Below are positions 1 to 64,000 of a DNA stretch of 64,000 bases, one piece after another. Origin of the DNA: Thermoplasmatota archaeon (GTDB lineage Archaea > Thermoplasmatota > Poseidoniia > Poseidoniales > Thalassarchaeaceae); contig JAURCP010000006.1 of the NCBI GenBank assembly GCA_030828405.1, positions 12,015-76,014 of the forward strand, in the 5' to 3' direction. The notes beneath the pieces are model-generated. The model saw only the letters and a program-made list of their open reading frames with translations, was not told where the DNA came from and ran no database searches. A program made the position numbers and the translations under genes. Numbering within the stretch: the first letter of the stretch is position 1; each line of letters opens with the position of its first letter.

Positions 1-1
1 T

Positions 2-277
2 GGTAAAGGTGCAGAGTTTACCGATCCAATGACTGGAGAAACTATTGATTTATCTAAAGCAGCAACGTCTAGTGAAACTTCATCTCTAAGGCATCTGAAT
101 GAAGTTGTTCCCGAAACAGTTGCCCAAGGTACACTTTGGGTCGGCGACTACCTATGTCCAAAATGTGATGCAGATAGAATATTTGTTGTACTAATGCAGA
201 CTAGATCTTCTGATGAACCGGAAACAAAAATCTGTACTTGCGAAAGTTGCGGATACAAGTTCAGAGAGTATCAATAA
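2..277 (+). CDS. tfs: Transcription factor S / RNA polymerase subunit M (TFIIS-type C-terminal zinc ribbon); 5' truncated by window edge
   Basis: The reading frame is open to position 1. The C-terminal CPKCx(n)QTRSSDEPxTKICTCESCGYKF matches the TFIIS-type Zn-ribbon with the acidic DE hairpin. Confidence 0.7.
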   Translation, partial: GKGAEFTDPMTGETIDLSKAATSSETSSLRHLNEVVPETVAQGTLWVGDYLCPKCDADRIFVVLMQTRSSDEPETKICTCESCGYKFREYQ

Positions 278-373
278 TATACAATTTTTCAGACTTTTTG
301 AGTAATAATGCCTAATCGCTGAAACATAAGCATGAATAACCCGCAGTCAAGGGTAGGTTAAGAAAGGGGTGGC

Positions 374-1126
374 ATGATGTTGAGAGTCACAGCAAATACG
401 CAATTAATGAGAGAAATAGTAGATCTACTTTCTGTGTTAACAGAAGAAGCAAAATTAGTATGGAAAGAAAATGGATTGCAAATAAATGTAGTTGATGGGT
501 CGCATGTTGCTTTACTATCAGCAACCATAGGTGATGCATGTTTTGAGACATATGAAGTTGAACCAGTAGAAATTGGACTTGAACTTATAAAATTGAGAGA
601 CCTATTGAGCCTTGCAGGACCATCTGATTTAGTAGAATTAGATTATGATGAAGCAATAGGAGCCATTAATGTCAGAGTTGGTGCAGTACACCGAATACTT
701 AGAGGATTAGATACATCGACAATGAATGAACCAAAAATGCCACAATTGTCATTTGATAGCAGAGCGACAATAGATGCTTCCAAGCTCTCGAATGCTATCA
801 GAGCAGCAAAGTTAGTTGGAGAATTAGTTGACCTAAGTCTAGATTCAAATCAGATGAGTGTTTCAGTATCAAATGAAGCAGGAGAATCAGTAAACGTTAG
901 ATTCGATGCAGGAGAACTTAGCGAGTTAGTGGCGCCAAACCCTACGCAATCAACATATTCATTACAGTTCTTAGATCCTCTATCAAAAAAATTAGCAAGT
1001 GGATTAACTGATTCAATTACTTTAGAATTTCAAGATAAATACCCTTTAAGACTTACATGGAATAGTAATGATGGCGGGGCTAGTTGGATATATTTCCTAG
1101 CTCCAAGAGTTACTAATGATCCATGA
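374..1126 (+). CDS. pcn: DNA polymerase sliding clamp PCNA
   Basis: 250 aa with two-domain PCNA-like architecture, in an archaeal context, immediately downstream of tfs. Confidence 0.75.
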   Translation: MMLRVTANTQLMREIVDLLSVLTEEAKLVWKENGLQINVVDGSHVALLSATIGDACFETYEVEPVEIGLELIKLRDLLSLAGPSDLVELDYDEAIGAINVRVGAVHRILRGLDTSTMNEPKMPQLSFDSRATIDASKLSNAIRAAKLVGELVDLSLDSNQMSVSVSNEAGESVNVRFDAGELSELVAPNPTQSTYSLQFLDPLSKKLASGLTDSITLEFQDKYPLRLTWNSNDGGASWIYFLAPRVTNDP

Positions 1127-1170
1127 TTAATCATCGATGTTATTGAAAGTGTAGGCGCTTACGGTAAGCC

Positions 1171-2259
1171 GTGAGTGAACCTTCAGTTACTGTCATTATT
1201 CCCAGTGTTAGGAATCATGAGGAGTTAGATATTGTACTAAAAGGTCTGAAAAAACAGACTTATAGTGGACAAATCGAAACAGTAGTTGTTGGTCCTACAA
1301 ATGATCCAGGAAAGGACATCAGTCTAGAGAACAATATTCGATTTATTGATGACGAAGGTTCGAGAACTAGAGCTGATGCATGTAACATAGCAATAAAATC
1401 TACAAGTTCGGAACTGATACTATTCACTGATGACGATGTTATTGTTCCAAAAGATTGGGTTAAGAAATTAGTTTCATGGTTTGAAGATGAGGAAGTGAGT
1501 GGAGTTGGAGGACCTAATTTTGCTCCAGTTGATGAATCCACAATGTGGCAGCAAGTAATTGATGTTGCATTCTGTAGTACAATATTTACTGCTGGAACTA
1601 ATTATGGTAAAGTAGGTAAGAAAGACCTAGATGAAGTCAATCAACTTCCTGGAGTTAATTGTGCTTACAGGCGCTCTGTTCTAGAAGAAGTAAATGGATT
1701 TGATGAAGGCGCTATTGGAGCGGAAGATGTTATGCTTGATCATAGAATCAGGATGACTGGAAAGAAACTATGGACAGATAGAACAGCCATTATGTGGCAT
1801 AGAAGAAGAGACCTTTCAAGAGTTAAGAAACAAATTAGGAACTATGGACTTGTGAGAACTTTAGCCAGTCATCAATACCCTGAACTAAGAGCACCTACAC
1901 ATACTGCAGTTGCATTTTTCCCCCCAATAGTAATAGCGGCATTTGGATTCTTTTTTTGGGGCCTAGCAAATGGGGGATTGGCATGGCCTGATTTCTGGGA
2001 TATTCGATTATCTACAGTACCTATGGGCCTACCTAGATTAGGAGTTCATACATTACCAACACTAATTCTATTGTATAATATATTAGCATGGTATGGATCT
2101 TGGAAAGGCAATTCCCCCAGTAAATCAAAGAAGACCATCTTTCTTTCTTCAATAGCAACTTACACTTTACATTGGAACTATGGAATGGGAGTATTAACCG
2201 GTTGGATTAGAATCTTAAGAGGGAATTCGGGACTTCAGATTGATGATAGGAATAGATAA
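1171..2259 (+). CDS. Family 2 glycosyltransferase (GT-A) with C-terminal transmembrane region
   Basis: N-terminal VIIPSVRN...FTDDDVI (DxD) GT2 signature, and hydrophobic C-terminal helices. Confidence 0.65.
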   Translation: MSEPSVTVIIPSVRNHEELDIVLKGLKKQTYSGQIETVVVGPTNDPGKDISLENNIRFIDDEGSRTRADACNIAIKSTSSELILFTDDDVIVPKDWVKKLVSWFEDEEVSGVGGPNFAPVDESTMWQQVIDVAFCSTIFTAGTNYGKVGKKDLDEVNQLPGVNCAYRRSVLEEVNGFDEGAIGAEDVMLDHRIRMTGKKLWTDRTAIMWHRRRDLSRVKKQIRNYGLVRTLASHQYPELRAPTHTAVAFFPPIVIAAFGFFFWGLANGGLAWPDFWDIRLSTVPMGLPRLGVHTLPTLILLYNILAWYGSWKGNSPSKSKKTIFLSSIATYTLHWNYGMGVLTGWIRILRGNSGLQIDDRNR

Positions 2260-2307
2260 TTTATATTATTGATTTTTCAAAAATCAAGTTATTGATATAA
2301 CCAGAAC

Positions 2308-3468
2308 GTGATTCTGAAGTGTATGCATCCGGAACAACTACGCAGGGTTATACTAAGGATTGTAACATCTCTTATGAATCTCATAATTGGCCCTTCAGGT
2401 GCTTGGTATGCTCTTGGATTAGAAGGTCTGTGCTTGTACATTATCGTTAATGTATTTACTAAATCTGTAGTTGCAGAGATTTCGGCTCTAAACGAAAAGA
2501 TATCTAGATTGGGATATAGAATATCTCCTATCTTTCTGATTTCTGCAGGTTTCTTGCCACTTATCTCATCCAACTGGTATACTTTTGTGATTCTTATACC
2601 TATTCTATTGGCAACATATGTGGGATTATTTTGGACAGGCTTTCATGGAATTAGAAAACTAAGAACTTTAAAAACTGAAAGAGAATCAGTAAGATCCTTT
2701 CAACATTATGAAATTGTAAGTACTTTATTGGCTGCTTTTTTAGTTTTATTTCTTAAACAAGTTGAGATGGTAAGTTATGCTGGATATATAGGCTCGATTC
2801 TAGCTTTCATTGCATTGGTAATTCCAATGAAAATAGGTGAAGGGACAATCAGAATATCAAGTGGCGATATGTTAAATCAAGAAGTAATACTTGCAAGATT
2901 AACCACAGGTTCTTTCGGAATCATTGGTTTTTCGACAGTTTGGTGTATGAGGATAATTGCTTTGGAATACGCAGGAATTTCAGGGATTGCGGGGATGGTG
3001 GCTCTTTCCAGTTTAGGAGGACATATTATATCTAATTTGAATGATAAAAAACTGAGGCCAGAATCGGCTGATAATAAAAACTGGATATGGGGGACTAACA
3101 TAGTAATAACTGGTATTCTTATTATGATTGGAAGTTTAATTTTAAGGCTTGAAGAATTTTTCCTAACTGGTTATCTGATTACAAGAGGGGGCACGTCTGG
3201 TATTTTACATCCTTTAGAAGTAAGAATTTCTGGAGAATTATTAATCGGAGATGGAGGTGAAATTGGGCTAAGAGAGAGAATAAAATTCAGAACACAAACA
3301 AAAATTATGTTTTTTTATATTATCTGCAATTATATGTTGTACAATATAATTGGAGAAATTAATCTTATTTTATTAGTCTTATTGCCTTTGATAACATCAT
3401 TATATTGTTGTAAGTTAAATTTGGAGATTATTGATTACTTAAAGACTCACCAACGGGTGCAAGGTTGA
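2308..3468 (+). CDS. Polytopic integral membrane protein (hypothetical)
   Basis: 386 aa with many predicted TM helices. No recognisable catalytic motif. Confidence 0.5.
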   Translation: MILKCMHPEQLRRVILRIVTSLMNLIIGPSGAWYALGLEGLCLYIIVNVFTKSVVAEISALNEKISRLGYRISPIFLISAGFLPLISSNWYTFVILIPILLATYVGLFWTGFHGIRKLRTLKTERESVRSFQHYEIVSTLLAAFLVLFLKQVEMVSYAGYIGSILAFIALVIPMKIGEGTIRISSGDMLNQEVILARLTTGSFGIIGFSTVWCMRIIALEYAGISGIAGMVALSSLGGHIISNLNDKKLRPESADNKNWIWGTNIVITGILIMIGSLILRLEEFFLTGYLITRGGTSGILHPLEVRISGELLIGDGGEIGLRERIKFRTQTKIMFFYIICNYMLYNIIGEINLILLVLLPLITSLYCCKLNLEIIDYLKTHQRVQG

Positions 3469-5251
3469 GTTTAGATTTAGATAATTCCAATTTAATTTTA
3501 TTTTTTCTAGAATAAAGAAATAAACTCTGAGATTTAGGTTTATTTAATCCAGTAAATTCGCCAAACATTTCTCCTACTAGATGTAACTTAATTTTGTTAT
3601 TCTTACCCAATTCTTCAATATCTAAAATCCAACTAAATATCAAACTTCGAAAAATATTATCGTTACTTTTTGGATTCTCAAGAGCGGTATCTATCGAGAG
3701 TTCGGCTCTTAAAAGAAAATTATCAATCTCTGATAGGAATATTTTCATTTCTCCTAAAATTTCTTTAGATAATTCGTTTTCTAATTCAGAGCGATCTTCT
3801 GTCCAGATACTAGATCTGAATGTTGTATTCTGATAATTTTCTTTCCAGTTCTTATTTGTTATCCTTGAATCACTTAAGAATGAATTAATCTTCATGAAAA
3901 GTTGTGCTATTATTACTGATATATTGATTATTCCTGTGTAATTATTCTTACTTTCTTGAATATTTAACGCTGATTTAGCGAATCTTATTTCTTTTAATAC
4001 ACTCTCAATTATACTGCTAGTTTCATTTCGAACTATAGATTCCCTGAAACCTGAATCTTTAGGAGATGAACGATTGAAATCCAATCTGACAACTTTCATT
4101 GTTGTAGTTTTACAATAGAAATTTGTAAGATTCTTTGCTTCTGAACCAATGGTTGTAGATAAAAACGATTTAATAATCAGCCTCTTTTCTTCTTTTTTAT
4201 CTGTTTTTATCCTGTTTGAGGGGTTATTTTGATGTTCCAATAACACATCGAGACAATTCAGAATATATCCAGATTTCTTTTCTGATGACTCAAGATTTTT
4301 TCTTTCTTTCATTTCCATGTTTTCAAAATATTTATTTAAATCAGGATTTAGTGTCTTTCTAAAATCCCTAATTTTCTCTTCTATTTCATGTACTGGTTGA
4401 AGCCTAATTTTCTTATTTTTCCTCAATACCCATAATGACCACCAATAGTAGGCCTTGGCCCATACAGAATCATCTTCACGACATAATTCATCCATTTTTT
4501 TAATATAAGAAAATATATTCTTATAATCAGTTTCCCAATTATTACCAGATGGAATTAACCTTCTATTATTAGTCAAGTGGTATTGCATTAAAATTAACAT
4601 ATCAAGATGCTCAGTTTTTGTAGCACTATTATTGCGTATAGCTTTAAACCCATTTTTACTTTTCAAATTATCAAACTTAAACCAAGCAGCATCTAAAATT
4701 TTGTCAATTAATTCAAGAACTTCGGGGTTCTCAGAAAAACCCACACGAATTCTTCTGACCTGTTGTATTTTCGCTACAATCAGATATGTTGCGCAAATAT
4801 CTTTTGTTTCAACACCGTGTAATTTTTGTGTAATTTTCGATCTGAAATAATAACTATTGATTAAATCCTGTAAAGAATCTCTAGTGTAAGGATCATCTAT
4901 TTGCTGAAACCATTCATTCAAACATGGCCTTAATAATTTGTAACTACCCTCTGGATGGATTAAGTTATGTGATTGACCTATTAATCCCGATATATCACGT
5001 CTATTCCTTGAAGTGAAATTTATTATCAGCATTGAATCCTCAACACCGAAGTAATCTACCATGATTTTAAAGCTCTCTAAGGCTGATAATTTTGTTTTAG
5101 GTTCAGTGGTTAAATCTGAAAATGATTTATTATATTGCTCTGCAGCCTTAGCCCAATAAAGAATTAAATCTTTACTAAATTTATCTCTTTTCTCATTGTT
5201 AGAATAATGGAGATTACAGAAATCTTCACAACTTAACCTCTTGGACACCAT
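3428..5251 (-). CDS. Large hypothetical protein (607 aa, Lys/Asn-rich), flanks the accessory island
   Basis: Long intact ORF with very AT-rich codon usage and no motif I recognise. Confidence 0.5.
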   Translation of the reverse strand: MVSKRLSCEDFCNLHYSNNEKRDKFSKDLILYWAKAAEQYNKSFSDLTTEPKTKLSALESFKIMVDYFGVEDSMLIINFTSRNRRDISGLIGQSHNLIHPEGSYKLLRPCLNEWFQQIDDPYTRDSLQDLINSYYFRSKITQKLHGVETKDICATYLIVAKIQQVRRIRVGFSENPEVLELIDKILDAAWFKFDNLKSKNGFKAIRNNSATKTEHLDMLILMQYHLTNNRRLIPSGNNWETDYKNIFSYIKKMDELCREDDSVWAKAYYWWSLWVLRKNKKIRLQPVHEIEEKIRDFRKTLNPDLNKYFENMEMKERKNLESSEKKSGYILNCLDVLLEHQNNPSNRIKTDKKEEKRLIIKSFLSTTIGSEAKNLTNFYCKTTTMKVVRLDFNRSSPKDSGFRESIVRNETSSIIESVLKEIRFAKSALNIQESKNNYTGIINISVIIAQLFMKINSFLSDSRITNKNWKENYQNTTFRSSIWTEDRSELENELSKEILGEMKIFLSEIDNFLLRAELSIDTALENPKSNDNIFRSLIFSWILDIEELGKNNKIKLHLVGEMFGEFTGLNKPKSQSLFLYSRKNKIKLELSKSKLNLAPVGESLSNQ

Positions 5252-5584
5252 AGCTGTACGTAATAATTAATACTTATAAATGTTAATATTTATCACCTCA
5301 AATTGAATAAAAATATAAAAAAGATTAATAATAAATAGTTATTTTTAGGCGATAAATATGCCATTTGAGAAATAATTGTTTAAAGTTGTTTTTATAAAAT
5401 TGAATAATATAAAAAATCATTGGGCATATATAGGGCCGTACCGTATTATAGTATGTAGTGCACCCCGGCATTCGTTTCACAAAAATGTGGGGGGAAGGGC
5501 AGAAACTGCTTCACCACTCCCATGAGTGGAGATGGAGTAGTTTATGACGCCAAATTGGTGAAAGAAAAAGGATAACGTAAAACT

Positions 5585-5614
5585 CTAGAGGGTGTAAGAA
5601 ATGACCACCTCTAG
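5585..5614 (+). promoter_or_regulatory. Imperfect hairpin (ctagaggg-tg ... cacctctag) upstream of first small-peptide gene
   Basis: Inverted repeat read directly from the sequence, about 45 nt upstream of an AAGGAG Shine-Dalgarno. Confidence 0.4.
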
Positions 5615-5659
5615 TTTCAATATGAATAATAAATTATAAAAAAAAAGGAGATAATGAAT

Positions 5660-5746
5660 ATGGGATTTCTAAAATGGCTTTTACTCGGATCAGGTGCTGC
5701 TTACTTTGAACACACAGTAAGCGGTGACGATGACGATGATTGTTAA
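5660..5746 (+). CDS. Small hydrophobic peptide 1 (28 aa, MGFLKWLLLGSGAAYFEHTVSGDDDDDC)
   Basis: AAGGAG SD sits 9 nt upstream of the ATG. N-terminal MGF/LL motif is shared with two downstream paralogs. Below the 60-aa track threshold. Confidence 0.5.
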   Translation: MGFLKWLLLGSGAAYFEHTVSGDDDDDC

Positions 5747-5799
5747 CGTAAAAATAAATAAAAAATGACTTTCTAAATGAATAGGAATTTAGAGTTCGC

Positions 5800-5816
5800 A
5801 TCTCGGACACAGAGAT
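5800..5816 (+). promoter_or_regulatory. Conserved hairpin atctc-ggacaca-gagat upstream of peptide 2
   Basis: 5-bp stem with a 7-nt loop. The paralogous copy upstream of peptide 3 (gcctc-gggtaca-gaggc) keeps pairing through compensatory changes. Confidence 0.45.
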
Positions 5817-5840
5817 AAAAATACAAGGAGTGTGATAAAA

Positions 5841-5963
5841 ATGGGTTTGTTTAGAGCATTGTTCTGGACGGGAGCTACAATAGCGACTGGAGGATTGGCG
5901 CTTGCTTTGCTTCCAAACGACTGGGACGGTATAGACGGATATGACGGTGGCTGTGACGAATAA
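5841..5963 (+). CDS. Small hydrophobic peptide 2 (40 aa, MGLFRALFWTGATIATGGLALALLPNDWDGIDGYDGGCDE)
   Basis: ACAAGGAGTGTGATA SD context nearly identical to peptide 3. TM-like N-terminus, acidic C-terminus with Cys. Confidence 0.55.
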   Translation: MGLFRALFWTGATIATGGLALALLPNDWDGIDGYDGGCDE

Positions 5964-6026
5964 TCGCCACATACACTGTTTCGCAAATGCGATGACTTGC
6001 AGGATGAATATGGATCTTGCCCCCGT

Positions 6027-6043
6027 GCCTCGGGTACAGAGGC
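6027..6043 (+). promoter_or_regulatory. Conserved hairpin gcctc-gggtaca-gaggc upstream of peptide 3
   Basis: Same position and shape as the 5800-5816 hairpin, with compensatory base changes. Confidence 0.45.
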
Positions 6044-6069
6044 GACACAAACAAGGAGCGTGATATGTT

Positions 6070-6186
6070 ATGGGATTGCTAAAAGCAATCGTAGGCGGAA
6101 CTGTTGGTTTGGTCGTGGGCACAATGACTTGTGCACCAATCACTGGAATGATTGGTGGTGCATTTGTAGCTCAAGACTGGGAATAG
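6070..6186 (+). CDS. Small hydrophobic peptide 3 (38 aa, MGLLKAIVGGTVGLVVGTMTCAPITGMIGGAFVAQDWE)
   Basis: ACAAGGAGCGTGATA SD 11 nt upstream. Gly-rich TM helix, acidic C-terminus. Confidence 0.55.
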   Translation: MGLLKAIVGGTVGLVVGTMTCAPITGMIGGAFVAQDWE

Positions 6187-6281
6187 TTCAATGATTACAT
6201 GTGTAAATGTTGGCATGATAATGACATTTGAGAAGGTGCAAGACCTGGAAAAAAATATGAAGAAGGAAAGGAGGTAACGTA

Positions 6282-6491
6282 ATGGGAAACATAACGACAA
6301 AAGTCGAAATTGCTGACCATACGGGGCACACCACCGCTTTATTGACTCAGAGAGAGACTGTTGATCTCGTATCTGACAATGAGCGTTGGGTTTTCGCTGG
6401 AGGACAAATGATTGAGCCAGAAGAATTGGCTGAAGCAGATTGGTCTACAGTTGGAACCGTGAGAGTGATGCCGCGTATTGTGTTCGGTTGA
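6282..6491 (+). CDS. 69-aa protein, possible ThiS/MoaD-like beta-grasp (ends ...MPRIVFG)
   Basis: AGGAGGT SD. Length and the C-terminal pattern (hydrophobic-x-hydrophobic-FG) resemble sulfur-carrier/Ubl proteins. Higher GC than surrounding genes. Confidence 0.45.
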   Translation: MGNITTKVEIADHTGHTTALLTQRETVDLVSDNERWVFAGGQMIEPEELAEADWSTVGTVRVMPRIVFG

Positions 6492-6583
6492 TTGGCTGAT
6501 TATTTGCTCGAAAGAGCCCGGATTAACGTAAGTCAAGATAGGGTATACTCTATGTTGATGCAAAATAAAAAGGAGAAAATAAA

Positions 6584-7087
6584 ATGGAAACAAAACAAAT
6601 AAATAATGAAAAAATAATAGAAAATGAAATAGATTGGAAACAACACATACGAGATGTGCATAATGATATGGCAGATGATATAGAATATCTCTTCCCTAAC
6701 AATTCCACTGAAGCCTTTATGACAGCAATATGGAAAATGTCTGTTGACTTATTAGAAAGGATAGAAGTGATGGTCATCGTCGATAATAAAGATGATTTGT
6801 ATATCAGTAGCGGCACACCATCGTTAGTCTCGTTCAAAGATCATGAGGATGAATTAAAAATTGGAGATAAAATGAAGTTGCCACTGAAATGTTGCATCCA
6901 TACACACCCTTCAGGTAAAGCATACTTTAGCGATACTGATTGGAATACAATTAACACATGGAAGAGCGATATTGAATCATGCATTGTACTAGGTAAAAAT
7001 GAATATTTAGCATATAATCCTAAATCTAAATTAGCTAAAATGGTTCACTATGGGCTTCTTGAGAACAATTTGAGAGGTGAGCAATAA
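6584..7087 (+). CDS. JAB/JAMM (MPN+) metallopeptidase domain protein
   Basis: Canonical JAMM motif HTHPSGKAYFSDTD (HxHx7Sx2D). AAAGGAG SD. First gene of the coupled operon. Confidence 0.75.
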   Translation: METKQINNEKIIENEIDWKQHIRDVHNDMADDIEYLFPNNSTEAFMTAIWKMSVDLLERIEVMVIVDNKDDLYISSGTPSLVSFKDHEDELKIGDKMKLPLKCCIHTHPSGKAYFSDTDWNTINTWKSDIESCIVLGKNEYLAYNPKSKLAKMVHYGLLENNLRGEQ

Positions 7088-7311
7088 TGATTGAGGATTT
7101 AGTTATGAAAGATGATATTAGAATGATTATTGAATTAATAGAAGATAAGGGGTATGATTTAGATGAGGAAACAATTTCCTCATTAACAAAATATATTGAA
7201 ACAAATTTATCTTCATTGTGCAGAATCAATGAAATTTTAACTGGTATTACTGCTTACAAGAATCTTATCAAACAGGAAGAAGAAAAAATCGAAAGTTTAG
7301 GTGGTGTTTAA
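7087..7311 (+). CDS. 74-aa protein ending in LGGV; candidate conjugation tag or adaptor
   Basis: Start overlaps the JAB stop (TAATG). C-terminal diglycine followed by one residue. Predicted largely helical, so the fold is uncertain. Confidence 0.5.
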   Translation: MIEDLVMKDDIRMIIELIEDKGYDLDEETISSLTKYIETNLSSLCRINEILTGITAYKNLIKQEEEKIESLGGV

Positions 7312-8076
7312 ATGGATATTAACGAAGAAGAATATACGCCAGAGAGAAAGAATGGAATTTTCAGATTTAGTATTCCTAATTTAGATGCACACAATAAATC
7401 ACTTGAATGGATTGAGTCTGAGAGGAAAAGAATGGGGGCGGAAATTGATTGTATGTTAGAGGATGGATACGACTCAAGTAGGAAATGTCATATTTATGTC
7501 AATGGGAGAGAGTCTGGAATTAATTATAGATTGACATTATCTTTTGAATCTAAAATTGCAAATCTATTATCTAAAAGAATTAATGAAGTTGAATTGAGTG
7601 ATAGAAATCTAAAATCAATTTTATTCACATTTCAAAAATTGATTCATTTCGAAACACATTGGTATGATCATTCGGAAGGGCGCTGGCAGCATATTTGCTT
7701 AGATGTGAAACCTTCTGTTAATCATCCATTTTGGCCAGGAGACCATATTGTTTCTGTAATGAATTGTTTGTCTGAAGACATGACTTCAGTACTTGATAGA
7801 GATATGAAAACTTTAAGAAAAGCAATGACTAAAGCACTTGTAGTCAGTTGGTTCCAAGGCGATAATTCAGATATTATGGGATTTAATAAGGTAAGTCAAT
7901 ATGTAGAGTGGTTAATTCAATTAGAAGAAACAGATAGTGAATTTTCATTTGCAAATAAGAGAGATTTGATTTTAAAAAATATAAAAAATGATTGGGGATA
8001 TTGGGTAGAATCACAAAAAACAAAGCAAATGAAGTTATATGAAAACGTGTTTTCTAGTTTGGAGGAATATCAATGA
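7312..8076 (+). CDS. E2 (UBC)-like protein
   Basis: NHPFWPGDHIVSVMNCL resembles the UBC HPN...C(L) active-site region. It starts immediately after the stop of the upstream gene, and GGTGGTG acts as an SD. Confidence 0.45.
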   Translation: MDINEEEYTPERKNGIFRFSIPNLDAHNKSLEWIESERKRMGAEIDCMLEDGYDSSRKCHIYVNGRESGINYRLTLSFESKIANLLSKRINEVELSDRNLKSILFTFQKLIHFETHWYDHSEGRWQHICLDVKPSVNHPFWPGDHIVSVMNCLSEDMTSVLDRDMKTLRKAMTKALVVSWFQGDNSDIMGFNKVSQYVEWLIQLEETDSEFSFANKRDLILKNIKNDWGYWVESQKTKQMKLYENVFSSLEEYQ

Positions 8077-8744
8077 AAGATGTACTGGATATAGCAATAG
8101 TTGGAGTTGGAGGGATTGGTTCGAACCTCGCATCATTAATTGTGCCATCTCTATCTCAAGGAGATTTATCACAGAGATTTTCAAAAATAAATATCAATCT
8201 ATATGATTCAGATGAAGTCGAAGAAGAAAATATATTTCATCAGAGATTTAATCAATCAAATATCGGTGAAACAAAAGTTTTGGCTACAAAGAAAAACTTA
8301 TCATCTTTTGAGCATGATAAATTAGAAATCGTCCCACATGGAAAGGATGTTCGAGAGAAAGAAGATATTGAAGATAATGACCTAATAGTGGTTTGTGTAG
8401 ATTCTTCAGATGCTAGGATAGTAGTTCATTCAACAAACTCAAAATGGTTAGATCTAAGATGTAGAGGAGATAATTTCATGAGTATAGATTATACTACAAA
8501 GAAAAATATTATCAAATCAATTACCGATATCGACCAAAAACCCGGTTCTTGTCAGTATGAGGGAGCTTTAGAATCAGGTAATATTCAATTTGGTTTCATG
8601 TACGCTGCATCCTTTGGGGCTCAATGGGTGATACAAAACCTTAGAGGAGAAAATGAAGGAAATAATGTGTTGATGCCTTATCCAAGATCAGAAAGTATAA
8701 CATTTGGGACATTAGGTAATTTTGAGAAAGAGGAGGGAAGTTAA
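8073..8744 (+). CDS. Minimal E1-like (ThiF/MoeB/UBA superfamily) adenylyltransferase
   Basis: IAIVGVGGIGSNLA Rossmann motif, DSDEVEEENIFHQRF (D-D-V-E..N..Q) adenylation motif, LIVVCVDSSDARIVV, and a PGSC cysteine. ATGA overlap with the E2-like gene. Only 223 aa and lacks CxxC zinc motifs. Confidence 0.65.
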   Translation: MKDVLDIAIVGVGGIGSNLASLIVPSLSQGDLSQRFSKININLYDSDEVEEENIFHQRFNQSNIGETKVLATKKNLSSFEHDKLEIVPHGKDVREKEDIEDNDLIVVCVDSSDARIVVHSTNSKWLDLRCRGDNFMSIDYTTKKNIIKSITDIDQKPGSCQYEGALESGNIQFGFMYAASFGAQWVIQNLRGENEGNNVLMPYPRSESITFGTLGNFEKEEGS

Positions 8745-8896
8745 TGTCTTGGATAGTTAGGTGTGCATTTTGTGATGAGAAAATTACTATTGGTAAAAAT
8801 CAGTTCAAGAAAGACAAAAATCCATTAACTGAAGAAAGTGAATATGTATGTGCTCATTGTTATCAATCTTTTATTGGCGATCTAGACTCTTATTAA
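8744..8896 (+). CDS. 50-aa zinc-ribbon protein (CAFC...CAHC), not in the ORF track
   Basis: ATG overlaps the E1-like stop (TAATG). Two CxxC pairs spaced about 26 residues apart. 3' end overlaps the convergent gene by about 26 nt. Confidence 0.45.
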   Translation: MSWIVRCAFCDEKITIGKNQFKKDKNPLTEESEYVCAHCYQSFIGDLDSY

Positions 8897-9587
8897 CGTC
8901 GAAAGTTCTCATCTGATCTACAGTCCAATTCTTGGTCCTAGGCCTCCAGAAAATAATAGTAAATACTCCAATAAATAAACCGCCGAAGATAAGATTAAGC
9001 CATCCCTCTGAAATATATCCAGGACTAGCATTAAAGCTTGCCCAAATAAATGATGGAATAATTCCAAATATTAATGAGATAATTAATTCTTCAGATAATA
9101 ACTTATATTTATCAGGTGAGATTGGTAATTTTGGTGCTGTATTCTCAAAATTATTTGAGTTTTTTCTTCGAACTACTCTAAAGAAGTCACAATTTTCTCC
9201 CTTAGGAATCAAAGAAGGATTAGGAGTTCCTGAAACCCATTTTTTTGAAACTTTCATTAACCAATTATCCTCTATAAAGGGCCTACCATCACAATATTTC
9301 GACCAATAAGAACCTCGAATTCTATCTGATAACTCCTCAACTTCATCATTCCCAGAAATCAGACCACTATCCATTGCAAGAGTCCACTCAGATTCTGAGG
9401 CTACATGGCAGTTTTCATTTCGGAGAATAGTTTTCATGGTTCCAGAATCTACTGGCAGATAAGATATTTCAAAATCATAATCAATTTTGACTTCATGCCT
9501 AGGACCGACTCCTCCAAAAAGTATTGAACGATTATCTGAACCAATGAATACTTTTCCTGGATAGACAGTTACCCATTGAATTTCCAA
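8871..9587 (-). CDS. FGE-sulfatase (SUMF1)-like domain protein with C-terminal TM anchor
   Basis: N-terminal WVTVYPGKVFIGSD and C-terminal RGSYW...GENCDFFRVVRR resemble the FGE-sulfatase fold signature. Two C-terminal hydrophobic helices. Confidence 0.4.
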   Translation of the reverse strand: MEIQWVTVYPGKVFIGSDNRSILFGGVGPRHEVKIDYDFEISYLPVDSGTMKTILRNENCHVASESEWTLAMDSGLISGNDEVEELSDRIRGSYWSKYCDGRPFIEDNWLMKVSKKWVSGTPNPSLIPKGENCDFFRVVRRKNSNNFENTAPKLPISPDKYKLLSEELIISLIFGIIPSFIWASFNASPGYISEGWLNLIFGGLFIGVFTIIFWRPRTKNWTVDQMRTFDVNKSLDRQ

Positions 9588-9598
9588 TTTTATCCCAC

Positions 9599-11500
9599 CT
9601 AGGGTTCAATTTCTCCAGTTTGTATTGACCATTGAGACGCATAAACACTTTCATTTATGAGTAGATCTTCATGCTTACCTCTTTCAACAATTGCTCCATC
9701 AACCATTGAAATTATTTCATCAGCATTTCTGATTGTAGCAAGTCTATGAGCCACTGCTATTGTAAGTCGGTTCTTTTTACCATTTGAACCACCGAAAAGT
9801 GACTGTTGTATCCTCTTCTCAGTTTCAGCATCCAGTGCAGCACTAGCTTCATCTAAAATAAGAAGGTCTGGGTCATTCAATAGAGCCCTGGCAAGGCTAA
9901 TTCGTGCTCTTTGGCCTCCAGATAACATCACTCCTCTATCGCCCACCATTGATTCTAGTCCATCAGGTAATTGAGTAATAAATTCTGACGCACCTGCCAT
10001 ATCTAGCGCATTGAATATTTCCTCATCCGTAGCATCTCTTGCATAGGAAACATTTTGCTTGATAGTCCCGTAAAAAAGGAATGGATCTTGAGAAACAAAT
10101 CCAATTTTAGATCTTACAGATTTTATGGAATAATCATTGATATCTTTTCCATTAATGAGCACTTTACCATGTTGTGGTTCATAGAATCTCTCAATTAACT
10201 TCAGTATTGTACTCTTACCTGCTCCTGTATGGCCCATTACTCCCAAGAATTCTCCAGAAGAAACCTTCAAATCTATTTTGTTAAGTACATTTGATTCAGA
10301 AGAAGGATATGAAAAAGACACATCCTCAAAGGAAATACTTTCAATTGGCTCCTCAAGTGTTAGTGCGTCCTCCTTGTCATAAATCGAAGGTTCAAGATCA
10401 ACAACAGCGAAAACTCTCCGTGAAGCAGCCTCTCCTTTCTGTAATTGATTTAGTAACATCCCTAGAATCCATAAAGGCATAGTCATTCTAGTAGATATCA
10501 GTAAGAATGTTACAAACTCGCCCACACTTATTTCACTGGAATTCATTAGCCACCCTCCAGCTGAAACTAATAGTCCGAATGAAATACCCGCTACAATATG
10601 AAACCCAGGAATAAAACGATTTCTGATGAAAGCTGCTTCTATAGCTTGGTCCCGATAATTGCCACTTTGTCCCTCAATTCTAACTCTTTCAAAATCACTG
10701 GCATTATATGCTTGAACCACAGTAATTCCAGATAATACGTTTTCTAATATTGCTACTATTCCGCCTGTACTTTCTCTTTGTTGACGATACTTTCTCTGGA
10801 CTCTGGTAGAAAACCAAATAACCATAGGAACAATCATGAATAATGGCCCAAAGAGAATCATACAAAGTGTTGGAGACATCCAGAAAAGAATAACAAATGC
10901 GGTACTAAGGGTTGTTATTATCCTGATTATACTAGTAGTTGAATCTGAAATAATATCTTCCAACTGCGCTACATCAGCAGATAGTACAGACATCAAGTTT
11001 CCAGTCTGTCGGGTTTCAAAGTATGATGCCTCCATATCCATCAAAGATTTTGTAGCATCCATCCTAATATCATGCTGAGCTTTGTAAGCTATTGACTGCC
11101 AAAGTTGATTGCTTAGACCCTGGAAAATTGCAAGAAAAACGAAGGATGAAAAGATAAGTAAACCAAAGCCAAGCTCTGTGGACTCGATTGGTCCAAGATT
11201 AGGTATTGAATCGAGTGTAACAATTTTTTCAATTCTTGAATTAGTAAATTGAGAGTTATCTGGGTTGTAGTAATCGGCTGCCATACCTATTGCAATAAAG
11301 GGGACAAGGTCGAAAATTCTAGCTCCGATATTTGCTAGAAGACCGCCTAAAGCCCTCTCCCAATATCTAGTCACATAAGGCAGAATTCTCCAAATTTTTC
11401 GGCCCACTATTTGCTTCTCTTCAACAAGGTCAGAAGCATCTTTACTGATTGAAGATACTATAACTTCCTTAGTTGGATCCTGGCTATCGGCTTTCGACAT
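9599..11500 (-). CDS. ABC exporter, fused permease + ATPase (MsbA/multidrug/peptide exporter type)
   Basis: Six-TM N-terminal domain, Walker A GHTGAGKST, ABC signature LSGGQRARISLARAL, Walker B LILDEASAALD. Confidence 0.85.
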   Translation of the reverse strand: MSKADSQDPTKEVIVSSISKDASDLVEEKQIVGRKIWRILPYVTRYWERALGGLLANIGARIFDLVPFIAIGMAADYYNPDNSQFTNSRIEKIVTLDSIPNLGPIESTELGFGLLIFSSFVFLAIFQGLSNQLWQSIAYKAQHDIRMDATKSLMDMEASYFETRQTGNLMSVLSADVAQLEDIISDSTTSIIRIITTLSTAFVILFWMSPTLCMILFGPLFMIVPMVIWFSTRVQRKYRQQRESTGGIVAILENVLSGITVVQAYNASDFERVRIEGQSGNYRDQAIEAAFIRNRFIPGFHIVAGISFGLLVSAGGWLMNSSEISVGEFVTFLLISTRMTMPLWILGMLLNQLQKGEAASRRVFAVVDLEPSIYDKEDALTLEEPIESISFEDVSFSYPSSESNVLNKIDLKVSSGEFLGVMGHTGAGKSTILKLIERFYEPQHGKVLINGKDINDYSIKSVRSKIGFVSQDPFLFYGTIKQNVSYARDATDEEIFNALDMAGASEFITQLPDGLESMVGDRGVMLSGGQRARISLARALLNDPDLLILDEASAALDAETEKRIQQSLFGGSNGKKNRLTIAVAHRLATIRNADEIISMVDGAIVERGKHEDLLINESVYASQWSIQTGEIEP

Positions 11501-11552
11501 GTTCTATGGGAGAACGCGTAGTGTTTGAATGCTTCACTATACAACTTTGTTT

Positions 11553-11627
11553 TGGTGCGCCCGCCGGGATTTGAACCCGGGACATGAGGTTGGAAACCTC
11601 AGGTGATAACCCCTTCACTACAGGCGC
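11553..11627 (-). tRNA. tRNA-Gly (anticodon TCC)
   Basis: Cloverleaf folded by hand: acceptor gcgcctg/cgggcgc, anticodon loop tttccaa, T-arm ccggg-ttcaaat-cccgg, 3' CCA encoded. Confidence 0.7.
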
Positions 11628-11681
11628 GTTATCTATCCGAGGATATGACCTTTCTAAACTAGTTCGGTTACATCCGTTCAA

Positions 11682-11906
11682 ATGTTATTACCATATCCGA
11701 GGTTTATGATTGTACGCCAAAGAGTTGGAATTCTGTTAATGATTCTATTTTTACCCATAAATGGACCATTACTAAGAATCGGTATTCAAGAAATAATGGA
11801 TAAGCCAGTTCCAATTGGAGAATTCTATTTCTTTACTCTCTGCGTAATTTTATTCTTATTAGGTGGAGTAATGACTTTCACACCTAAATTGAAATCTCCT
11901 TTTTAG
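11682..11906 (+). CDS. Possible small two-TM membrane protein (74 aa)
   Basis: Hydrophobic ORF between the tRNA and the convergent hydrolase gene. 3' end overlaps the neighbour. Weak support. Confidence 0.25.
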   Translation: MLLPYPRFMIVRQRVGILLMILFLPINGPLLRIGIQEIMDKPVPIGEFYFFTLCVILFLLGGVMTFTPKLKSPF

Positions 11907-12807
11907 GATAGAGAATTTGGGGCCAGTTTGAATGAATATTTTCTATTATTTCATAGATCTTATCTTCAGAATATCCCGATTCACTCAATTTTTCAATTAA
12001 CTGATTAGTTCTTTTCGGTATCGTTTTCGGACCAAGAACGGCTCCTGGACGATTTTTATCGTCTAGAAAGTCTGTTTCCATTCCCCAGTATGAATTACAA
12101 TTAGGTAAACTTTCTACAATCTTAGAAATGCTACCTTTACCTACACTAACAGTTACACTCAAACCATGAGTGAATTGTGTGCTAATATTAGCGGGAGCAT
12201 AATGTCTGATTGCGAGATGTCGGGGTAAATTCGCCTTGTCGCATAATTTGGCTAAATCAGAATATGTTTTCTCGCCATCATCTTCCACGTGAAGTTGAAT
12301 ACTAATTTTGGCTTCTGCAGCTAATTTCATAATTTCTAATAATAAATTATTGGCTGCATCCCATGTTTCCAAACTCACTGGATAATGCGGCCGTCCGACT
12401 TCTCCTAGACAAACTGCTTCTCCTATGGAAATATATTGTATAGCTAATTTAACAGCTTGTAAGTGTAAAGATGTAGATTCTTGCAAACCAATTGTATGTA
12501 TTTGTTTCTCCCATGATACAGGATGTGGACCGAGAATTACTGACACTTTAATTCCAAACCTTTCTCTAATTTCTCTTGCCATTTCAATAGTATCGTCATA
12601 TGCAGATTGATAATCAGATATTGTCGAAGGTAAATTCGAAAAATTCGGTTTATGAACTAAATTAATTCCTGTACCTCCTGAATTAATAAACTCAGAAACT
12701 GCATCAAGATATCTATTATTGCGGTCTAAATGCATATGTTGGTCTATTATTGGCCCTTCCCATCGGCCGTGATTAAACATATTCTCACGCCAAAGCGCCC
12801 TCATCAT
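11884..12807 (-). CDS. TatD-related TIM-barrel metal-dependent hydrolase
   Basis: DQHMHLD (HxH), GEVGRPHYP, LHVEDD and METDF resemble the TatD/amidohydrolase metal-ligand pattern. Confidence 0.5.
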   Translation of the reverse strand: MMRALWRENMFNHGRWEGPIIDQHMHLDRNNRYLDAVSEFINSGGTGINLVHKPNFSNLPSTISDYQSAYDDTIEMAREIRERFGIKVSVILGPHPVSWEKQIHTIGLQESTSLHLQAVKLAIQYISIGEAVCLGEVGRPHYPVSLETWDAANNLLLEIMKLAAEAKISIQLHVEDDGEKTYSDLAKLCDKANLPRHLAIRHYAPANISTQFTHGLSVTVSVGKGSISKIVESLPNCNSYWGMETDFLDDKNRPGAVLGPKTIPKRTNQLIEKLSESGYSEDKIYEIIENIHSNWPQILYPKKEISI

Positions 12808-13318
12808 CTAATTGTGATGACCAATGTCTAATGGCCATCTCTGCAATCCTTTTTGAAGTCTGTTTCAAGACGATACCATGACCATTATTGAATAATAAAA
12901 TACTGCATTTATGTCTATCTGCATTAATTCTAAGGGCACCTATCCTAGAATCAAGATTGATCTCTGCAAAACGATCTGCAGCTAAATCCATTAATACTGC
13001 CCTACCTATGGAAAAGCGAATTATCATTTCACCTGACTCGACTAATAACCATTCATCTGACATTCCAAGATTTAGTAATAACTCTTGTACTGCTAAACGT
13101 GCTACTTCGCTTCTGGAAATACCGTGAACTAATACAGAACCCTCCGGTTCAATTACTAAAGTTGCATGAGGATTTTCATGAATAATTACAACGAATTCTC
13201 CTGACTTAACGCCTCTACCAATACTAACTGCTTCTTCATGGTTAATTGGTTCAGAGGGGGTAAAACGAAAGGTCTGTGTTTCGACATCAAGATTAATTTT
13301 GGTTTCATCCATAATCAT
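12785..13318 (-). CDS. Divergent TBP-like (two-repeat TATA-box-binding-protein fold) protein
   Basis: Two internal repeats (PHATLVIEPEGSVLVHGISRSEVARLAV / KCSILLFNNGHGIVLKQTSKRIAEMAI) resemble TBP repeat cores. About 177 aa. Confidence 0.35.
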   Translation of the reverse strand: MIMDETKINLDVETQTFRFTPSEPINHEEAVSIGRGVKSGEFVVIIHENPHATLVIEPEGSVLVHGISRSEVARLAVQELLLNLGMSDEWLLVESGEMIIRFSIGRAVLMDLAADRFAEINLDSRIGALRINADRHKCSILLFNNGHGIVLKQTSKRIAEMAIRHWSSQLDDEGALA

Positions 13319-14175
13319 TCCTCCGGAGTTATCTCCTCAACTTTCGTACATGAACTAATCGCTTTACTTATTGAAGGTAACCACGCTTGGTGAATAGGTA
13401 CCATCAAAGTCAATCCATCAGATTTAGGATCACTAATATCACGATTTCTAAGATTTGCTAGAGCACCCCTGATTCTAGAAACAAATCTCTCATCTCTAAG
13501 ATTTTGTAATTCCTCAGAAATACCTCGCTGCTCTTCTATCCACCACGTCAAACAGGAAGCAGAGGCAGCACCTAAGTCTGCATTGACTAACTTGGAACTT
13601 GTGACTGATTTAATTGCATCTTTTCTAATTTTTTTCCATCTCCTACCAGTTGTCAATGTCAGAATTAAATTTGAATAAGTGACTTGTTGATCAGCGCTTT
13701 TTATCTGCCAATCAACCCAATTTTCATCTTCAAGATTGGGTTCAATTGCATAAATTGGTAGTCCCCCTCTTGTATTCTTGGCATGTAAAAGTAAGCGTAA
13801 TTGTTCTGGATCTGGGATGACGGGGCCGTCTAATTCCAATTCATTCAAATCAGTCATCAAACGACCTAAGACGGTACCTGATGCAATGGCAGAATCTCTA
13901 TGCACCCCTGGACTCTCTTTCTCTTGTTTATCTTCCATTATCCATGATTGAAGATCTATTGAGGAGGTTAAAAATGCTACACCATGAAAATTAGAATGAG
14001 AACGTAACTTAACTGGCATTCGGATACAAGGGATATGAGGCCAAAAAATGATTTTTCCGCCATCTGGATCATCATAATGAAACTCCTCCCAAACTAAGGT
14101 TGGCATATTCATAACCCCTCCGAAACGGTACCTAGGATTGAATACAACGGTCTGAAAATGTCTCAAATAACTCAA
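13315..14175 (-). CDS. Hypothetical protein (286 aa), translationally coupled to the TBP-like gene
   Basis: ATGA overlap with the downstream gene. No motif recognised. Confidence 0.45.
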   Translation of the reverse strand: MSYLRHFQTVVFNPRYRFGGVMNMPTLVWEEFHYDDPDGGKIIFWPHIPCIRMPVKLRSHSNFHGVAFLTSSIDLQSWIMEDKQEKESPGVHRDSAIASGTVLGRLMTDLNELELDGPVIPDPEQLRLLLHAKNTRGGLPIYAIEPNLEDENWVDWQIKSADQQVTYSNLILTLTTGRRWKKIRKDAIKSVTSSKLVNADLGAASASCLTWWIEEQRGISEELQNLRDERFVSRIRGALANLRNRDISDPKSDGLTLMVPIHQAWLPSISKAISSCTKVEEITPEE

Positions 14176-14207
14176 AATAATATGATGGGTTCAAGTTTGA
14201 TGAGGAT

Positions 14208-14675
14208 TTGAGAGGGACGATAGACATGAACGAGGCCTATTCAACAGATCCTGTAATTCAACTAAATGAGGTGTTCCCGGGGGACACAAATGCGCTAGAC
14301 ACATTATTCGGAGGAAGGTTAATGTCAATCATGGATACTGCTGCTGGAATGGCAGCATCTAAATTTGCTCATAGGAACTTTGTTACTATCTCTGTTGATG
14401 CATTGAAATTTAGAAGACCGGCGTATCAAGGAGATGTGATTAGAACTACTGCAAGAGTTGTTTGGACATCACCTAGAACTGCTGGAATACATGTAATATC
14501 ATGTAGGTTATCTAGATCTGAATGGGTGGGGGAAGAAATATGTTCTGGATTCTTCTTTATGGTTGCAATAGATAGAGATATGAAAGCAATAAATATACCA
14601 CAATTTGAACCGAAAACTGATGAAGAGAAAGAAATGTGGAACTCTGCACAAAAAGCTAGAGATGCTATGAGTTAA
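14208..14675 (+). CDS. Acyl-CoA thioesterase (hotdog fold)
   Basis: LDTLFGGRLMSIMDTAAGMAA...FRRPAYQGDVI pattern is typical of YciA/BFIT-type acyl-CoA hydrolases. Confidence 0.65.
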   Translation: MRGTIDMNEAYSTDPVIQLNEVFPGDTNALDTLFGGRLMSIMDTAAGMAASKFAHRNFVTISVDALKFRRPAYQGDVIRTTARVVWTSPRTAGIHVISCRLSRSEWVGEEICSGFFFMVAIDRDMKAINIPQFEPKTDEEKEMWNSAQKARDAMS

Positions 14676-14733
14676 TGAATTTGCTAATTCGATTCACCGT
14701 TCCTTTCAACAAGGGAAGACTCTTCGGATAATT

Positions 14734-15711
14734 ATGCCTGTACTCAATGTTGCCTTCGTTGGTTCAGAATCCTTAGCAAGAAAAATTGCTAAAAAAGGAG
14801 ATGTCAGAGATATTGAGTCTTATGTTTTCAAGGAAGAAAAAAATGGTGAAATGAGAATTATTTCATTACTAAGACCTCTGAAACATCCTGAAAAAATTAG
14901 ACCGTTACTTTCAGTCTTAAATGTTGCAAAAATAGGAATTATTGAAATATCAAAGGTGGATGCCGCATTAGGAGAAATTTGTGTATCATTTGGATGCGCT
15001 AATATCAATGAAGGATTAGTAATAATAAATCCTCAAGATGGAGAATGGGTAGACCCTGATCAGGTGAGAATTATTCTAGAACAATCTGGATTGAAGAACT
15101 GGCAATTATTCGAGCAGTTGCCTGATGAACACAGTATTCGCGAGAAGTTATATTCTTTCATGGACAACATTGAAAATCAAAAATCATCTCTAATTCTCCC
15201 TGTTGACCAATTTTTTAATGTAAAGGGAGTAGGGTTGGTAGCAATAGGTTACGTGCAATCTGGCTCTGTATCAAAACATGATTCAATCCAAGTACTTCCT
15301 GCAGATGAAAATGGAATTGTTCGCAGTTTGCAGGTCATGGATGATGATGTCGACATTGCCGTTTCTGGAGATAGAGTTGGTTTAGCAATAAGAAATCTAA
15401 GAGAGGAAGCACTTCATAGAGGCTGTATGATTGTCCATGCTGATTCAAATGTATTGAATAAAAATATATCCTCTACATTTACTCTTAACAAAGCACCATT
15501 TCAAAAAAGAGTTCTTCAAATTGGTGATGTGATACATGCTGCAGTAGATATGCAATTTATTGTTGGTAGAATAAAGAATATTGAAGATTCGAAATTAACT
15601 GTTGATTGGGAAATTCCCCTATGGACAAGGAAAAAATCCAGTCCTCCGATAATTATTACTCAACTAGATGCAGGTCCGATGAGAATTATCGGGACCACTG
15701 TTTTACAATAA
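14734..15711 (+). CDS. EF-Tu/EF-1alpha-like protein with degenerate GTPase motifs
   Basis: The central beta-barrel VDQFFNVKGVGLVAIGYVQSGSV...GDRVGLAIRNL matches EF-Tu domain II. The N-terminal G1 motif is not canonical. Confidence 0.45.
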   Translation: MPVLNVAFVGSESLARKIAKKGDVRDIESYVFKEEKNGEMRIISLLRPLKHPEKIRPLLSVLNVAKIGIIEISKVDAALGEICVSFGCANINEGLVIINPQDGEWVDPDQVRIILEQSGLKNWQLFEQLPDEHSIREKLYSFMDNIENQKSSLILPVDQFFNVKGVGLVAIGYVQSGSVSKHDSIQVLPADENGIVRSLQVMDDDVDIAVSGDRVGLAIRNLREEALHRGCMIVHADSNVLNKNISSTFTLNKAPFQKRVLQIGDVIHAAVDMQFIVGRIKNIEDSKLTVDWEIPLWTRKKSSPPIIITQLDAGPMRIIGTTVLQ

Positions 15712-15784
15712 AACGGCATCTCAAAAAAACCTCAATAAGTAACATGAATTTATGCTCAACAAACCGAGTTATTATATCGTTAAT

Positions 15785-15895
15785 GAGTAACTCGCGGGCT
15801 GGATGCACACGTTCGGGCGTAATGCCCGACCGGATGAGGGAGAGTCGGCAACGTTCGGCAACCTCTCTTTGGTTGGGGTAAGGGGTAAGTTCAGG
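15785..15895 (+). ncRNA. GC-rich hairpin-rich element, candidate small structured RNA
   Basis: About 60% GC over some 110 nt in a roughly 33% GC genome. Hairpins cgggc-gtaat-gcccg and gagggagag...ctctcttt. It overlaps the improbable Arg-rich N-terminus of the 15803 ORF. Confidence 0.3.
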
Positions 15896-17530
15896 ATTGA
15901 AATAACCCAGCGTCAGCTAATACTTTCTAACGATGTAAGAAAAGGAATAAAATTAGATTTAGCATCTATCTCAAGAACAAGGAGCATCGATATTCCAACA
16001 ATCCCTAGCGGTGTAATAGTCTGGGGTTCGGCGGCTTGCTATCTAGGAGCTACAATACTAATTCCGCCTTTTGGATATGCTGTTTCTCTATTAGGTGGAC
16101 TTTCTGTTCTATCCCATTTTATCTTCAAAACTCCAGCACTAGTGATAGAAACTAATATTGGAGATAGACATATCATCCAATCAAGATTAAACGATCAGGA
16201 AGTATTGTTAAAAGTTCACATGATGATTGAAAAAGTTAGTAATGGTCAATCTGTTAGAGATGCAAAAAATAGTATGGAAAGGGAGTTTAGTTACCAAAAT
16301 AAAGAGAACGTAATTCCTAAAGCACTTTTGAACGCTCCTATAGTAAATGAGTTAGTACCTGAAGTTAGAGAGGAAATACAAGCAGTTGAAAGTTTTGCTA
16401 ATATAAGCGAAAATGTTTTACAAAATAATTTTGAAAGAGTTGATATGCAGTTCTTTGATAAACAAGAAACAATTATTGAGAGCCAATTTAGTACATCAAT
16501 ACCTGAGATGAAGCATAATGAAGTAGAAGGAGTACCTTCTGCTTATGAGCAAACTTGGGGCAGGAATGAACCACATTGGTATAATGAGAAGAAACCTATT
16601 AGTCGCTTAGAATCTTCTTTGGAAGATGTTACAGAAACAATGGAGACAGACATCTTCGGATTTAATTTTGGAGAGGGGGGGCTATTTGATTCAGAACCTG
16701 CGATATCATCATCAAATGAACCGGTAAACTATTCCTCTCCAGAGAAAAATACCATACCTGAACAGTATACTAAGAATCATCAGCGAAATAGTGAGCCTGT
16801 AGAATCAATATTTGGTTCAGAATACCCTATGGAGGAAATAAATGCAAGAAGAAGTATGTCAAGTGCTGAAATGATAAGAGTTGCTAATGGAATGAATCGT
16901 AGCCCTGTAAGTAGTTTTTCAAATTCAATGTCCTTGCCAGAACCTACTGATGAAGCAGTTAGAATTGAATGTAAGCCGGGTTTAGTAAAGAGGGCAAAAG
17001 CACAACAATCATTACATAGAAAAGCAGAGATTATTGCATCCTTGCCTGCACCCACGGATTTAGGAGAATTTCCAGGATTATCTAGAATGGCTAGTTCTTA
17101 TGAGGAAGGAAGACTATCTGTAAGGAGACTGCCAGTTAAGAGAAAAAGAGCCGGATTGATTGAAAGGTTACTAGTCCCAAGATATCGCAGCTATGAAAGA
17201 AAGGCTGTAAATTATTCGACTGAATATGGAGATCCCGATGGAATTGAAGTAAGTTCAGGAGCTAGATTTCAGTCTAAGCAACATCTTAGGATTAGAAGTG
17301 ACCAAGAACACCAAGCAGATATTAATAATAGAATTACGAGAATAAATTCTACTGAGTCGTCAACAGCAAAGGATGCATTGGATAGAGTAGTAAATAGAGT
17401 TTCGAGAGGAGAGGAACATAGTCCGACTGAATTAGGAACTGAACAGCCACTTCTAAGATTTAATCAAATGCGTAGAACTTCAAACAGTAATGAAAAAGGT
17501 CACCTTGAGGGTATTAGAAGATTGAATTAG
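15803..17530 (+). CDS. Hypothetical membrane-anchored protein with long low-complexity C-terminal region; true start probably downstream (non-ATG)
   Basis: Long ORF. TM helices near residues 60-110, and a Ser/Glu/Asn-rich tail. Confidence 0.45.
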   Translation: MHTFGRNARPDEGESATFGNLSLVGVRGKFRIEITQRQLILSNDVRKGIKLDLASISRTRSIDIPTIPSGVIVWGSAACYLGATILIPPFGYAVSLLGGLSVLSHFIFKTPALVIETNIGDRHIIQSRLNDQEVLLKVHMMIEKVSNGQSVRDAKNSMEREFSYQNKENVIPKALLNAPIVNELVPEVREEIQAVESFANISENVLQNNFERVDMQFFDKQETIIESQFSTSIPEMKHNEVEGVPSAYEQTWGRNEPHWYNEKKPISRLESSLEDVTETMETDIFGFNFGEGGLFDSEPAISSSNEPVNYSSPEKNTIPEQYTKNHQRNSEPVESIFGSEYPMEEINARRSMSSAEMIRVANGMNRSPVSSFSNSMSLPEPTDEAVRIECKPGLVKRAKAQQSLHRKAEIIASLPAPTDLGEFPGLSRMASSYEEGRLSVRRLPVKRKRAGLIERLLVPRYRSYERKAVNYSTEYGDPDGIEVSSGARFQSKQHLRIRSDQEHQADINNRITRINSTESSTAKDALDRVVNRVSRGEEHSPTELGTEQPLLRFNQMRRTSNSNEKGHLEGIRRLN

Positions 17531-18492
17531 GTTAATCCTACTATTCTTCTGTATCTATCTACTCGTGCATGATATTGTCCACGTTCTAACTTCGAAATAT
17601 TGGAACAACCTAATCCACCTAAAGTAAATGATGCGGTAACTGTAGCATGAACTAGTGCATTTCGGATAACATCTATATCATTTAGTGCACCATCTCTTCC
17701 AGAGATATTTGCCAAAAATGCTCCTGCAAATGAATCACCACATCCAGTTGGATCAACTACATTGCTTATCGGATATGCTGGTAAAGAAATTAGTCCGAAA
17801 GGAAATTTACCAATTACACCCCCACTTCCTCTTTTTACAATTATACATCTAGGCCCAGGACCTGCATGCTCTCCACCAAATAATGCTGCTCCTGACTGGA
17901 TTGAACTAATAGCTCGAGGTAGTACTTCGTCATCAGCAATTGCACAAACTTCTTCTTCGTTTAGTATAGCTATATCGACTTTACGAAGTGCTTCAGACAA
18001 TTTGGCCTTTTCAGTATTAATCCATAACATGAAACTGTCTAAAGCAGTAATTACTGCACTAGGGCATTGGTCAAGAACTGACACTTGAGTTGCAGGATGT
18101 GTATTAGCACAGAACAAAATCTCTGGTGTTGTCCAAGAGTTCGGAACTTCAGGGTCGAAATTTTCTAAAACATTAACCTCGGTAGAAATTGTTTCAGCAT
18201 CTTCCATCGAACCTAAATATCTACCCGACCAACGGAATGTATCTCCATCTCTCATTTCAACACCGGCTAAATTTAGACCGACTGATTCTAATCTTAGTTG
18301 ATCTGAGGGGGAGAAATCATTACCGACAGCGCTGACTATTCCTATATTTGGATTGTTGGAAATGTCATCAGAACTGTGGAAAGCAGCAGAAAAACCGGCA
18401 TAAGTCGCTGCGCCTCCTAGAAGATCTGAACCTTCGGCTTCAGGAGTAGAAATATCATCGTAACCAATACTACCGACAATCACTATATCCAA
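17527..18492 (-). CDS. PfkB-family carbohydrate/nucleoside kinase (ribokinase-like)
   Basis: C-terminal DPTGCGDSFAGAF matches the PfkB DTxGAGDxF signature. Confidence 0.7.
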   Translation of the reverse strand: MDIVIVGSIGYDDISTPEAEGSDLLGGAATYAGFSAAFHSSDDISNNPNIGIVSAVGNDFSPSDQLRLESVGLNLAGVEMRDGDTFRWSGRYLGSMEDAETISTEVNVLENFDPEVPNSWTTPEILFCANTHPATQVSVLDQCPSAVITALDSFMLWINTEKAKLSEALRKVDIAILNEEEVCAIADDEVLPRAISSIQSGAALFGGEHAGPGPRCIIVKRGSGGVIGKFPFGLISLPAYPISNVVDPTGCGDSFAGAFLANISGRDGALNDIDVIRNALVHATVTASFTLGGLGCSNISKLERGQYHARVDRYRRIVGLT

Positions 18493-18495
18493 AAT

Positions 18496-19839
18496 CTAGC
18501 CCCCCGAAAGTAGATCTGGGTGATTTTCGAGATAGTGAATAGTAATATTTCTTTTACGGAAATCACTTTCAGAAAGAATTGCTTGATGTAAGGGTATCAA
18601 AGTATCAACGCCTAATAATTTTATTTCACTTAAAGCAGCATTTAATTTCGAAATGGACTCCTCTCTTGTTGGCGCCCAAACAATCAATTTTGCAAGAAGA
18701 CTGTCAAACGATGCAGGCATATCATACCCTGTATGGGCATGAGTATCAATTCTTACACCTGGGCCTCCGGGCCAGTGGCACTCCCATAATTTACCAGGAG
18801 AGGGAGACAAAGTGACAGGATTCTCTGCATTCAAGCGTACTTGAATGGCATGCCCTCTAATTAGAATATCATCTTGAAGTAACTTTATTGGCTCACCAGA
18901 TGCAACTCTTATTCCCATCGATACTAAATCAGTCCCTGTTATCATTTCAGTTACTGTATGCTCTACTTGGACTCTAGGATTAACTTCTAAGAAATAGAAC
19001 TCACCTGTAGAGTCCCTTAGGAACTCAAAAGTTGCTAGACCACAATATCCCACTGCTTTAGCACCGGCAACAACCTTATCTCCAATTTCATTCCTTATTT
19101 CTTCGGATAACCAAGGTCCTTCTTCAAGTATTTTTTGATGTCTTCTTTGTATTGAACAAAACCTCTCACCGAAATGTATGGCATCTTTACCATCACCAAG
19201 TACTTGAAATTCAATATGCTGAGCTCCTTGAATAAACTTTTCTAGAAATACCCTATCATCTCCAAAAGCAGATAACGCTCGACCCTGACACAATTTCATT
19301 GCAGATTCAAATTCATCTGCTGACTCCACTACTTGCATTCCAATTCCTCCACCTCCTGCGGCTGCCTTGATAATTACTGGAAAACCAATATCTGTAGCAA
19401 TCTGGGATGCTTCTTCAGGATTAGAAATAGGACCGGGAGAACCTTTCGCTACAGGTAGACCTGCCTTAACCATGGCTTCTCTAGCAGTAATCTTGTCACC
19501 TAATAATTTTAGTACATCTGAACTTGGACCGATAAAAATAATCCCTTCTTCCGATAATCTTCTTGCGAAAGTTGGATTTTCTGCTAGGAAACCATATCCT
19601 GGATGTACTGCGTCCGCTCCAACATCCTTGGCAGCAGTAACTATTGCTTCGATATCTAAATATGATGCTAGAGGATCATCACGAGGAATGAAAACCGACT
19701 CATCTGCTAATCTTACAGGTGTAGAAATACGGTCTTCACGACCATAAATCATAACTGCTTCAATACCTAATGAATGTAATGAACGGATAATTCTCAGGGC
19801 TATTTCACCACGATTCGCAATGAGGACCCTCCTAAACAT
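18496..19839 (-). CDS. accC: Biotin carboxylase (acetyl-/propionyl-CoA carboxylase or pyruvate carboxylase subunit A)
   Basis: MFRRVLIANRGEIALRIIRS N-terminus. ATP-grasp and biotin-carboxylase C-terminal motifs across the full 447 aa. Confidence 0.9.
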   Translation of the reverse strand: MFRRVLIANRGEIALRIIRSLHSLGIEAVMIYGREDRISTPVRLADESVFIPRDDPLASYLDIEAIVTAAKDVGADAVHPGYGFLAENPTFARRLSEEGIIFIGPSSDVLKLLGDKITAREAMVKAGLPVAKGSPGPISNPEEASQIATDIGFPVIIKAAAGGGGIGMQVVESADEFESAMKLCQGRALSAFGDDRVFLEKFIQGAQHIEFQVLGDGKDAIHFGERFCSIQRRHQKILEEGPWLSEEIRNEIGDKVVAGAKAVGYCGLATFEFLRDSTGEFYFLEVNPRVQVEHTVTEMITGTDLVSMGIRVASGEPIKLLQDDILIRGHAIQVRLNAENPVTLSPSPGKLWECHWPGGPGVRIDTHAHTGYDMPASFDSLLAKLIVWAPTREESISKLNAALSEIKLLGVDTLIPLHQAILSESDFRKRNITIHYLENHPDLLSGG

Positions 19840-19901
19840 TATATTATGGCAAACAAAGACACACTATGATTGCATCGGAAAAAGAACATTAATTTTGCAG
19901 A

Positions 19902-21197
19902 TTAATACACATCTCTCAAATATCGTTTTTCTTTTTTCATCATCCCATCTTCAACAAATGATTTTGCATCTTCAGGGCTCATTTCGCCATGCTCGGAACA
20001 AATATCAATCAATGTTTGATGGACATCCTTTGCCATACGTGATTTATCCCCACAAACGTAGAAGTATCCTCCACCCTCAATCCAATTCCAGATTTCAGCA
20101 CCATTCTTTTTCATTAAATGTTGGACATAAACTTTCTCAGAACCGTCGCGAGACCACGCAAGGTCGTGCTTGTCTAGTATTCCACGCTCTTTCCAATCAT
20201 CCATTTCCTCTTTGTAGTAATTTTCTCCTGATTCAGTCCAATCACCAAAAAATAACCAATTTCTTCCACTATCTCCATTAATATCTCTTTGCTGTAAAAA
20301 GGCTCTAAATGGCGCTATCCCAGTCCCTGGCCCGACCATTATACAATCTGTATCTCCATTTTCAGGAAGAATAAATGACCTTGTAGGAGACATAAAAACT
20401 CCTATTGGAGTCTTACCAACCTCACATCTGTCTGATAAATAGCCAGTTGTTAGTCCAGCTCTATTCCTATCATGATAACTATACCTTACAATTCCAACAG
20501 TCAAATGTACAGTACCCGGTTCATAATCTGGACTGCTAGCTATTGAATATAGTCTTGGCTTGAGCCTGTCCATTCCATCTATAAATTCTTGAGCAGAAAA
20601 TGAAATATTACTAAAGTCTCTGAGAGTATCGATATAATCTCTAGTCCAAATATAGTCTTCCATTGCTTTAGGATCAGAAGTTAATTCATTCCAAAGTTCT
20701 TCTGAAGGATCGTTTGGAGACATTATCTGAGAATAACCCGAGGGGATATCATTGATTTCTCCAGAGCCTTTCCAACTAATTACTGAACTACCATCAGATG
20801 TTGAAACTCTGTCGCGACCAACAATTTTTATCTCAATTGAACCATTATCAGTTATCACTTTCGAGCCTAAATTCTCAATCCATTTTTTTGAAACTCGATG
20901 AACCTCATATCTGTTAGAGAGAGCTTCGCGTAAACTACAAACTCCGAGATTTGTTTCAACTTCTTCATCTCCTGTGAAACCTCCCAGAGCGAGAAGATCA
21001 GAAACAGTTTCAGGTGGGCAAATTGGGATTACTCCTAATGCATCACCTGCTTTATATCCAAGACCGGAATCCCCCAAGTCGAAAACAATATGTCGAGTTT
21101 CTTTGCCTGAACCCTCGCCGTTAAGAACGTAGTTTTCTGATAAATAAGACGTATATGGATTTTTGGCACTCCATTGAGAATTAGTTGTAGACATCAT
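19902..21197 (-). CDS. FAD/NAD(P)-binding oxidoreductase, CysJ / cytochrome-P450-reductase-like FNR module (no flavodoxin domain)
   Basis: RLYSIASSP FAD-binding motif and a GTGIAPFRAF NADPH-binding region. Confidence 0.7.
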   Translation of the reverse strand: MMSTTNSQWSAKNPYTSYLSENYVLNGEGSGKETRHIVFDLGDSGLGYKAGDALGVIPICPPETVSDLLALGGFTGDEEVETNLGVCSLREALSNRYEVHRVSKKWIENLGSKVITDNGSIEIKIVGRDRVSTSDGSSVISWKGSGEINDIPSGYSQIMSPNDPSEELWNELTSDPKAMEDYIWTRDYIDTLRDFSNISFSAQEFIDGMDRLKPRLYSIASSPDYEPGTVHLTVGIVRYSYHDRNRAGLTTGYLSDRCEVGKTPIGVFMSPTRSFILPENGDTDCIMVGPGTGIAPFRAFLQQRDINGDSGRNWLFFGDWTESGENYYKEEMDDWKERGILDKHDLAWSRDGSEKVYVQHLMKKNGAEIWNWIEGGGYFYVCGDKSRMAKDVHQTLIDICSEHGEMSPEDAKSFVEDGMMKKEKRYLRDVY

Positions 21198-21320
21198 GAA
21201 ACCCCGAATTGGTTATACTGTCCGAGTTGAAACATGTTTATGAATAGATGCTGAAGAAGAGTTGAAGTTCAATCATCTTCGAAGCGATTAAGTCAAGTCT
21301 TAGATACATAGTCGAGAGCC

Positions 21321-22112
21321 ATGATTCGCATCGACTTCTTGGGTACTGGCAATGCTTTCACACCTTCTGGGAGACTACATGCATTAACTCTAATAGATGG
21401 GAAAATTTTGATTGATACGCCTCCAACACTAATTACTCAACTTCGAAGAAAAGGCTTGAAAACATCTGAAATAGAATATTTATTATTTACTCATTGGCAT
21501 GCAGACCATACATTTGGATTTCCATTCTTTATGTTGGAAAGAAAATATATCTCCGACCCAAAACGAGAAAAGGACCTGAAAATTTATCTAAGACCAGGAG
21601 GTAAAGAAAAGATTTCAAATTTATGCAATATAGGTTTTCCAGGAAGCTTAGACGATGTTGAAAAAATGGCACATTGGCATGAGGAGGAAGTGTGTGAATT
21701 AGCCGGTACTAATTGGAGTTTTGAAAGATTTCCTGTTTGTCATACGCCAGAAACCGACCCTCATGGCTACGAACTGACCCATAATACTGGAATCAAAGTA
21801 CTGCATTGTGGAGATTCTGGCCCTTGTGAAGAGATTGAAATTAGAGCAGAATCAGCAGATGTTGTGATACTCGAAATGGGAATGCCGGATATAGGGACAT
21901 TTCCTTATCATTATACACCGAGTGATGTAATTGATTTCTCAAATAAATTTCCTAAAAGCTTGGTTTTAGTTACACATAACTTTGCTAGTTCAAAGAATAT
22001 TTCAGAAGGGTTTAGAGTTCCGGAATTACCAAAAGAAGTTTATCAGTTGGAAGATGGGGATGCAATCGAAATTAATCAGAATGGTGAAATTAAAATAATT
22101 AATAATTGTTGA
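21321..22112 (+). CDS. Metallo-beta-lactamase-fold hydrolase
   Basis: LFTHWHADH (HxHxDH) motif. Confidence 0.6.
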   Translation: MIRIDFLGTGNAFTPSGRLHALTLIDGKILIDTPPTLITQLRRKGLKTSEIEYLLFTHWHADHTFGFPFFMLERKYISDPKREKDLKIYLRPGGKEKISNLCNIGFPGSLDDVEKMAHWHEEEVCELAGTNWSFERFPVCHTPETDPHGYELTHNTGIKVLHCGDSGPCEEIEIRAESADVVILEMGMPDIGTFPYHYTPSDVIDFSNKFPKSLVLVTHNFASSKNISEGFRVPELPKEVYQLEDGDAIEINQNGEIKIINNC

Positions 22113-22317
22113 TTAAATGTTAATTTCTAAACAAATTGAAAACCAAGAGTTGATTCATTTAATAATGACTTTGAAGATGAAATCTAACCCTCACCTCACT
22201 TTAGTTTGGAATCACTTATTACCTCTAAGCGTCTCGTCAAGAATCCCCATTGTCGAGCGACCTCTCAAAGTGTGTCAGTAGTGCATTGGAGAATGTGCAT
22301 GACAATGGTGAGTAGAA

Positions 22318-23556
22318 ATGGACGGGAATATTTTTGAAAAAATACTCGGACAAGATTCATTATTTATAGATCGAAAAGCGTTTGAACATGCCTTTGAACC
22401 AAGCAATCTCCCTCACAGGGAACAAGAAGTCGATGCTCTAGTACGGAATTTAGTTGATGCCTTAAATGGCCATATACCATCGAATATGCTACTTTATGGA
22501 GTACCAGGTTCTGGAAAAACCGTAGTTACAAGATTCGTACTCGGTCAATTACTTGAGAAAGGAAAAGAGATGGGACATCCAGTTCAAACATATGAGATAA
22601 ATTGTAGAAATGTTGATACAAAATATAGAGTAGTGCAAACACTAGCTAGCCAACTAAAACAGAAAGGAGACTATCCTATTCCATTTACTGGTTGGCCAAC
22701 TGATAGAGTTCTTGAAACCTTAATTGAAAGGATGGATAGAGCAGGAGGAGTACATATTTTAGTTTTGGATGAGATTGATAACTTGGTAGCAAAAGCCGGT
22801 TCAGATCTACTATACAGTTTAACAAACATGAATACATTATTGAAACATGCTAGGTGCTGTATTATTGGGATCAGTAATGACCTCAACTTCACCCAAGAAC
22901 TTGACCCTAGGGTGAGTTCGAGATTGAGTCAAGAAGATGTTGTTTTCCACCCTTATGGTGCTGAAGAAATACAAGATATCCTACAAGAAAGAGTAAAGAT
23001 GGGATTGAAAAATAACTCACTGGAAGTAGGAGTGATCCCTCTATGTTCTGCTTTAGCCGCACAAGAACATGGTGATGCGAGAAGAGCCTTAGACTTGTTG
23101 AGAATATCAGTACAGAAAGCGGAACAAAGATCTCAAGGTAAAGTTGACCCAAAGCATGTACGTCTAGCTCAGTCACAACTTGAACACGACCAAGTCACTC
23201 CAGTCTTACGAACCCTACCTTTACATCAGAAATTAGTATTATTCTGCATAATAATTAATGAAGAAAATGGCTTAAGAAATATTTCAACAGGAGAGATTGT
23301 CAGAACCTATTCAGAAGCCTGTATGAAAATTAATATTGAAGGACTGACTCCTAGAAGAATTTCTACATTGTTAAACGAATTAGACACACTGGGATTAATT
23401 ATGGCTAGAAATGTAAGTAAGGGAAGAGGCGGGAGGAGTAAACAAGTAAATTCCGCAATACCAAAAGGCATTGATTCAATTAAGACCTTGAGTAAAAATG
23501 AGCCTCTTATCGAAGAAGCATCTCAAGGAAAGTATATGTTACAAGGAAGATTGTAA
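22318..23556 (+). CDS. cdc6: Orc1/Cdc6 replication initiator (AAA+ plus winged helix)
   Basis: Walker A LYGVPGSGKT, Walker B VLDEID, sensor motifs, and a C-terminal wH domain. Confidence 0.9.
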   Translation: MDGNIFEKILGQDSLFIDRKAFEHAFEPSNLPHREQEVDALVRNLVDALNGHIPSNMLLYGVPGSGKTVVTRFVLGQLLEKGKEMGHPVQTYEINCRNVDTKYRVVQTLASQLKQKGDYPIPFTGWPTDRVLETLIERMDRAGGVHILVLDEIDNLVAKAGSDLLYSLTNMNTLLKHARCCIIGISNDLNFTQELDPRVSSRLSQEDVVFHPYGAEEIQDILQERVKMGLKNNSLEVGVIPLCSALAAQEHGDARRALDLLRISVQKAEQRSQGKVDPKHVRLAQSQLEHDQVTPVLRTLPLHQKLVLFCIIINEENGLRNISTGEIVRTYSEACMKINIEGLTPRRISTLLNELDTLGLIMARNVSKGRGGRSKQVNSAIPKGIDSIKTLSKNEPLIEEASQGKYMLQGRL

Positions 23557-23569
23557 GTTCAGTGGATAA

Positions 23570-24118
23570 ATGAAAGCGTTAAACCAAAAGGGTAAGTCGC
23601 CAGTTCTGATAAACATGGTACAGACAGACTGGAAAGAGGCACTAACAAAGCCAAGTAATATGATTTCAACTGCTGCATTAATGCTAGGTGCGTGGATTAT
23701 TTTATTATCTCTAGTCAATATTTTTGGAGGTGGTGCAGGTCAAGCAGGAAATAAGGTTGCATGGATTGGATTTATTGGAATTGGAGGAGAGGCTTTTGTC
23801 CCTTATGACGATGGATTTATCGTAGATGATGCGATTTTTGCGATTATAGGCATCATAATGATTGCTACTGGAATGAGGAATCAGGATGTCTTTAATTGGA
23901 TTTCAAATATACAAAATAGTGATTTTGCGAACAACCTAATCAAAGGAAATAATGGGAAAGAGATTGTTTCAAGTTGGCTCACAGTAATTGGAATTGCATT
24001 CTACTTAGTTTGGAGTATCCAGAATGACACATGGGTAGACCCCGGTGTTTACTCAGTAATGATTGCAATGGTAGCATTTGGTATTGCATTAAATATAAAT
24101 TCAAAAGTAGAGAATTAA
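23570..24118 (+). CDS. Hypothetical membrane protein
   Basis: Four predicted TM helices. Tightly follows cdc6. Confidence 0.4.
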   Translation: MKALNQKGKSPVLINMVQTDWKEALTKPSNMISTAALMLGAWIILLSLVNIFGGGAGQAGNKVAWIGFIGIGGEAFVPYDDGFIVDDAIFAIIGIIMIATGMRNQDVFNWISNIQNSDFANNLIKGNNGKEIVSSWLTVIGIAFYLVWSIQNDTWVDPGVYSVMIAMVAFGIALNINSKVEN

Positions 24119-25137
24119 TTATTTCTCTTATCACAAAGTGATAACATTTTTTGACATCTGATTTTTGAATCTAATTCTGTAATTCTTAATACAACTCCCT
24201 TATCTGGTTGACCGTATATTATTGCTGATTTTATCGGTGCTAAAATATGTAAAAATAATGGTGTTAAATCTTCTTCACCATCAACAAGAATAAGCGTGGT
24301 CTGTTTTCTCTCTAGCCAATTATTCATTGCTTCTTTACAAGAATCAAACAAAGACTTTGTTAACACGCCAGGTGGATTGCTACATTGGATAATATTATCA
24401 TATAGAGATTGATTGATTTCTCTATAGCCATCCCATTCGGCCCTCTTAGTTTTCTCATCAATTATGCCGATAGATGTTTTAGAACCAATATTTTGTAATG
24501 CTCTGACTGTGACATCCCCCACGCCAATAATAGGCGAATGAAAATCTTCAAGGAAATTTATTAAATTAGTAATGGCAATTGAGTGGTCATCTTCTGGACC
24601 TTCAAATAATTTACCAAAAGGAACTTTTAACATTGATTCTACCTCCTTTGTCAGATAAAAATTCAAGTTCATATCTTTATGGCTTATCCAAACCTCACCA
24701 TCACTATTTATTTCGCCATTTCTAATTCGTGAGCTAGAGATAATTAATCCATCTTCAGATAATTCATGCGGAACTGAAAATATTGATAACGGTTTTAAAC
24801 CTCTTAATAACCGCTTTTGATTAATAATTTGACAGGTCGAAAGTGTTTCACTAGTACAGAATATCTTAGTTGCATTTTTATGAGATAAAGCAATACCATA
24901 ATCGTCCAATAGTTCATGAAAAGTTACTCTAGAAGATTGTTCTAAAGATAGATTTTGTTTAATTAAATCGCGCCTTTCTTTCCATGAAGAAATCCTAGGA
25001 TCTTTTTTTTGAGTAATTATATCGGATGAAATCCAGATTTCAAGAACATCGCAATTTTTAAGACAAGAATTTATCAATTTCTGGTGACCAATATGGAAAA
25101 AATCGAAGGTCCCGCCGACAAGTCCGATACTACTCAT
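24115..25137 (-). CDS. Cytidylyltransferase-family PPAT-like domain fused to a DUF359-like (GTP-dependent dephospho-CoA kinase) domain; start trimmed to MSSIGLVGG
   Basis: GGTFDFFHIGH nucleotidyltransferase motif. C-terminal GVGDVTV and VDGEEDL resemble archaeal DPCK motifs. The track's longer N-terminus runs into a GC-rich noncoding element. Confidence 0.5.
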   Translation of the reverse strand: MSSIGLVGGTFDFFHIGHQKLINSCLKNCDVLEIWISSDIITQKKDPRISSWKERRDLIKQNLSLEQSSRVTFHELLDDYGIALSHKNATKIFCTSETLSTCQIINQKRLLRGLKPLSIFSVPHELSEDGLIISSSRIRNGEINSDGEVWISHKDMNLNFYLTKEVESMLKVPFGKLFEGPEDDHSIAITNLINFLEDFHSPIIGVGDVTVRALQNIGSKTSIGIIDEKTKRAEWDGYREINQSLYDNIIQCSNPPGVLTKSLFDSCKEAMNNWLERKQTTLILVDGEEDLTPLFLHILAPIKSAIIYGQPDKGVVLRITELDSKIRCQKMLSLCDKRNN

Positions 25138-25159
25138 TGAATAGCCTGAGGAGCACATA

Positions 25160-25495
25160 TGACTTGAGAACTGCGGAAAAAAGGTGTGCCCCAGGGTGTA
25201 ACGGAACCTTTCACAGTACTTTCGCACTCTGGTTCCTGACCCCACCCTAGGACGTATGTTGGATTATGGGGTAGTCCCTAGAATCATCCCTTTCGGTCAA
25301 CAGGGGACCTTACATAATCCATACCGCCTGTATTGCGCCAGAGGTCATCCTAAGAGGAATAATCTCTTCAATTATTCACAATTCGTCACTCTGGTCTTCG
25401 ACAGACGGAGACCCATATCTGTGGTACCGAGTTTCATCCTATCACCTCCGGCTGGGGGTTTTGTCAACTCGGTGTTGCCAGTTGGGCAGAGATTC
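25160..25495 (+). ncRNA. GC-rich structured RNA, possibly RNase P RNA (alternatively SRP/7S RNA)
   Basis: About 335 nt at roughly 50% GC in an AT-rich genome, with many local helices. ggaaaaaaggtgtgcccc-agggtg-taacgg and cgacagac...ccggct loosely resemble RNase P CR-I/CR-II and CR-V. The overlapping track ORF is not protein-like. Confidence 0.35.
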
Positions 25496-25561
25496 TAAAA
25501 CATATTCATTCAATAACTCATCGATTCAGAAAAAACGGATTTAATGAGGAGAAAAATAATA

Positions 25562-28192
25562 TCATAAATTAATTGAATTGATATTTTCGTGAAAACCGGT
25601 CTTCCTTGAAAGTAGTCTTTCACCTATCATTGGGTCACCCTGAAATATAATTTTGGAAGAAAAATTTGGCCATTTCTCTATAGGTTGGGCTAACCAACCT
25701 GAAAGTGAATGAGTTCTTCCAGGTAAGGGTGGAGAACTATTTATTGAAGATTCTATTGCATCTAATAAGTCTAATAGCGGATCCGCAGAACTTGGTAAAG
25801 TATCTCTAACTCTGCGACCTCTAAGTCGACGAACAAGCAGAGGATAAATTTCTGGATTAAATCCAGGATGTGATAAGTTTTCTAATCCAGGGGTATTGGA
25901 CGATTCTCCAATTGGCCTTAGAACTAGAGCAGGCCATGGGAATGAGGAAGAAAATAACCAATCATTTAATTCATCATTACTGAGCATTTTCAATAAAATC
26001 TCGGATGAGATGGGGGCCCACCAATCATAAGGTAATCTTTCTATAATATAATTTAATTCTTCTTTCGGTAGTTCTCTACCATCAATCGAATAATTAACCA
26101 ATGATTCCCAAATCTTCAAATCATGATCTTTTGATAGAGTCTGTGCTTTGAATAAAATTTTTTCAAGTGTCCGAGAGAAATCTGCATTTGAGTTACGTCC
26201 AGAACTAAATAACCAAAAAACGCCTTGAAGAGCAGGTAGAGATTTCTTTGGAGGTGAAGAAATCCACGCCTCCAGTGACCATTTAATTAAATCATTATGA
26301 AGATTATCAGGAATCCATGCGGCATTCGACAAAAACTGTGCAGCAACCCAAGAAGTACCAGATGAAGCTTCTATGAAATCTACAGCTGGACGTGTTCTAA
26401 TTGCAGTTTGGCTGTCTTCTCTGATTTTCTGTCCTAACTTTTTTGCAAAATAATCGAGAATCTCTTCGTTTGCCTGATCGGCGAGTTCTGCAAGTCTATT
26501 CAGAGGAATATGATCAATGTCAAATAAAACCAACCACTCAATTGACAATCTATCTTTCAGCCGCTGCCATCTTGGCCATCTAGTAGCCTTAGGAGAAGCT
26601 ATCCATGCTGCCAACGGGTATCTTGCTTCCATCTGATTTGCCCATTCCTCGTTACCATTTGGGAATTGAGAAATCGCAGAATTGACCATTGAAAGGTACC
26701 CTGGGTCTAATTCTTCTGATTCAAAATTATGAGATTTATTTACACCAATTAACGTCCAAGGATTAATTTCTAAGGAGGAAGGAATATCATCATTTACAAC
26801 AATTCTAGGTAAACTATCAATCAATTTAAGAGAGATAATTTCATCATTAGAAGTTTTCAGCCTTAGCCAAGGAAGTGGCCTTAGAACATCATTATATAGA
26901 AGATTTGAAGATTTTGTTGTAGGACATATTTTTTCCTTAATCAAAATTCTTAATTTAGGATGAATAATTATAGATGATTTGATTGATTGTGAAATGTTTT
27001 CGTTAATTTCTAAAATAAGTGATGGGCGATTTTCATCAGAAATTACCCAACTCATCAATGATTCAACAGCAGAATCACCTAAATTTCTCGTATCTAAATT
27101 TCTTATATTCGACTCATCAGTTGTGAAAGTTTTTGCCCCCCAATCTCTTCTAAATTTTCTCCAAGTAGAATCATCAGTTCTAACCTTCCTAGTAGACATT
27201 ATTCTATCCTTCAAAGATTGTACTCTTCTTTTCAATTCGTTATCAGGAAGTCTAGGATGTGCCTTATGAATCCATATATCTAGAGACGATAGAGGGTAAG
27301 AATCACTACTTATATCTAAACCCGCTAAATTTGCTATCACCAAAGAATTTATTCGAGTAGTTCGAATTAGCATAGTTCTGGAAAGACTATCAGGAAGTAT
27401 AGCCACTATTGGGACTTTAGGCCTTATTTCTTGACTTAGTTTATGACATTCCCCTAGAATCCAATCTCCTCGATGGAAAGTATTCTCGTTAAGAGGTGGG
27501 CTTTGTCTTGACTTAGGCAAATCATACCAAGTTCCAAAAGTCATTGCTAATTGACTCATCTCATTAATCAAATTGGCTCTAATAATCCCTATAACAGAAG
27601 ATTGACTAGAATATGTGTCAATTATACCAGGATCAATAGAAAAAGGAGGTGCGTGAGTGACTTTCATACTTTGTAAATCAAACCACCTAGGGTCTTTTTC
27701 TTTGAAAACAGCCCAATTCCAACGAACCCCTTCATTTCCTATGGAATCATCGATATTATCTTCTGAATCAGGGGGCCTGTCAGGAATGAGAATCATTGGA
27801 GACTTAGGTATTGAAGATAATCCCATTAGAATATTACTACCATCTTTATCTAATACACAAAATTTACCTGGTAAAGAAGGGAGTGGGAGAGCTTCTAAAG
27901 CTCTAGATCTCTCATCCGATCTAATTCTATTCCAACCTAATTCAGTTAGATGTAAGTATGCTCCTCGACTCCCCGCAACAAGATCACTAGAGACCAGCCC
28001 ACCATTTCTTAGCTTTCTTAACTCCGCAGAAGCATGAGGAATCTGGAGCCCTATATCTCTGGCTAGCGTTGTAACAGTCGCACCACCTTCAGATAGTCTA
28101 TTGAGCAATCTACGACGATATCTACTGCGGATTTTTGTAGGTGTAGAAATAAAACTGGGAATTGCCTCCAATTTTGAACCTTCTGACACCAT
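25562..28192 (-). CDS. Large (876 aa) protein with N-terminal winged-helix DNA-binding domain; function unknown
   Basis: N-terminal RRLLNRLSEGGATVTTLARDIGLQIPHASAELRKLRNGGLV is wHTH-like. The remainder is unrecognised. Confidence 0.5.
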   Translation of the reverse strand: MVSEGSKLEAIPSFISTPTKIRSRYRRRLLNRLSEGGATVTTLARDIGLQIPHASAELRKLRNGGLVSSDLVAGSRGAYLHLTELGWNRIRSDERSRALEALPLPSLPGKFCVLDKDGSNILMGLSSIPKSPMILIPDRPPDSEDNIDDSIGNEGVRWNWAVFKEKDPRWFDLQSMKVTHAPPFSIDPGIIDTYSSQSSVIGIIRANLINEMSQLAMTFGTWYDLPKSRQSPPLNENTFHRGDWILGECHKLSQEIRPKVPIVAILPDSLSRTMLIRTTRINSLVIANLAGLDISSDSYPLSSLDIWIHKAHPRLPDNELKRRVQSLKDRIMSTRKVRTDDSTWRKFRRDWGAKTFTTDESNIRNLDTRNLGDSAVESLMSWVISDENRPSLILEINENISQSIKSSIIIHPKLRILIKEKICPTTKSSNLLYNDVLRPLPWLRLKTSNDEIISLKLIDSLPRIVVNDDIPSSLEINPWTLIGVNKSHNFESEELDPGYLSMVNSAISQFPNGNEEWANQMEARYPLAAWIASPKATRWPRWQRLKDRLSIEWLVLFDIDHIPLNRLAELADQANEEILDYFAKKLGQKIREDSQTAIRTRPAVDFIEASSGTSWVAAQFLSNAAWIPDNLHNDLIKWSLEAWISSPPKKSLPALQGVFWLFSSGRNSNADFSRTLEKILFKAQTLSKDHDLKIWESLVNYSIDGRELPKEELNYIIERLPYDWWAPISSEILLKMLSNDELNDWLFSSSFPWPALVLRPIGESSNTPGLENLSHPGFNPEIYPLLVRRLRGRRVRDTLPSSADPLLDLLDAIESSINSSPPLPGRTHSLSGWLAQPIEKWPNFSSKIIFQGDPMIGERLLSRKTGFHENINSINL

Positions 28193-28436
28193 TGACCGCC
28201 TCCGTAATCAACCACTTACAAAGTATGTATTAAATTATCTATTATAGTTACATTTTGTTACATATTTCTACTGGAAAAATAACTAGTTCCATTTTAACAC
28301 TGAATAATAACTTAGAAAAAGTCATGATTAGTACAACAATATGTAACTAAATTGAACAATAAGTTGCAGAAGCGTTATATTGCCCCCCGCCGCCCTACCT
28401 ATATCGAACCGGCAGTCGAAGCCGATAGATTGAGAG

Positions 28437-28721
28437 ATGAGATTGATGAATGCGGAAAAAATTCGTGATTTAGTTAAAAAGCACCTTTCAGAGAAACCTA
28501 GGAATACGGTTGAAATTAAAGATTGGCTATCTAATAGTATCCTACTAGAAGACAATTATGATATTGCGGCTATCTTAGAATCAGATCCAACGATAATTAG
28601 AATTGGGAGGATTATGAAAAGCGGAGTTATTGGGAAAGAGTACCCTTTATCGGAATGGGCTACCGATGAATGGGTATTACATCATGAAAGAAAACAGTCT
28701 AGAAGTAACGGAGATAAGTAA
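28437..28721 (+). CDS. Small winged-helix-like protein (94 aa), paralog of next gene
   Basis: Both have a wHTH-like core around ...EI(K/L)..........IRIGRIM/IMKIATTK. Confidence 0.4.
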   Translation: MRLMNAEKIRDLVKKHLSEKPRNTVEIKDWLSNSILLEDNYDIAAILESDPTIIRIGRIMKSGVIGKEYPLSEWATDEWVLHHERKQSRSNGDK

Positions 28722-28723
28722 AT

Positions 28724-28978
28724 ATGAGAACTACTAGATTAAGACAGAAAATTAAAAAATTCCTTGATACAAAGGGCGAGGCGAACACTACTGAAATATT
28801 AGAACATGTTAACTCAACCATGAGACATGGCACAACACCTCAACAGTTAGGTAACGTATTATCCAAAGATAAAGATATTATGAAAATTGCAACTACAAAG
28901 CGTGGTGGAGCTCTTTCTGGACGTTATGAAATATGTGTATGGCAATTACGCCCTGGTGCGCAAGAAAGACATGAATAA
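28724..28978 (+). CDS. Small winged-helix-like protein (84 aa), paralog of previous gene
   Basis: Tandem arrangement with a 2-nt gap. Confidence 0.4.
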   Translation: MRTTRLRQKIKKFLDTKGEANTTEILEHVNSTMRHGTTPQQLGNVLSKDKDIMKIATTKRGGALSGRYEICVWQLRPGAQERHE

Positions 28979-28989
28979 ATAGAAAATTA

Positions 28990-30003
28990 CTATTTATTTT
29001 CTAGTTCTGAATTCCAATCTCCGGTTCTAGCTAGACTATTCATTTTTGAACGGTGTAAAAAGACTGATTGGCTGCCTTCATTATCTCCAGTTGCCCACGT
29101 TTTCAATGCATTAGCCAGTAATGCTCTACCAAATGAATACGATAGTTGCCAAGGATGATTAATAGTCATAGAATTCATCAAATTTAAATGTGCTGTCGCA
29201 TCTTCATCAGATTGACCACCAGACAGGAATACAATACCAGGAAGATCATTCGGGACATGTTCGGTTAAACAATCTACAGTCATCTGAGCAACTTTTTCAC
29301 GAGAAATTTGTTCAGGACAAGAATTTCCAGCAATTATCATATTTGGCTTGAGTAAAGCACCAGGAATATGTACACCCTGGATTTGGCACTGTTCAAAAGT
29401 AGCCTGTAAAATAGATGAAGTAACTTCATAGCAAGTCTCAGCATCATGAATTCCTGCCATTAACACCTCTGGTTCAATAATTGGGACCAAACCTTGTTCT
29501 TGACAAATTGATGCGTATCTGGCCAATGCATGAGCATTGGTTGAAATACATGCGTCGGAAGGTTTTTCGTCACCTATTTCGATAACTGCACGCCACTTAG
29601 CAAATCTAGCACCCATTGAAAAATACTCTTCACACCTTTCTCTTAATCCATCAAGTCCTTCGGTGATTTTTTCACCTTCATGGTTGGCTAAATTTTTTGC
29701 TCCGATGTCTACCTTAATTCCTGGATATACACCTAAGGAAGTTAAAGCATCTGGAATAGGCCTACCATCCGGCATCTTTTGCCTTATTGTTTCATCAAAT
29801 AATATCACTCCACTAATGAATTTCTCATATCCATTAGCCGAGAAAAGGTTGGCCCTGTAAGCATTTCTTGTTTCAGGAGATGCTGAAACACCTACTGCTT
29901 CGAGTCGATTTGACATAGTCCCGTTACTTTCATCCGCAGCGAGAATTCCTTTACCTGCTGCGACTAGTTCGCTTGCTGTTTTTTCAAGTAGTTGAGTATC
30001 CAT
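28990..30003 (-). CDS. fba: Fructose-bisphosphate aldolase, class I
   Basis: GKGILAADESNGTMSNRL N-terminal signature of class I FBP aldolase. Confidence 0.8.
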   Translation of the reverse strand: MDTQLLEKTASELVAAGKGILAADESNGTMSNRLEAVGVSASPETRNAYRANLFSANGYEKFISGVILFDETIRQKMPDGRPIPDALTSLGVYPGIKVDIGAKNLANHEGEKITEGLDGLRERCEEYFSMGARFAKWRAVIEIGDEKPSDACISTNAHALARYASICQEQGLVPIIEPEVLMAGIHDAETCYEVTSSILQATFEQCQIQGVHIPGALLKPNMIIAGNSCPEQISREKVAQMTVDCLTEHVPNDLPGIVFLSGGQSDEDATAHLNLMNSMTINHPWQLSYSFGRALLANALKTWATGDNEGSQSVFLHRSKMNSLARTGDWNSELENK

Positions 30004-30066
30004 ATACTAACCTCATGCTAACGTGAAGGCTATAGGAAATGAAGGCATCGCTTTGACAGTCCGGAA

Positions 30067-31017
30067 TCAACTATCATGAGAACCACGAACAAATTTATGA
30101 ATACCACTTGATACATCAATCACTTCAGATTCAACCAAATATTTACCATTTTCAAAAGTGACTCCTTGTGTACGCCCTGAACAAACTCCGGTCCCAATAA
30201 ACAATGCATCATCAGATGAACATAAATCATCACGCTCCCACAACCTCTCAATATCACCATCAATCATTTCCTCTGCTCTAGATCTGTGCCCTTCATTTTT
30301 GAAGATTAAACGACCTTGGAAAGGTGCATTTAACCCCCTCATAGCTGCTGCAGTAATTACTCCTTCGGGAGCTGCTCCAATACCCATCAATAAATCAATT
30401 TCAGATTTTGGATCTGCTGCATTCAAAGCCGCCGCGATATCTCCATCTCCTATCAAAACTACATTTACCGATAAATCATTTAATTCTTTAATTAATTTTT
30501 TATGCCGAGGACGATCCATAACTACAACATTTAGTGATTCAATGGATTTGTCCAAAGCATTTGAAGTCGCCTCAATATTATATGAAGTTGAGGCATCCAG
30601 AGATATTTCTCCCATCAACTCTGCAGAGCCTGAAATTTTATTCATATAACAGTCAGGTGCATGTAACAGAGTACCTCGTGGTGCGGCGGCAAGGACGGCC
30701 ATTGCATTTGGCAAATTATAGGCTACATGATTAGTGCATTCTAGAGGATCTACTGCAATATCAATTGCGGGAGAATTTATATCTCCTTGTAATGAACCCA
30801 AAGGTTCGCCAATCCATAACATTGGAGCATCATCTCTTTCTCCCTCTCCGATAGCAACACGTCCATCGAATGGGACGGTATCAAAAACTGCCCTCATTGC
30901 TTCAACTGCGGCACCATCGGCTGCTTTACCATCACCTTTACCAATCCATTTTGACGCAGCAATTGCTGCAGATTCTGTGGCCTGAAGGAAATATTTCTCC
31001 AAATCAACGGTTGCCAT
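30067..31017 (-). CDS. glpX: Fructose-1,6-bisphosphatase class II (GlpX type)
   Basis: AAVEAMR...VAIGEGERDDAPML...DIAVDPLECT GlpX pattern. Confidence 0.75.
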   Translation of the reverse strand: MATVDLEKYFLQATESAAIAASKWIGKGDGKAADGAAVEAMRAVFDTVPFDGRVAIGEGERDDAPMLWIGEPLGSLQGDINSPAIDIAVDPLECTNHVAYNLPNAMAVLAAAPRGTLLHAPDCYMNKISGSAELMGEISLDASTSYNIEATSNALDKSIESLNVVVMDRPRHKKLIKELNDLSVNVVLIGDGDIAAALNAADPKSEIDLLMGIGAAPEGVITAAAMRGLNAPFQGRLIFKNEGHRSRAEEMIDGDIERLWERDDLCSSDDALFIGTGVCSGRTQGVTFENGKYLVESEVIDVSSGIHKFVRGSHDS

Positions 31018-31042
31018 ATTACTTCGGAGTGGTAATCAGCAT

Positions 31043-31513
31043 TCAATTATGTTGGTCTCCTTTGCTCTTTTTCAGAACATGAACATTATTGATTCTAGAC
31101 TCAGGATATTGCCCCTCCGAATCTTTTTCAACTGACTTCAGCATATCCCATGCACACAATAACCCAGCGTTAACTCCACACAATGCTTCCATCTCTACTC
31201 CTGTTCTCCAATGTGTTCTAACAGTAACAGTACATCTAAGATTACAACCTTCAATTTGCCATTCAACAGAGCACCCCTCAATTGGTATCGTGTGGCAATG
31301 AGGGAGAATTCTAGGAGTTTCTTTAACAGCTTGTATTGAAGCAATAGTTGAAATTTCTCGAACATCACCTTTCTTCGAACGCCCCTTGACTGCGTCAATA
31401 CCAGATGATGATAGTTGCAAAACTCCTGTCGCTATTGCTTCGCGAAAGACTACTTCTTTCTCCCCTATATCTGCAATAGCAGACCATGAATTTTTTAATT
31501 CATCAACACTCAT
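31043..31513 (-). CDS. moaC: Cyclic pyranopterin monophosphate synthase accessory protein MoaC
   Basis: KGDVREISTIASIQAVK...GVEMEAL conserved MoaC blocks. Confidence 0.8.
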   Translation of the reverse strand: MSVDELKNSWSAIADIGEKEVVFREAIATGVLQLSSSGIDAVKGRSKKGDVREISTIASIQAVKETPRILPHCHTIPIEGCSVEWQIEGCNLRCTVTVRTHWRTGVEMEALCGVNAGLLCAWDMLKSVEKDSEGQYPESRINNVHVLKKSKGDQHN

Positions 31514-31573
31514 GGAATCTCGGAGATGGTACTCATTATTCAGATAAACGGAAGTTAAATCTTGATTCGATAT

Positions 31574-32002
31574 TTATCCAAGACCTTGTTTCCAAATTTC
31601 TCCATCCGATCTAACTTCTTTTTTCCATAATGGCGCTTGTAGTTTAAGCTCATCAATTAACCATGAACAGGCTTTGAATCCCTCCGCCCGATGTTTCGAA
31701 CCAACATGAATACAGACTATCGGTTCTGAAGGCTCTACAATTCCAGTCCTATGCGCAATTAGAACTGATTTGACATCAAACTTTTCGATAGAAATTCTCG
31801 CAATATCTGTAAGAACTTCATGTAATTTATTTTCCCAAGCATCAAATTCCAGTCTTTTTACCTTGATTGCGTTGTCTTCACCTCTCGTTAAACCAACAAA
31901 AGAAACCACGCTTCCGCATCCATCAACATCTATTACAGAACGAAGTTTTTCTGGATCGAGATTTTCTTTTTCTACAAGGATAATAATCTTGTCTTTTTCC
32001 AT
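31574..32002 (-). CDS. moaE: Molybdopterin synthase catalytic subunit MoaE (start trimmed to MEKDKIIIL)
   Basis: ...HRTGIVEPSEPIVCIHVGSKHRAEGFKACSWLIDELKLQAPLWKKE matches the MoaE C-terminal signature. Confidence 0.7.
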   Translation of the reverse strand: MEKDKIIILVEKENLDPEKLRSVIDVDGCGSVVSFVGLTRGEDNAIKVKRLEFDAWENKLHEVLTDIARISIEKFDVKSVLIAHRTGIVEPSEPIVCIHVGSKHRAEGFKACSWLIDELKLQAPLWKKEVRSDGEIWKQGLG

Positions 32003-32104
32003 CTCAGTAACCCGCTTATGGACTGTTCGAAGACAAATTATCGGATGAACTCTTTGATTGTAAATGACCAAACCATTCAAACTACATACCTCATACGCAA
32101 ATAC

Positions 32105-33328
32105 ATGAAAGAGAGGATTGATATCCTTGGAGCGGGGCTATCGGGACTTGCTGCAGCGACAATCCTTGCCAAAGCTGGCAAAGAAGTTCATGTTCATGAG
32201 ATACGTAAAGACAGTGGAGCGAGATTTGATGGAGATTTCCAAGGAATAGAGAATTGGACAAGCGAAAATGATTTTTTTGATGAAATGAGGAACTGGGGGT
32301 TAGAACCAGAAGAATTTAAGTCAAATGCATTTGAAATCATTGATTTGATTCATCCAGATGATGTAATCACAAATCCAAAATCAAACGGTACTGCTTTCAG
32401 AGTTGTAGAGAGGGGGACTGACGAACATTGTATAGATCAGGGATTCAAAAGAATGGCAATATCAGCCGGTGCTAATATACACTATGAAGCTAGGGTCAAT
32501 CCAGACGACTGCGATATCATTGCAGCGGGTCCAAAAGATTCTAGCGCGATTGCTTTTGGGGAAATTTTCCATACCGATCACCCCAACCATGTGGCATTTC
32601 AATTGAATGATAAATTAGCTCCTGGCGCATATTCATACCTAATTATAATTGATGGAGTGGGGCTAATTTGTACTTGTTTATGGAGGAAACAAAAGAAATC
32701 AGGCAGGTATCTTAATGAAACCATCGCTTGGTATGAATCTCACTATAAATTGAATAGAATTCCTATCAAGAGAGTCGGTGGTAAGGGAGACTTTAGTTTG
32801 CCGAAAAAATATATTCATGAAAATAAAATTTATGTTGGAGAAGCTGGAGGTTTACAGGATTTTATGTGGGGTTTTGGGATGAGATACGCAATCACAAGCG
32901 GAGTCTTAGCGGCACAATCAATTCTCAAAGAGTGCGATTATGAGGTCGAAGTAAAAAAGAAACTTGTTCCTCTGATTAAAACAAGTGCGATTAATAGATT
33001 TTTAATGAATAGAGTAGGCGATAAAGGGTTTAAATTTGTAGCAAAATACTGGATGAGAGACCAAGAAAAGAAAGGAGAAGGGTTGAGTTTTATGAAATGG
33101 GTGTACCAACCAGGTATTTTTAGAAAATCTCTCTGGCCGCTTGTCAAACTATCAATGCTGAGAAAAAAGAAATTACAAGACGGACGTCTAGTTCATAGGA
33201 TGCCATTTAGAGGGCCTTTGAAGAGAGATATATGGGAACCCAGTGTCAAAGCTAACGAGATAGGTGAACAATGGAATATAGTTAGGAAAAGTGGAGCAAA
33301 ACTATCGTTCAGCGACTCTGATAGTTAA
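32105..33328 (+). CDS. FAD-dependent geranylgeranyl reductase family oxidoreductase (start at MKERIDILGAGLSG)
   Basis: GAGLSGLAAA dinucleotide-binding motif and GGR-family length. Confidence 0.6.
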   Translation: MKERIDILGAGLSGLAAATILAKAGKEVHVHEIRKDSGARFDGDFQGIENWTSENDFFDEMRNWGLEPEEFKSNAFEIIDLIHPDDVITNPKSNGTAFRVVERGTDEHCIDQGFKRMAISAGANIHYEARVNPDDCDIIAAGPKDSSAIAFGEIFHTDHPNHVAFQLNDKLAPGAYSYLIIIDGVGLICTCLWRKQKKSGRYLNETIAWYESHYKLNRIPIKRVGGKGDFSLPKKYIHENKIYVGEAGGLQDFMWGFGMRYAITSGVLAAQSILKECDYEVEVKKKLVPLIKTSAINRFLMNRVGDKGFKFVAKYWMRDQEKKGEGLSFMKWVYQPGIFRKSLWPLVKLSMLRKKKLQDGRLVHRMPFRGPLKRDIWEPSVKANEIGEQWNIVRKSGAKLSFSDSDS

Positions 33329-33386
33329 TATTAGAGCATTACTATGATTCCGTTTCTTTCATTAACAGATTGTCTCTGCGACGGAC

Positions 33387-34247
33387 ATGACTTCATGGCC
33401 TGACCTTGAGCCTATGCCGAACAAACTAGTGAATTATGGCGTTACTGATAACGGCATAGCCATTATAGAACTAATATCAGATACAGATGGAAAACCACTT
33501 GAAGAAGGTAGAACATCTGTCAATACTTATACTCGAGAAATGTGGGAAGATATAGATCAGGCAATTCTTAATGCTAGATTTGATGGAAATGTTTCCGTAA
33601 TATTACTAACCGGACACGGTGAGAAGTTCTTCTCGGCGGGAGCAAGTATAAATTATCTCAATACATTATCTCCAAGATACAAATACTTCTTTTGTTTACA
33701 TGCTAATGAGACTCTGTCTCGACTTGAACAAACTCCAAAATTAGTAATTGCTGCACTCAATGGTCATACAGTTGGTGGTGGGCTCGAGATCGCAATGGCA
33801 GCGGATATCCGAATTGCACACAAAGGTAATTTCCAGATTGGTCTACCAGAAGTATCTCTTGGTGTTCTAGCAGGAACTGGTGGTACCGCAAGATTATCAC
33901 GTCTAGTTGGAAAAGCAAGGGCAATGGAAATAATGGTTACTGGAAGAAAATTTTCATTCGAAGAAGCTAGAGATATGAGTTTAGTTCACGATATATATGA
34001 CAGTATCAGTTTAGAAGAATTTAGAATGGATGTAATAGATTATGCAGGACAATTTACCTTGCCATTGGCTGCGGCTAAAGCAATTGGAAATATCAAACGC
34101 AGTGTTCAAAGTGGAATTGAAATACCTCTTGAATATCATCTGGCACTGGAAAGAGAATTACAATCTGATTTATTCCAATCTGAAGACGCTAAGGAAGGGA
34201 TTGCATCATATGTCGAGCGAAGAACACCTAGATTTACAGGGAAATAA
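33387..34247 (+). CDS. Enoyl-CoA hydratase/isomerase (crotonase) family
   Basis: LNGHTVGGGLEIAMAADIRIA oxyanion-hole motif. Confidence 0.8.
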   Translation: MTSWPDLEPMPNKLVNYGVTDNGIAIIELISDTDGKPLEEGRTSVNTYTREMWEDIDQAILNARFDGNVSVILLTGHGEKFFSAGASINYLNTLSPRYKYFFCLHANETLSRLEQTPKLVIAALNGHTVGGGLEIAMAADIRIAHKGNFQIGLPEVSLGVLAGTGGTARLSRLVGKARAMEIMVTGRKFSFEEARDMSLVHDIYDSISLEEFRMDVIDYAGQFTLPLAAAKAIGNIKRSVQSGIEIPLEYHLALERELQSDLFQSEDAKEGIASYVERRTPRFTGK

Positions 34248-34301
34248 AATACTGTGCTAAATGTACATTTATTCATATACTAACATCTCTCCGGCAATTA
34301 T

Positions 34302-35444
34302 ATGTCAGGTAGTGAAATAGTAGAAGGATATACCCCCAACTTTGAGGCTTGGATTAGAGACTTCAATGAGTGGCAAACAAGAATAGGATTTGACCCATCT
34401 TGGTTAGGAGATTACAGATTTGATATTAAATTCGACTGGGATACTGCTGGGAACTCTATTGAGTTTGGAGATTTCAAAGGTATGCCAAAGTGGGAACGAA
34501 GGATGCAAATACCACAACAGAACATCAGAGATGCAATAATTAGTATGGTAAGTGTTCAAGGAGATACAGAGTTTGCAAGCGTAGAACAGCAAAATCATCT
34601 TCTAGCCACAGCACCTACTGAATATGACAAAAAATCTGCTCTCAGAATTATGTGTGAAGAGCAAAGACATGGATGGCAAATGGCTTACTTATTGTGTACT
34701 TACTTTGGAGAACAAGGTGTAAGGGAAGCTGCAAAACTATTGGAAAGAAACGCTCAGGATGGAACTAGAATTCTCGGTTCATTCAATGCACCTATAGATC
34801 ATTGGCTTGATTTTTTCTGTTTCACTCACTTCATAGATAGAGATGGGAAATACCAGTTGAAAATGCTTAGCACATCTTCATTCAAACCACTTGCAGCGTC
34901 TATGGGACCCATGCTAAAAGAAGAATCATTTCACCTAGGAACAGGTGCAAATGGACTCAGAAGGATTGTTAAACAAGGAGTCATCCCTTGTGAACTATTA
35001 CAAAAATATCTGAATAAGTGGATTAGTACAGGTCTAGATTTGTTTGGAACTGATGATTCCACTAGTGCACAGTGGGCCTATGTCTATGGTGTAAAAGGAA
35101 GATATGACGAAAGAGAAAGTGATATCGAAGCAGATAGAGAACACTTAAATGAAGCGAGTAGGGAATTATATTTCCAAGAGCTTCGTGAAGAAATGAGAAG
35201 AATCAGTGCTGCAAGGAAGGAAGGCGAGCCGGAACTTTTCATTCCTTCTGACAGATTTAATCGAGGTATTGGGAACTATGCTGGGAAGAACTACACAATT
35301 AGAGGGGAAAAATTTGAGGGTACTGATGAAGAATATGAAGCATATTTAATCAGTGTTTTACCTACCGAAGAAGATGAATACAAACTAATGAATGATTATA
35401 TGAAACAAGATTGGATTCAGTACCGCGAATGGAAAGGTAATTGA
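34302..35444 (+). CDS. Ferritin-like di-iron protein, PaaA/BoxB-like acyl-CoA oxygenase component (tentative)
   Basis: CEEQRHGWQMAYLL ExxH motif and a second helix with FHLGTG. Carboxylate-bridged di-iron architecture is inferred. Confidence 0.4.
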   Translation: MSGSEIVEGYTPNFEAWIRDFNEWQTRIGFDPSWLGDYRFDIKFDWDTAGNSIEFGDFKGMPKWERRMQIPQQNIRDAIISMVSVQGDTEFASVEQQNHLLATAPTEYDKKSALRIMCEEQRHGWQMAYLLCTYFGEQGVREAAKLLERNAQDGTRILGSFNAPIDHWLDFFCFTHFIDRDGKYQLKMLSTSSFKPLAASMGPMLKEESFHLGTGANGLRRIVKQGVIPCELLQKYLNKWISTGLDLFGTDDSTSAQWAYVYGVKGRYDERESDIEADREHLNEASRELYFQELREEMRRISAARKEGEPELFIPSDRFNRGIGNYAGKNYTIRGEKFEGTDEEYEAYLISVLPTEEDEYKLMNDYMKQDWIQYREWKGN

Positions 35445-35447
35445 TTT

Positions 35448-36026
35448 TTGGTTGGTGAATATATGCAACATTTAGCGTTATTAGCCTTCGATAAAGAAAA
35501 GTGCAAACCCTTCTTTGATAGATTAACTGAATTATTCTATGAACATCATCATTCAGAAATGCAAGATCCTGAAGAATATGAAAAATTACTTTACATGGTT
35601 AAGAAACCATATGACAATAATATGTTAGATATGATTGACAAATGGATGGGATTAGAAAAAAGAGAATGGAGAGAAGAAACAACTAGAGAAGTGAAATTGG
35701 CATTGTATGCGATTAGATATCCAGATACACTTCTACTAGATAGTTTCACAGAGAATCCAAGATCAGATATCAAAAGACTTTCCGCATATTTACATTTCAC
35801 TCATCATACATACGCAATTTGGGATGAAGATACAAGAAAAGGATTAGAGAAAATTGGAATTTACATACCTGAAACAAAGGTTGCTGACCCTTTCATCTAT
35901 GGAGCATATGTAAGTGCTATTGAATTATTGAAAGATGTCGCTCCATTTACATGCTTCCTTGAACATGATGTCCCGAGGCAGAGATTATTCCAGTCTGCTC
36001 TTGCAGCATATGGAAGAGAAGAATGA
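35448..36026 (+). CDS. Hypothetical protein (192 aa) following the di-iron protein
   Basis: Tight spacing with the upstream gene. No motif recognised. Confidence 0.4.
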   Translation: MVGEYMQHLALLAFDKEKCKPFFDRLTELFYEHHHSEMQDPEEYEKLLYMVKKPYDNNMLDMIDKWMGLEKREWREETTREVKLALYAIRYPDTLLLDSFTENPRSDIKRLSAYLHFTHHTYAIWDEDTRKGLEKIGIYIPETKVADPFIYGAYVSAIELLKDVAPFTCFLEHDVPRQRLFQSALAAYGREE

Positions 36027-36061
36027 GCAATGCCTATTGGCTATGACCATTACGTCTGTGT

Positions 36062-36952
36062 ATGCAAGTACGTACTGTGGCAGTCATAGGAGCAGGAACA
36101 ATGGGTTCAGGTATTGCTCAAGTTTGTGCTCAAAGTGGCTGGCAAACAAGAATCTTTGATGTTTTTCCTGAAAGTTTAGATAGAGGGGTTGAGAAAATAT
36201 TCTCATTCTGGGACAAGGGAATAGAAAAAGGAAAGACGACAGTTAATGAAAAAGAAAAATGGAGCCTGAACCTAAAAGCTTGTTATGAAATTACAGAGGC
36301 TTTGGAAAATGTTGATTTAGTAATTGAAGCGGTTCCAGAGATTATGCATCTCAAAAAAGAGATTTTTTTGAAAATTGAAGATTTAGTACCTAAACATGCT
36401 ATACTAGCAACTAATACTTCAAGTCTACCAATTTCAGAGATTGCAAATATTACAAATTGCCCTGAAAGAGTTATCGGAATGCACTTTTTTAATCCTGTTC
36501 CAATAATGAAACTTCTTGAACTTGTTAAGCATGAAAAATGTTCTAAAGAAACCATTGAATTAGCTCAATCAGTGGGCCAGGAAATGGGTAAGGAGACTAT
36601 CTTAGTTAATGATGTCCCAGGATTTGCCACCAGTAGGCTCGGAGTTGTACTTGGTAATGAAGCAATCAAGATGCTATCTCAAGGAGTTGCTTCAGCCAGC
36701 GATATAGATACTGCTATGAAACTTGGATATAAACACCCTATGGGTCCTTTGGAACTTTCCGACTTAGTAGGTTTAGACGTGAGAAGAGACATTTTGAATA
36801 GTCTGGCTGAATCTTTTGATGATGATTCATATAGACCTCATCCTATGTTGAACAACTTAGTTTCAGAAGGAAGTTTAGGACGGAAAACAAAGAAGGGAAT
36901 CTATGTTTGGGATGAAAATGGCAAGAAAGAAAGGGATGACTTACCAATATAG
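36062..36952 (+). CDS. 3-hydroxyacyl-CoA (3-hydroxybutyryl-CoA) dehydrogenase
   Basis: VAVIGAGTMGSGIA NAD-binding region and the family's C-terminal dimerisation domain. Confidence 0.8.
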   Translation: MQVRTVAVIGAGTMGSGIAQVCAQSGWQTRIFDVFPESLDRGVEKIFSFWDKGIEKGKTTVNEKEKWSLNLKACYEITEALENVDLVIEAVPEIMHLKKEIFLKIEDLVPKHAILATNTSSLPISEIANITNCPERVIGMHFFNPVPIMKLLELVKHEKCSKETIELAQSVGQEMGKETILVNDVPGFATSRLGVVLGNEAIKMLSQGVASASDIDTAMKLGYKHPMGPLELSDLVGLDVRRDILNSLAESFDDDSYRPHPMLNNLVSEGSLGRKTKKGIYVWDENGKKERDDLPI

Positions 36953-36960
36953 GTGTCAGC

Positions 36961-37275
36961 ATGTCAGATATTCTTGTTGAATTATTAGGAATTATTGCAG
37001 GGACTCTCGGTGTAATTGCATGGGTCCCTCAATTAAATGAAGTTTGGAAACAGAAAAAACATGAAGGAATTTCATTACCCACATTATACTTAATCTGTAC
37101 AGCATTATTATTGTGGCTGGTTTATGGATTTATCATTGGTTCAATCGCAATAATCATCTCAAACCTTGCAGCATTATACTGCATTCTGATTATAATTTTC
37201 GGAGTAAATAAATTGAGAGAAACTGATACTTATTTATTCTTCACCAAAATTTGGGTTTCTCTTATCCAAAAATGA
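36961..37275 (+). CDS. SemiSWEET / PQ-loop family small transporter
   Basis: Three TM helices with the AWVPQLNEVWKQKK PQ motif. Confidence 0.6.
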   Translation: MSDILVELLGIIAGTLGVIAWVPQLNEVWKQKKHEGISLPTLYLICTALLLWLVYGFIIGSIAIIISNLAALYCILIIIFGVNKLRETDTYLFFTKIWVSLIQK

Positions 37276-38022
37276 AGATACACCTTCAACAAAATCAGGG
37301 GTTAAAGAGGAATTAGTGATTAATAACTTCTCAAATTCTAGTTGAGTTTCCATAAAAGTTGAGGTTGATGCATCAATTAATTGCTTGGTAGATCTACGAC
37401 TTGATTCAGCCCAACTACCCCATTTTTCTGCTACTTTAATAGCACTTTCAATAAGTTCTTCAGATTCCACTAATTCATCAACCGCACCATATTCTAATGC
37501 TTTATTACCATTCCAGACTTCATTATTGAAAAAGAATTTTTTTGCTTTTTGGGTCCCAACAAGTCTGGGGAGTAACCACGTAGTACCGCCATCTGGAGAC
37601 AAACCTAGAGAAAAGAATGCTGCAGCTAACTTTGCTTCTGGGACACATACTCTATAATCGGCACAGAGGGCTATACCTAACCCTCCACCGGCAGCAGAAC
37701 CATTAATTGCCGCAATAAAGATTTTCTCAGATGCACGAATTTTCAGTTGCATAGGATGGAGGAGTGAGGTCAAACCGCTTACTAAATCGGCAATACTACC
37801 GTTATCAATTGCAGAAGCAAATGAATCAATATCGGCTCCAGAACAAAAGAATTTTCCACTCCCTGTCATTATTATTGATTTAATTGATGAATCTTCCAAT
37901 AAGTCGTCGATAATATCCGACATTGATTTCATTGATTCCATATTCAATCCGTTTCTTGATGTTTCTACGGATAAAGTGACCAAAGACACTCCTTTAGATA
38001 GATGTTCAACTGTAATAGTCAT
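37234..38022 (-). CDS. Enoyl-CoA hydratase/isomerase family
   Basis: INGSAAGGGLGIALCADYRV crotonase motif. Confidence 0.75.
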   Translation of the reverse strand: MTITVEHLSKGVSLVTLSVETSRNGLNMESMKSMSDIIDDLLEDSSIKSIIMTGSGKFFCSGADIDSFASAIDNGSIADLVSGLTSLLHPMQLKIRASEKIFIAAINGSAAGGGLGIALCADYRVCVPEAKLAAAFFSLGLSPDGGTTWLLPRLVGTQKAKKFFFNNEVWNGNKALEYGAVDELVESEELIESAIKVAEKWGSWAESSRRSTKQLIDASTSTFMETQLEFEKLLITNSSLTPDFVEGVSSFLDKRNPNFGEE

Positions 38023-38090
38023 AAATATCCGAGTAGGTACTCACTATTAGAATGCGTGAATATCTAAAGTGAGTACTCCTCGCACTGTCC

Positions 38091-39509
38091 ATGCATACAC
38101 GGGAACAACTGTATATCGATGGAAAATGGGTTCAACCAATAGGGACTGGGAGTATAGATGTAATTAATCCTGCAACAGAAGAAATAATCGGGAAAATTCC
38201 AGTTGGTTCGAAAGAAGATATTGATATTGCAACCTCGGCTGCAAGAATTGCATTTGATTCTTGGTCAAAAAGTAGTATAGAGACAAGAATAGATATTCTA
38301 AATGCTCTCTCAAATGCATTGAAGGAGAGAGGTGAAGATATCGCTCAAACAATTACTGCTGAAGTTGGAACACCAATTGGATATTCTAGAGTAGCAATGG
38401 TAGGGACACCCAGAGTTGTTTCTAGAAGTTATGCAAAAATTCTAGAAAATTTTGATTGGGAAGAAAAAGTGAGAAACTCGATTATTTGTAAAGAGCCAAT
38501 AGGTGTTTGTGCATTCATCACGCCTTGGAACTTCCCTCTACACCAAATTATAGGTAAAGTGGCTCCTGCTATAGCTGCAGGTTGTACTATGATATTAAAA
38601 CCATCAAAAGAAGCACCTTTAAGCGCATTTATACTAGCAGATATATTACATGAAATTGGATTACCATCTGGCGTTTTTAACTTAGTTTCCGGTCATGGAT
38701 CTGAAATTGGAAATTATATGTCAAGTCATCCAGAGGTCGATATGGTCTCGTTCACTGGATCAACAGGGGCAGGGATTTCAGTGAGTGAAGCAGCTGCAAC
38801 TACCGTAAAGAGAGTTACATTAGAGCTAGGAGGTAAAAGTGCAAATGTGGCTCTAGAAGATGCTGATCCAACTTTAGTGGCAAAGAAAGCCATAGGAGCT
38901 TGCCATCAAAATAGTGGACAAACATGTTCTGCACTAACGAGACTCATTATCCCTGAATCTATGAGCGATGAAGTTTACGAAATCATAGCAGATAAAAACA
39001 ATTCCTACACAGTAGGTGACCCTTTAGAGGAGAGCACAAGATGCGGCCCCATGGTAAGTTTAAGACAACAAAAAAGTGTTAGTAAATATATAGAATCTGG
39101 AATAAATGAGGGAGCTACTTTGATTTCAGGAGGACTGGGTATGCCAGAAGGTATTTCCAAAGGGTACTATGTGAAACCAACTATATTCGCAAATGTTTCT
39201 CCAGATATGAAAATCTGGAAAGAGGAAATATTCGGTCCTGTTTTAGCGATTACGACTTACAAATCAGAAGAAGAAGCTCTAATGTTAGCAAATGATTCAA
39301 TATATGGTCTATCTGGAGGGGTATGGTCTAAAGATGAGGAAAGAGCGATAAAATTTGCTAAAGGCATGAGGACGGGGCAGGTTAGCGTAAATGGTGGATC
39401 ATTCAATGTTAGTGCACCTTTTGGCGGTTACAAACTTTCAGGGAATGGAAGAGAACTTGGGGCCCATGGGCTTAACGAGTTTCTAGAGATTAAATCTATA
39501 CAACTTTAG
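38091..39509 (+). CDS. NAD(P)-dependent aldehyde dehydrogenase
   Basis: ELGGKSANV and NSGQTCSAL catalytic Glu/Cys motifs. Confidence 0.85.
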   Translation: MHTREQLYIDGKWVQPIGTGSIDVINPATEEIIGKIPVGSKEDIDIATSAARIAFDSWSKSSIETRIDILNALSNALKERGEDIAQTITAEVGTPIGYSRVAMVGTPRVVSRSYAKILENFDWEEKVRNSIICKEPIGVCAFITPWNFPLHQIIGKVAPAIAAGCTMILKPSKEAPLSAFILADILHEIGLPSGVFNLVSGHGSEIGNYMSSHPEVDMVSFTGSTGAGISVSEAAATTVKRVTLELGGKSANVALEDADPTLVAKKAIGACHQNSGQTCSALTRLIIPESMSDEVYEIIADKNNSYTVGDPLEESTRCGPMVSLRQQKSVSKYIESGINEGATLISGGLGMPEGISKGYYVKPTIFANVSPDMKIWKEEIFGPVLAITTYKSEEEALMLANDSIYGLSGGVWSKDEERAIKFAKGMRTGQVSVNGGSFNVSAPFGGYKLSGNGRELGAHGLNEFLEIKSIQL

Positions 39510-39522
39510 ACAACAATCTTCA

Positions 39523-40410
39523 CTATTTTCCAAGCCATTTAGGTGATTCTCGATTTAAGAAAGCATTAACCCCTATTTCCTTATCTTCGGTATCAAATAA
39601 TGCCACAAATTCTGATCTCTCCATCCGCACACCTTCGCTAAATGGGAGATCTAGTGAGGCTCGGACTGCACGTTTTGCAACTTTCGTAGTATAGGGGGAT
39701 TTCCTTGCAATATTTTCTGCTAACTTCATAGTAGTTTGTTTAAGCTGTTCAGGAGTAGTTACGGAATTTACTAAGCCATAAGAAAGCGCTTGTTCAGAAT
39801 CAATCATATCTCCAGTAAGTACCATTTCTAATGCTTTACCATATCCAATTAGTCTACATAATCTCTGAGTACCTCCACCTCCTGGAATCAATCCTAGATT
39901 TATTTCAGGCGTCCCAAATTTCGACCTATTAGAGGCTATTCTAATATCACAAGAAAGTGCTAATTCAGTACCTCCACCCAAAGCAAAACCATCAATCATT
40001 GCTATTGTTGGTTTAGACAGATTCCATACCCTTTCCCAAGCATTGTCTTCAAAGAAAGGCCTAACATCATCTGAATTTTTCCCTACAAATTCAGAGATAT
40101 CTGCACCTGCTGCAAAAGAAAATGGTTTTGATTTACGGCCTTCAAGAGGAGAATTTGGAGGAGCACCAGAGATTACTATTACTCTAATTAAATCGTTTGA
40201 TTCAGCTATTTCACATGCTTCTTTCAAGGATTTATGAGAATCAGAATTTAATGAATTTAGTTTATCTGGACGATTTAACGTCCAAATTGATATTAGCCCC
40301 CCATCTGGAAATGTATCTTCAACTGGAATATTTTCGATTAGTAGGATATCATCGTTCATGCATTGTCGAAGAGGAATGAATGTTTGAAAGTACGGTTGGC
40401 TCAATTTCAT
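39523..40410 (-). CDS. Enoyl-CoA hydratase/isomerase family
   Basis: IDGFALGGGTELALSCDIRIA crotonase motif. Confidence 0.75.
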   Translation of the reverse strand: MKLSQPYFQTFIPLRQCMNDDILLIENIPVEDTFPDGGLISIWTLNRPDKLNSLNSDSHKSLKEACEIAESNDLIRVIVISGAPPNSPLEGRKSKPFSFAAGADISEFVGKNSDDVRPFFEDNAWERVWNLSKPTIAMIDGFALGGGTELALSCDIRIASNRSKFGTPEINLGLIPGGGGTQRLCRLIGYGKALEMVLTGDMIDSEQALSYGLVNSVTTPEQLKQTTMKLAENIARKSPYTTKVAKRAVRASLDLPFSEGVRMERSEFVALFDTEDKEIGVNAFLNRESPKWLGK

Positions 40411-41408
40411 TCTTTTTCTAGATGAGGCGGCGGCATAGGGGGAAGCCCAGGTGGAGGAGGCATTGGGGGAAGCCCAGGTGGAGGAGGCATAGGAGGAAGC
40501 CCTTGAGGGAATTGAATATCAGTATCTACAACCAATGTATCTGTTTTTGTTTGCCCTTTTTCTTTTTTCTTACTTTCGACTACTAAAGGGATGGTTAGTT
40601 TTAAAATTCTATCATTATCAATTCTAACATAAGATACTCCAAGAGGTTTACTATCATCATATTCTTCAGATTCTTCTAATATTGTAAGTCCATGATTTGG
40701 ATCATTCAATAAAGTGGCGAGATCTTCACCATCTTCTACTTCAGTCCATAAACGAGCTTTTGCTGCCCTTCTTTCTGCTAAGGCCATTCTTCTCTTCCTT
40801 TCTAATGTTGAACGAATTTCTGCTTGTCTAGATCTACGTTGATCAACAAAATTTTCTATTTCCGATTCCATTTCAGATTGAGCATCGGATGTGATGACCA
40901 ATTTTTTAGCAAGTTTAGTACCTTCAACCGCTCCAACATTAATACCACCAAAATTAGGAAGGGGGGGTGATATTTCGGTCGCCTCTTCATTCATAGAGGT
41001 TGCCTCCGGTAGAGGTAAAGGTGGCAAAGGTGGTGGGACTATAGATGATTTTTTACGACTTCTTTGGAGTTTCTCTTCATTAAGGGAATTAACTGGTTCT
41101 TTTCTTTTTTCTAAATCTAATTCAACTTGAGTAATTATTGTGTTTTCGGATTTAGACTCAGTAATGATTTTCGGGGGGGCAGATATCAATTTTTGATTAC
41201 CAGTAAACATCAATATTGCTAGAATAGATAATAATACCACACCACCCGCTATTTGAGAAATAAAATCCAGTCTTCCTTGGAAAATAAGAAACAAGCAAGA
41301 ACCAAATATGAATGAGAACCAACCAGTTATTCTCATCAAGGAAGGCATAATATCGTCTCTGGGAGTGGGGGCCCTATCTTCACTTTGACGGAAGGCTGAG
41401 TTTATCAT
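40407..41408 (-). CDS. Membrane-anchored protein with C-terminal proline-rich (GLPPMPPPP)x3 repeats
   Basis: N-terminal TM helices, a coiled Ala/Arg-rich middle, and a Pro-rich tail encoded by 27-nt tandem repeats. Confidence 0.5.
   Translation of the reverse strand: MINSAFRQSEDRAPTPRDDIMPSLMRITGWFSFIFGSCLFLIFQGRLDFISQIAGGVVLLSILAILMFTGNQKLISAPPKIITESKSENTIITQVELDLEKRKEPVNSLNEEKLQRSRKKSSIVPPPLPPLPLPEATSMNEEATEISPPLPNFGGINVGAVEGTKLAKKLVITSDAQSEMESEIENFVDQRRSRQAEIRSTLERKRRMALAERRAAKARLWTEVEDGEDLATLLNDPNHGLTILEESEEYDDSKPLGVSYVRIDNDRILKLTIPLVVESKKKEKGQTKTDTLVVDTDIQFPQGLPPMPPPPGLPPMPPPPGLPPMPPPHLEKE
40432..40510. repeat. About 2.9 copies of a 27-nt tandem repeat (ggcatWgggggaagcccaggtggagga) inside a coding region
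   Basis: Read directly. Encodes GLPPMPPPP on the minus strand. Confidence 0.8.
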
Positions 41409-41973
41409 AAAGAATCCTTAGAGACTCTCCACGATGAGAATTAGATTCCTTTTCATAATCCTGCATCTCTCCAAAAGTACGGCCGTCACCAGAATCTGGA
41501 ATGAATATTGGGTCATAACCAAAGCCATTTGAGCCTTTTATTTCAGTTGATATACTGCCTAGACATTTTCCTAATGCACGAAAATATACACCATCTCTAT
41601 ACAAAATCGAACAAGCACGATATTCTGCATTACGATTCGATTCATTCTCAAGAAGTTTTATTATTCCTTGATTACCCAAAGTTCTAAAAAAATAAGAGGA
41701 ATAAACACCAGGGAAATCATTCAGAGATTCGATAAATAAACCAGAATCTTCTACTAGCAAAGCATGGTTCTCAAAATTAGTACCTGAGATTAACTCCAAA
41801 GCCTGCTGAATTTTAAATTCAGATACAATTTCTATTTTTGAGGATTGAGGTTCAATAATTTTTGGGGCTAAGCCATTGATGAGAAACTGTTCAATTTCAT
41901 AACCTAACTCGGATAAAGTCTGATTCGCCTCAATAACTTTATTTTCGTTACTGGTCAGAAATAGTACTTTCAT
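41380..41973 (-). CDS. Non-canonical purine NTP pyrophosphatase (Ham1/RdgB/ITPase family); start at MKVLFLTSNENK
   Basis: N-terminal TSNxxK and C-terminal GFGYDPIF motifs. Confidence 0.75.
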   Translation of the reverse strand: MKVLFLTSNENKVIEANQTLSELGYEIEQFLINGLAPKIIEPQSSKIEIVSEFKIQQALELISGTNFENHALLVEDSGLFIESLNDFPGVYSSYFFRTLGNQGIIKLLENESNRNAEYRACSILYRDGVYFRALGKCLGSISTEIKGSNGFGYDPIFIPDSGDGRTFGEMQDYEKESNSHRGESLRILYDKLSLPSK

Positions 41974-41989
41974 AATAATCACTAACTTT

Positions 41990-42697
41990 CTAGGCATGGT
42001 ACCTTACTCGTCCTCTAATTGAATTAAATCTTTCAATAACATCTGGCCCTGATGGAGCAATATTATCAGAAGAATTGGACAGATAGCCATCAATCATTGA
42101 TTCGATCGCGCTATTTTCTTCATAATGGCTTGCATTAAGGCATTCATGTAGAACTTGTAGATCGAGACCTAAATGTTCTATTTCAGGTGAAATTTTAGAA
42201 AGCCCGAAATCAATTAAAGTTAATTCTCCGTCATCATTTATTATGACATTGTGTGTAGTCAAATCTCCATGAGATATTCCCAATTCATGTAATTGGCGTA
42301 TTAAGCCACCGAATTTCTTAATCTGTTCAAAATTAGATTCACCATTTAACAAAGATTCATACAAAGTTACACCTTCTACTTCCGATAAAATAATCCAACC
42401 TTCATCTATATCTACGTCAAATAGCGAGGGTGATGGAACTGTAGTAGAATGCAATTTTCTTAATACCCTGACTTCTACTGAAAGTCTTTGACGTGTTAAT
42501 CGCCTATCTAAATCTGGGTGACGATATGAGCGACGATTGCGTTTTTTGAAGATAGCTTTCTCCCCCATCCAATACCCTGAAAATACGGTTGCTTCGGCAC
42601 CTTGATGAATCATTTTTGAAGGCTTCCACAACGGCACCGACTCAACACCCATGTGTACCGGAGATGACATACCTTGAAAGAGGTTAAACCTGACCAA
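41990..42697 (-). CDS. Bud32/Kae1-associated small protein kinase (KEOPS) / RIO-type kinase
   Basis: HGDLTTHNVIINDDGELTLIDFGLS catalytic loop and DFG in a protein of about 230 aa. Confidence 0.65.
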   Translation of the reverse strand: MVRFNLFQGMSSPVHMGVESVPLWKPSKMIHQGAEATVFSGYWMGEKAIFKKRNRRSYRHPDLDRRLTRQRLSVEVRVLRKLHSTTVPSPSLFDVDIDEGWIILSEVEGVTLYESLLNGESNFEQIKKFGGLIRQLHELGISHGDLTTHNVIINDDGELTLIDFGLSKISPEIEHLGLDLQVLHECLNASHYEENSAIESMIDGYLSNSSDNIAPSGPDVIERFNSIRGRVRYHA

Positions 42698-42710
42698 TGA
42701 GTGAAATCAC

Positions 42711-43799
42711 ATGTCTATGGACCTACCGGCAGCACCTAAATCTCAGGGAAAAGTGATTCCTAAGATATATTCCCAAGAGAAAATCGAAGAAGAAGCGGAG
42801 AGGCTAATCAACGCAATAAAGCAGCCTGAGAGATGGACACTTGAACACTGTAAGACAATAGCCGCATATACTTTAGAGATTAATGAACTTAAAAAAGAAA
42901 AAGATGTTTATCTTATAGCTCATTCATATCAAACACCGGACATCATTTATGGAGTAGCCGACGAAGTTTCAGATAGTTATTCACTGTCTAAATCTGCTAG
43001 GGACGCTAAACAACAGATTATTCTTTTTTCTAGTGTTAGATTTATGGCTGAAACTGCGAAAATACTCAGTCCGAATAAATTAGTTATACATCCCTCGCCA
43101 GAAGCAGGATGCTCATTATCGGAAAGTATTACTGCAAAAGATGTGAGAAAATTAAGGAAAAAATATCCTGGAGTTCCTGTGGCTTGCTATATCAATACCA
43201 CAGCTGAAGTAAAGGCCGAAGTAGATGTATGCGTTACAAGTAGTAATTATCTAAAAATATGTGAAAATTTACCAGGAGAAAAATTAATTTTTGTTCCAGA
43301 TAAATTTATGGGTGAGCACTTGCAAAAGTCATTAGTTGGAAAGAAAGATGTCATCATTTATGATGGTGTATGTGAAGTTCATGCATTATTTACTGGTGAG
43401 AAGATTCTATCGTGGAGAGAAAGAGCGAATGAGGCAGGGATTGATCTTCAGGTGCTAAGTCATCCTGAATGTTCAGCAGATGTTCTAGAAGAGAGTGATT
43501 TCATAGGTAGTAGTGAAGTACTGATAAAAGAATCTATTAAATTGGGGAAAGAAGGGAAAAATAATATTATGTTAATTACTGAATGTGGGACTGCTGATAG
43601 AGTGTTAGCGGAAACTAATGATGAAATGAATATTATTGGAGCCTGCGTAATGTGCAGACACATGAAGACCACTCTATTGGAAGATATACTCCAATCATTG
43701 AGAGACCCGAGAGAGGAACAAATAATTAACTTAGAACAAGAAGTTATTGAAAAGGCAAGACACTCTCTAGAAGAAATGTTTAGATATGCTGAAATTTAA
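42711..43799 (+). CDS. nadA: Quinolinate synthase NadA
   Basis: YLIAHSYQ...IYGVAD and FSSVRFMAETAKIL blocks, with three spaced Cys residues. Confidence 0.6.
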   Translation: MSMDLPAAPKSQGKVIPKIYSQEKIEEEAERLINAIKQPERWTLEHCKTIAAYTLEINELKKEKDVYLIAHSYQTPDIIYGVADEVSDSYSLSKSARDAKQQIILFSSVRFMAETAKILSPNKLVIHPSPEAGCSLSESITAKDVRKLRKKYPGVPVACYINTTAEVKAEVDVCVTSSNYLKICENLPGEKLIFVPDKFMGEHLQKSLVGKKDVIIYDGVCEVHALFTGEKILSWRERANEAGIDLQVLSHPECSADVLEESDFIGSSEVLIKESIKLGKEGKNNIMLITECGTADRVLAETNDEMNIIGACVMCRHMKTTLLEDILQSLRDPREEQIINLEQEVIEKARHSLEEMFRYAEI

Positions 43800-45889
43800 T
43801 TACTAATTCTTTTCTCAATAGCAGACTGATGAGATAGGAGCAGCAGTAATGGAATTAGCATCAATATTGCTGATTGTAAGACAACAGAGGAATACTCTTC
43901 GAAAGTTTTCTCTAATGAATAAATGACTAAGGTTGAATCGCCATTTTCACTAATTTCAATCCATGTTACACCATTATCAAGCACATGAGGATTTTCTTGA
44001 TCTAAATCATCAAGGGTTATTTGGACACGTTCATTATTATCTTCAACATTCCAAATGAAAACATCTCTATTGAAATTTTCAGGTTCAAGATTGACGGTAG
44101 GGGAAGTGATTGGTCGCTGTAGAAAAGCGATATAATTGCCTTCGATACTAGGGGATTCTGATGGCCATAAAGGATTGGAAATCATCTCTTGATTACCGGT
44201 CAAAGCATCTACTAGTATTAAGCGATTGAGTGGACCAACATCAACTAAAACAACTACTAAATTACCTTCCATTTCGATATCTATAATTGTTGAGTTATTA
44301 TAATCAACAGGTATTTCATAGAATTGAGCGAGGTATGCGTCATTCAATTCATTTGAGAAGTTTTCAATCAATATATTAATCTCAATTCCTGGATTAAATG
44401 GCGAAGTGACATTAATAATAGGTCCGTTCACGGTATTATATGCAGAAGCGAACAATTGGCCGGCTCCTTCTATTGCGGTTAAACCTTCAATATAATTTGA
44501 GGAAAGCAATTGATTATTAATAGTATTATAAATTTCCATTGTATTGTTCTTAACTATAACTAAACAAGGTTGTCCCTGATTATTCTCAATAATAGAAACT
44601 CTGTCTAATTTATCTTCATTAATTAGACTAAATATCGGCTCAAAAACTTCAACTGAAGAGTTATTTAATTGAAAAAAATCTAATTTAAAATCGTTGAAAA
44701 GTACGAGATTATTATTTGATAATTCAATTTGAGGTGGAGAAAACCAATCATTTCCTTCAATAATCGCTGCCTTCTGAGTACTTACATTCCATAACTTGAT
44801 TGTTATTTCATCATCTATATCTTCAACTCCAACCACCCACCCTTCTGAACCCGCAGCATCGGTAGGATTAACTCCTTCAATTGGAAAATCTTGATGGGTT
44901 GCGTCCCATAATAATACACCACTGGTCAAGATTAATACTACAGCGATAAACGCTTTTGTCTGGCTAGAACTTGGCCGTTGAATGGGATGAAATAACTCCT
45001 TGATAATTACCCAAGACTCAGAAAGCCATTTCTTAGGGTCATCAATTGCACGAGCTAATCTTCTTGAAAATAATCTTTCATCAGCGAATTGCCAAATTGG
45101 CGTATGTGTTTTGGCTGTAATCTCTACTGCAATCATTGCGACAATAATCCCGCCAATTATATCAGTGACCCAATGAATACCAAGATAAAGGATTGTAAAT
45201 GCTGTTATTACAATAAATAAAAGTAGTAATTTCCTATATCTTAACCATCTTTCATCTGAGTCCCATCTTTCCATAGTTAACCATATAGCGAAGGGCAAGC
45301 CGATATGTAAACTTGGCATACCATTTGTAAACGGATCAATCTGTATGAACCAATTATGAATTTCGGGAGTTAAATCATAAGCTATTGTTTCCATTTGCGG
45401 GATATAGTTTCCAGTTACTCTAACATTAAAAAATAGATAGAACGGAATAGCTAGAATATATACCCAAAACATCGATAATGAAACTCTATCTGCCATATAT
45501 CTGTCATCAAAGAAAATTGGGTATATGAAAGAAGAGAATGTCACAGCCATGAACCCCATGACATAGAAGTGAGTTAAACCAAAAGATAGTAAAGAATTAT
45601 TCAATGAATCTTGTATCCACCAAACAATATCTCCTTCTATCGCATAAATGTAAGGAGTCATGTCAAGCTGAGTGTTGGCCATTAGAATTCTATCTAATTG
45701 ATCTAGTATATCCTTCCACAAATAAACTGAAAAAACAACTATCATATGAGCCCAATATCGTCTGAACATATCGATAAAACTGGAGATACGAATTTTAGCG
45801 TAATCTGGCTTAAAAAATGGCATTAAAGAAATACTAATTATGATTGCTCCAGTAATCCAAGTAAGGTAAATACCACTCGCCACTGCCAT
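43796..45889 (-). CDS. Polytopic membrane protein with large C-terminal extracytoplasmic repeat (beta-propeller-like) domain; hypothetical
   Basis: About 8 N-terminal TM helices, then some 380 aa of Asn/Ile-rich repeats. Confidence 0.45.
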   Translation of the reverse strand: MAVASGIYLTWITGAIIISISLMPFFKPDYAKIRISSFIDMFRRYWAHMIVVFSVYLWKDILDQLDRILMANTQLDMTPYIYAIEGDIVWWIQDSLNNSLLSFGLTHFYVMGFMAVTFSSFIYPIFFDDRYMADRVSLSMFWVYILAIPFYLFFNVRVTGNYIPQMETIAYDLTPEIHNWFIQIDPFTNGMPSLHIGLPFAIWLTMERWDSDERWLRYRKLLLLFIVITAFTILYLGIHWVTDIIGGIIVAMIAVEITAKTHTPIWQFADERLFSRRLARAIDDPKKWLSESWVIIKELFHPIQRPSSSQTKAFIAVVLILTSGVLLWDATHQDFPIEGVNPTDAAGSEGWVVGVEDIDDEITIKLWNVSTQKAAIIEGNDWFSPPQIELSNNNLVLFNDFKLDFFQLNNSSVEVFEPIFSLINEDKLDRVSIIENNQGQPCLVIVKNNTMEIYNTINNQLLSSNYIEGLTAIEGAGQLFASAYNTVNGPIINVTSPFNPGIEINILIENFSNELNDAYLAQFYEIPVDYNNSTIIDIEMEGNLVVVLVDVGPLNRLILVDALTGNQEMISNPLWPSESPSIEGNYIAFLQRPITSPTVNLEPENFNRDVFIWNVEDNNERVQITLDDLDQENPHVLDNGVTWIEISENGDSTLVIYSLEKTFEEYSSVVLQSAILMLIPLLLLLSHQSAIEKRISN

Positions 45890-45951
45890 ATTACCAATAT
45901 GACTCGGGAAGACTATACATCAAGAAACTGACCCTTCTATGAAATGATGAT

Positions 45952-46995
45952 TTATGATATTCGAACCGTAGGACTGCTTGGAAGTTCCAATGTTTCAACC
46001 ACTTTTTCAACGATTTTATCAAAGGCCTCCGCAGTTGCACCATCAGGTTCTGCTAATATGCGATGAACTCCGTCATCTCCACCTCTGACTATACCTGGAT
46101 CGAAAGGAAGAGAACCGAGGAATGGAACAGAAAGATTTTCTGCAGCATCTGAGCCTCCTCCACTCTTGAATACATCTAGTGTAATTGACCAGTTTCCTTC
46201 GGAATCAGAAACTGTTTCAATCATATTACCACTTGGCCCCTTTATTGATACCTTAGTGTCTGAATCGGTAATACCATTAATTGTGTATCCACTCATATTC
46301 TCTACAACTCCGATTACAGGAATAGAAATAGTTTTAGCGAAATTGATTGATTTTCTACTATCTAATAATGCAACTTCTTGTGGCGTCGTTACGATGACCA
46401 CTCCGTCAATTGTTGGTAAACTTTGTGAAACAGTCAGTGGCTCATCGCTAGTCCCTGGAGGGAAATCGATTATCAAAGCATCAAGTTCACCCCACTCTAC
46501 GTCGCCAATAAATTGATTTATCGCACCTAATTTTATAGGGCCCCGCCAAATAACAGGTTTATCAGGATCTTCAATTAAAAATGCCATAGAAATTACCTTA
46601 ATTCCGTGGGAACCGATGGCCGGATGAATACGGCCATTCTCAACATGTAAATCTGAACCTTCTAAACCTAACATCTTTGGAACATTAGGGCCAGTAATAT
46701 CAATGTCCATTATTCCGACTTTCTTACCCATACGAGCTAGAGAAAGTGCCAATCCAGTAGCCACTGTTGATTTACCAACACCTCCTTTACCGGACAATAC
46801 CATAATCTTGTGTTTAATATCCTGATCTATTTTATTGATACGTAACTTCCTTTGCATCTGTTGGTAAGCTTGTTCCATCTGAGCTTTCTGTTCAGTTGAT
46901 GCTTCGGGTTTTTCTGTTTTCTGTTCTGATTTGCCATGATGATGACTAATCGGAGGTTCTGACATAATTAATGCGCAGGCTAAACAATACTTCAA
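45952..46995 (-). CDS. Mrp/NBP35/ApbC family Fe-S cluster carrier ATPase
   Basis: GKGGVGKSTVATGLALSLARMG deviant Walker A. Confidence 0.85.
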   Translation of the reverse strand: MKYCLACALIMSEPPISHHHGKSEQKTEKPEASTEQKAQMEQAYQQMQRKLRINKIDQDIKHKIMVLSGKGGVGKSTVATGLALSLARMGKKVGIMDIDITGPNVPKMLGLEGSDLHVENGRIHPAIGSHGIKVISMAFLIEDPDKPVIWRGPIKLGAINQFIGDVEWGELDALIIDFPPGTSDEPLTVSQSLPTIDGVVIVTTPQEVALLDSRKSINFAKTISIPVIGVVENMSGYTINGITDSDTKVSIKGPSGNMIETVSDSEGNWSITLDVFKSGGGSDAAENLSVPFLGSLPFDPGIVRGGDDGVHRILAEPDGATAEAFDKIVEKVVETLELPSSPTVRIS

Positions 46996-47076
46996 CCCTA
47001 GTGAAGATTAATTTTACATTTAATATCAAGATACTATAGAGGTATATTTGATTACAGATAATCTCTAGGATGTTAT

Positions 47077-47454
47077 ATGAATATATTATTTGTCTGTGTT
47101 GGAAATACTTGTAGAAGCCAAATGGCTGAAGCTTTGGCCAAAAATATGGGATTTAAAGCACAATCAGCAGGAACAAAACCCGGAGAGAAAATAGCAGAAA
47201 ATGCAGTAAAAGTAATCAATGAACTTGGAATTGAAATGAAAAATCAATTTCCTAAATCTATCGATACAATAGAAACTAAAGGCTATGATGAAATAATCAG
47301 TATGGGATGTGGAGTTGAATGCCCCAATCTTCCAATTTCATATGATTGGGGGTTAGATGACCCAGTAGGTCATGATATCAATTTTTACAGAAATACTAGA
47401 GAAAAAATTCAATCTCTACTAGAAAAATTGTCTCAAACTCAGACCGACGCTTAG
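47077..47454 (+). CDS. Low-molecular-weight phosphotyrosine phosphatase / ArsC-type arsenate reductase
   Basis: VCVGNTCRSQMAEAL P-loop (CX5R) motif. Confidence 0.75.
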   Translation: MNILFVCVGNTCRSQMAEALAKNMGFKAQSAGTKPGEKIAENAVKVINELGIEMKNQFPKSIDTIETKGYDEIISMGCGVECPNLPISYDWGLDDPVGHDINFYRNTREKIQSLLEKLSQTQTDA

Positions 47455-47483
47455 AAAAGTGACTCGGGTTTCCCAAAGTTCAC

Positions 47484-47558
47484 ACGAGTGTAGTGTAGTG
47501 GTTATCACCGGGCGTTGCCAACGCCTGAACCCGGGTTCAAATCCCGGCACTCGTACCA
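47484..47558 (+). tRNA. tRNA-Gly (anticodon GCC)
   Basis: Hand-folded cloverleaf: acceptor acgagtg/cactcgt, anticodon loop ttgccaa, T-arm ccggg-ttcaaat-cccgg, CCA encoded. Confidence 0.65.
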
Positions 47559-47561
47559 TGA

Positions 47562-50500
47562 CTAATCGAAATCAGAATTACGTAATACCATTAAAATACC
47601 AGCAAATGATAAGCATAATACAATTAGTAAACCAATTATGATCAACACTGGTCTATTGTCTAGTATCCAGTTATCTGAAATAGATTCGTCAGTTTTATCT
47701 AGTTTAATTATTAAACTTTGTTCAGCCGAATCTGTTGTAGAAAGGAAGATATCAGTCCCTCTCACAAAAATTTCTATCTCGCCATTAGGCAAACTTGATC
47801 GGGCAAAAATCTCTAAAGAATATACTCCATCATTGGCGTTTTTATCAACACCAAGTCCATCATCTTTCATTAAAATCCAGTTATTTGACTCACCTATGGG
47901 TGCTAATCTACCCATTTTTACTTGAACAGAAGATAAACCATCGGGATCAATCATTACAATTTCCAGTACTTGAGAAATTGGATCACCGGATTGAGGTACT
48001 GATACTGTATCAGTAATATCGTTCCCTCTAACAATTGAATAATTAACAAAAGCAGGAGCCTCATTCTCTATAATCAAAATAGAACTTATTTCCTCCCCAT
48101 TTACAAAAGAATTAGTTATCAATCTAGAAGAATCATTTCCATCTGTCAATCTAATGGGAACCAACCTTTCGCCAGGAGCGATACTCGATGGAACCTGGAA
48201 TTGGCCCACCCAACTTGAGTCTATCAATGAAAGAGGTACTGATTCGCCACCAGCACTGATTAATTCTAATGAAACAGAGTTTACTCCGTGGCCATCATTT
48301 GCTGAAATTGATACATCCACCATATCTCCTCTTTTCACGACATTAGGTACAAAACTAATAGATGTCATTACTGGAGCAGGATTAAGGATATTAATTTCTG
48401 AAGAAAATAACACATTTTCCCAATAATCAATAATTTCTATTTCAACAGTTTTATTGCCAAAATCAAGACCATTTGCGATTATTAGTGAAGTCCAAACATC
48501 ATCATGAATAACACTGTCTCCAAATAATCCTCTATCCGATAATTCAACCTTACCCAATCCGAATTCTGACATGTCTACAGATACGGAGATGATATCATTA
48601 TCTATATCTTCAACAAAGATTTCGAGATGAGATTGACCACCTTCGGCATATAAAAATCCCTCTCTAAACTGAATTTTTTCTATTGACGGGGGAGTATTTT
48701 CTTCAGCAACAATTATTGAAGGTGAACGAATTTTATCTAAAACTTGAGTCTCATGAAAGTTGACTTGGCTATCCAATAGAGGTAAATTTATTGAACGATT
48801 AACATGATGAAATAATCCGGCCAATAAGCCTTCATTAATTACACTACCAGATGCTTCTGTATTTTCTCCGTAATCCCCAATCCAGTCGATTACGACAACA
48901 TTATGCCCATCAATATTTACTTCCCTAGTTTCTTGAACTACAATAGATAAAACAAGTTCTAAATTTCTAGATAAGATTATTTCATCTCCTGAAATCAGAA
49001 TCTCAGGAATCACGCCTGTTTCTTTCGTAATAGGTGATGATTCAAATGAGCTGGCGGCTGGCCTTTCAGGTTCTATTTGTATTGGAGACTGTTCGGGAAA
49101 ATAATCTGATTTCGAACCATTATCTTCAATATATTCATATCTAATCACAGGGTTTTCCCAGTAAGATTGAGGTACTATATATTCATATGTCAAATTATGT
49201 TCAGCATTTATTTCTTCGTCAACAATCATGAAAACTGAAGAAACATTCAGCCAATTTTCATTTCTAATTTTATTAACCTCAAAGTCATTACCAGTATAAT
49301 TCTTCTGAATAACCTTATCGTCGATAAATCGAATTATTCCAAATGAACCAGAAACATCTCCATCATATGTTCCATCTACTCTTAATGTGTCATGAAGAAT
49401 AAATCCATTTCTATCTTCGAAATGTAATTTTTCGATGGTCCCGTTAGTATAGATATATGGTGCTTCTTCAGAAATAAGGGCATTAAATTCTGCATTACCG
49501 ATATACTTCAAAAGGTGCTCTTCTTGAACTCCATTTATCCACAAATCTTTGTATCTGAACTCTTCTAACTCAAGATCAATGTTTCCGTCTGCAAATTCAA
49601 TAAAACTTGTAGCATCAGCTTCTAAATTTATATTTTGGTATTCGCGAATGCCATCTGAATCAAATGACTCGAAAAAGAATGATGAAATATCACCTGTTAT
49701 GAACATGGAATCATTGTCAGAATTTTCTAACAATTGTAATATGCCATATCCATCAATTAGCAAATGTTCAGTGTAGCTATCTTGTGATAATGTACGATTA
49801 TACATTGCTTCCGTTACATTAACTGAAATATCCAATCCGTCCTGAAAAGTGGATAAGTTTCCTTTGCCACTCATTTCAAACTCCTGCCCAACTAATTCTT
49901 CATCGTAATATGTCTGATTAAGCCAAACCTTATCTAAATCTAGTTCAATATCCATATTTTCAAAATTGGAAAGTTCAAAACTTCCAAATCCTAATTCGTT
50001 TGATACGAGGTTGGGGCCTATTCTTTGCTGCCACCCTCTGCCTTCAAAGAATAATTTAGAACTGGTTTCGGATGTACCCAATATATTGTTTTGCCATGTT
50101 CTATTACTAGTTATTTCATGGTCTGCTATTGGCTGATTCCAATTTGTTACTCTGATAAATCTACTACAAGATGCTTCTAAAGTCTCAACTGAAATCTCAA
50201 TTTCATCTTTGAAGATAGGCTCTTCTGGAAGAATAATATCAATTTCTCCACCTGCCACAACTATATTCGAATTAAATTCATCACCGATTGTTTGATTATC
50301 ACGTAGATGGTTTATCGATGTTTCAACTAGATGAGGAGTAGATCCATTTCCAAATGAAGGATAGAAGGTTACTACATATCGATGTGTTATAATAGAATCA
50401 TAGGTTGAAAAATTACTATCAATGTCTACACTTTCAACATATGTTACTCCCCAATCTGTAAGAATCTCGCATTCAATAGATTCATTTTCTTCTGCTGAAA

Positions 50501-50567
50501 CTAATGATGTAAAACTACTAAAAAATATGATTAAAAAAATCATAAAAGATTTTTGTACTCTGTACAT
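47562..50567 (-). CDS. Large (1001 aa) secreted cell-surface protein with C-terminal TM anchor (S-layer/surface protein candidate)
   Basis: N-terminal signal peptide, a long Asn/Ser/Thr-rich beta-type sequence, and a C-terminal hydrophobic anchor plus a short charged tail. Confidence 0.55.
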   Translation of the reverse strand: MYRVQKSFMIFLIIFFSSFTSLVSAEENESIECEILTDWGVTYVESVDIDSNFSTYDSIITHRYVVTFYPSFGNGSTPHLVETSINHLRDNQTIGDEFNSNIVVAGGEIDIILPEEPIFKDEIEISVETLEASCSRFIRVTNWNQPIADHEITSNRTWQNNILGTSETSSKLFFEGRGWQQRIGPNLVSNELGFGSFELSNFENMDIELDLDKVWLNQTYYDEELVGQEFEMSGKGNLSTFQDGLDISVNVTEAMYNRTLSQDSYTEHLLIDGYGILQLLENSDNDSMFITGDISSFFFESFDSDGIREYQNINLEADATSFIEFADGNIDLELEEFRYKDLWINGVQEEHLLKYIGNAEFNALISEEAPYIYTNGTIEKLHFEDRNGFILHDTLRVDGTYDGDVSGSFGIIRFIDDKVIQKNYTGNDFEVNKIRNENWLNVSSVFMIVDEEINAEHNLTYEYIVPQSYWENPVIRYEYIEDNGSKSDYFPEQSPIQIEPERPAASSFESSPITKETGVIPEILISGDEIILSRNLELVLSIVVQETREVNIDGHNVVVIDWIGDYGENTEASGSVINEGLLAGLFHHVNRSINLPLLDSQVNFHETQVLDKIRSPSIIVAEENTPPSIEKIQFREGFLYAEGGQSHLEIFVEDIDNDIISVSVDMSEFGLGKVELSDRGLFGDSVIHDDVWTSLIIANGLDFGNKTVEIEIIDYWENVLFSSEINILNPAPVMTSISFVPNVVKRGDMVDVSISANDGHGVNSVSLELISAGGESVPLSLIDSSWVGQFQVPSSIAPGERLVPIRLTDGNDSSRLITNSFVNGEEISSILIIENEAPAFVNYSIVRGNDITDTVSVPQSGDPISQVLEIVMIDPDGLSSVQVKMGRLAPIGESNNWILMKDDGLGVDKNANDGVYSLEIFARSSLPNGEIEIFVRGTDIFLSTTDSAEQSLIIKLDKTDESISDNWILDNRPVLIIIGLLIVLCLSFAGILMVLRNSDFD

Positions 50568-50638
50568 AATAAACTCTAGAGGAAATCATATTTCAAACTT
50601 TGTGGTAAATGGTTATTACAAAATATCTAATCAAGAGT

Positions 50639-51055
50639 TTAGAATAATGGTTCTTCCCAATCATCTTCCTCACCAGACCTCTCTTTCCAAAGGTTAGCCG
50701 GCATATCATCATATATTCCAGCATAAGGATCTTCATCTACGACTTTTTTAGCCCGCATCTCCATTGCAGCAAGTGCAAATGCCTCCGCTGTAGATTTAAA
50801 TTTCCAATAATGTATTCTCCATTCTCTCCCATCCCATAAAGTGGTCTCTTCAGATTCAGTAGTCAACAAATCATAGTCTTGTAATTGATAAAAAAGATTA
50901 CGATCATTAGGCTCTAATGCATTATCAATAATTCGATTTGAAAAACCAAAAAAACCGAGTGCATGTTCTGCAATACCTTCTGCTACAACAGTTTCCATAT
51001 CTTCGTCAACTTTACGACGAATGGCTTGAGTTAATTGTGCAATTGTCAAACCCAT
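50639..51055 (-). CDS. Hypothetical acidic protein (138 aa)
   Basis: Intact ORF, divergent from the agmatinase-like gene. Confidence 0.4.
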   Translation of the reverse strand: MGLTIAQLTQAIRRKVDEDMETVVAEGIAEHALGFFGFSNRIIDNALEPNDRNLFYQLQDYDLLTTESEETTLWDGREWRIHYWKFKSTAEAFALAAMEMRAKKVVDEDPYAGIYDDMPANLWKERSGEEDDWEEPLF

Positions 51056-51175
51056 ATATCCGACTCCAATATTTATGTCATGGATGGGTGTGACTTATCA
51101 ACCATACTTTATAATGATTTCAAATTTAATTTCAATCCCGAAGCCATTAATCGAGAGACACTAGTCGTAATCATC

Positions 51176-52105
51176 ATGGTAGAGCCAAGCAAGAGGACCT
51201 TCTTAGGCTTAGAAGAGGATGAAAATGGCCCTCATGATATCGTAATATTGCCAATTCCTTACGAAATGACAACAAGTTACAGAGAAGGAACTGAATTTGG
51301 ACCGGAAGCATGTATTGATGCAAGTTTACAGATAGAATTGTATGATGAATTATTAGATCAAGACTTGCCTTGTGGCTACAAAATTTTTACCTCAGAGCCT
51401 TGGAATAATGAGGTTAATAGTCTTGCAGAAGCTCTAGAAAGTATTGAAAAATTTTCTTTGAAATGGGTTAATGGAGAGCAATTTCCTATTTTTTTAGGAG
51501 GAGAACATGGGATGTTGTTACCAATAATCAGGTCTCTGAGAAAACATCCAGAAATTAAGGGTGAACTTGAACAATTAACAATCTTACAAATAGACGCTCA
51601 TGCGGATTTAAGAGATGAATTAAATGGAGAAAAATATTCTCATGGAACTGTGATTAGAAGAGCTTTGGATGAAGGAGTCGGTGAAATAATTCAGGTAGGA
51701 ATTAGGGCTTACTGTTCGGAAGAAAAAAAAATAATTGAAACTGATGAAAGAGTAAAAACCTGGTTTGCTAGAGATTTAATTCGAATGAATTCCAAGAAAT
51801 CAAATTGGAACGAATTGATAAATCAAATTAAGAATTTATCCGGCCCAGTATGGCTCAGTTTTGATATAGATGGATTAGATGGTTTTCTAGTTCCTGCAAC
51901 CGGAACGCCAGTGCCGGGAGGGTTGTCTTTTTGGGGAGCAAATGAAATAATAATGGAGTTATTTAGTGCTAGTAACGCAAAAGTAATCGGTGCAGATATA
52001 AATGAAATTTCTACATCTCCAAATACAAATTTGACTGAATTCTCTGCGGCATTAATAACTACGAAAATTGTTGTTGGCCATATTATCAGTCAAAAAAGAG
52101 ATTAA
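51176..52105 (+). CDS. speB: Arginase/agmatinase family ureohydrolase (agmatinase-like); start trimmed to MVEPSK
   Basis: GGEHGM, DAHADLRDE and SFDIDGLD manganese-ligand motifs. Confidence 0.75.
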   Translation: MVEPSKRTFLGLEEDENGPHDIVILPIPYEMTTSYREGTEFGPEACIDASLQIELYDELLDQDLPCGYKIFTSEPWNNEVNSLAEALESIEKFSLKWVNGEQFPIFLGGEHGMLLPIIRSLRKHPEIKGELEQLTILQIDAHADLRDELNGEKYSHGTVIRRALDEGVGEIIQVGIRAYCSEEKKIIETDERVKTWFARDLIRMNSKKSNWNELINQIKNLSGPVWLSFDIDGLDGFLVPATGTPVPGGLSFWGANEIIMELFSASNAKVIGADINEISTSPNTNLTEFSAALITTKIVVGHIISQKRD

Positions 52106-52214
52106 TAGTAAACTCTTTATTTAATCAAAAAAAAACTTAAATTAATTTCAAACCAAACTAGAATTGAAACTTTAGGAAACAATTCTTTGTATAATTGGAT
52201 GTAATCACAAAGTC

Positions 52215-53726
52215 ATGATTACGACAGTGAGTGAATTCTTAGGTACTGGGGATATAATGATAATACCACTTTTTCAAAATATCCTAAAGGCACCTAATAA
52301 TACAACAATAGGTTTGAGCAGAAGTGCAAGTATTACGGTGAGATCTGCTATTTCTAGCGATAGTTTTGAAGGGAAAGAGGGAGAAATAATATCAATATGG
52401 ACAAAAGAATGTCAAATAATACTCTTAGGAATGGGATGTAATGATAAACTAAATACTAAGAAATCAAGAGATATTGGTGCGAAATGTTTCAGTAATCTAC
52501 CAGATAATTTAGGAAGAGAAATTGTTGTTAGGTTTACTACAGGATGGAATACTGAAAATATGGCATCTTTTGCTGAAGGAATAATCCTAAGGAATTATAA
52601 ATTTGATAAATATCAAGAAAAAATTGACGATGAGAAGCAAGATAAAGAATGGTCAATGGTTTGCCAGACTACAAAAAGAAATAGAGAAAATCTAGATTTA
52701 GAAATCGAGAGACTTTCTGCAATAGCTACGGGTGTACATCTCGCTAGAGATTTGGGGAACGAACCGGCGAACCGACTTTATCCAGAAGAATTTGGTAGGA
52801 GAGCGAAGAATTGGGCCAAAGGAAAGAAGAATGTTGAAGTTGAAGTTTGGAACTTCTCTAAACTCAAAGAAGAAGGAATGCATGGACTTATCGAGGTTGG
52901 GAAGGGAAGTATACACAAACCATGTATGGTATTCTTTCGGCTAAATCCAAATTTAGATACTGAGAAGCAAGTCCCTTGTATAGTAGGTAAAGGTATTACT
53001 TTCGATTCGGGAGGAATTTCAATCAAAGGAAGTGCAGGTATGGATGAAATGAAATTAGATATGCATGGTTCTGCTACAGTTTTTGGACTTTTTCAAGCTC
53101 TTTATGCTACAGGTTATCAAGGTCGAGTTAATGGTATAACATGTATGGCTGAAAATATGCCTAGCGCTGAAGCATATAGGCCCGGAGATGTGATAGAAAC
53201 ATATTCTGGAAAAACAATCGAAGTTCTAAACACAGATGCAGAAGGACGGAATGTACTGGCAGATGGCCTATGGAAGGCCAGTGAATTGAATCCTTCTTAC
53301 ATCATTGATTTGGCCACACTGACTGGTTCCATTGTAGTTGCTCTGGGTCATGAAGCAACTGGATTATTTGCAAATAATGATGTGTTATCTGAAAGAATAA
53401 AGATGGTTGGAGATGAAGTAGATGAAATTTGCTGGCCAATGCCGCTGTTACCTGCATTTGAAAAACAAATGACTTCTTCAAAAATTGCCGATGTAAGAAA
53501 TCAAGGAAAAGGAAGATGGGGAGGAGCTATTCAAGCTGCAGGGTTTCTAAAACAGTTCGTTCAAGAAAGAAAAGATAAAAATGGAGAGAAAACTCAGATT
53601 CCATGGGCACATTTAGATATAGCAGGAACAGCAGGAATTTGGGGGGGAGAGTCAAATTCTACAGTTGGTCATGGAGCCACAGGAATCCTAGTCCGTACTC
53701 TACATCTGTTGATCACTAAGGAGTAG
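52215..53726 (+). CDS. pepA: Leucyl aminopeptidase (M17 family)
   Basis: NTDAEGRNVLADG motif and C-terminal catalytic-domain blocks. Confidence 0.8.
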   Translation: MITTVSEFLGTGDIMIIPLFQNILKAPNNTTIGLSRSASITVRSAISSDSFEGKEGEIISIWTKECQIILLGMGCNDKLNTKKSRDIGAKCFSNLPDNLGREIVVRFTTGWNTENMASFAEGIILRNYKFDKYQEKIDDEKQDKEWSMVCQTTKRNRENLDLEIERLSAIATGVHLARDLGNEPANRLYPEEFGRRAKNWAKGKKNVEVEVWNFSKLKEEGMHGLIEVGKGSIHKPCMVFFRLNPNLDTEKQVPCIVGKGITFDSGGISIKGSAGMDEMKLDMHGSATVFGLFQALYATGYQGRVNGITCMAENMPSAEAYRPGDVIETYSGKTIEVLNTDAEGRNVLADGLWKASELNPSYIIDLATLTGSIVVALGHEATGLFANNDVLSERIKMVGDEVDEICWPMPLLPAFEKQMTSSKIADVRNQGKGRWGGAIQAAGFLKQFVQERKDKNGEKTQIPWAHLDIAGTAGIWGGESNSTVGHGATGILVRTLHLLITKE

Positions 53727-53730
53727 AAGA

Positions 53731-53952
53731 TTACTCCTGAGGCGATATTAAAAATATGGCAACATAGACAAATGCTAAAGTTCCACCAGTTAGTAATGTA
53801 AGTAAAGAGAATATTACTCTAGACGCTGTAGAAGTTATCCTCAATTTTCTTGCAAGACCGGAACATACACCTAGAATTATCCGATCATTACGAGGCCTGA
53901 AAAAGGGTTTAGCACCAAATTTAACCTTCTTAAGTGCATACTCTTGATCCAT
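53731..53952 (-). CDS. PspC-domain small membrane protein
   Basis: DRIILGVCSGLARKL followed by a TM helix. Confidence 0.6.
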   Translation of the reverse strand: MDQEYALKKVKFGAKPFFRPRNDRIILGVCSGLARKLRITSTASRVIFSLLTLLTGGTLAFVYVAIFLISPQE

Positions 53953-53956
53953 TCAA

Positions 53957-55861
53957 TCACTCATCGGTATCTTCATCATCGGAATCCAGTACTTCAAAAT
54001 CCGCCTCAACTACATCTCCATCATCATCTGATTCATTTTCTTCTTCAGATACTTCTGCAGATGCTGCTTCATATAATTTAGATGATAAACTGTGCATTAA
54101 TTCTTCCAACTCTTGTATTCTTGATTGAATACTCGTTTCATCAAGTTCTTCATCTGAAACCGGTTTTTCATCATTTATGATTAAAGATTCCAATTCTTTC
54201 AATTTTTCTAGCACTGGATTAACAACTTCATCCGACAATTTCTCTTTTGTCTCATCAATTGTTCTTCGAGTTTGATAAACTATACTGTCGGCAGTATTTC
54301 TTAGTTCCACTCTCACTTTCTTACGCTTATCTTCTTCAGCAAATTCTTCTGCATCACTTATTTTTTGCTTAATTTCTTCTTCCGATAATGAAGTCTGACT
54401 CTCTATTTTTATTGATTGTTCAGTACCTGTACCAAGATCTTTAGCTGAAACATTAACAATACCATTAGCATCAATATCGAAAGTTACCTCTATTTGAGGG
54501 ACTCCTCGAGGTGCTGGTGGTATACCCATTAAGTGGAATCTGCCAAGAGTTATGTTATCTTTTGCAAATTCTCTTTCTCCTTGTAATACATGCACTTCTA
54601 CTGCTGGCTGGCTATCCGCTGCAGTAGAGAAAGTCTCTGAACGCCTAGACGGGATTGTTGTATTTCTTTCAATCATTGTAGTCATAATTCCACCCAATGT
54701 TTCTATCCCTAAAGTTAGAGGAGTTACATCTAGAAGGAGGACATCAGTCACTCCCTCATCACCAACAATAATTCCTGCTTGTAGTGCCGCACCTAATGCA
54801 ACTGCTTCATCAGGATTAATACCTTTGAATGGAGATTTACCAACTTCTGATTCGATAGCTTCTTGGACAGCAGGAACTCGGGTAGAACCACCAACAAGAA
54901 TTACCTTGTCTACATCACCTTTACCAATTCCAGCATCCTTCATCGCTCTTCTTGTTGGAGACATTGTGCGCTCAACTAAGTCTGAAATTAAATCTTCGAA
55001 CTTTGCTCGAGAAAGTGAAAGGTCTAGATGTTCGGGTTGACCATCTTTCATTGTTATAAATGGTAAGTTTATCTGAGACATGGAAGTACCAGATAACTCA
55101 ATTTTAGCCTTTTCTGCAGCCTCTCGTAGACGACTCATTGCCTGCATATCTTTTGTCAAATCGATTCCGGAAGATTTCATGTATTCACTTGTAATCCATT
55201 CAACTATTACATGGTCAAAATCGTCACCACCAAGTCTATTATCTCCACTTGTAGCCTTAACTTCTATTTGTGGTTGGCCATCGACCTGATAGATTTCTAA
55301 AACTGATACATCAAAAGTACCTCCACCTAAATCGTATACCAGGATAGTCTGATCTTCGTCCTTATCTACCCCATAGGCTAGAGCCGCAGCAGTAGGTTCA
55401 TTGATTATTCTAAGTACTTCTAATCCAGCAATTCTACCAGCATCTTGTGTGGCTTTTCTTTGAGCATCAGTGAAATAGGCAGGGCAGGTTATCACTGCCT
55501 GAGTAACTTCACGCCCTAGATATGATTCTGCATCAGCCTTTAACTTCTGTAAAATAAAGGCCGATACTTCTTGAGGAGTGTATTCATTATCATCAATGTT
55601 CTGAACCCAATCAGTACCCATTTCTCTTTTCACTGAAAGAATTGTTCGTTGTGAATTTGTCACAGCCTGTCTTTTTGCAGTGACGCCTACCAACCTTTCG
55701 CCATCCTTACTAAAAGCAACAACAGAAGGAGTCGTTCGAGACCCTTCTGAATTAGCTATTACCACTGCTTGTCCCCCCTCAAGAGTTGCCACACAGCTAT
55801 TTGTCGTTCCAAGATCTATTCCAATTACAGGTCCACTCATTTTATTCACTTCCAATTTCAA
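53957..55861 (-). CDS. dnaK: Chaperone DnaK (Hsp70)
   Basis: [13 protein letters not shown] and DLGGGTFD, with a full-length Hsp70 including an acidic C-terminal tail. Confidence 0.95.
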
Positions 55862-56469
55862 ATATTATTTTTAATATCGAATGTAACATCTAGTATGCCA
55901 TTGTTTAGGCTCCAATCAACAATCTGACTTACAGAATTTGGTAAATCAAATTTCTTAAAAGGTCTTAATTGAGTCGTTTTCATCAGCTGAAAAGATTTTC
56001 CTGAATCAATCAAGTTAATCTCCAATTCAGACTCAACAATATCTAATTCGTGGGAAAGATCTACAGTTGCATAAATTCTGTCTTCATGAGAATAAATATC
56101 AACTTGAAGTTCTTGTTCTTCATCTTCTTTTAGATTTAACTCCGCATCAACTATTGGAGTAGGGTTATTTACTTGAACGTTAACTCCCATATTTCTGAAT
56201 AAGTCGGAAAAACCGTTCGAGCCATTCAACATCGATTCCATAGTTTTTCTAAATTCGTCTGAATCTCCATTGATATCAATTTTCATGTCCTGATTTGATA
56301 GTTTCTCTGGATCTATTCCCATTTTCTTGAATTGATCGCGGACCTGAGAAAGCATGTTTCTAAGTATCTCAATATCCATTGGCATACCCATGTCAGAGAA
56401 CATTTTTGCCATTTCTTTGAGCATTTGCTCTTCCCAATCATCTCTACTATTTTCGTCCATAATTGCCAC
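55858..56469 (-). CDS. Hsp20/alpha-crystallin-domain protein with Met-rich N-terminal extension (occupies the position where grpE is expected)
   Basis: C-terminal [16 protein letters not shown]...[10 protein letters not shown] matches the sHSP core pattern. ATGA overlap with dnaK. Confidence 0.45.
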
Positions 56470-56610
56470 TACTTAACTTGAGGTTGTATAGTGGGAAGGC
56501 GCTACCCTTTATCAACCTCTCGATTTAAATTCTTAATTAAGAAAGATTCAATCGGAAATGTTAGAGCCACAGGAGCGGTTTCAAATCTGTTAAGTTAGTC
56601 GCGAGGGTAT

Positions 56611-58221
56611 ATGTCAGATGCTGAACATGAAGTTGCCTTGGAGGATACTGACCGTATCCATGGTAGGACCGCTTTAGTCCGTAATGTCGCCGCCGCTGTT
56701 TCTTTATCGAATGCCGTTAGGTCAACATTGGGGCCTAGGGGGTTGGATAAAATGCTCGTAGATCAAGAAGGTAATGTAAGTGTCACTAACGATGGAGTTA
56801 CCGTTTTAGAAACTGCTAGAGTAGAACATCCGACTGCAAATTTACTAATTGCATCCTCGAGTTCACAAGATCGTTCAGCTAGAGACGGAACAACTACGAC
56901 AGTAATTTTGATGGCTGAAATGTTACAAAATGCCTTGGAACTAGTTAGGTCAGGCATTCATCCTTCTATAATCATTAATGGATACAGAATTTCTAACATA
57001 AAAGCATTAGAAGAAATCAAGAAAATTTCACGTGAGGCAAATAATAGGAACTTGAAAGCATCTGTAATTAAGACCTCATTACAAGGGAAAATAGATTCTT
57101 TATTAGCTGAACATCTGACTGAAATCTCCTTAATTGCAGCAGAAGCACTAGTTGATGAAGAAGGTGGAAAAGACTTAGAAAGATTACGGATAAAAAGGAT
57201 ACAAATTTCAGGTGGAAGAGCGTTAGATAGTGAATTACTACCTGCATTACTCCTAGCAAAAACAAAACTTATTGGAAACACTTCAACTTTTTCTAAAGGA
57301 GGGAACGTTGCAATAATTGATGGAGGGATTGAAGAAAGAAAATTAAGTTTGGATGCCCAAATCGAAATTAATGAATTAGGGGTACTAAAAGATTTTCAAA
57401 CTCGTAACGAGACATATCTAAAAGAAATAGTCAATCGCCTTAAAATTTTAAATGTAGATTTACTAATAGTTAGAGATGGGATAGCAGATGAAGCAATTCC
57501 AATACTCTCAGATGCTGGGATTACAGCCTATAGAAGATTCGAAAGGGACGACCTTGAAAGGTTATCAAGATTAACAAAAACAAATTTGGTTAGAGATATT
57601 AGAAAAATTACGGAAGATGATATTGGAGTATATTCATCACGTTCGGAAGAAAATATTGGCGGGATAAATTATACAAGGATAGAGGGAGAATTTGGTGGTG
57701 CGATGACTGCAGTCATTAGAGGTTCTACTCCCGAAATTAGAGATGAAGTAAGTAGAGCCTTTGACGATGCTTTGGGAGTTAGCCATAGATTAACCAAAGA
57801 AAGCAATATTCTACCAGGTGGAGGGGCAACACATATTCACTTGGCTAGACAACTTAGAGAATACGCAACGACACAATCGGGTAGAGAACAGATGGCCATT
57901 GAAGGATATGCTGCTGCCCTTGAGATAGTCCCTCGTACTTTAGCAGAAAATGCAGGATATGACCCGATAGATATTGTTTTGTCTCTCTCAGCTGCTCAAG
58001 CAAAAAAAGAAGATAGTGGACCTTGGATTGGTCTCAATGGAAACTCGGGGGAAATTATGGATATGTTTGAAGAAGGAATCTTTGATCCAATATTTGTTGC
58101 AGAGTATGCCATTTCAGGAGCTACAGAGGCCGCAATTAGCATCTTAAGGATTGACGATGTACTGTGGGCGAAGAAGGGGCCTGAAACTCCTGATTGGAGT
58201 AACCAAATTGAAGACAATTAA
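56611..58221 (+). CDS. ths: Thermosome subunit (group II chaperonin)
   Basis: Equatorial GDGTTT and apical-domain motifs in a 536-aa protein. Confidence 0.9.
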   Translation: MSDAEHEVALEDTDRIHGRTALVRNVAAAVSLSNAVRSTLGPRGLDKMLVDQEGNVSVTNDGVTVLETARVEHPTANLLIASSSSQDRSARDGTTTTVILMAEMLQNALELVRSGIHPSIIINGYRISNIKALEEIKKISREANNRNLKASVIKTSLQGKIDSLLAEHLTEISLIAAEALVDEEGGKDLERLRIKRIQISGGRALDSELLPALLLAKTKLIGNTSTFSKGGNVAIIDGGIEERKLSLDAQIEINELGVLKDFQTRNETYLKEIVNRLKILNVDLLIVRDGIADEAIPILSDAGITAYRRFERDDLERLSRLTKTNLVRDIRKITEDDIGVYSSRSEENIGGINYTRIEGEFGGAMTAVIRGSTPEIRDEVSRAFDDALGVSHRLTKESNILPGGGATHIHLARQLREYATTQSGREQMAIEGYAAALEIVPRTLAENAGYDPIDIVLSLSAAQAKKEDSGPWIGLNGNSGEIMDMFEEGIFDPIFVAEYAISGATEAAISILRIDDVLWAKKGPETPDWSNQIEDN

Positions 58222-58223
58222 AA

Positions 58224-59177
58224 TTATTTTAAGTTGGTAAGCATCTCATTGACTATAGATTCTAGATTAAATCTTGATTGCCAGTTCCAATCATTTCTTG
58301 AAATCTGATCATCTATGGAATCGGGCCAGGAATCAGCATAATTTTGGCGGATATCTGGTATATATCTACAAACAAAATTTGGTAATTTCTTATTAATTTC
58401 AGATACTAATTCCTCAGGAGTGAAGGAAACTCCAGAAATATTGTACCCACAACGTGCTGAACTAAGTGAATCAATCGGTTCGTCCATCAATGATATTGTA
58501 GCCCTTATTGCATCATCCATATACATCATCGGAAGACGTGTTTGGGCACTGAGAAAACAGTCATATGTGGATTCTTCTGAAAGTGCAGCATGAAATATAT
58601 CAACTGCATAATCAGTAGTCCCACCACTAACGGGTGACTTCCAAGATATTAGTCCAGGATATCTGATTCCTCTAACATCAACTCCATAATTCTCATGATA
58701 TATCATCCCTAATATTTCACAGTCGACTTTAGTCATTCCATATTTAGTTGTAGGATTTAATGGAGTTATTTGAGGTGCATTTTTGGGTGCATCGGGACCG
58801 AATACAGCAATAGAAGAGGGGGCGAAAATACGTAAATCGAATTCTCTCGCTGCCTCCAAAATATTTCTCGTTCCTTCTACATTAATTAATTCACATAAAT
58901 CTGGATTCTCCTGTCCTTTAGCGGAGAGTATCGCAGCTAAATGATAGATGATTTTAATTTCTTTTTCGATAATTAGTTTGAAAATTCCATCTTTATCTAA
59001 AACATCTAGATTGGTATATGGCCCGTTTTGAATACATGGATGACCTTTTTTTTCTCTAATATCACTGGCGATAACATGGTCAGAACCATAAATATCTCTT
59101 AATGATTGTACTAAATCGGTACCAATTTGGCCAAGGGCTCCTGTGACTAATATTCGGCCGCCCACATGTACAACCAT
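58224..59177 (-). CDS. NAD-dependent epimerase/dehydratase family (short-chain threonine dehydrogenase / UDP-sugar epimerase-like)
   Basis: ILVTGALGQIGTDL Rossmann motif and YGMTK (YxxxK). Confidence 0.65.
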   Translation of the reverse strand: MVVHVGGRILVTGALGQIGTDLVQSLRDIYGSDHVIASDIREKKGHPCIQNGPYTNLDVLDKDGIFKLIIEKEIKIIYHLAAILSAKGQENPDLCELINVEGTRNILEAAREFDLRIFAPSSIAVFGPDAPKNAPQITPLNPTTKYGMTKVDCEILGMIYHENYGVDVRGIRYPGLISWKSPVSGGTTDYAVDIFHAALSEESTYDCFLSAQTRLPMMYMDDAIRATISLMDEPIDSLSSARCGYNISGVSFTPEELVSEINKKLPNFVCRYIPDIRQNYADSWPDSIDDQISRNDWNWQSRFNLESIVNEMLTNLK

Positions 59178-59285
59178 AGTCGACCGGAGTGATGGAGATA
59201 CTTAGACTTAGCAAAGATAGTTTTTGGACTAAGTCTAAGGAATGTTGATAGGCAAGGTATGTTGGCTTCAAACCCCGTTGATTGA

Positions 59286-60941
59286 ATGAAGTATGTTGTT
59301 GTCACGGGAGGCGTCCTATCAGGACTTGGTAAAGGGATAACTGCGAGCAGTATCGGAGTATTGCTAAAATCCGCAGGACTGAGCGTCACTTCTGTAAAGA
59401 TTGACCCGTATCTCAATTGCGATGCAGGGACTATGTCACCATTCGAACATGGTGAAGTTTACGTTTTAGATGATGGCGGCGAAGTTGACTTGGATTTAGG
59501 AAACTATGAAAGATTCTTGGATATCTCTCTCACTAAAGATCATAATATCACCACTGGAAAGGTCTACAAATCTGTAATTGAAAGAGAAAGGAAGGGAGAC
59601 TATTTAGGAAAAACAGTACAAGTGATTCCACACATAACAAATGAAATTCAAGAATGGATTGAAAGAGTATCAAACACGCCAAGTGATGGGACAAAAAATA
59701 TTCCTGACGCTTGCGTAATTGAATTAGGAGGAACTGTTGGAGATATTGAAAGTGCACCATTCATAGAGGCATTAAGACAATTTCAATTTAGAGTTGGAGA
59801 AAGCAATATCTGCTTTGTGCATGTAAGTTTAGTTCCTGTGATGGGTCCAGTAGGAGAACAGAAAACTAAGCCTACTCAACATACTGTAAAAGAGCTAAGA
59901 GGACTTGGAATTATTCCCGATATTCTAGTTTGTAGATCTGAAAATCCATTAGATGACGAAACAAGAGAAAAGTTAGCAGCTTTTTGTCACGTTTCTCCTG
60001 GTGCAGTTGTTTCGGCTCATGATGTATCAAACATATATCGGATCCCAATTTTATTAGATGAGCAAGGAGTTAGTAATGTACTTTCAAAGCAAATAAGTTT
60101 TGATTTACCCGAATCAAGACCTCTACTAGATGATTGGATAAAAATGGCTGAAACTGTAGATAATCTCAACGAAGTTGTACAAATCGCAATGGTTGGGAAA
60201 TATACTGGACTTTCTGATTCGTATCTTAGCGTTATCAAAGCACTACAACATTCGTCATTTGAAGTAAACCGTAAACTTCAAATTAATTGGATTGAGGCAG
60301 AGAATTTAGATGAAAAAATAAAGCAAGAAAATCTTGAGAAATACAAAGAAGCATGGGATAATCTAAAAATGTCTGATGGGATACTAGTCCCTGGAGGCTT
60401 TGGGATTAGAGGAATTGAAGGGAAAATAAAGGCAGCAGAATATGCTAGAGTGAATAAAATACCTTATCTAGGGGTATGTTTAGGATTACAAATAGCCACA
60501 ATTGAGTTCTGTAGGAATGTATTGGGTATGAAAAAGGCAAATTCCACAGAATTTGACGAGAATACTCCTCAACCAGCGGTAGTATTCATGCCAGAGATAT
60601 CAAAGACACATATGGGCGGTACAATGAGATTGGGTACAAAACCAACGCCATTTTTAGTAGAAGATTGTAAAATAAAAAGACTTTATGGAAATCAATCTTA
60701 CGTTGACGAAAGGCATAGACATAGATACGAAGTGAATCCAGAATTGATTTCAGAAATTGAAAAGGCGGGATTAATCTATGTAGGTAAAGATGAAACAGGG
60801 CAGAGATGTGAAATTATGGAATTAGAAGATCATCCATATTACGTTGGGACACAATATCATCCAGAATTTAAATCTAGGCCTGGAAGGCCTAGCCCTCCTT
60901 TTTTGGGGCTCTTGAAAGCCTCAATAGGTGAAAAAATTTGA
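59286..60941 (+). CDS. pyrG: CTP synthase
   Basis: N-terminal synthetase domain and C-terminal glutamine amidotransferase ([15 protein letters not shown]). Confidence 0.95.
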
Positions 60942-60942
60942 G

Positions 60943-62088
60943 TCAATCGACTATTATAGGTAAAACTCTGGTAGTTCTGTAACCTTGTAGTACTTTCATA
61001 TATTTCTTATCAGAAAATTTCTCATCTAATTTTTTGTCCCCAGTTTCTATTCGCAAACGACGAACAGAAATTAATTTAGCAGGGGTGACTACACCTAAAA
61101 TTTCATCAATCGATATTTTTCTTAGAACGCTAGGAGATAGTTGTAGGTTGCCTCTGCCAATAAGGAATCCTTGGCCGCCCATAGGAGACAGAAGCAAAGA
61201 CACTTGACCTTTATGTGAAGAAAGAATTTCAATTAGCTGATCTTCGTTAAGATCGGTTCCTATCTGCTTATTTCCTAATGTAGCATCGATTCCCAACACT
61301 GTACCTTCAAATCCTATCATATTAGAAATTGTTCTTAATGTCCCACCAGAGCCCCAAATAATGAGTCTCTTATCATCTATTAATAACTCTTGAATATGAT
61401 CAGCAAGTCCTTCTAGAATTTCTTCTTCACCAGTTGCCTCCACTCGCATTTTTGCACCTTGCATCCACCTTGGAGATGCCGGTGTTTTAGCCTCAGCATA
61501 CAATCTAACTACCCATTCGCCATTTCGATACTTGTCTTCATCTAAATCAAGAACTTCTGTACTAGATAGTAATAATTCTCCATTCATCCATGATGAAAGT
61601 ACTTCGGCCCCTGCTTTAGGAGATGAAGCAAAACATCCAGAATGCATCTTTACGCCACATGGAATACCAATAACAGGTATGATTGATTTATTGTGAGAAT
61701 CTAAAGTAGAAACTATATCTCTCGTCGTTCCATCACCACCGGCATATAGTATCAAATCTACACTAGAATCGATTAGTAGAGATACCAACTCGAATGTATC
61801 AGATGGATTTGTAATTCCTGAAGATTCGTGTATTAAATTAAAATTACCTATTGATATCCCTTCGGGTATCCATTCACTACCCATTCTACCTTTACTTGTG
61901 AACCATTGAACCTCTTGTTTATCATCATAAATTTTACTAAAATAGTTTAATGCATCTCTTACTCTAGGACCTGCCCTATCTTTTGCACCCATTGAACGTG
62001 CATATTTTGCTTGGCCATCGGAGCCTTTGAGCCCTAATCTGCCACCCAAACCTGCATCCGGATTAACAAGTAGGCCGATACGTACCAT
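60943..62088 (-). CDS. ATP-NAD kinase / AcoX-like kinase family protein
   Basis: GGDGT motif ([14 protein letters not shown]) plus a longer AcoX-type C-terminal region. Confidence 0.5.
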
Positions 62089-62141
62089 ATCACTCGCAAA
62101 GGGCGTGTGTTAATATCAATACAGCCTATGGGTTCACTGTA

Positions 62142-63050
62142 ATGCGCATCGTAATTGCACTTGGTGGGAATGCTCTTCTTCGTAGAGGAGAAGAGATGAC
62201 AGCAAATAATCAAAGAGAGAATATAAGAATAGCAGCAAGAGCTTTAGCACCAATTATTGAGGAACATGAAGTAGTAATTAGTCATGGTAATGGACCCCAA
62301 GTAGGTCTACTCTCATTACAGTCCGCCGCTTACAAAGAAGTTGAAGAATATCCACTTGATATTTTAGGGGCACAAACCCAAGGAATGATTGGCTATATGA
62401 TTGAGCAAGAATTGGGGAATTTACTACCAATTGAAAAACCTATAGCCTCTATTCTAACAATGGTGGAAATAGATCCTGAAGACCCTGCCTTTTCGAATCC
62501 TACAAAACCTATTGGGCCGGTATATTCTGAGAAAGATGCTGAACAATTAGCAGAAAATAAAGGTTGGGATATTAAACGAGATGGTGAATATTGGAGAAGA
62601 GTTGTTCCTTCACCCGAACCTCATAGAATTTTTGAGTTGAGACCAATACATTGGTTATTAGAAAAGGGAACTGTGGTAATATGTGCTGGCGGAGGAGGTA
62701 TCCCCACATCTTATGTTGAAAAAGGTAAATTGGAAGGTGTTGAGGTAGTAATTGATAAAGATAAAGCAAGTTCTTTACTAGCTTTTGAATTGGATGCTGA
62801 TTTACTAATCATGGCTACAGATACTGACGGAGTATACATTGATTGGGGTAGTGATTCACAAGAAATTATTTCAAAAACTACGCCCGAAAAAATTGGCCAA
62901 TATACATTTGATAGTGGTTCAATGGGGCCGAAAGTTGAGGCTGCTTGCACGTTTGTTGAACGAACAGGACAGAGAGCAGTAATTGGCTCTCTTAATGATA
63001 TAAAGGAAATGGTAAATAGTTTAGCGGGAACACAATTTACACTGAAATAA
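62142..63050 (+). CDS. arcC: Carbamate kinase
   Basis: [13 protein letters not shown]-terminus and amino-acid-kinase-fold blocks. Length about 300 aa. Confidence 0.75.
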
Positions 63051-63124
63051 CATTTTGATTTGTATATTAATCAGCAAGGTATTCATATCATCGTTGTGTC
63101 AGGAGTAATTACGGAGACCAGTGT

Positions 63125-64000
63125 ATGTCAATGATTGAAGTACAAATCAATACTGAAGAAACTCATGAATATGTCTCCGGAATTACTGCCGGAGACATAT
63201 TGTTGAATGTATATGGGAAAAGAAGCGGTGCCGTCGCTGCAAATATTGATGGTGAAGAACGAGATATGTCATTTATCGTCAATAAGAATTGTAAAATTGA
63301 ACCTATTTTGGGCGATTCAGAAGAAGGATTGTATATTCTCAGGCATTCTTGTGCACATTTACTTGCACAGGCTGTTGTTGAGATTTTTCCTGAAGCTAAA
63401 CCTACTATAGGTCCACCAATTGAACATGGATTCTACTATGACTTTCATATGAATCCAATCGGAGATAGTGATCTTAAAAATATAGAGAAAAGAATGAATC
63501 AACTTGTAAGAGAAAATATTACTATTCAGAGAGAAGAGTATGATAATAATGAGCTAAGAGAATTGTTCAAAGAAAATAAATTTAAGATAGAAATTATGGA
63601 TGAAAAAATTGGAAATGAAGTTGGTTCAACCGCTTACAAACAAGGTGATTTTGTAGACCTTTGCAGAGGCCCCCATGTGCCATCTACGTCTCACCTTAGA
63701 TGGTTCAAATTAACAAGTACAAGCCAGGCTTACTGGCGCGCGGATAGGAATCGAGAACCTCTGACTCGTATTTATGGCATGTGTTATGCTAGTAAAGAAG
63801 GATTGAAAGAAAGACAAAGACAAATTGAGGAAGCGGGTAAAAGAGATCATAAAAAAATTGGAAAAGAAATGGAACTTTACATGATTGATGAAATGATTGG
63901 GAAAGGATTGCCTGTTTGGCTGCCAAATGGCGAAATTCTAAAATCAGAAATAGAAAAATATGCTTTACAGACTGAGGAGAAATATGGTTATGATAGAGTA
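63125..64000 (+). CDS. thrS: Threonyl-tRNA synthetase, N-terminal part (3' truncated by window edge)
   Basis: TGS-like N-terminus, HSCAHLL editing/second-additional-domain motif, CRGPHVPST. Confidence 0.8.
   Translation, partial: MSMIEVQINTEETHEYVSGITAGDILLNVYGKRSGAVAANIDGEERDMSFIVNKNCKIEPILGDSEEGLYILRHSCAHLLAQAVVEIFPEAKPTIGPPIEHGFYYDFHMNPIGDSDLKNIEKRMNQLVRENITIQREEYDNNELRELFKENKFKIEIMDEKIGNEVGSTAYKQGDFVDLCRGPHVPSTSHLRWFKLTSTSQAYWRADRNREPLTRIYGMCYASKEGLKERQRQIEEAGKRDHKKIGKEMELYMIDEMIGKGLPVWLPNGEILKSEIEKYALQTEEKYGYDRV

Follow-up and report, generated by a model that had tools for sequence, protein, structure and literature searches.

A lineage-restricted zinc-ribbon-type microprotein encoded behind a minimal E1-like enzyme in a ubiquitin-like cassette of Marine Group II archaea

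[quoted passage not shown] In prokaryotic ubiquitin-like (Ubl) operons of the 6c/6e types, small metal-binding proteins were predicted to function in target recognition or regulation (PMC1779556), and BubE (DUF6527) has a C4 zinc site (PMC11601596). Because the bacterial Ubl systems Bil, Bub and CBASS Cap2/Cap3 have been characterized only recently (PMC10557695, PMC11601596), an archaeal Ubl system with a variable position behind its E1 gene is a reasonable target for reconstitution. This work reports such a locus in a 64,000-nt stretch of DNA, hereafter the window, and our literature search found no paper in which ubiquitin-like systems are connected with Poseidoniales or Marine Group II. The Marine Group II archaea, still uncultured, rank among the most abundant archaea of the surface ocean.

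The cassette and its minimal E1-like enzyme

The locus is a compact, tightly coupled Ubl modification cassette of Marine Group II archaea (Poseidoniales), in which the genes for a Ubl, a JAB peptidase, a 74-aa helical protein, a 254-aa protein with one Cys, an E1-like enzyme and a small zinc-ribbon-type protein (ZnR) follow one another in this order. The 69-aa ubiquitin-like modifier (6282..6491, plus strand) belongs to a family that in most Poseidoniales ends in PGLVGG followed by one further residue; in the present clade PRIVFG stands right before the stop codon, while tandem Ubl and Ubl-Ubl-E1 fusions are found at other loci. The JAB/JAMM metallopeptidase (167 aa; 6584..7087, plus strand) contains the motif HTHPSGKAYFSDTD (HxHx7Sx2D) and matches Pfam Prok-JAB at E=2.1e-5, its 24.8 bits falling just under the cut-off of 25, and the JAB adjoins the E1 or is fused to it in 80 loci. 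Placed directly 3′ of the JAB gene, the 74-aa predicted helical protein with the C-terminal SLGGV (7087..7311, plus strand) occurs in the close clade only (9 loci), and a helical protein of ~79 aa is found 3′ of the JAB gene in 64 other loci; homology between these two was considered and rejected, the hhalign probability being 4% and not significant.

The 254-aa protein (7312..8076, plus strand), whose stop codon and the E1 start share 4 nt, was found in 17 loci only, and its C129 and W125 are invariant, C129 lying in the motif W..ICLD. Searches with it gave no Pfam or NCBIfam match and no PDB sequence match at E<=10, and its AF2 model, with a pLDDT of 43.5, is unusable. An hhalign comparison with UBE2D2 placed C129 on C85 with identical spacing from F..T..Y, an alignment that is suggestive but, at a probability of 0.25%, not significant. 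The protein is a possible candidate for an E2-like carrier.

The penultimate gene (8073..8744, plus strand) encodes a 223-aa minimal E1-like (ThiF-family) adenylation enzyme, identified by Pfam ThiF (PF00899; 50.3 bits, cut-off 28.1) and by its AF2 model. Its GxGxxG Rossmann-type domain matching the ThiF profile and the β-grasp modifier with a C-terminal Gly encoded nearby place it in the E1 superfamily. Residues G11xG13G14xG16, D45, D47, N53, Q57, K68, D110, R115, C130 and C160 are invariant in the E1 alignments, and C160, located in a coil segment (151-164) where the crossover loops of E1 enzymes sit, is the candidate catalytic Cys for thioester formation. Its best matches in the defense library are Cap2-type E1-E2 models and its best NCBIfam match is PRTRC_ThiF, all far below the family cut-offs.

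A structural zinc site is a common, not a universal, feature of the ThiF/MoeB/E1 superfamily. The sequence-only reading had described the window E1 as having no CxxC, and this was confirmed, as its cysteines occur only at 108, 130 and 160; the site composed of two crossover-loop Cys and two near the C-terminus is absent, and a CxxC was found in 0/120 retrieved homologs. The E1 modeled alone by AF2 reached a pLDDT of 92.7 and a pTM of 0.92, and Foldseek with this model returned UBA5, PaaA, Cap2, MccB and ThiF at TM 0.6-0.7, with the matches to UBA5, ThiF and Cap2 spanning the full length. The E1 by itself is thereby confidently predicted to form a complete E1 fold. The PDB profile matches cover residues 4-155 only, and the C-terminal half searched alone had no match, therefore the mapping of the canonical zinc ligands is drawn from the fold only. 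Longer homologs are either Ubl-Ubl-E1 proteins of 351-360 aa with an N-terminal tandem Ubl or E1-JAB fusions of ~400 aa. The E1 locus lies in a conserved neighborhood in Poseidoniaceae. The enzyme is a member of a Poseidoniales family of minimal E1-like proteins without the structural zinc site, which is large, has apparently not been described before and travels with a GG-ended Ubl and a JAB peptidase.

The small gene behind the E1 and its variable position

The last cistron of the cassette (8744..8896, plus strand) encodes ZnR, a small zinc-ribbon-type protein of 50 aa that reads MSWIVRCAFCDEK...VCAHCYQSFIGDLDSY, with one CxxC at residues 7-10, a loop of 25 residues, a second CxxC at 36-39, an invariant K.D.NPLTEE loop and an acidic tail at the C-terminus. 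As the sequence-only reading stated, the ORF begins on the E1 stop codon, the ATG (8744-8746) sharing its A with the TAA (8742-8744) in TAATG; an SD-like GGAGG lies 5′ of this ATG at 8732-8736, and an earlier in-frame start was looked for and is absent. Four variants of the junction occur among the orthologs (-1, -10, -17 and +8 nt), with the ZnR start overlapping or adjoining the E1 stop, and most of the seven orthologs have an SD-like motif 5′ of the ATG. The proposed translational coupling with the E1 gene is supported, as is a linkage to the E1 cassette, and the small ORF is kept with the cassette in a second genomic context: ZnR is found behind E1 in two unrelated downstream settings, one with p238 and the ABC transporter and the other with an AsnC regulator.

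In seven distinct orthologs, with identities down to 56%, 25 of the 50 positions are invariant, the four cysteines (C7, C10, C36 and C39) among them. One ZnR cluster (P0122) has the third Cys changed to Ser, and His38 is not conserved. The pN/pS was 0.057/0.745 between the window and L001, and 0.13/0.48 between the window and L085. The invariance of half the residues, with all four Cys among them, and a pN far below pS show the ZnR ORF to be a real gene; a 50/51-aa ORF was also called by gene callers on several metagenome contigs. It is true that ZnR, as would a chance open frame in the AT-rich DNA between convergent genes, is of small size, matches no family and turns up in few databases, but small ORFs of the CxxC-(10-40)-CxxC type number 3 in the window against a mean of 0.14 expected by chance per shuffled window, purifying selection is strong, the Cys are invariant, the start context is conserved, and the ORF is retained in two genomic contexts. 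A spurious frame has thus next to no probability, and is already effectively refuted by the pN/pS and the conservation.

With two Cys-x2-Cys knuckles, a loop within the range of 15-40 residues and four conserved Cys, ZnR has the composition of a zinc finger, and most likely binds one zinc ion via the four invariant cysteines, as judged from its sequence. All of its matches to Pfam and NCBIfam are below threshold, namely GpA_ATPase (20.1 bits, cut-off 25.6), DUF4428 and C1_4, and ECs_2282_CxxC scored 17.9 bits, under a cut-off of 37.

At its 3′ end, the small ORF overlaps the convergent ORF 8871-9587 by 26 nt, the length given by the earlier reading. This convergent gene (8871..9587, minus strand) encodes a 238-aa membrane protein, and belongs to the flanking core genome outside the cassette; the former label of FGE-like found no backing, as neither Pfam nor NCBIfam gave a match at E<=0.1. 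The cassette lies on a dispensable island of 6.28 kb (2502..8784), at the borders of which there is a 10-nt microhomology (2492-2501 / 8775-8784). Besides all of the cassette with the first CxxC of ZnR, the island holds a 607-aa ORF and a conserved region of small ORFs. The GC content is 0.27-0.33 within the island vs 0.36-0.40 outside. Three contigs from three samples (L081-L083) are island-free, with window position 2501 joined to 8775, a junction that creates the chimeric ORF P0124, and the convergent 238-aa gene is kept beside the ABC transporter in these contigs. Because this island-free haplotype exists, the whole cassette is dispensable, and therefore the selection on ZnR could be weak in some populations. 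Neither a tRNA nor an Rfam element was found at the island borders. A viral or mobile origin of the locus was rejected, as there was only one remote IMG/VR match and the locus is essentially absent from viral contigs.

ZnR is an orphan gene restricted to one sub-lineage. It was found in only 5 clusters by a word-indexed search of 5.8e9 proteins, and a full HMM scan of 1.84e9 representative proteins detected no relatives outside the clade, its only returns besides the clade being a fragment of 37 aa and a eukaryotic C2H2 protein that matched by chance; the ZnR HMM searched against all ORFs of ~100 related loci revealed nothing further. ZnR is present in 1/80 Poseidoniales genome loci, the other 79/80 having a Zn-less E1 without it. 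Even among the close orthologous operons about half are without ZnR, the slot being empty, decayed or occupied by an unrelated 305- or 466-aa gene, and the absence of the small ORF from orthologous loci, which the earlier reading had named as refuting its proposal, was seen at the same-order operons L002, L091/L092/L102, L090 and L100. In total, seven close operon variants do without it. Unrelated larger genes hold the ZnR position in three of the loci: in L098, a 305-aa gene starts on the E1 stop and has an N-terminal CxxC-14-CxxC; L097 carries a homolog of this 305-aa protein; and a 466-aa gene overlaps the E1 end in L089. An NJ tree built from the E1 places every operon with ZnR within one inner clade, in which some lineages are without ZnR or have it replaced, and the basal branches have no ZnR.

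Possible roles of ZnR

The sequence-only reading took the small ORF for the zinc element of the E1 encoded as a separate gene, and an obligate subunit of this kind would bind the adenylation domain as its structural zinc element in trans. In its favor, the E1 has no CxxC of its own, the four Cys of ZnR are invariant, the ORF start on the E1 stop codon favors 1:1 co-synthesis, and every operon with ZnR also encodes the 254-aa candidate E2; moreover, the zinc-stapled C-terminal element of BilD is an E2-binding surface (PMC10557695), so that a trans-acting substitute is conceivable. However, the E1 family with its 0/120 CxxC works without ZnR in 79/80 loci and in the seven close operon variants, and the E1 alone is predicted to be a complete fold. 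A ribbon accompanying the Zn-less E1 wherever it occurs, or fused to it, was not what we found, as only 1/80 genome loci and roughly one in two of the close operons contain the ribbon; the fusion to the E1 C-terminus that the earlier reading looked to in orthologs, like any other zinc-ribbon fusion, was absent among the 120 retrieved homologs. Nor does the small ORF supply "exactly" the canonical element, because the canonical ligands come from two distant parts of one chain, the crossover loop and the C-terminus, and not from a self-contained 50-aa ribbon with pairs spaced by 25 residues. The E1 differences tied to ZnR are Y203, where other E1s have F/Q, and the tail starting at E220, this residue lying within the ZnR ribosome-binding site, and no E1 residue co-varies with ZnR presence except the codon forming this ribosome-binding site. 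We therefore consider a split E1 very unlikely, and take the attractive reading of an E1 broken into two genes to be most probably wrong.

Based on these findings, we propose, with a confidence somewhat above even, that ZnR is a genuine, lineage-specific and dispensable accessory or adaptor microprotein of an E1 that is complete without it. First, the E1 family would have dispensed with the structural zinc site, each enzyme being complete on its own. ZnR would then be a young, lineage-restricted, dispensable accessory of the Ubl cassette, probably synthesized in concert with the E1; its slot behind the E1 is variable, and in sister operons there is either nothing there or one of the other, larger Cys-knuckle proteins. 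By its position and by precedent, it may act as a protein-protein adaptor or regulator, which could have its docking site on either the E1 or the 254-aa protein, or could use the conserved K.D.NPLTEE loop and the acidic tail to present a partner, and it would not be a structural part of the adenylation domain. An adaptor, which together with a target protein was the fallback of the earlier note, is thus the preferred reading of our analysis, and the importance of ZnR hinges on its being a specificity or E2-recruiting factor.

The other half of that fallback makes ZnR a dedicated substrate or carrier, with the Ubl conjugated to one of the invariant Lys of ZnR, which would then be a built-in target or signaling intermediate. 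Three invariant lysines (K13, K18 and K22) are indeed part of the exposed loop that joins the knuckles, and gene order predicts co-expression with the conjugation machinery, but conserved Lys are common in zinc ribbons, the operons without ZnR keep the same Ubl, E1 and 254-aa protein, and the evidence fits an adaptor equally well; we regard this role as unlikely.

A further alternative concerns descent: the larger proteins headed by a Zn ribbon in the L097 and L098 slots could have given rise to ZnR by reduction, or could have grown out of it, ZnR being kept as a mini-protein with partial function. The L098 protein also starts on the E1 stop, its SCESCDE...ENYVCRGC resembles RCAFCDE...SEYVCAHC of ZnR, and the L097/L098/L089 branch is sister to a ZnR-bearing branch in the E1 NJ tree. 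Against this, the ZnR HMM misses the L097 and L098 proteins even at E<50, the DNA similarity amounts to an 11-nt match only, and the loops measure 14 vs 25 residues. Homology of ZnR with the N-terminal ribbon of L098/L097 is unsupported at the protein or DNA level, and such a descent is, in our estimate, quite unlikely.

The position behind the E1 might also be an exchangeable "specificity slot", where ZnR and the larger proteins headed by a zinc knuckle, of 305 aa (L098/L097) and 466 aa (L089), would bind to the E1 or to the 254-aa candidate E2 and direct or gate the Ubl transfer. We hold this to be speculative and rather unlikely. If true, the slot proteins would represent a primitive modular E3-like or E2-recruiting element of an archaeal Ubl cassette, and would take over in trans the function of the C-terminal, zinc-stapled element by which canonical E1s bind E2.

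Comparison with known systems

Like the zinc site of the MoeB/ThiF/UBA5/BilD type, ZnR has two CxxC-type Cys pairs and presumably one zinc, and it is encoded beside, and would be co-translated with, an E1-like enzyme. However, its pairs are separated by 25 residues and belong to an independent protein of 50 aa, missing in most members of the family. The cassette as a whole resembles the archaeal SAMP/UbaA/JAMM1 system and the bacterial Bil (6d) and Cap2/Cap3 systems, in which a β-grasp modifier with a C-terminal Gly, an E1-like enzyme and a JAB peptidase are likewise brought together in one locus, but its E1 has neither the zinc site nor the second (inactive) adenylation domain.

A small Cys-rich protein beside Ubl, E1-like and JAB genes is shared with the 6c/6e operons of Iyer, Burroughs and Aravind and with the Bub operons, although here the host is archaeal and ZnR is limited to one sub-lineage. 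An identity with BubE/DUF6527, a family with a Ser/His dyad besides its C4 site, was rejected, as ZnR has no PF20137 match and, at 50 aa, is far below the size of a protease domain, and it lacks the C-x3-C-x35-38-H-x2-C signature of BubE. The C(P)XCG microproteins of Haloferax volcanii are, like ZnR, archaeal proteins of <=70 aa with a single predicted zinc domain and two Cys pairs (PMC6562870, PMC11241148), whereas the ZnR motifs CAFC and CAHC are without Pro/Gly, and no homology with the C(P)XCG proteins was detected by the HMM scan of the 1.84e9 representatives.

The Ub/E1/E2/Rpn11 operon of Caldiarchaeum subterraneum with its small RING-finger protein, srfp (PMC5654768), similarly combines a modifier, an E1, an E2, for which the cassette has a possible counterpart, a JAB/Rpn11-type peptidase and a small zinc protein. 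However, the RING of srfp holds two zinc ions by eight ligands in a cross-brace, whereas ZnR has four Cys only; a RING or treble-clef E3 was rejected on the same count and because His38 is not conserved. In addition, the E1 of the Poseidoniales cassette is a 223-aa minimal form, and its E2 is a candidate only.

A putative zinc-ribbon gene at the end of a six-gene cassette

The window DNA is archaeal and low in GC; its genes have relatives almost only in marine metagenomes and in genomes of Candidatus Poseidoniales (Marine Group II). A tight unit of six plus-strand ORFs runs from the ubiquitin-like (Ubl) modifier gene orf69 (6282-6491, 69 aa) through JAB (6584-7087, 167 aa), a helical protein (7087-7311, 74 aa), p254 (7312-8076, 254 aa) and the ThiF/E1-like protein, hereafter E1 (8073-8744, 223 aa), to the small ORF ZnR (8744-8896, 50 aa), which encodes MSWIVRCAFCDEKITIGKNQFKKDKNPLTEESEYVCAHCYQSFIGDLDSY. 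From the JAB gene to ZnR, every start abuts or overlaps the preceding stop. The last A of the E1 TAA (8742-8744) is common to the ZnR ATG, which has GGAGG 7 nt upstream and no earlier in-frame start, and the 3′ end of ZnR shares 26 nt with the convergent 238-aa gene (8871-9587). The sequence-only reading was thus correct in all details on the CxxC-free E1, the start on the E1 stop, the CxxC pairs and the overlap; its 'FGE-like' label for the convergent gene is unsupported.

ZnR is more than a chance ORF; it is a real gene. Small ORFs with a CxxC-(10-40)-CxxC pattern are expected only 0.14 times per shuffled window, and seven sequence-distinct orthologues were recovered (the window and the related loci L001, L085, L086, L087, L088 and L099). 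Their pairwise identity falls to 56%, and 25 of the 50 positions are invariant, including K13, K18, K22, the loop D.NPLTEE, CYQ.FI and all four Cys. Non-synonymous change lies far below synonymous change (pN/pS = 0.057/0.745 between the window and L001 copies, and 0.13/0.48 between those of the window and L085). The E1-ZnR junction varies (-1, -10, -17 or +8 nt), with the ZnR start always near the E1 stop and a purine-rich motif 5′ of it in most orthologues. Moreover, ZnR still lies behind E1 in a second genomic context of the cassette (L084, L093-L096), where a PF00940 RNA polymerase gene precedes the cassette and an AsnC regulator follows it. Therefore, given its conservation, the selection on it and its movement with E1 into a different neighbourhood, ZnR belongs to the cassette and not to the flanking genome.

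The PF00940 gene encodes a 1279-aa protein with a single-subunit, phage-type RNA polymerase domain (L093 520-4359 and L094 706-4545, minus strand). It lies upstream of both the Ubl gene (by about 1.9 kb) and E1 (by about 3.6 kb), and is unusual on an archaeal contig. In the ZnR-matching cluster P0122, from a 514-nt ENA contig, the third Cys is replaced by Ser (YVSIHCYQ), either as a natural variant or through a sequencing error. Among the window's unannotated small ORFs, only one other shows a CxxC…CxxC pattern (45089-45220, plus strand); it encodes 43 aa with nine Cys (…CFGCNLYCNHC…CKCC…).

E1 and the question of a zinc element in trans

The sequence-only reading saw in ZnR exactly the zinc element that E1 lacks, which could be provided in trans, or else a target or adaptor protein. 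E1 passes the Pfam ThiF cut-off (50.3 bits against 28.1), and its Cys occur only at 108, 130 and 160, of which C130 and C160 alone are invariant. No CxxC occurs in any of the 120 retrieved E1 homologues, nor does any of them carry a fused zinc ribbon; the longer ones are Ubl-Ubl-E1 fusions of 351-360 aa or E1-JAB fusions of ~400 aa. Modelled alone, E1 is predicted with high confidence to be a complete adenylation domain (pLDDT 92.7, pTM 0.92) with full-length fold matches to UBA5, PaaA, Cap2, MccB and ThiF (TM 0.6-0.7). In zinc-bearing E1s, the crossover loop supplies one pair of ligands and a stretch near the C-terminus of the same chain supplies the other, as with Cys340/343 and Cys491/493 of BilD (PMC10557695) and likewise in UBA5 (PMC2888440). 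ZnR, as a putative self-contained ribbon with a 25-residue spacing, is not that element.

The distribution of ZnR points the same way. It occurs in one of the 80 Poseidoniales genome loci encoding this E1 family (L001), a profile search of every ORF of about 100 loci gave no further copy, and even among operons that match the window's in gene order, with E1s 68-82% identical, about half do without it. Orthologous loci without the small ORF are the very outcome that the sequence-only reading had named as refuting it. No E1 position co-varies with ZnR presence beyond a conservative Y/F change and one tail codon, the latter being part of the ZnR ribosome-binding site. Therefore, the split-E1 interpretation is not supported. 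It is conceivable, though unsupported, that ZnR stands in, in trans, for the zinc-stapled E2-binding surface of canonical E1s; it may also be an adaptor or target, the fallback of the sequence-only reading.

A Ubl/E1/JAB family and a dispensable island

The broader Poseidoniales Ubl/E1/JAB family, for which the literature searched gave no description, is the more interesting by-product. The orf69 family ends in PGLVGG plus one extra residue in 46 loci, while members from the window's clade have PRIVFG directly before the stop. Tandem copies (L059, L062) and fusions in front of E1 (L057, L060, L071) also exist, and the E1 family is also found next to poly-Ubl genes. JAB (motif HxHx7Sx2D) adjoins or is fused to E1 in 80 loci (fusions in L006, L010, L022, L025, L028, L030, L032 and others), and a ~79-aa helical protein follows JAB in 64 loci; the 74-aa protein of the window holds the same position, with no demonstrable homology. 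Present in only 17 loci, p254 has a single invariant Cys in W..ICLD and no PDB or Pfam match. Its FETHWYDH..GRWQHICLD aligns at identical spacing with the UBE2D2 E2 active site FTTRIYHPN..GSICLD, placing that Cys on the catalytic Cys, an alignment without statistical support, and we hypothesize that p254 is E2-like. Judged from the protein families, JAB most likely trims or releases the Ubl first; E1 would then adenylate the Ubl at its C-terminal Gly, perhaps holding it on C160, and the Ubl would pass to targets directly or, in this clade, via p254. A defence role is not indicated, since the best library matches of E1 (PRTRC_ThiF and Cap2-type E1-E2 models) all fall far below cut-offs, the E1/Ubl/JAB locus of Poseidoniaceae lies in a conserved neighbourhood, and viral contigs essentially lack the family. 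The single-cell genome AH-273-K03 carries two versions about 20 kb apart on JAOMRN010000001.1, a window-type cassette without ZnR (L002) and a Ubl plus E1-JAB fusion type (L025).

The cassette is dispensable. On three contigs from three samples (L081, L082, L083), the sequence passes from window position 2501 straight to 8775 at a 10-nt microhomology (segment within 2492-8784). The 6.28 kb thereby removed hold a 607-aa ORF, a conserved region of small ORFs, the cassette as a whole and the first ZnR CxxC; what is left is P0124, a 79-aa in-frame chimera of the N-terminus of the membrane ORF 2308-3468 and the C-terminal half of ZnR. GC is lower in this island than in its flanks, which hold typical archaeal housekeeping genes in the same synteny as L097 (GCA_028413505.1), namely a TFIIS/RpoM-type zinc-ribbon protein (29-277) and PCNA (374-1126), both named from Pfam-annotated syntenic genes in L097, and tRNA-Gly(TCC) (11553-11627). 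Upstream of the Ubl gene, 5480-6280 has no long ORF and no Rfam match, with ~80% DNA conservation in close loci; its plus-strand ORF 5832-5963 encodes a hydrophobic, Gly-rich 43-aa peptide (MIKMGLFRALFWTGATIATGG...; 43-100% protein identity). A homologous stretch lies between Ubl and JAB in L091, L099 and L102, with several 30-44-aa genes called.

A variable slot behind E1

In a neighbour-joining tree of close E1s, ZnR is missing from the basal branches and present in most of an inner clade, apart from one replacement (L089/L097/L098) and one loss (L090/L100, both without ZnR). Only ~10-40 nt separate E1 from the convergent gene in L091, L092 and L102, which also lack it. L002 has a Cys-free 22-codon ORF at 5647-5715, MFWKFIKALFTIEPNDFEDSDL; its opening codons can be aligned with those of ZnR (ATGTTTTGGAAGTTTA versus ATGTCTTGGATAGTTA), and it may be a decayed ZnR. 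In the place of ZnR, and likewise coupled to the E1 stop, are an unrelated 466-aa Cys-containing gene in L089 (2800-4200) and a 305-aa gene in L098 (3675-4592) and L097 (about 8675-9632), neither protein with a Pfam match. The 305-aa protein has a CxxC-14-CxxC ribbon at its N-terminus and CPSCG at its C-terminus, together with a coiled coil rich in Lys and Glu and a helical domain; its local motifs CxxCDE and YVCxxC resemble ZnR, and no method applied supported homology.

ZnR has relatives only within its clade, with five clusters among 5.8 billion proteins and nothing more among 1.84 billion representatives. Given this and its absence from the basal E1 branches, we read ZnR as an accessory microprotein that is young, specific to its lineage and placed in a variable slot behind E1; by analogy, it could serve as an adaptor or regulator. 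Small metal-binding proteins of the bacterial Ubl operons 6c/6e are predicted to act in target recognition (PMC1779556), BubE carries a C4 site (PMC11601596), and archaea hold many one-domain zinc-finger microproteins (PMC6562870, PMC11241148). ZnR fits both themes, the small zinc proteins of prokaryotic Ubl operons and the zinc microproteins of archaea.
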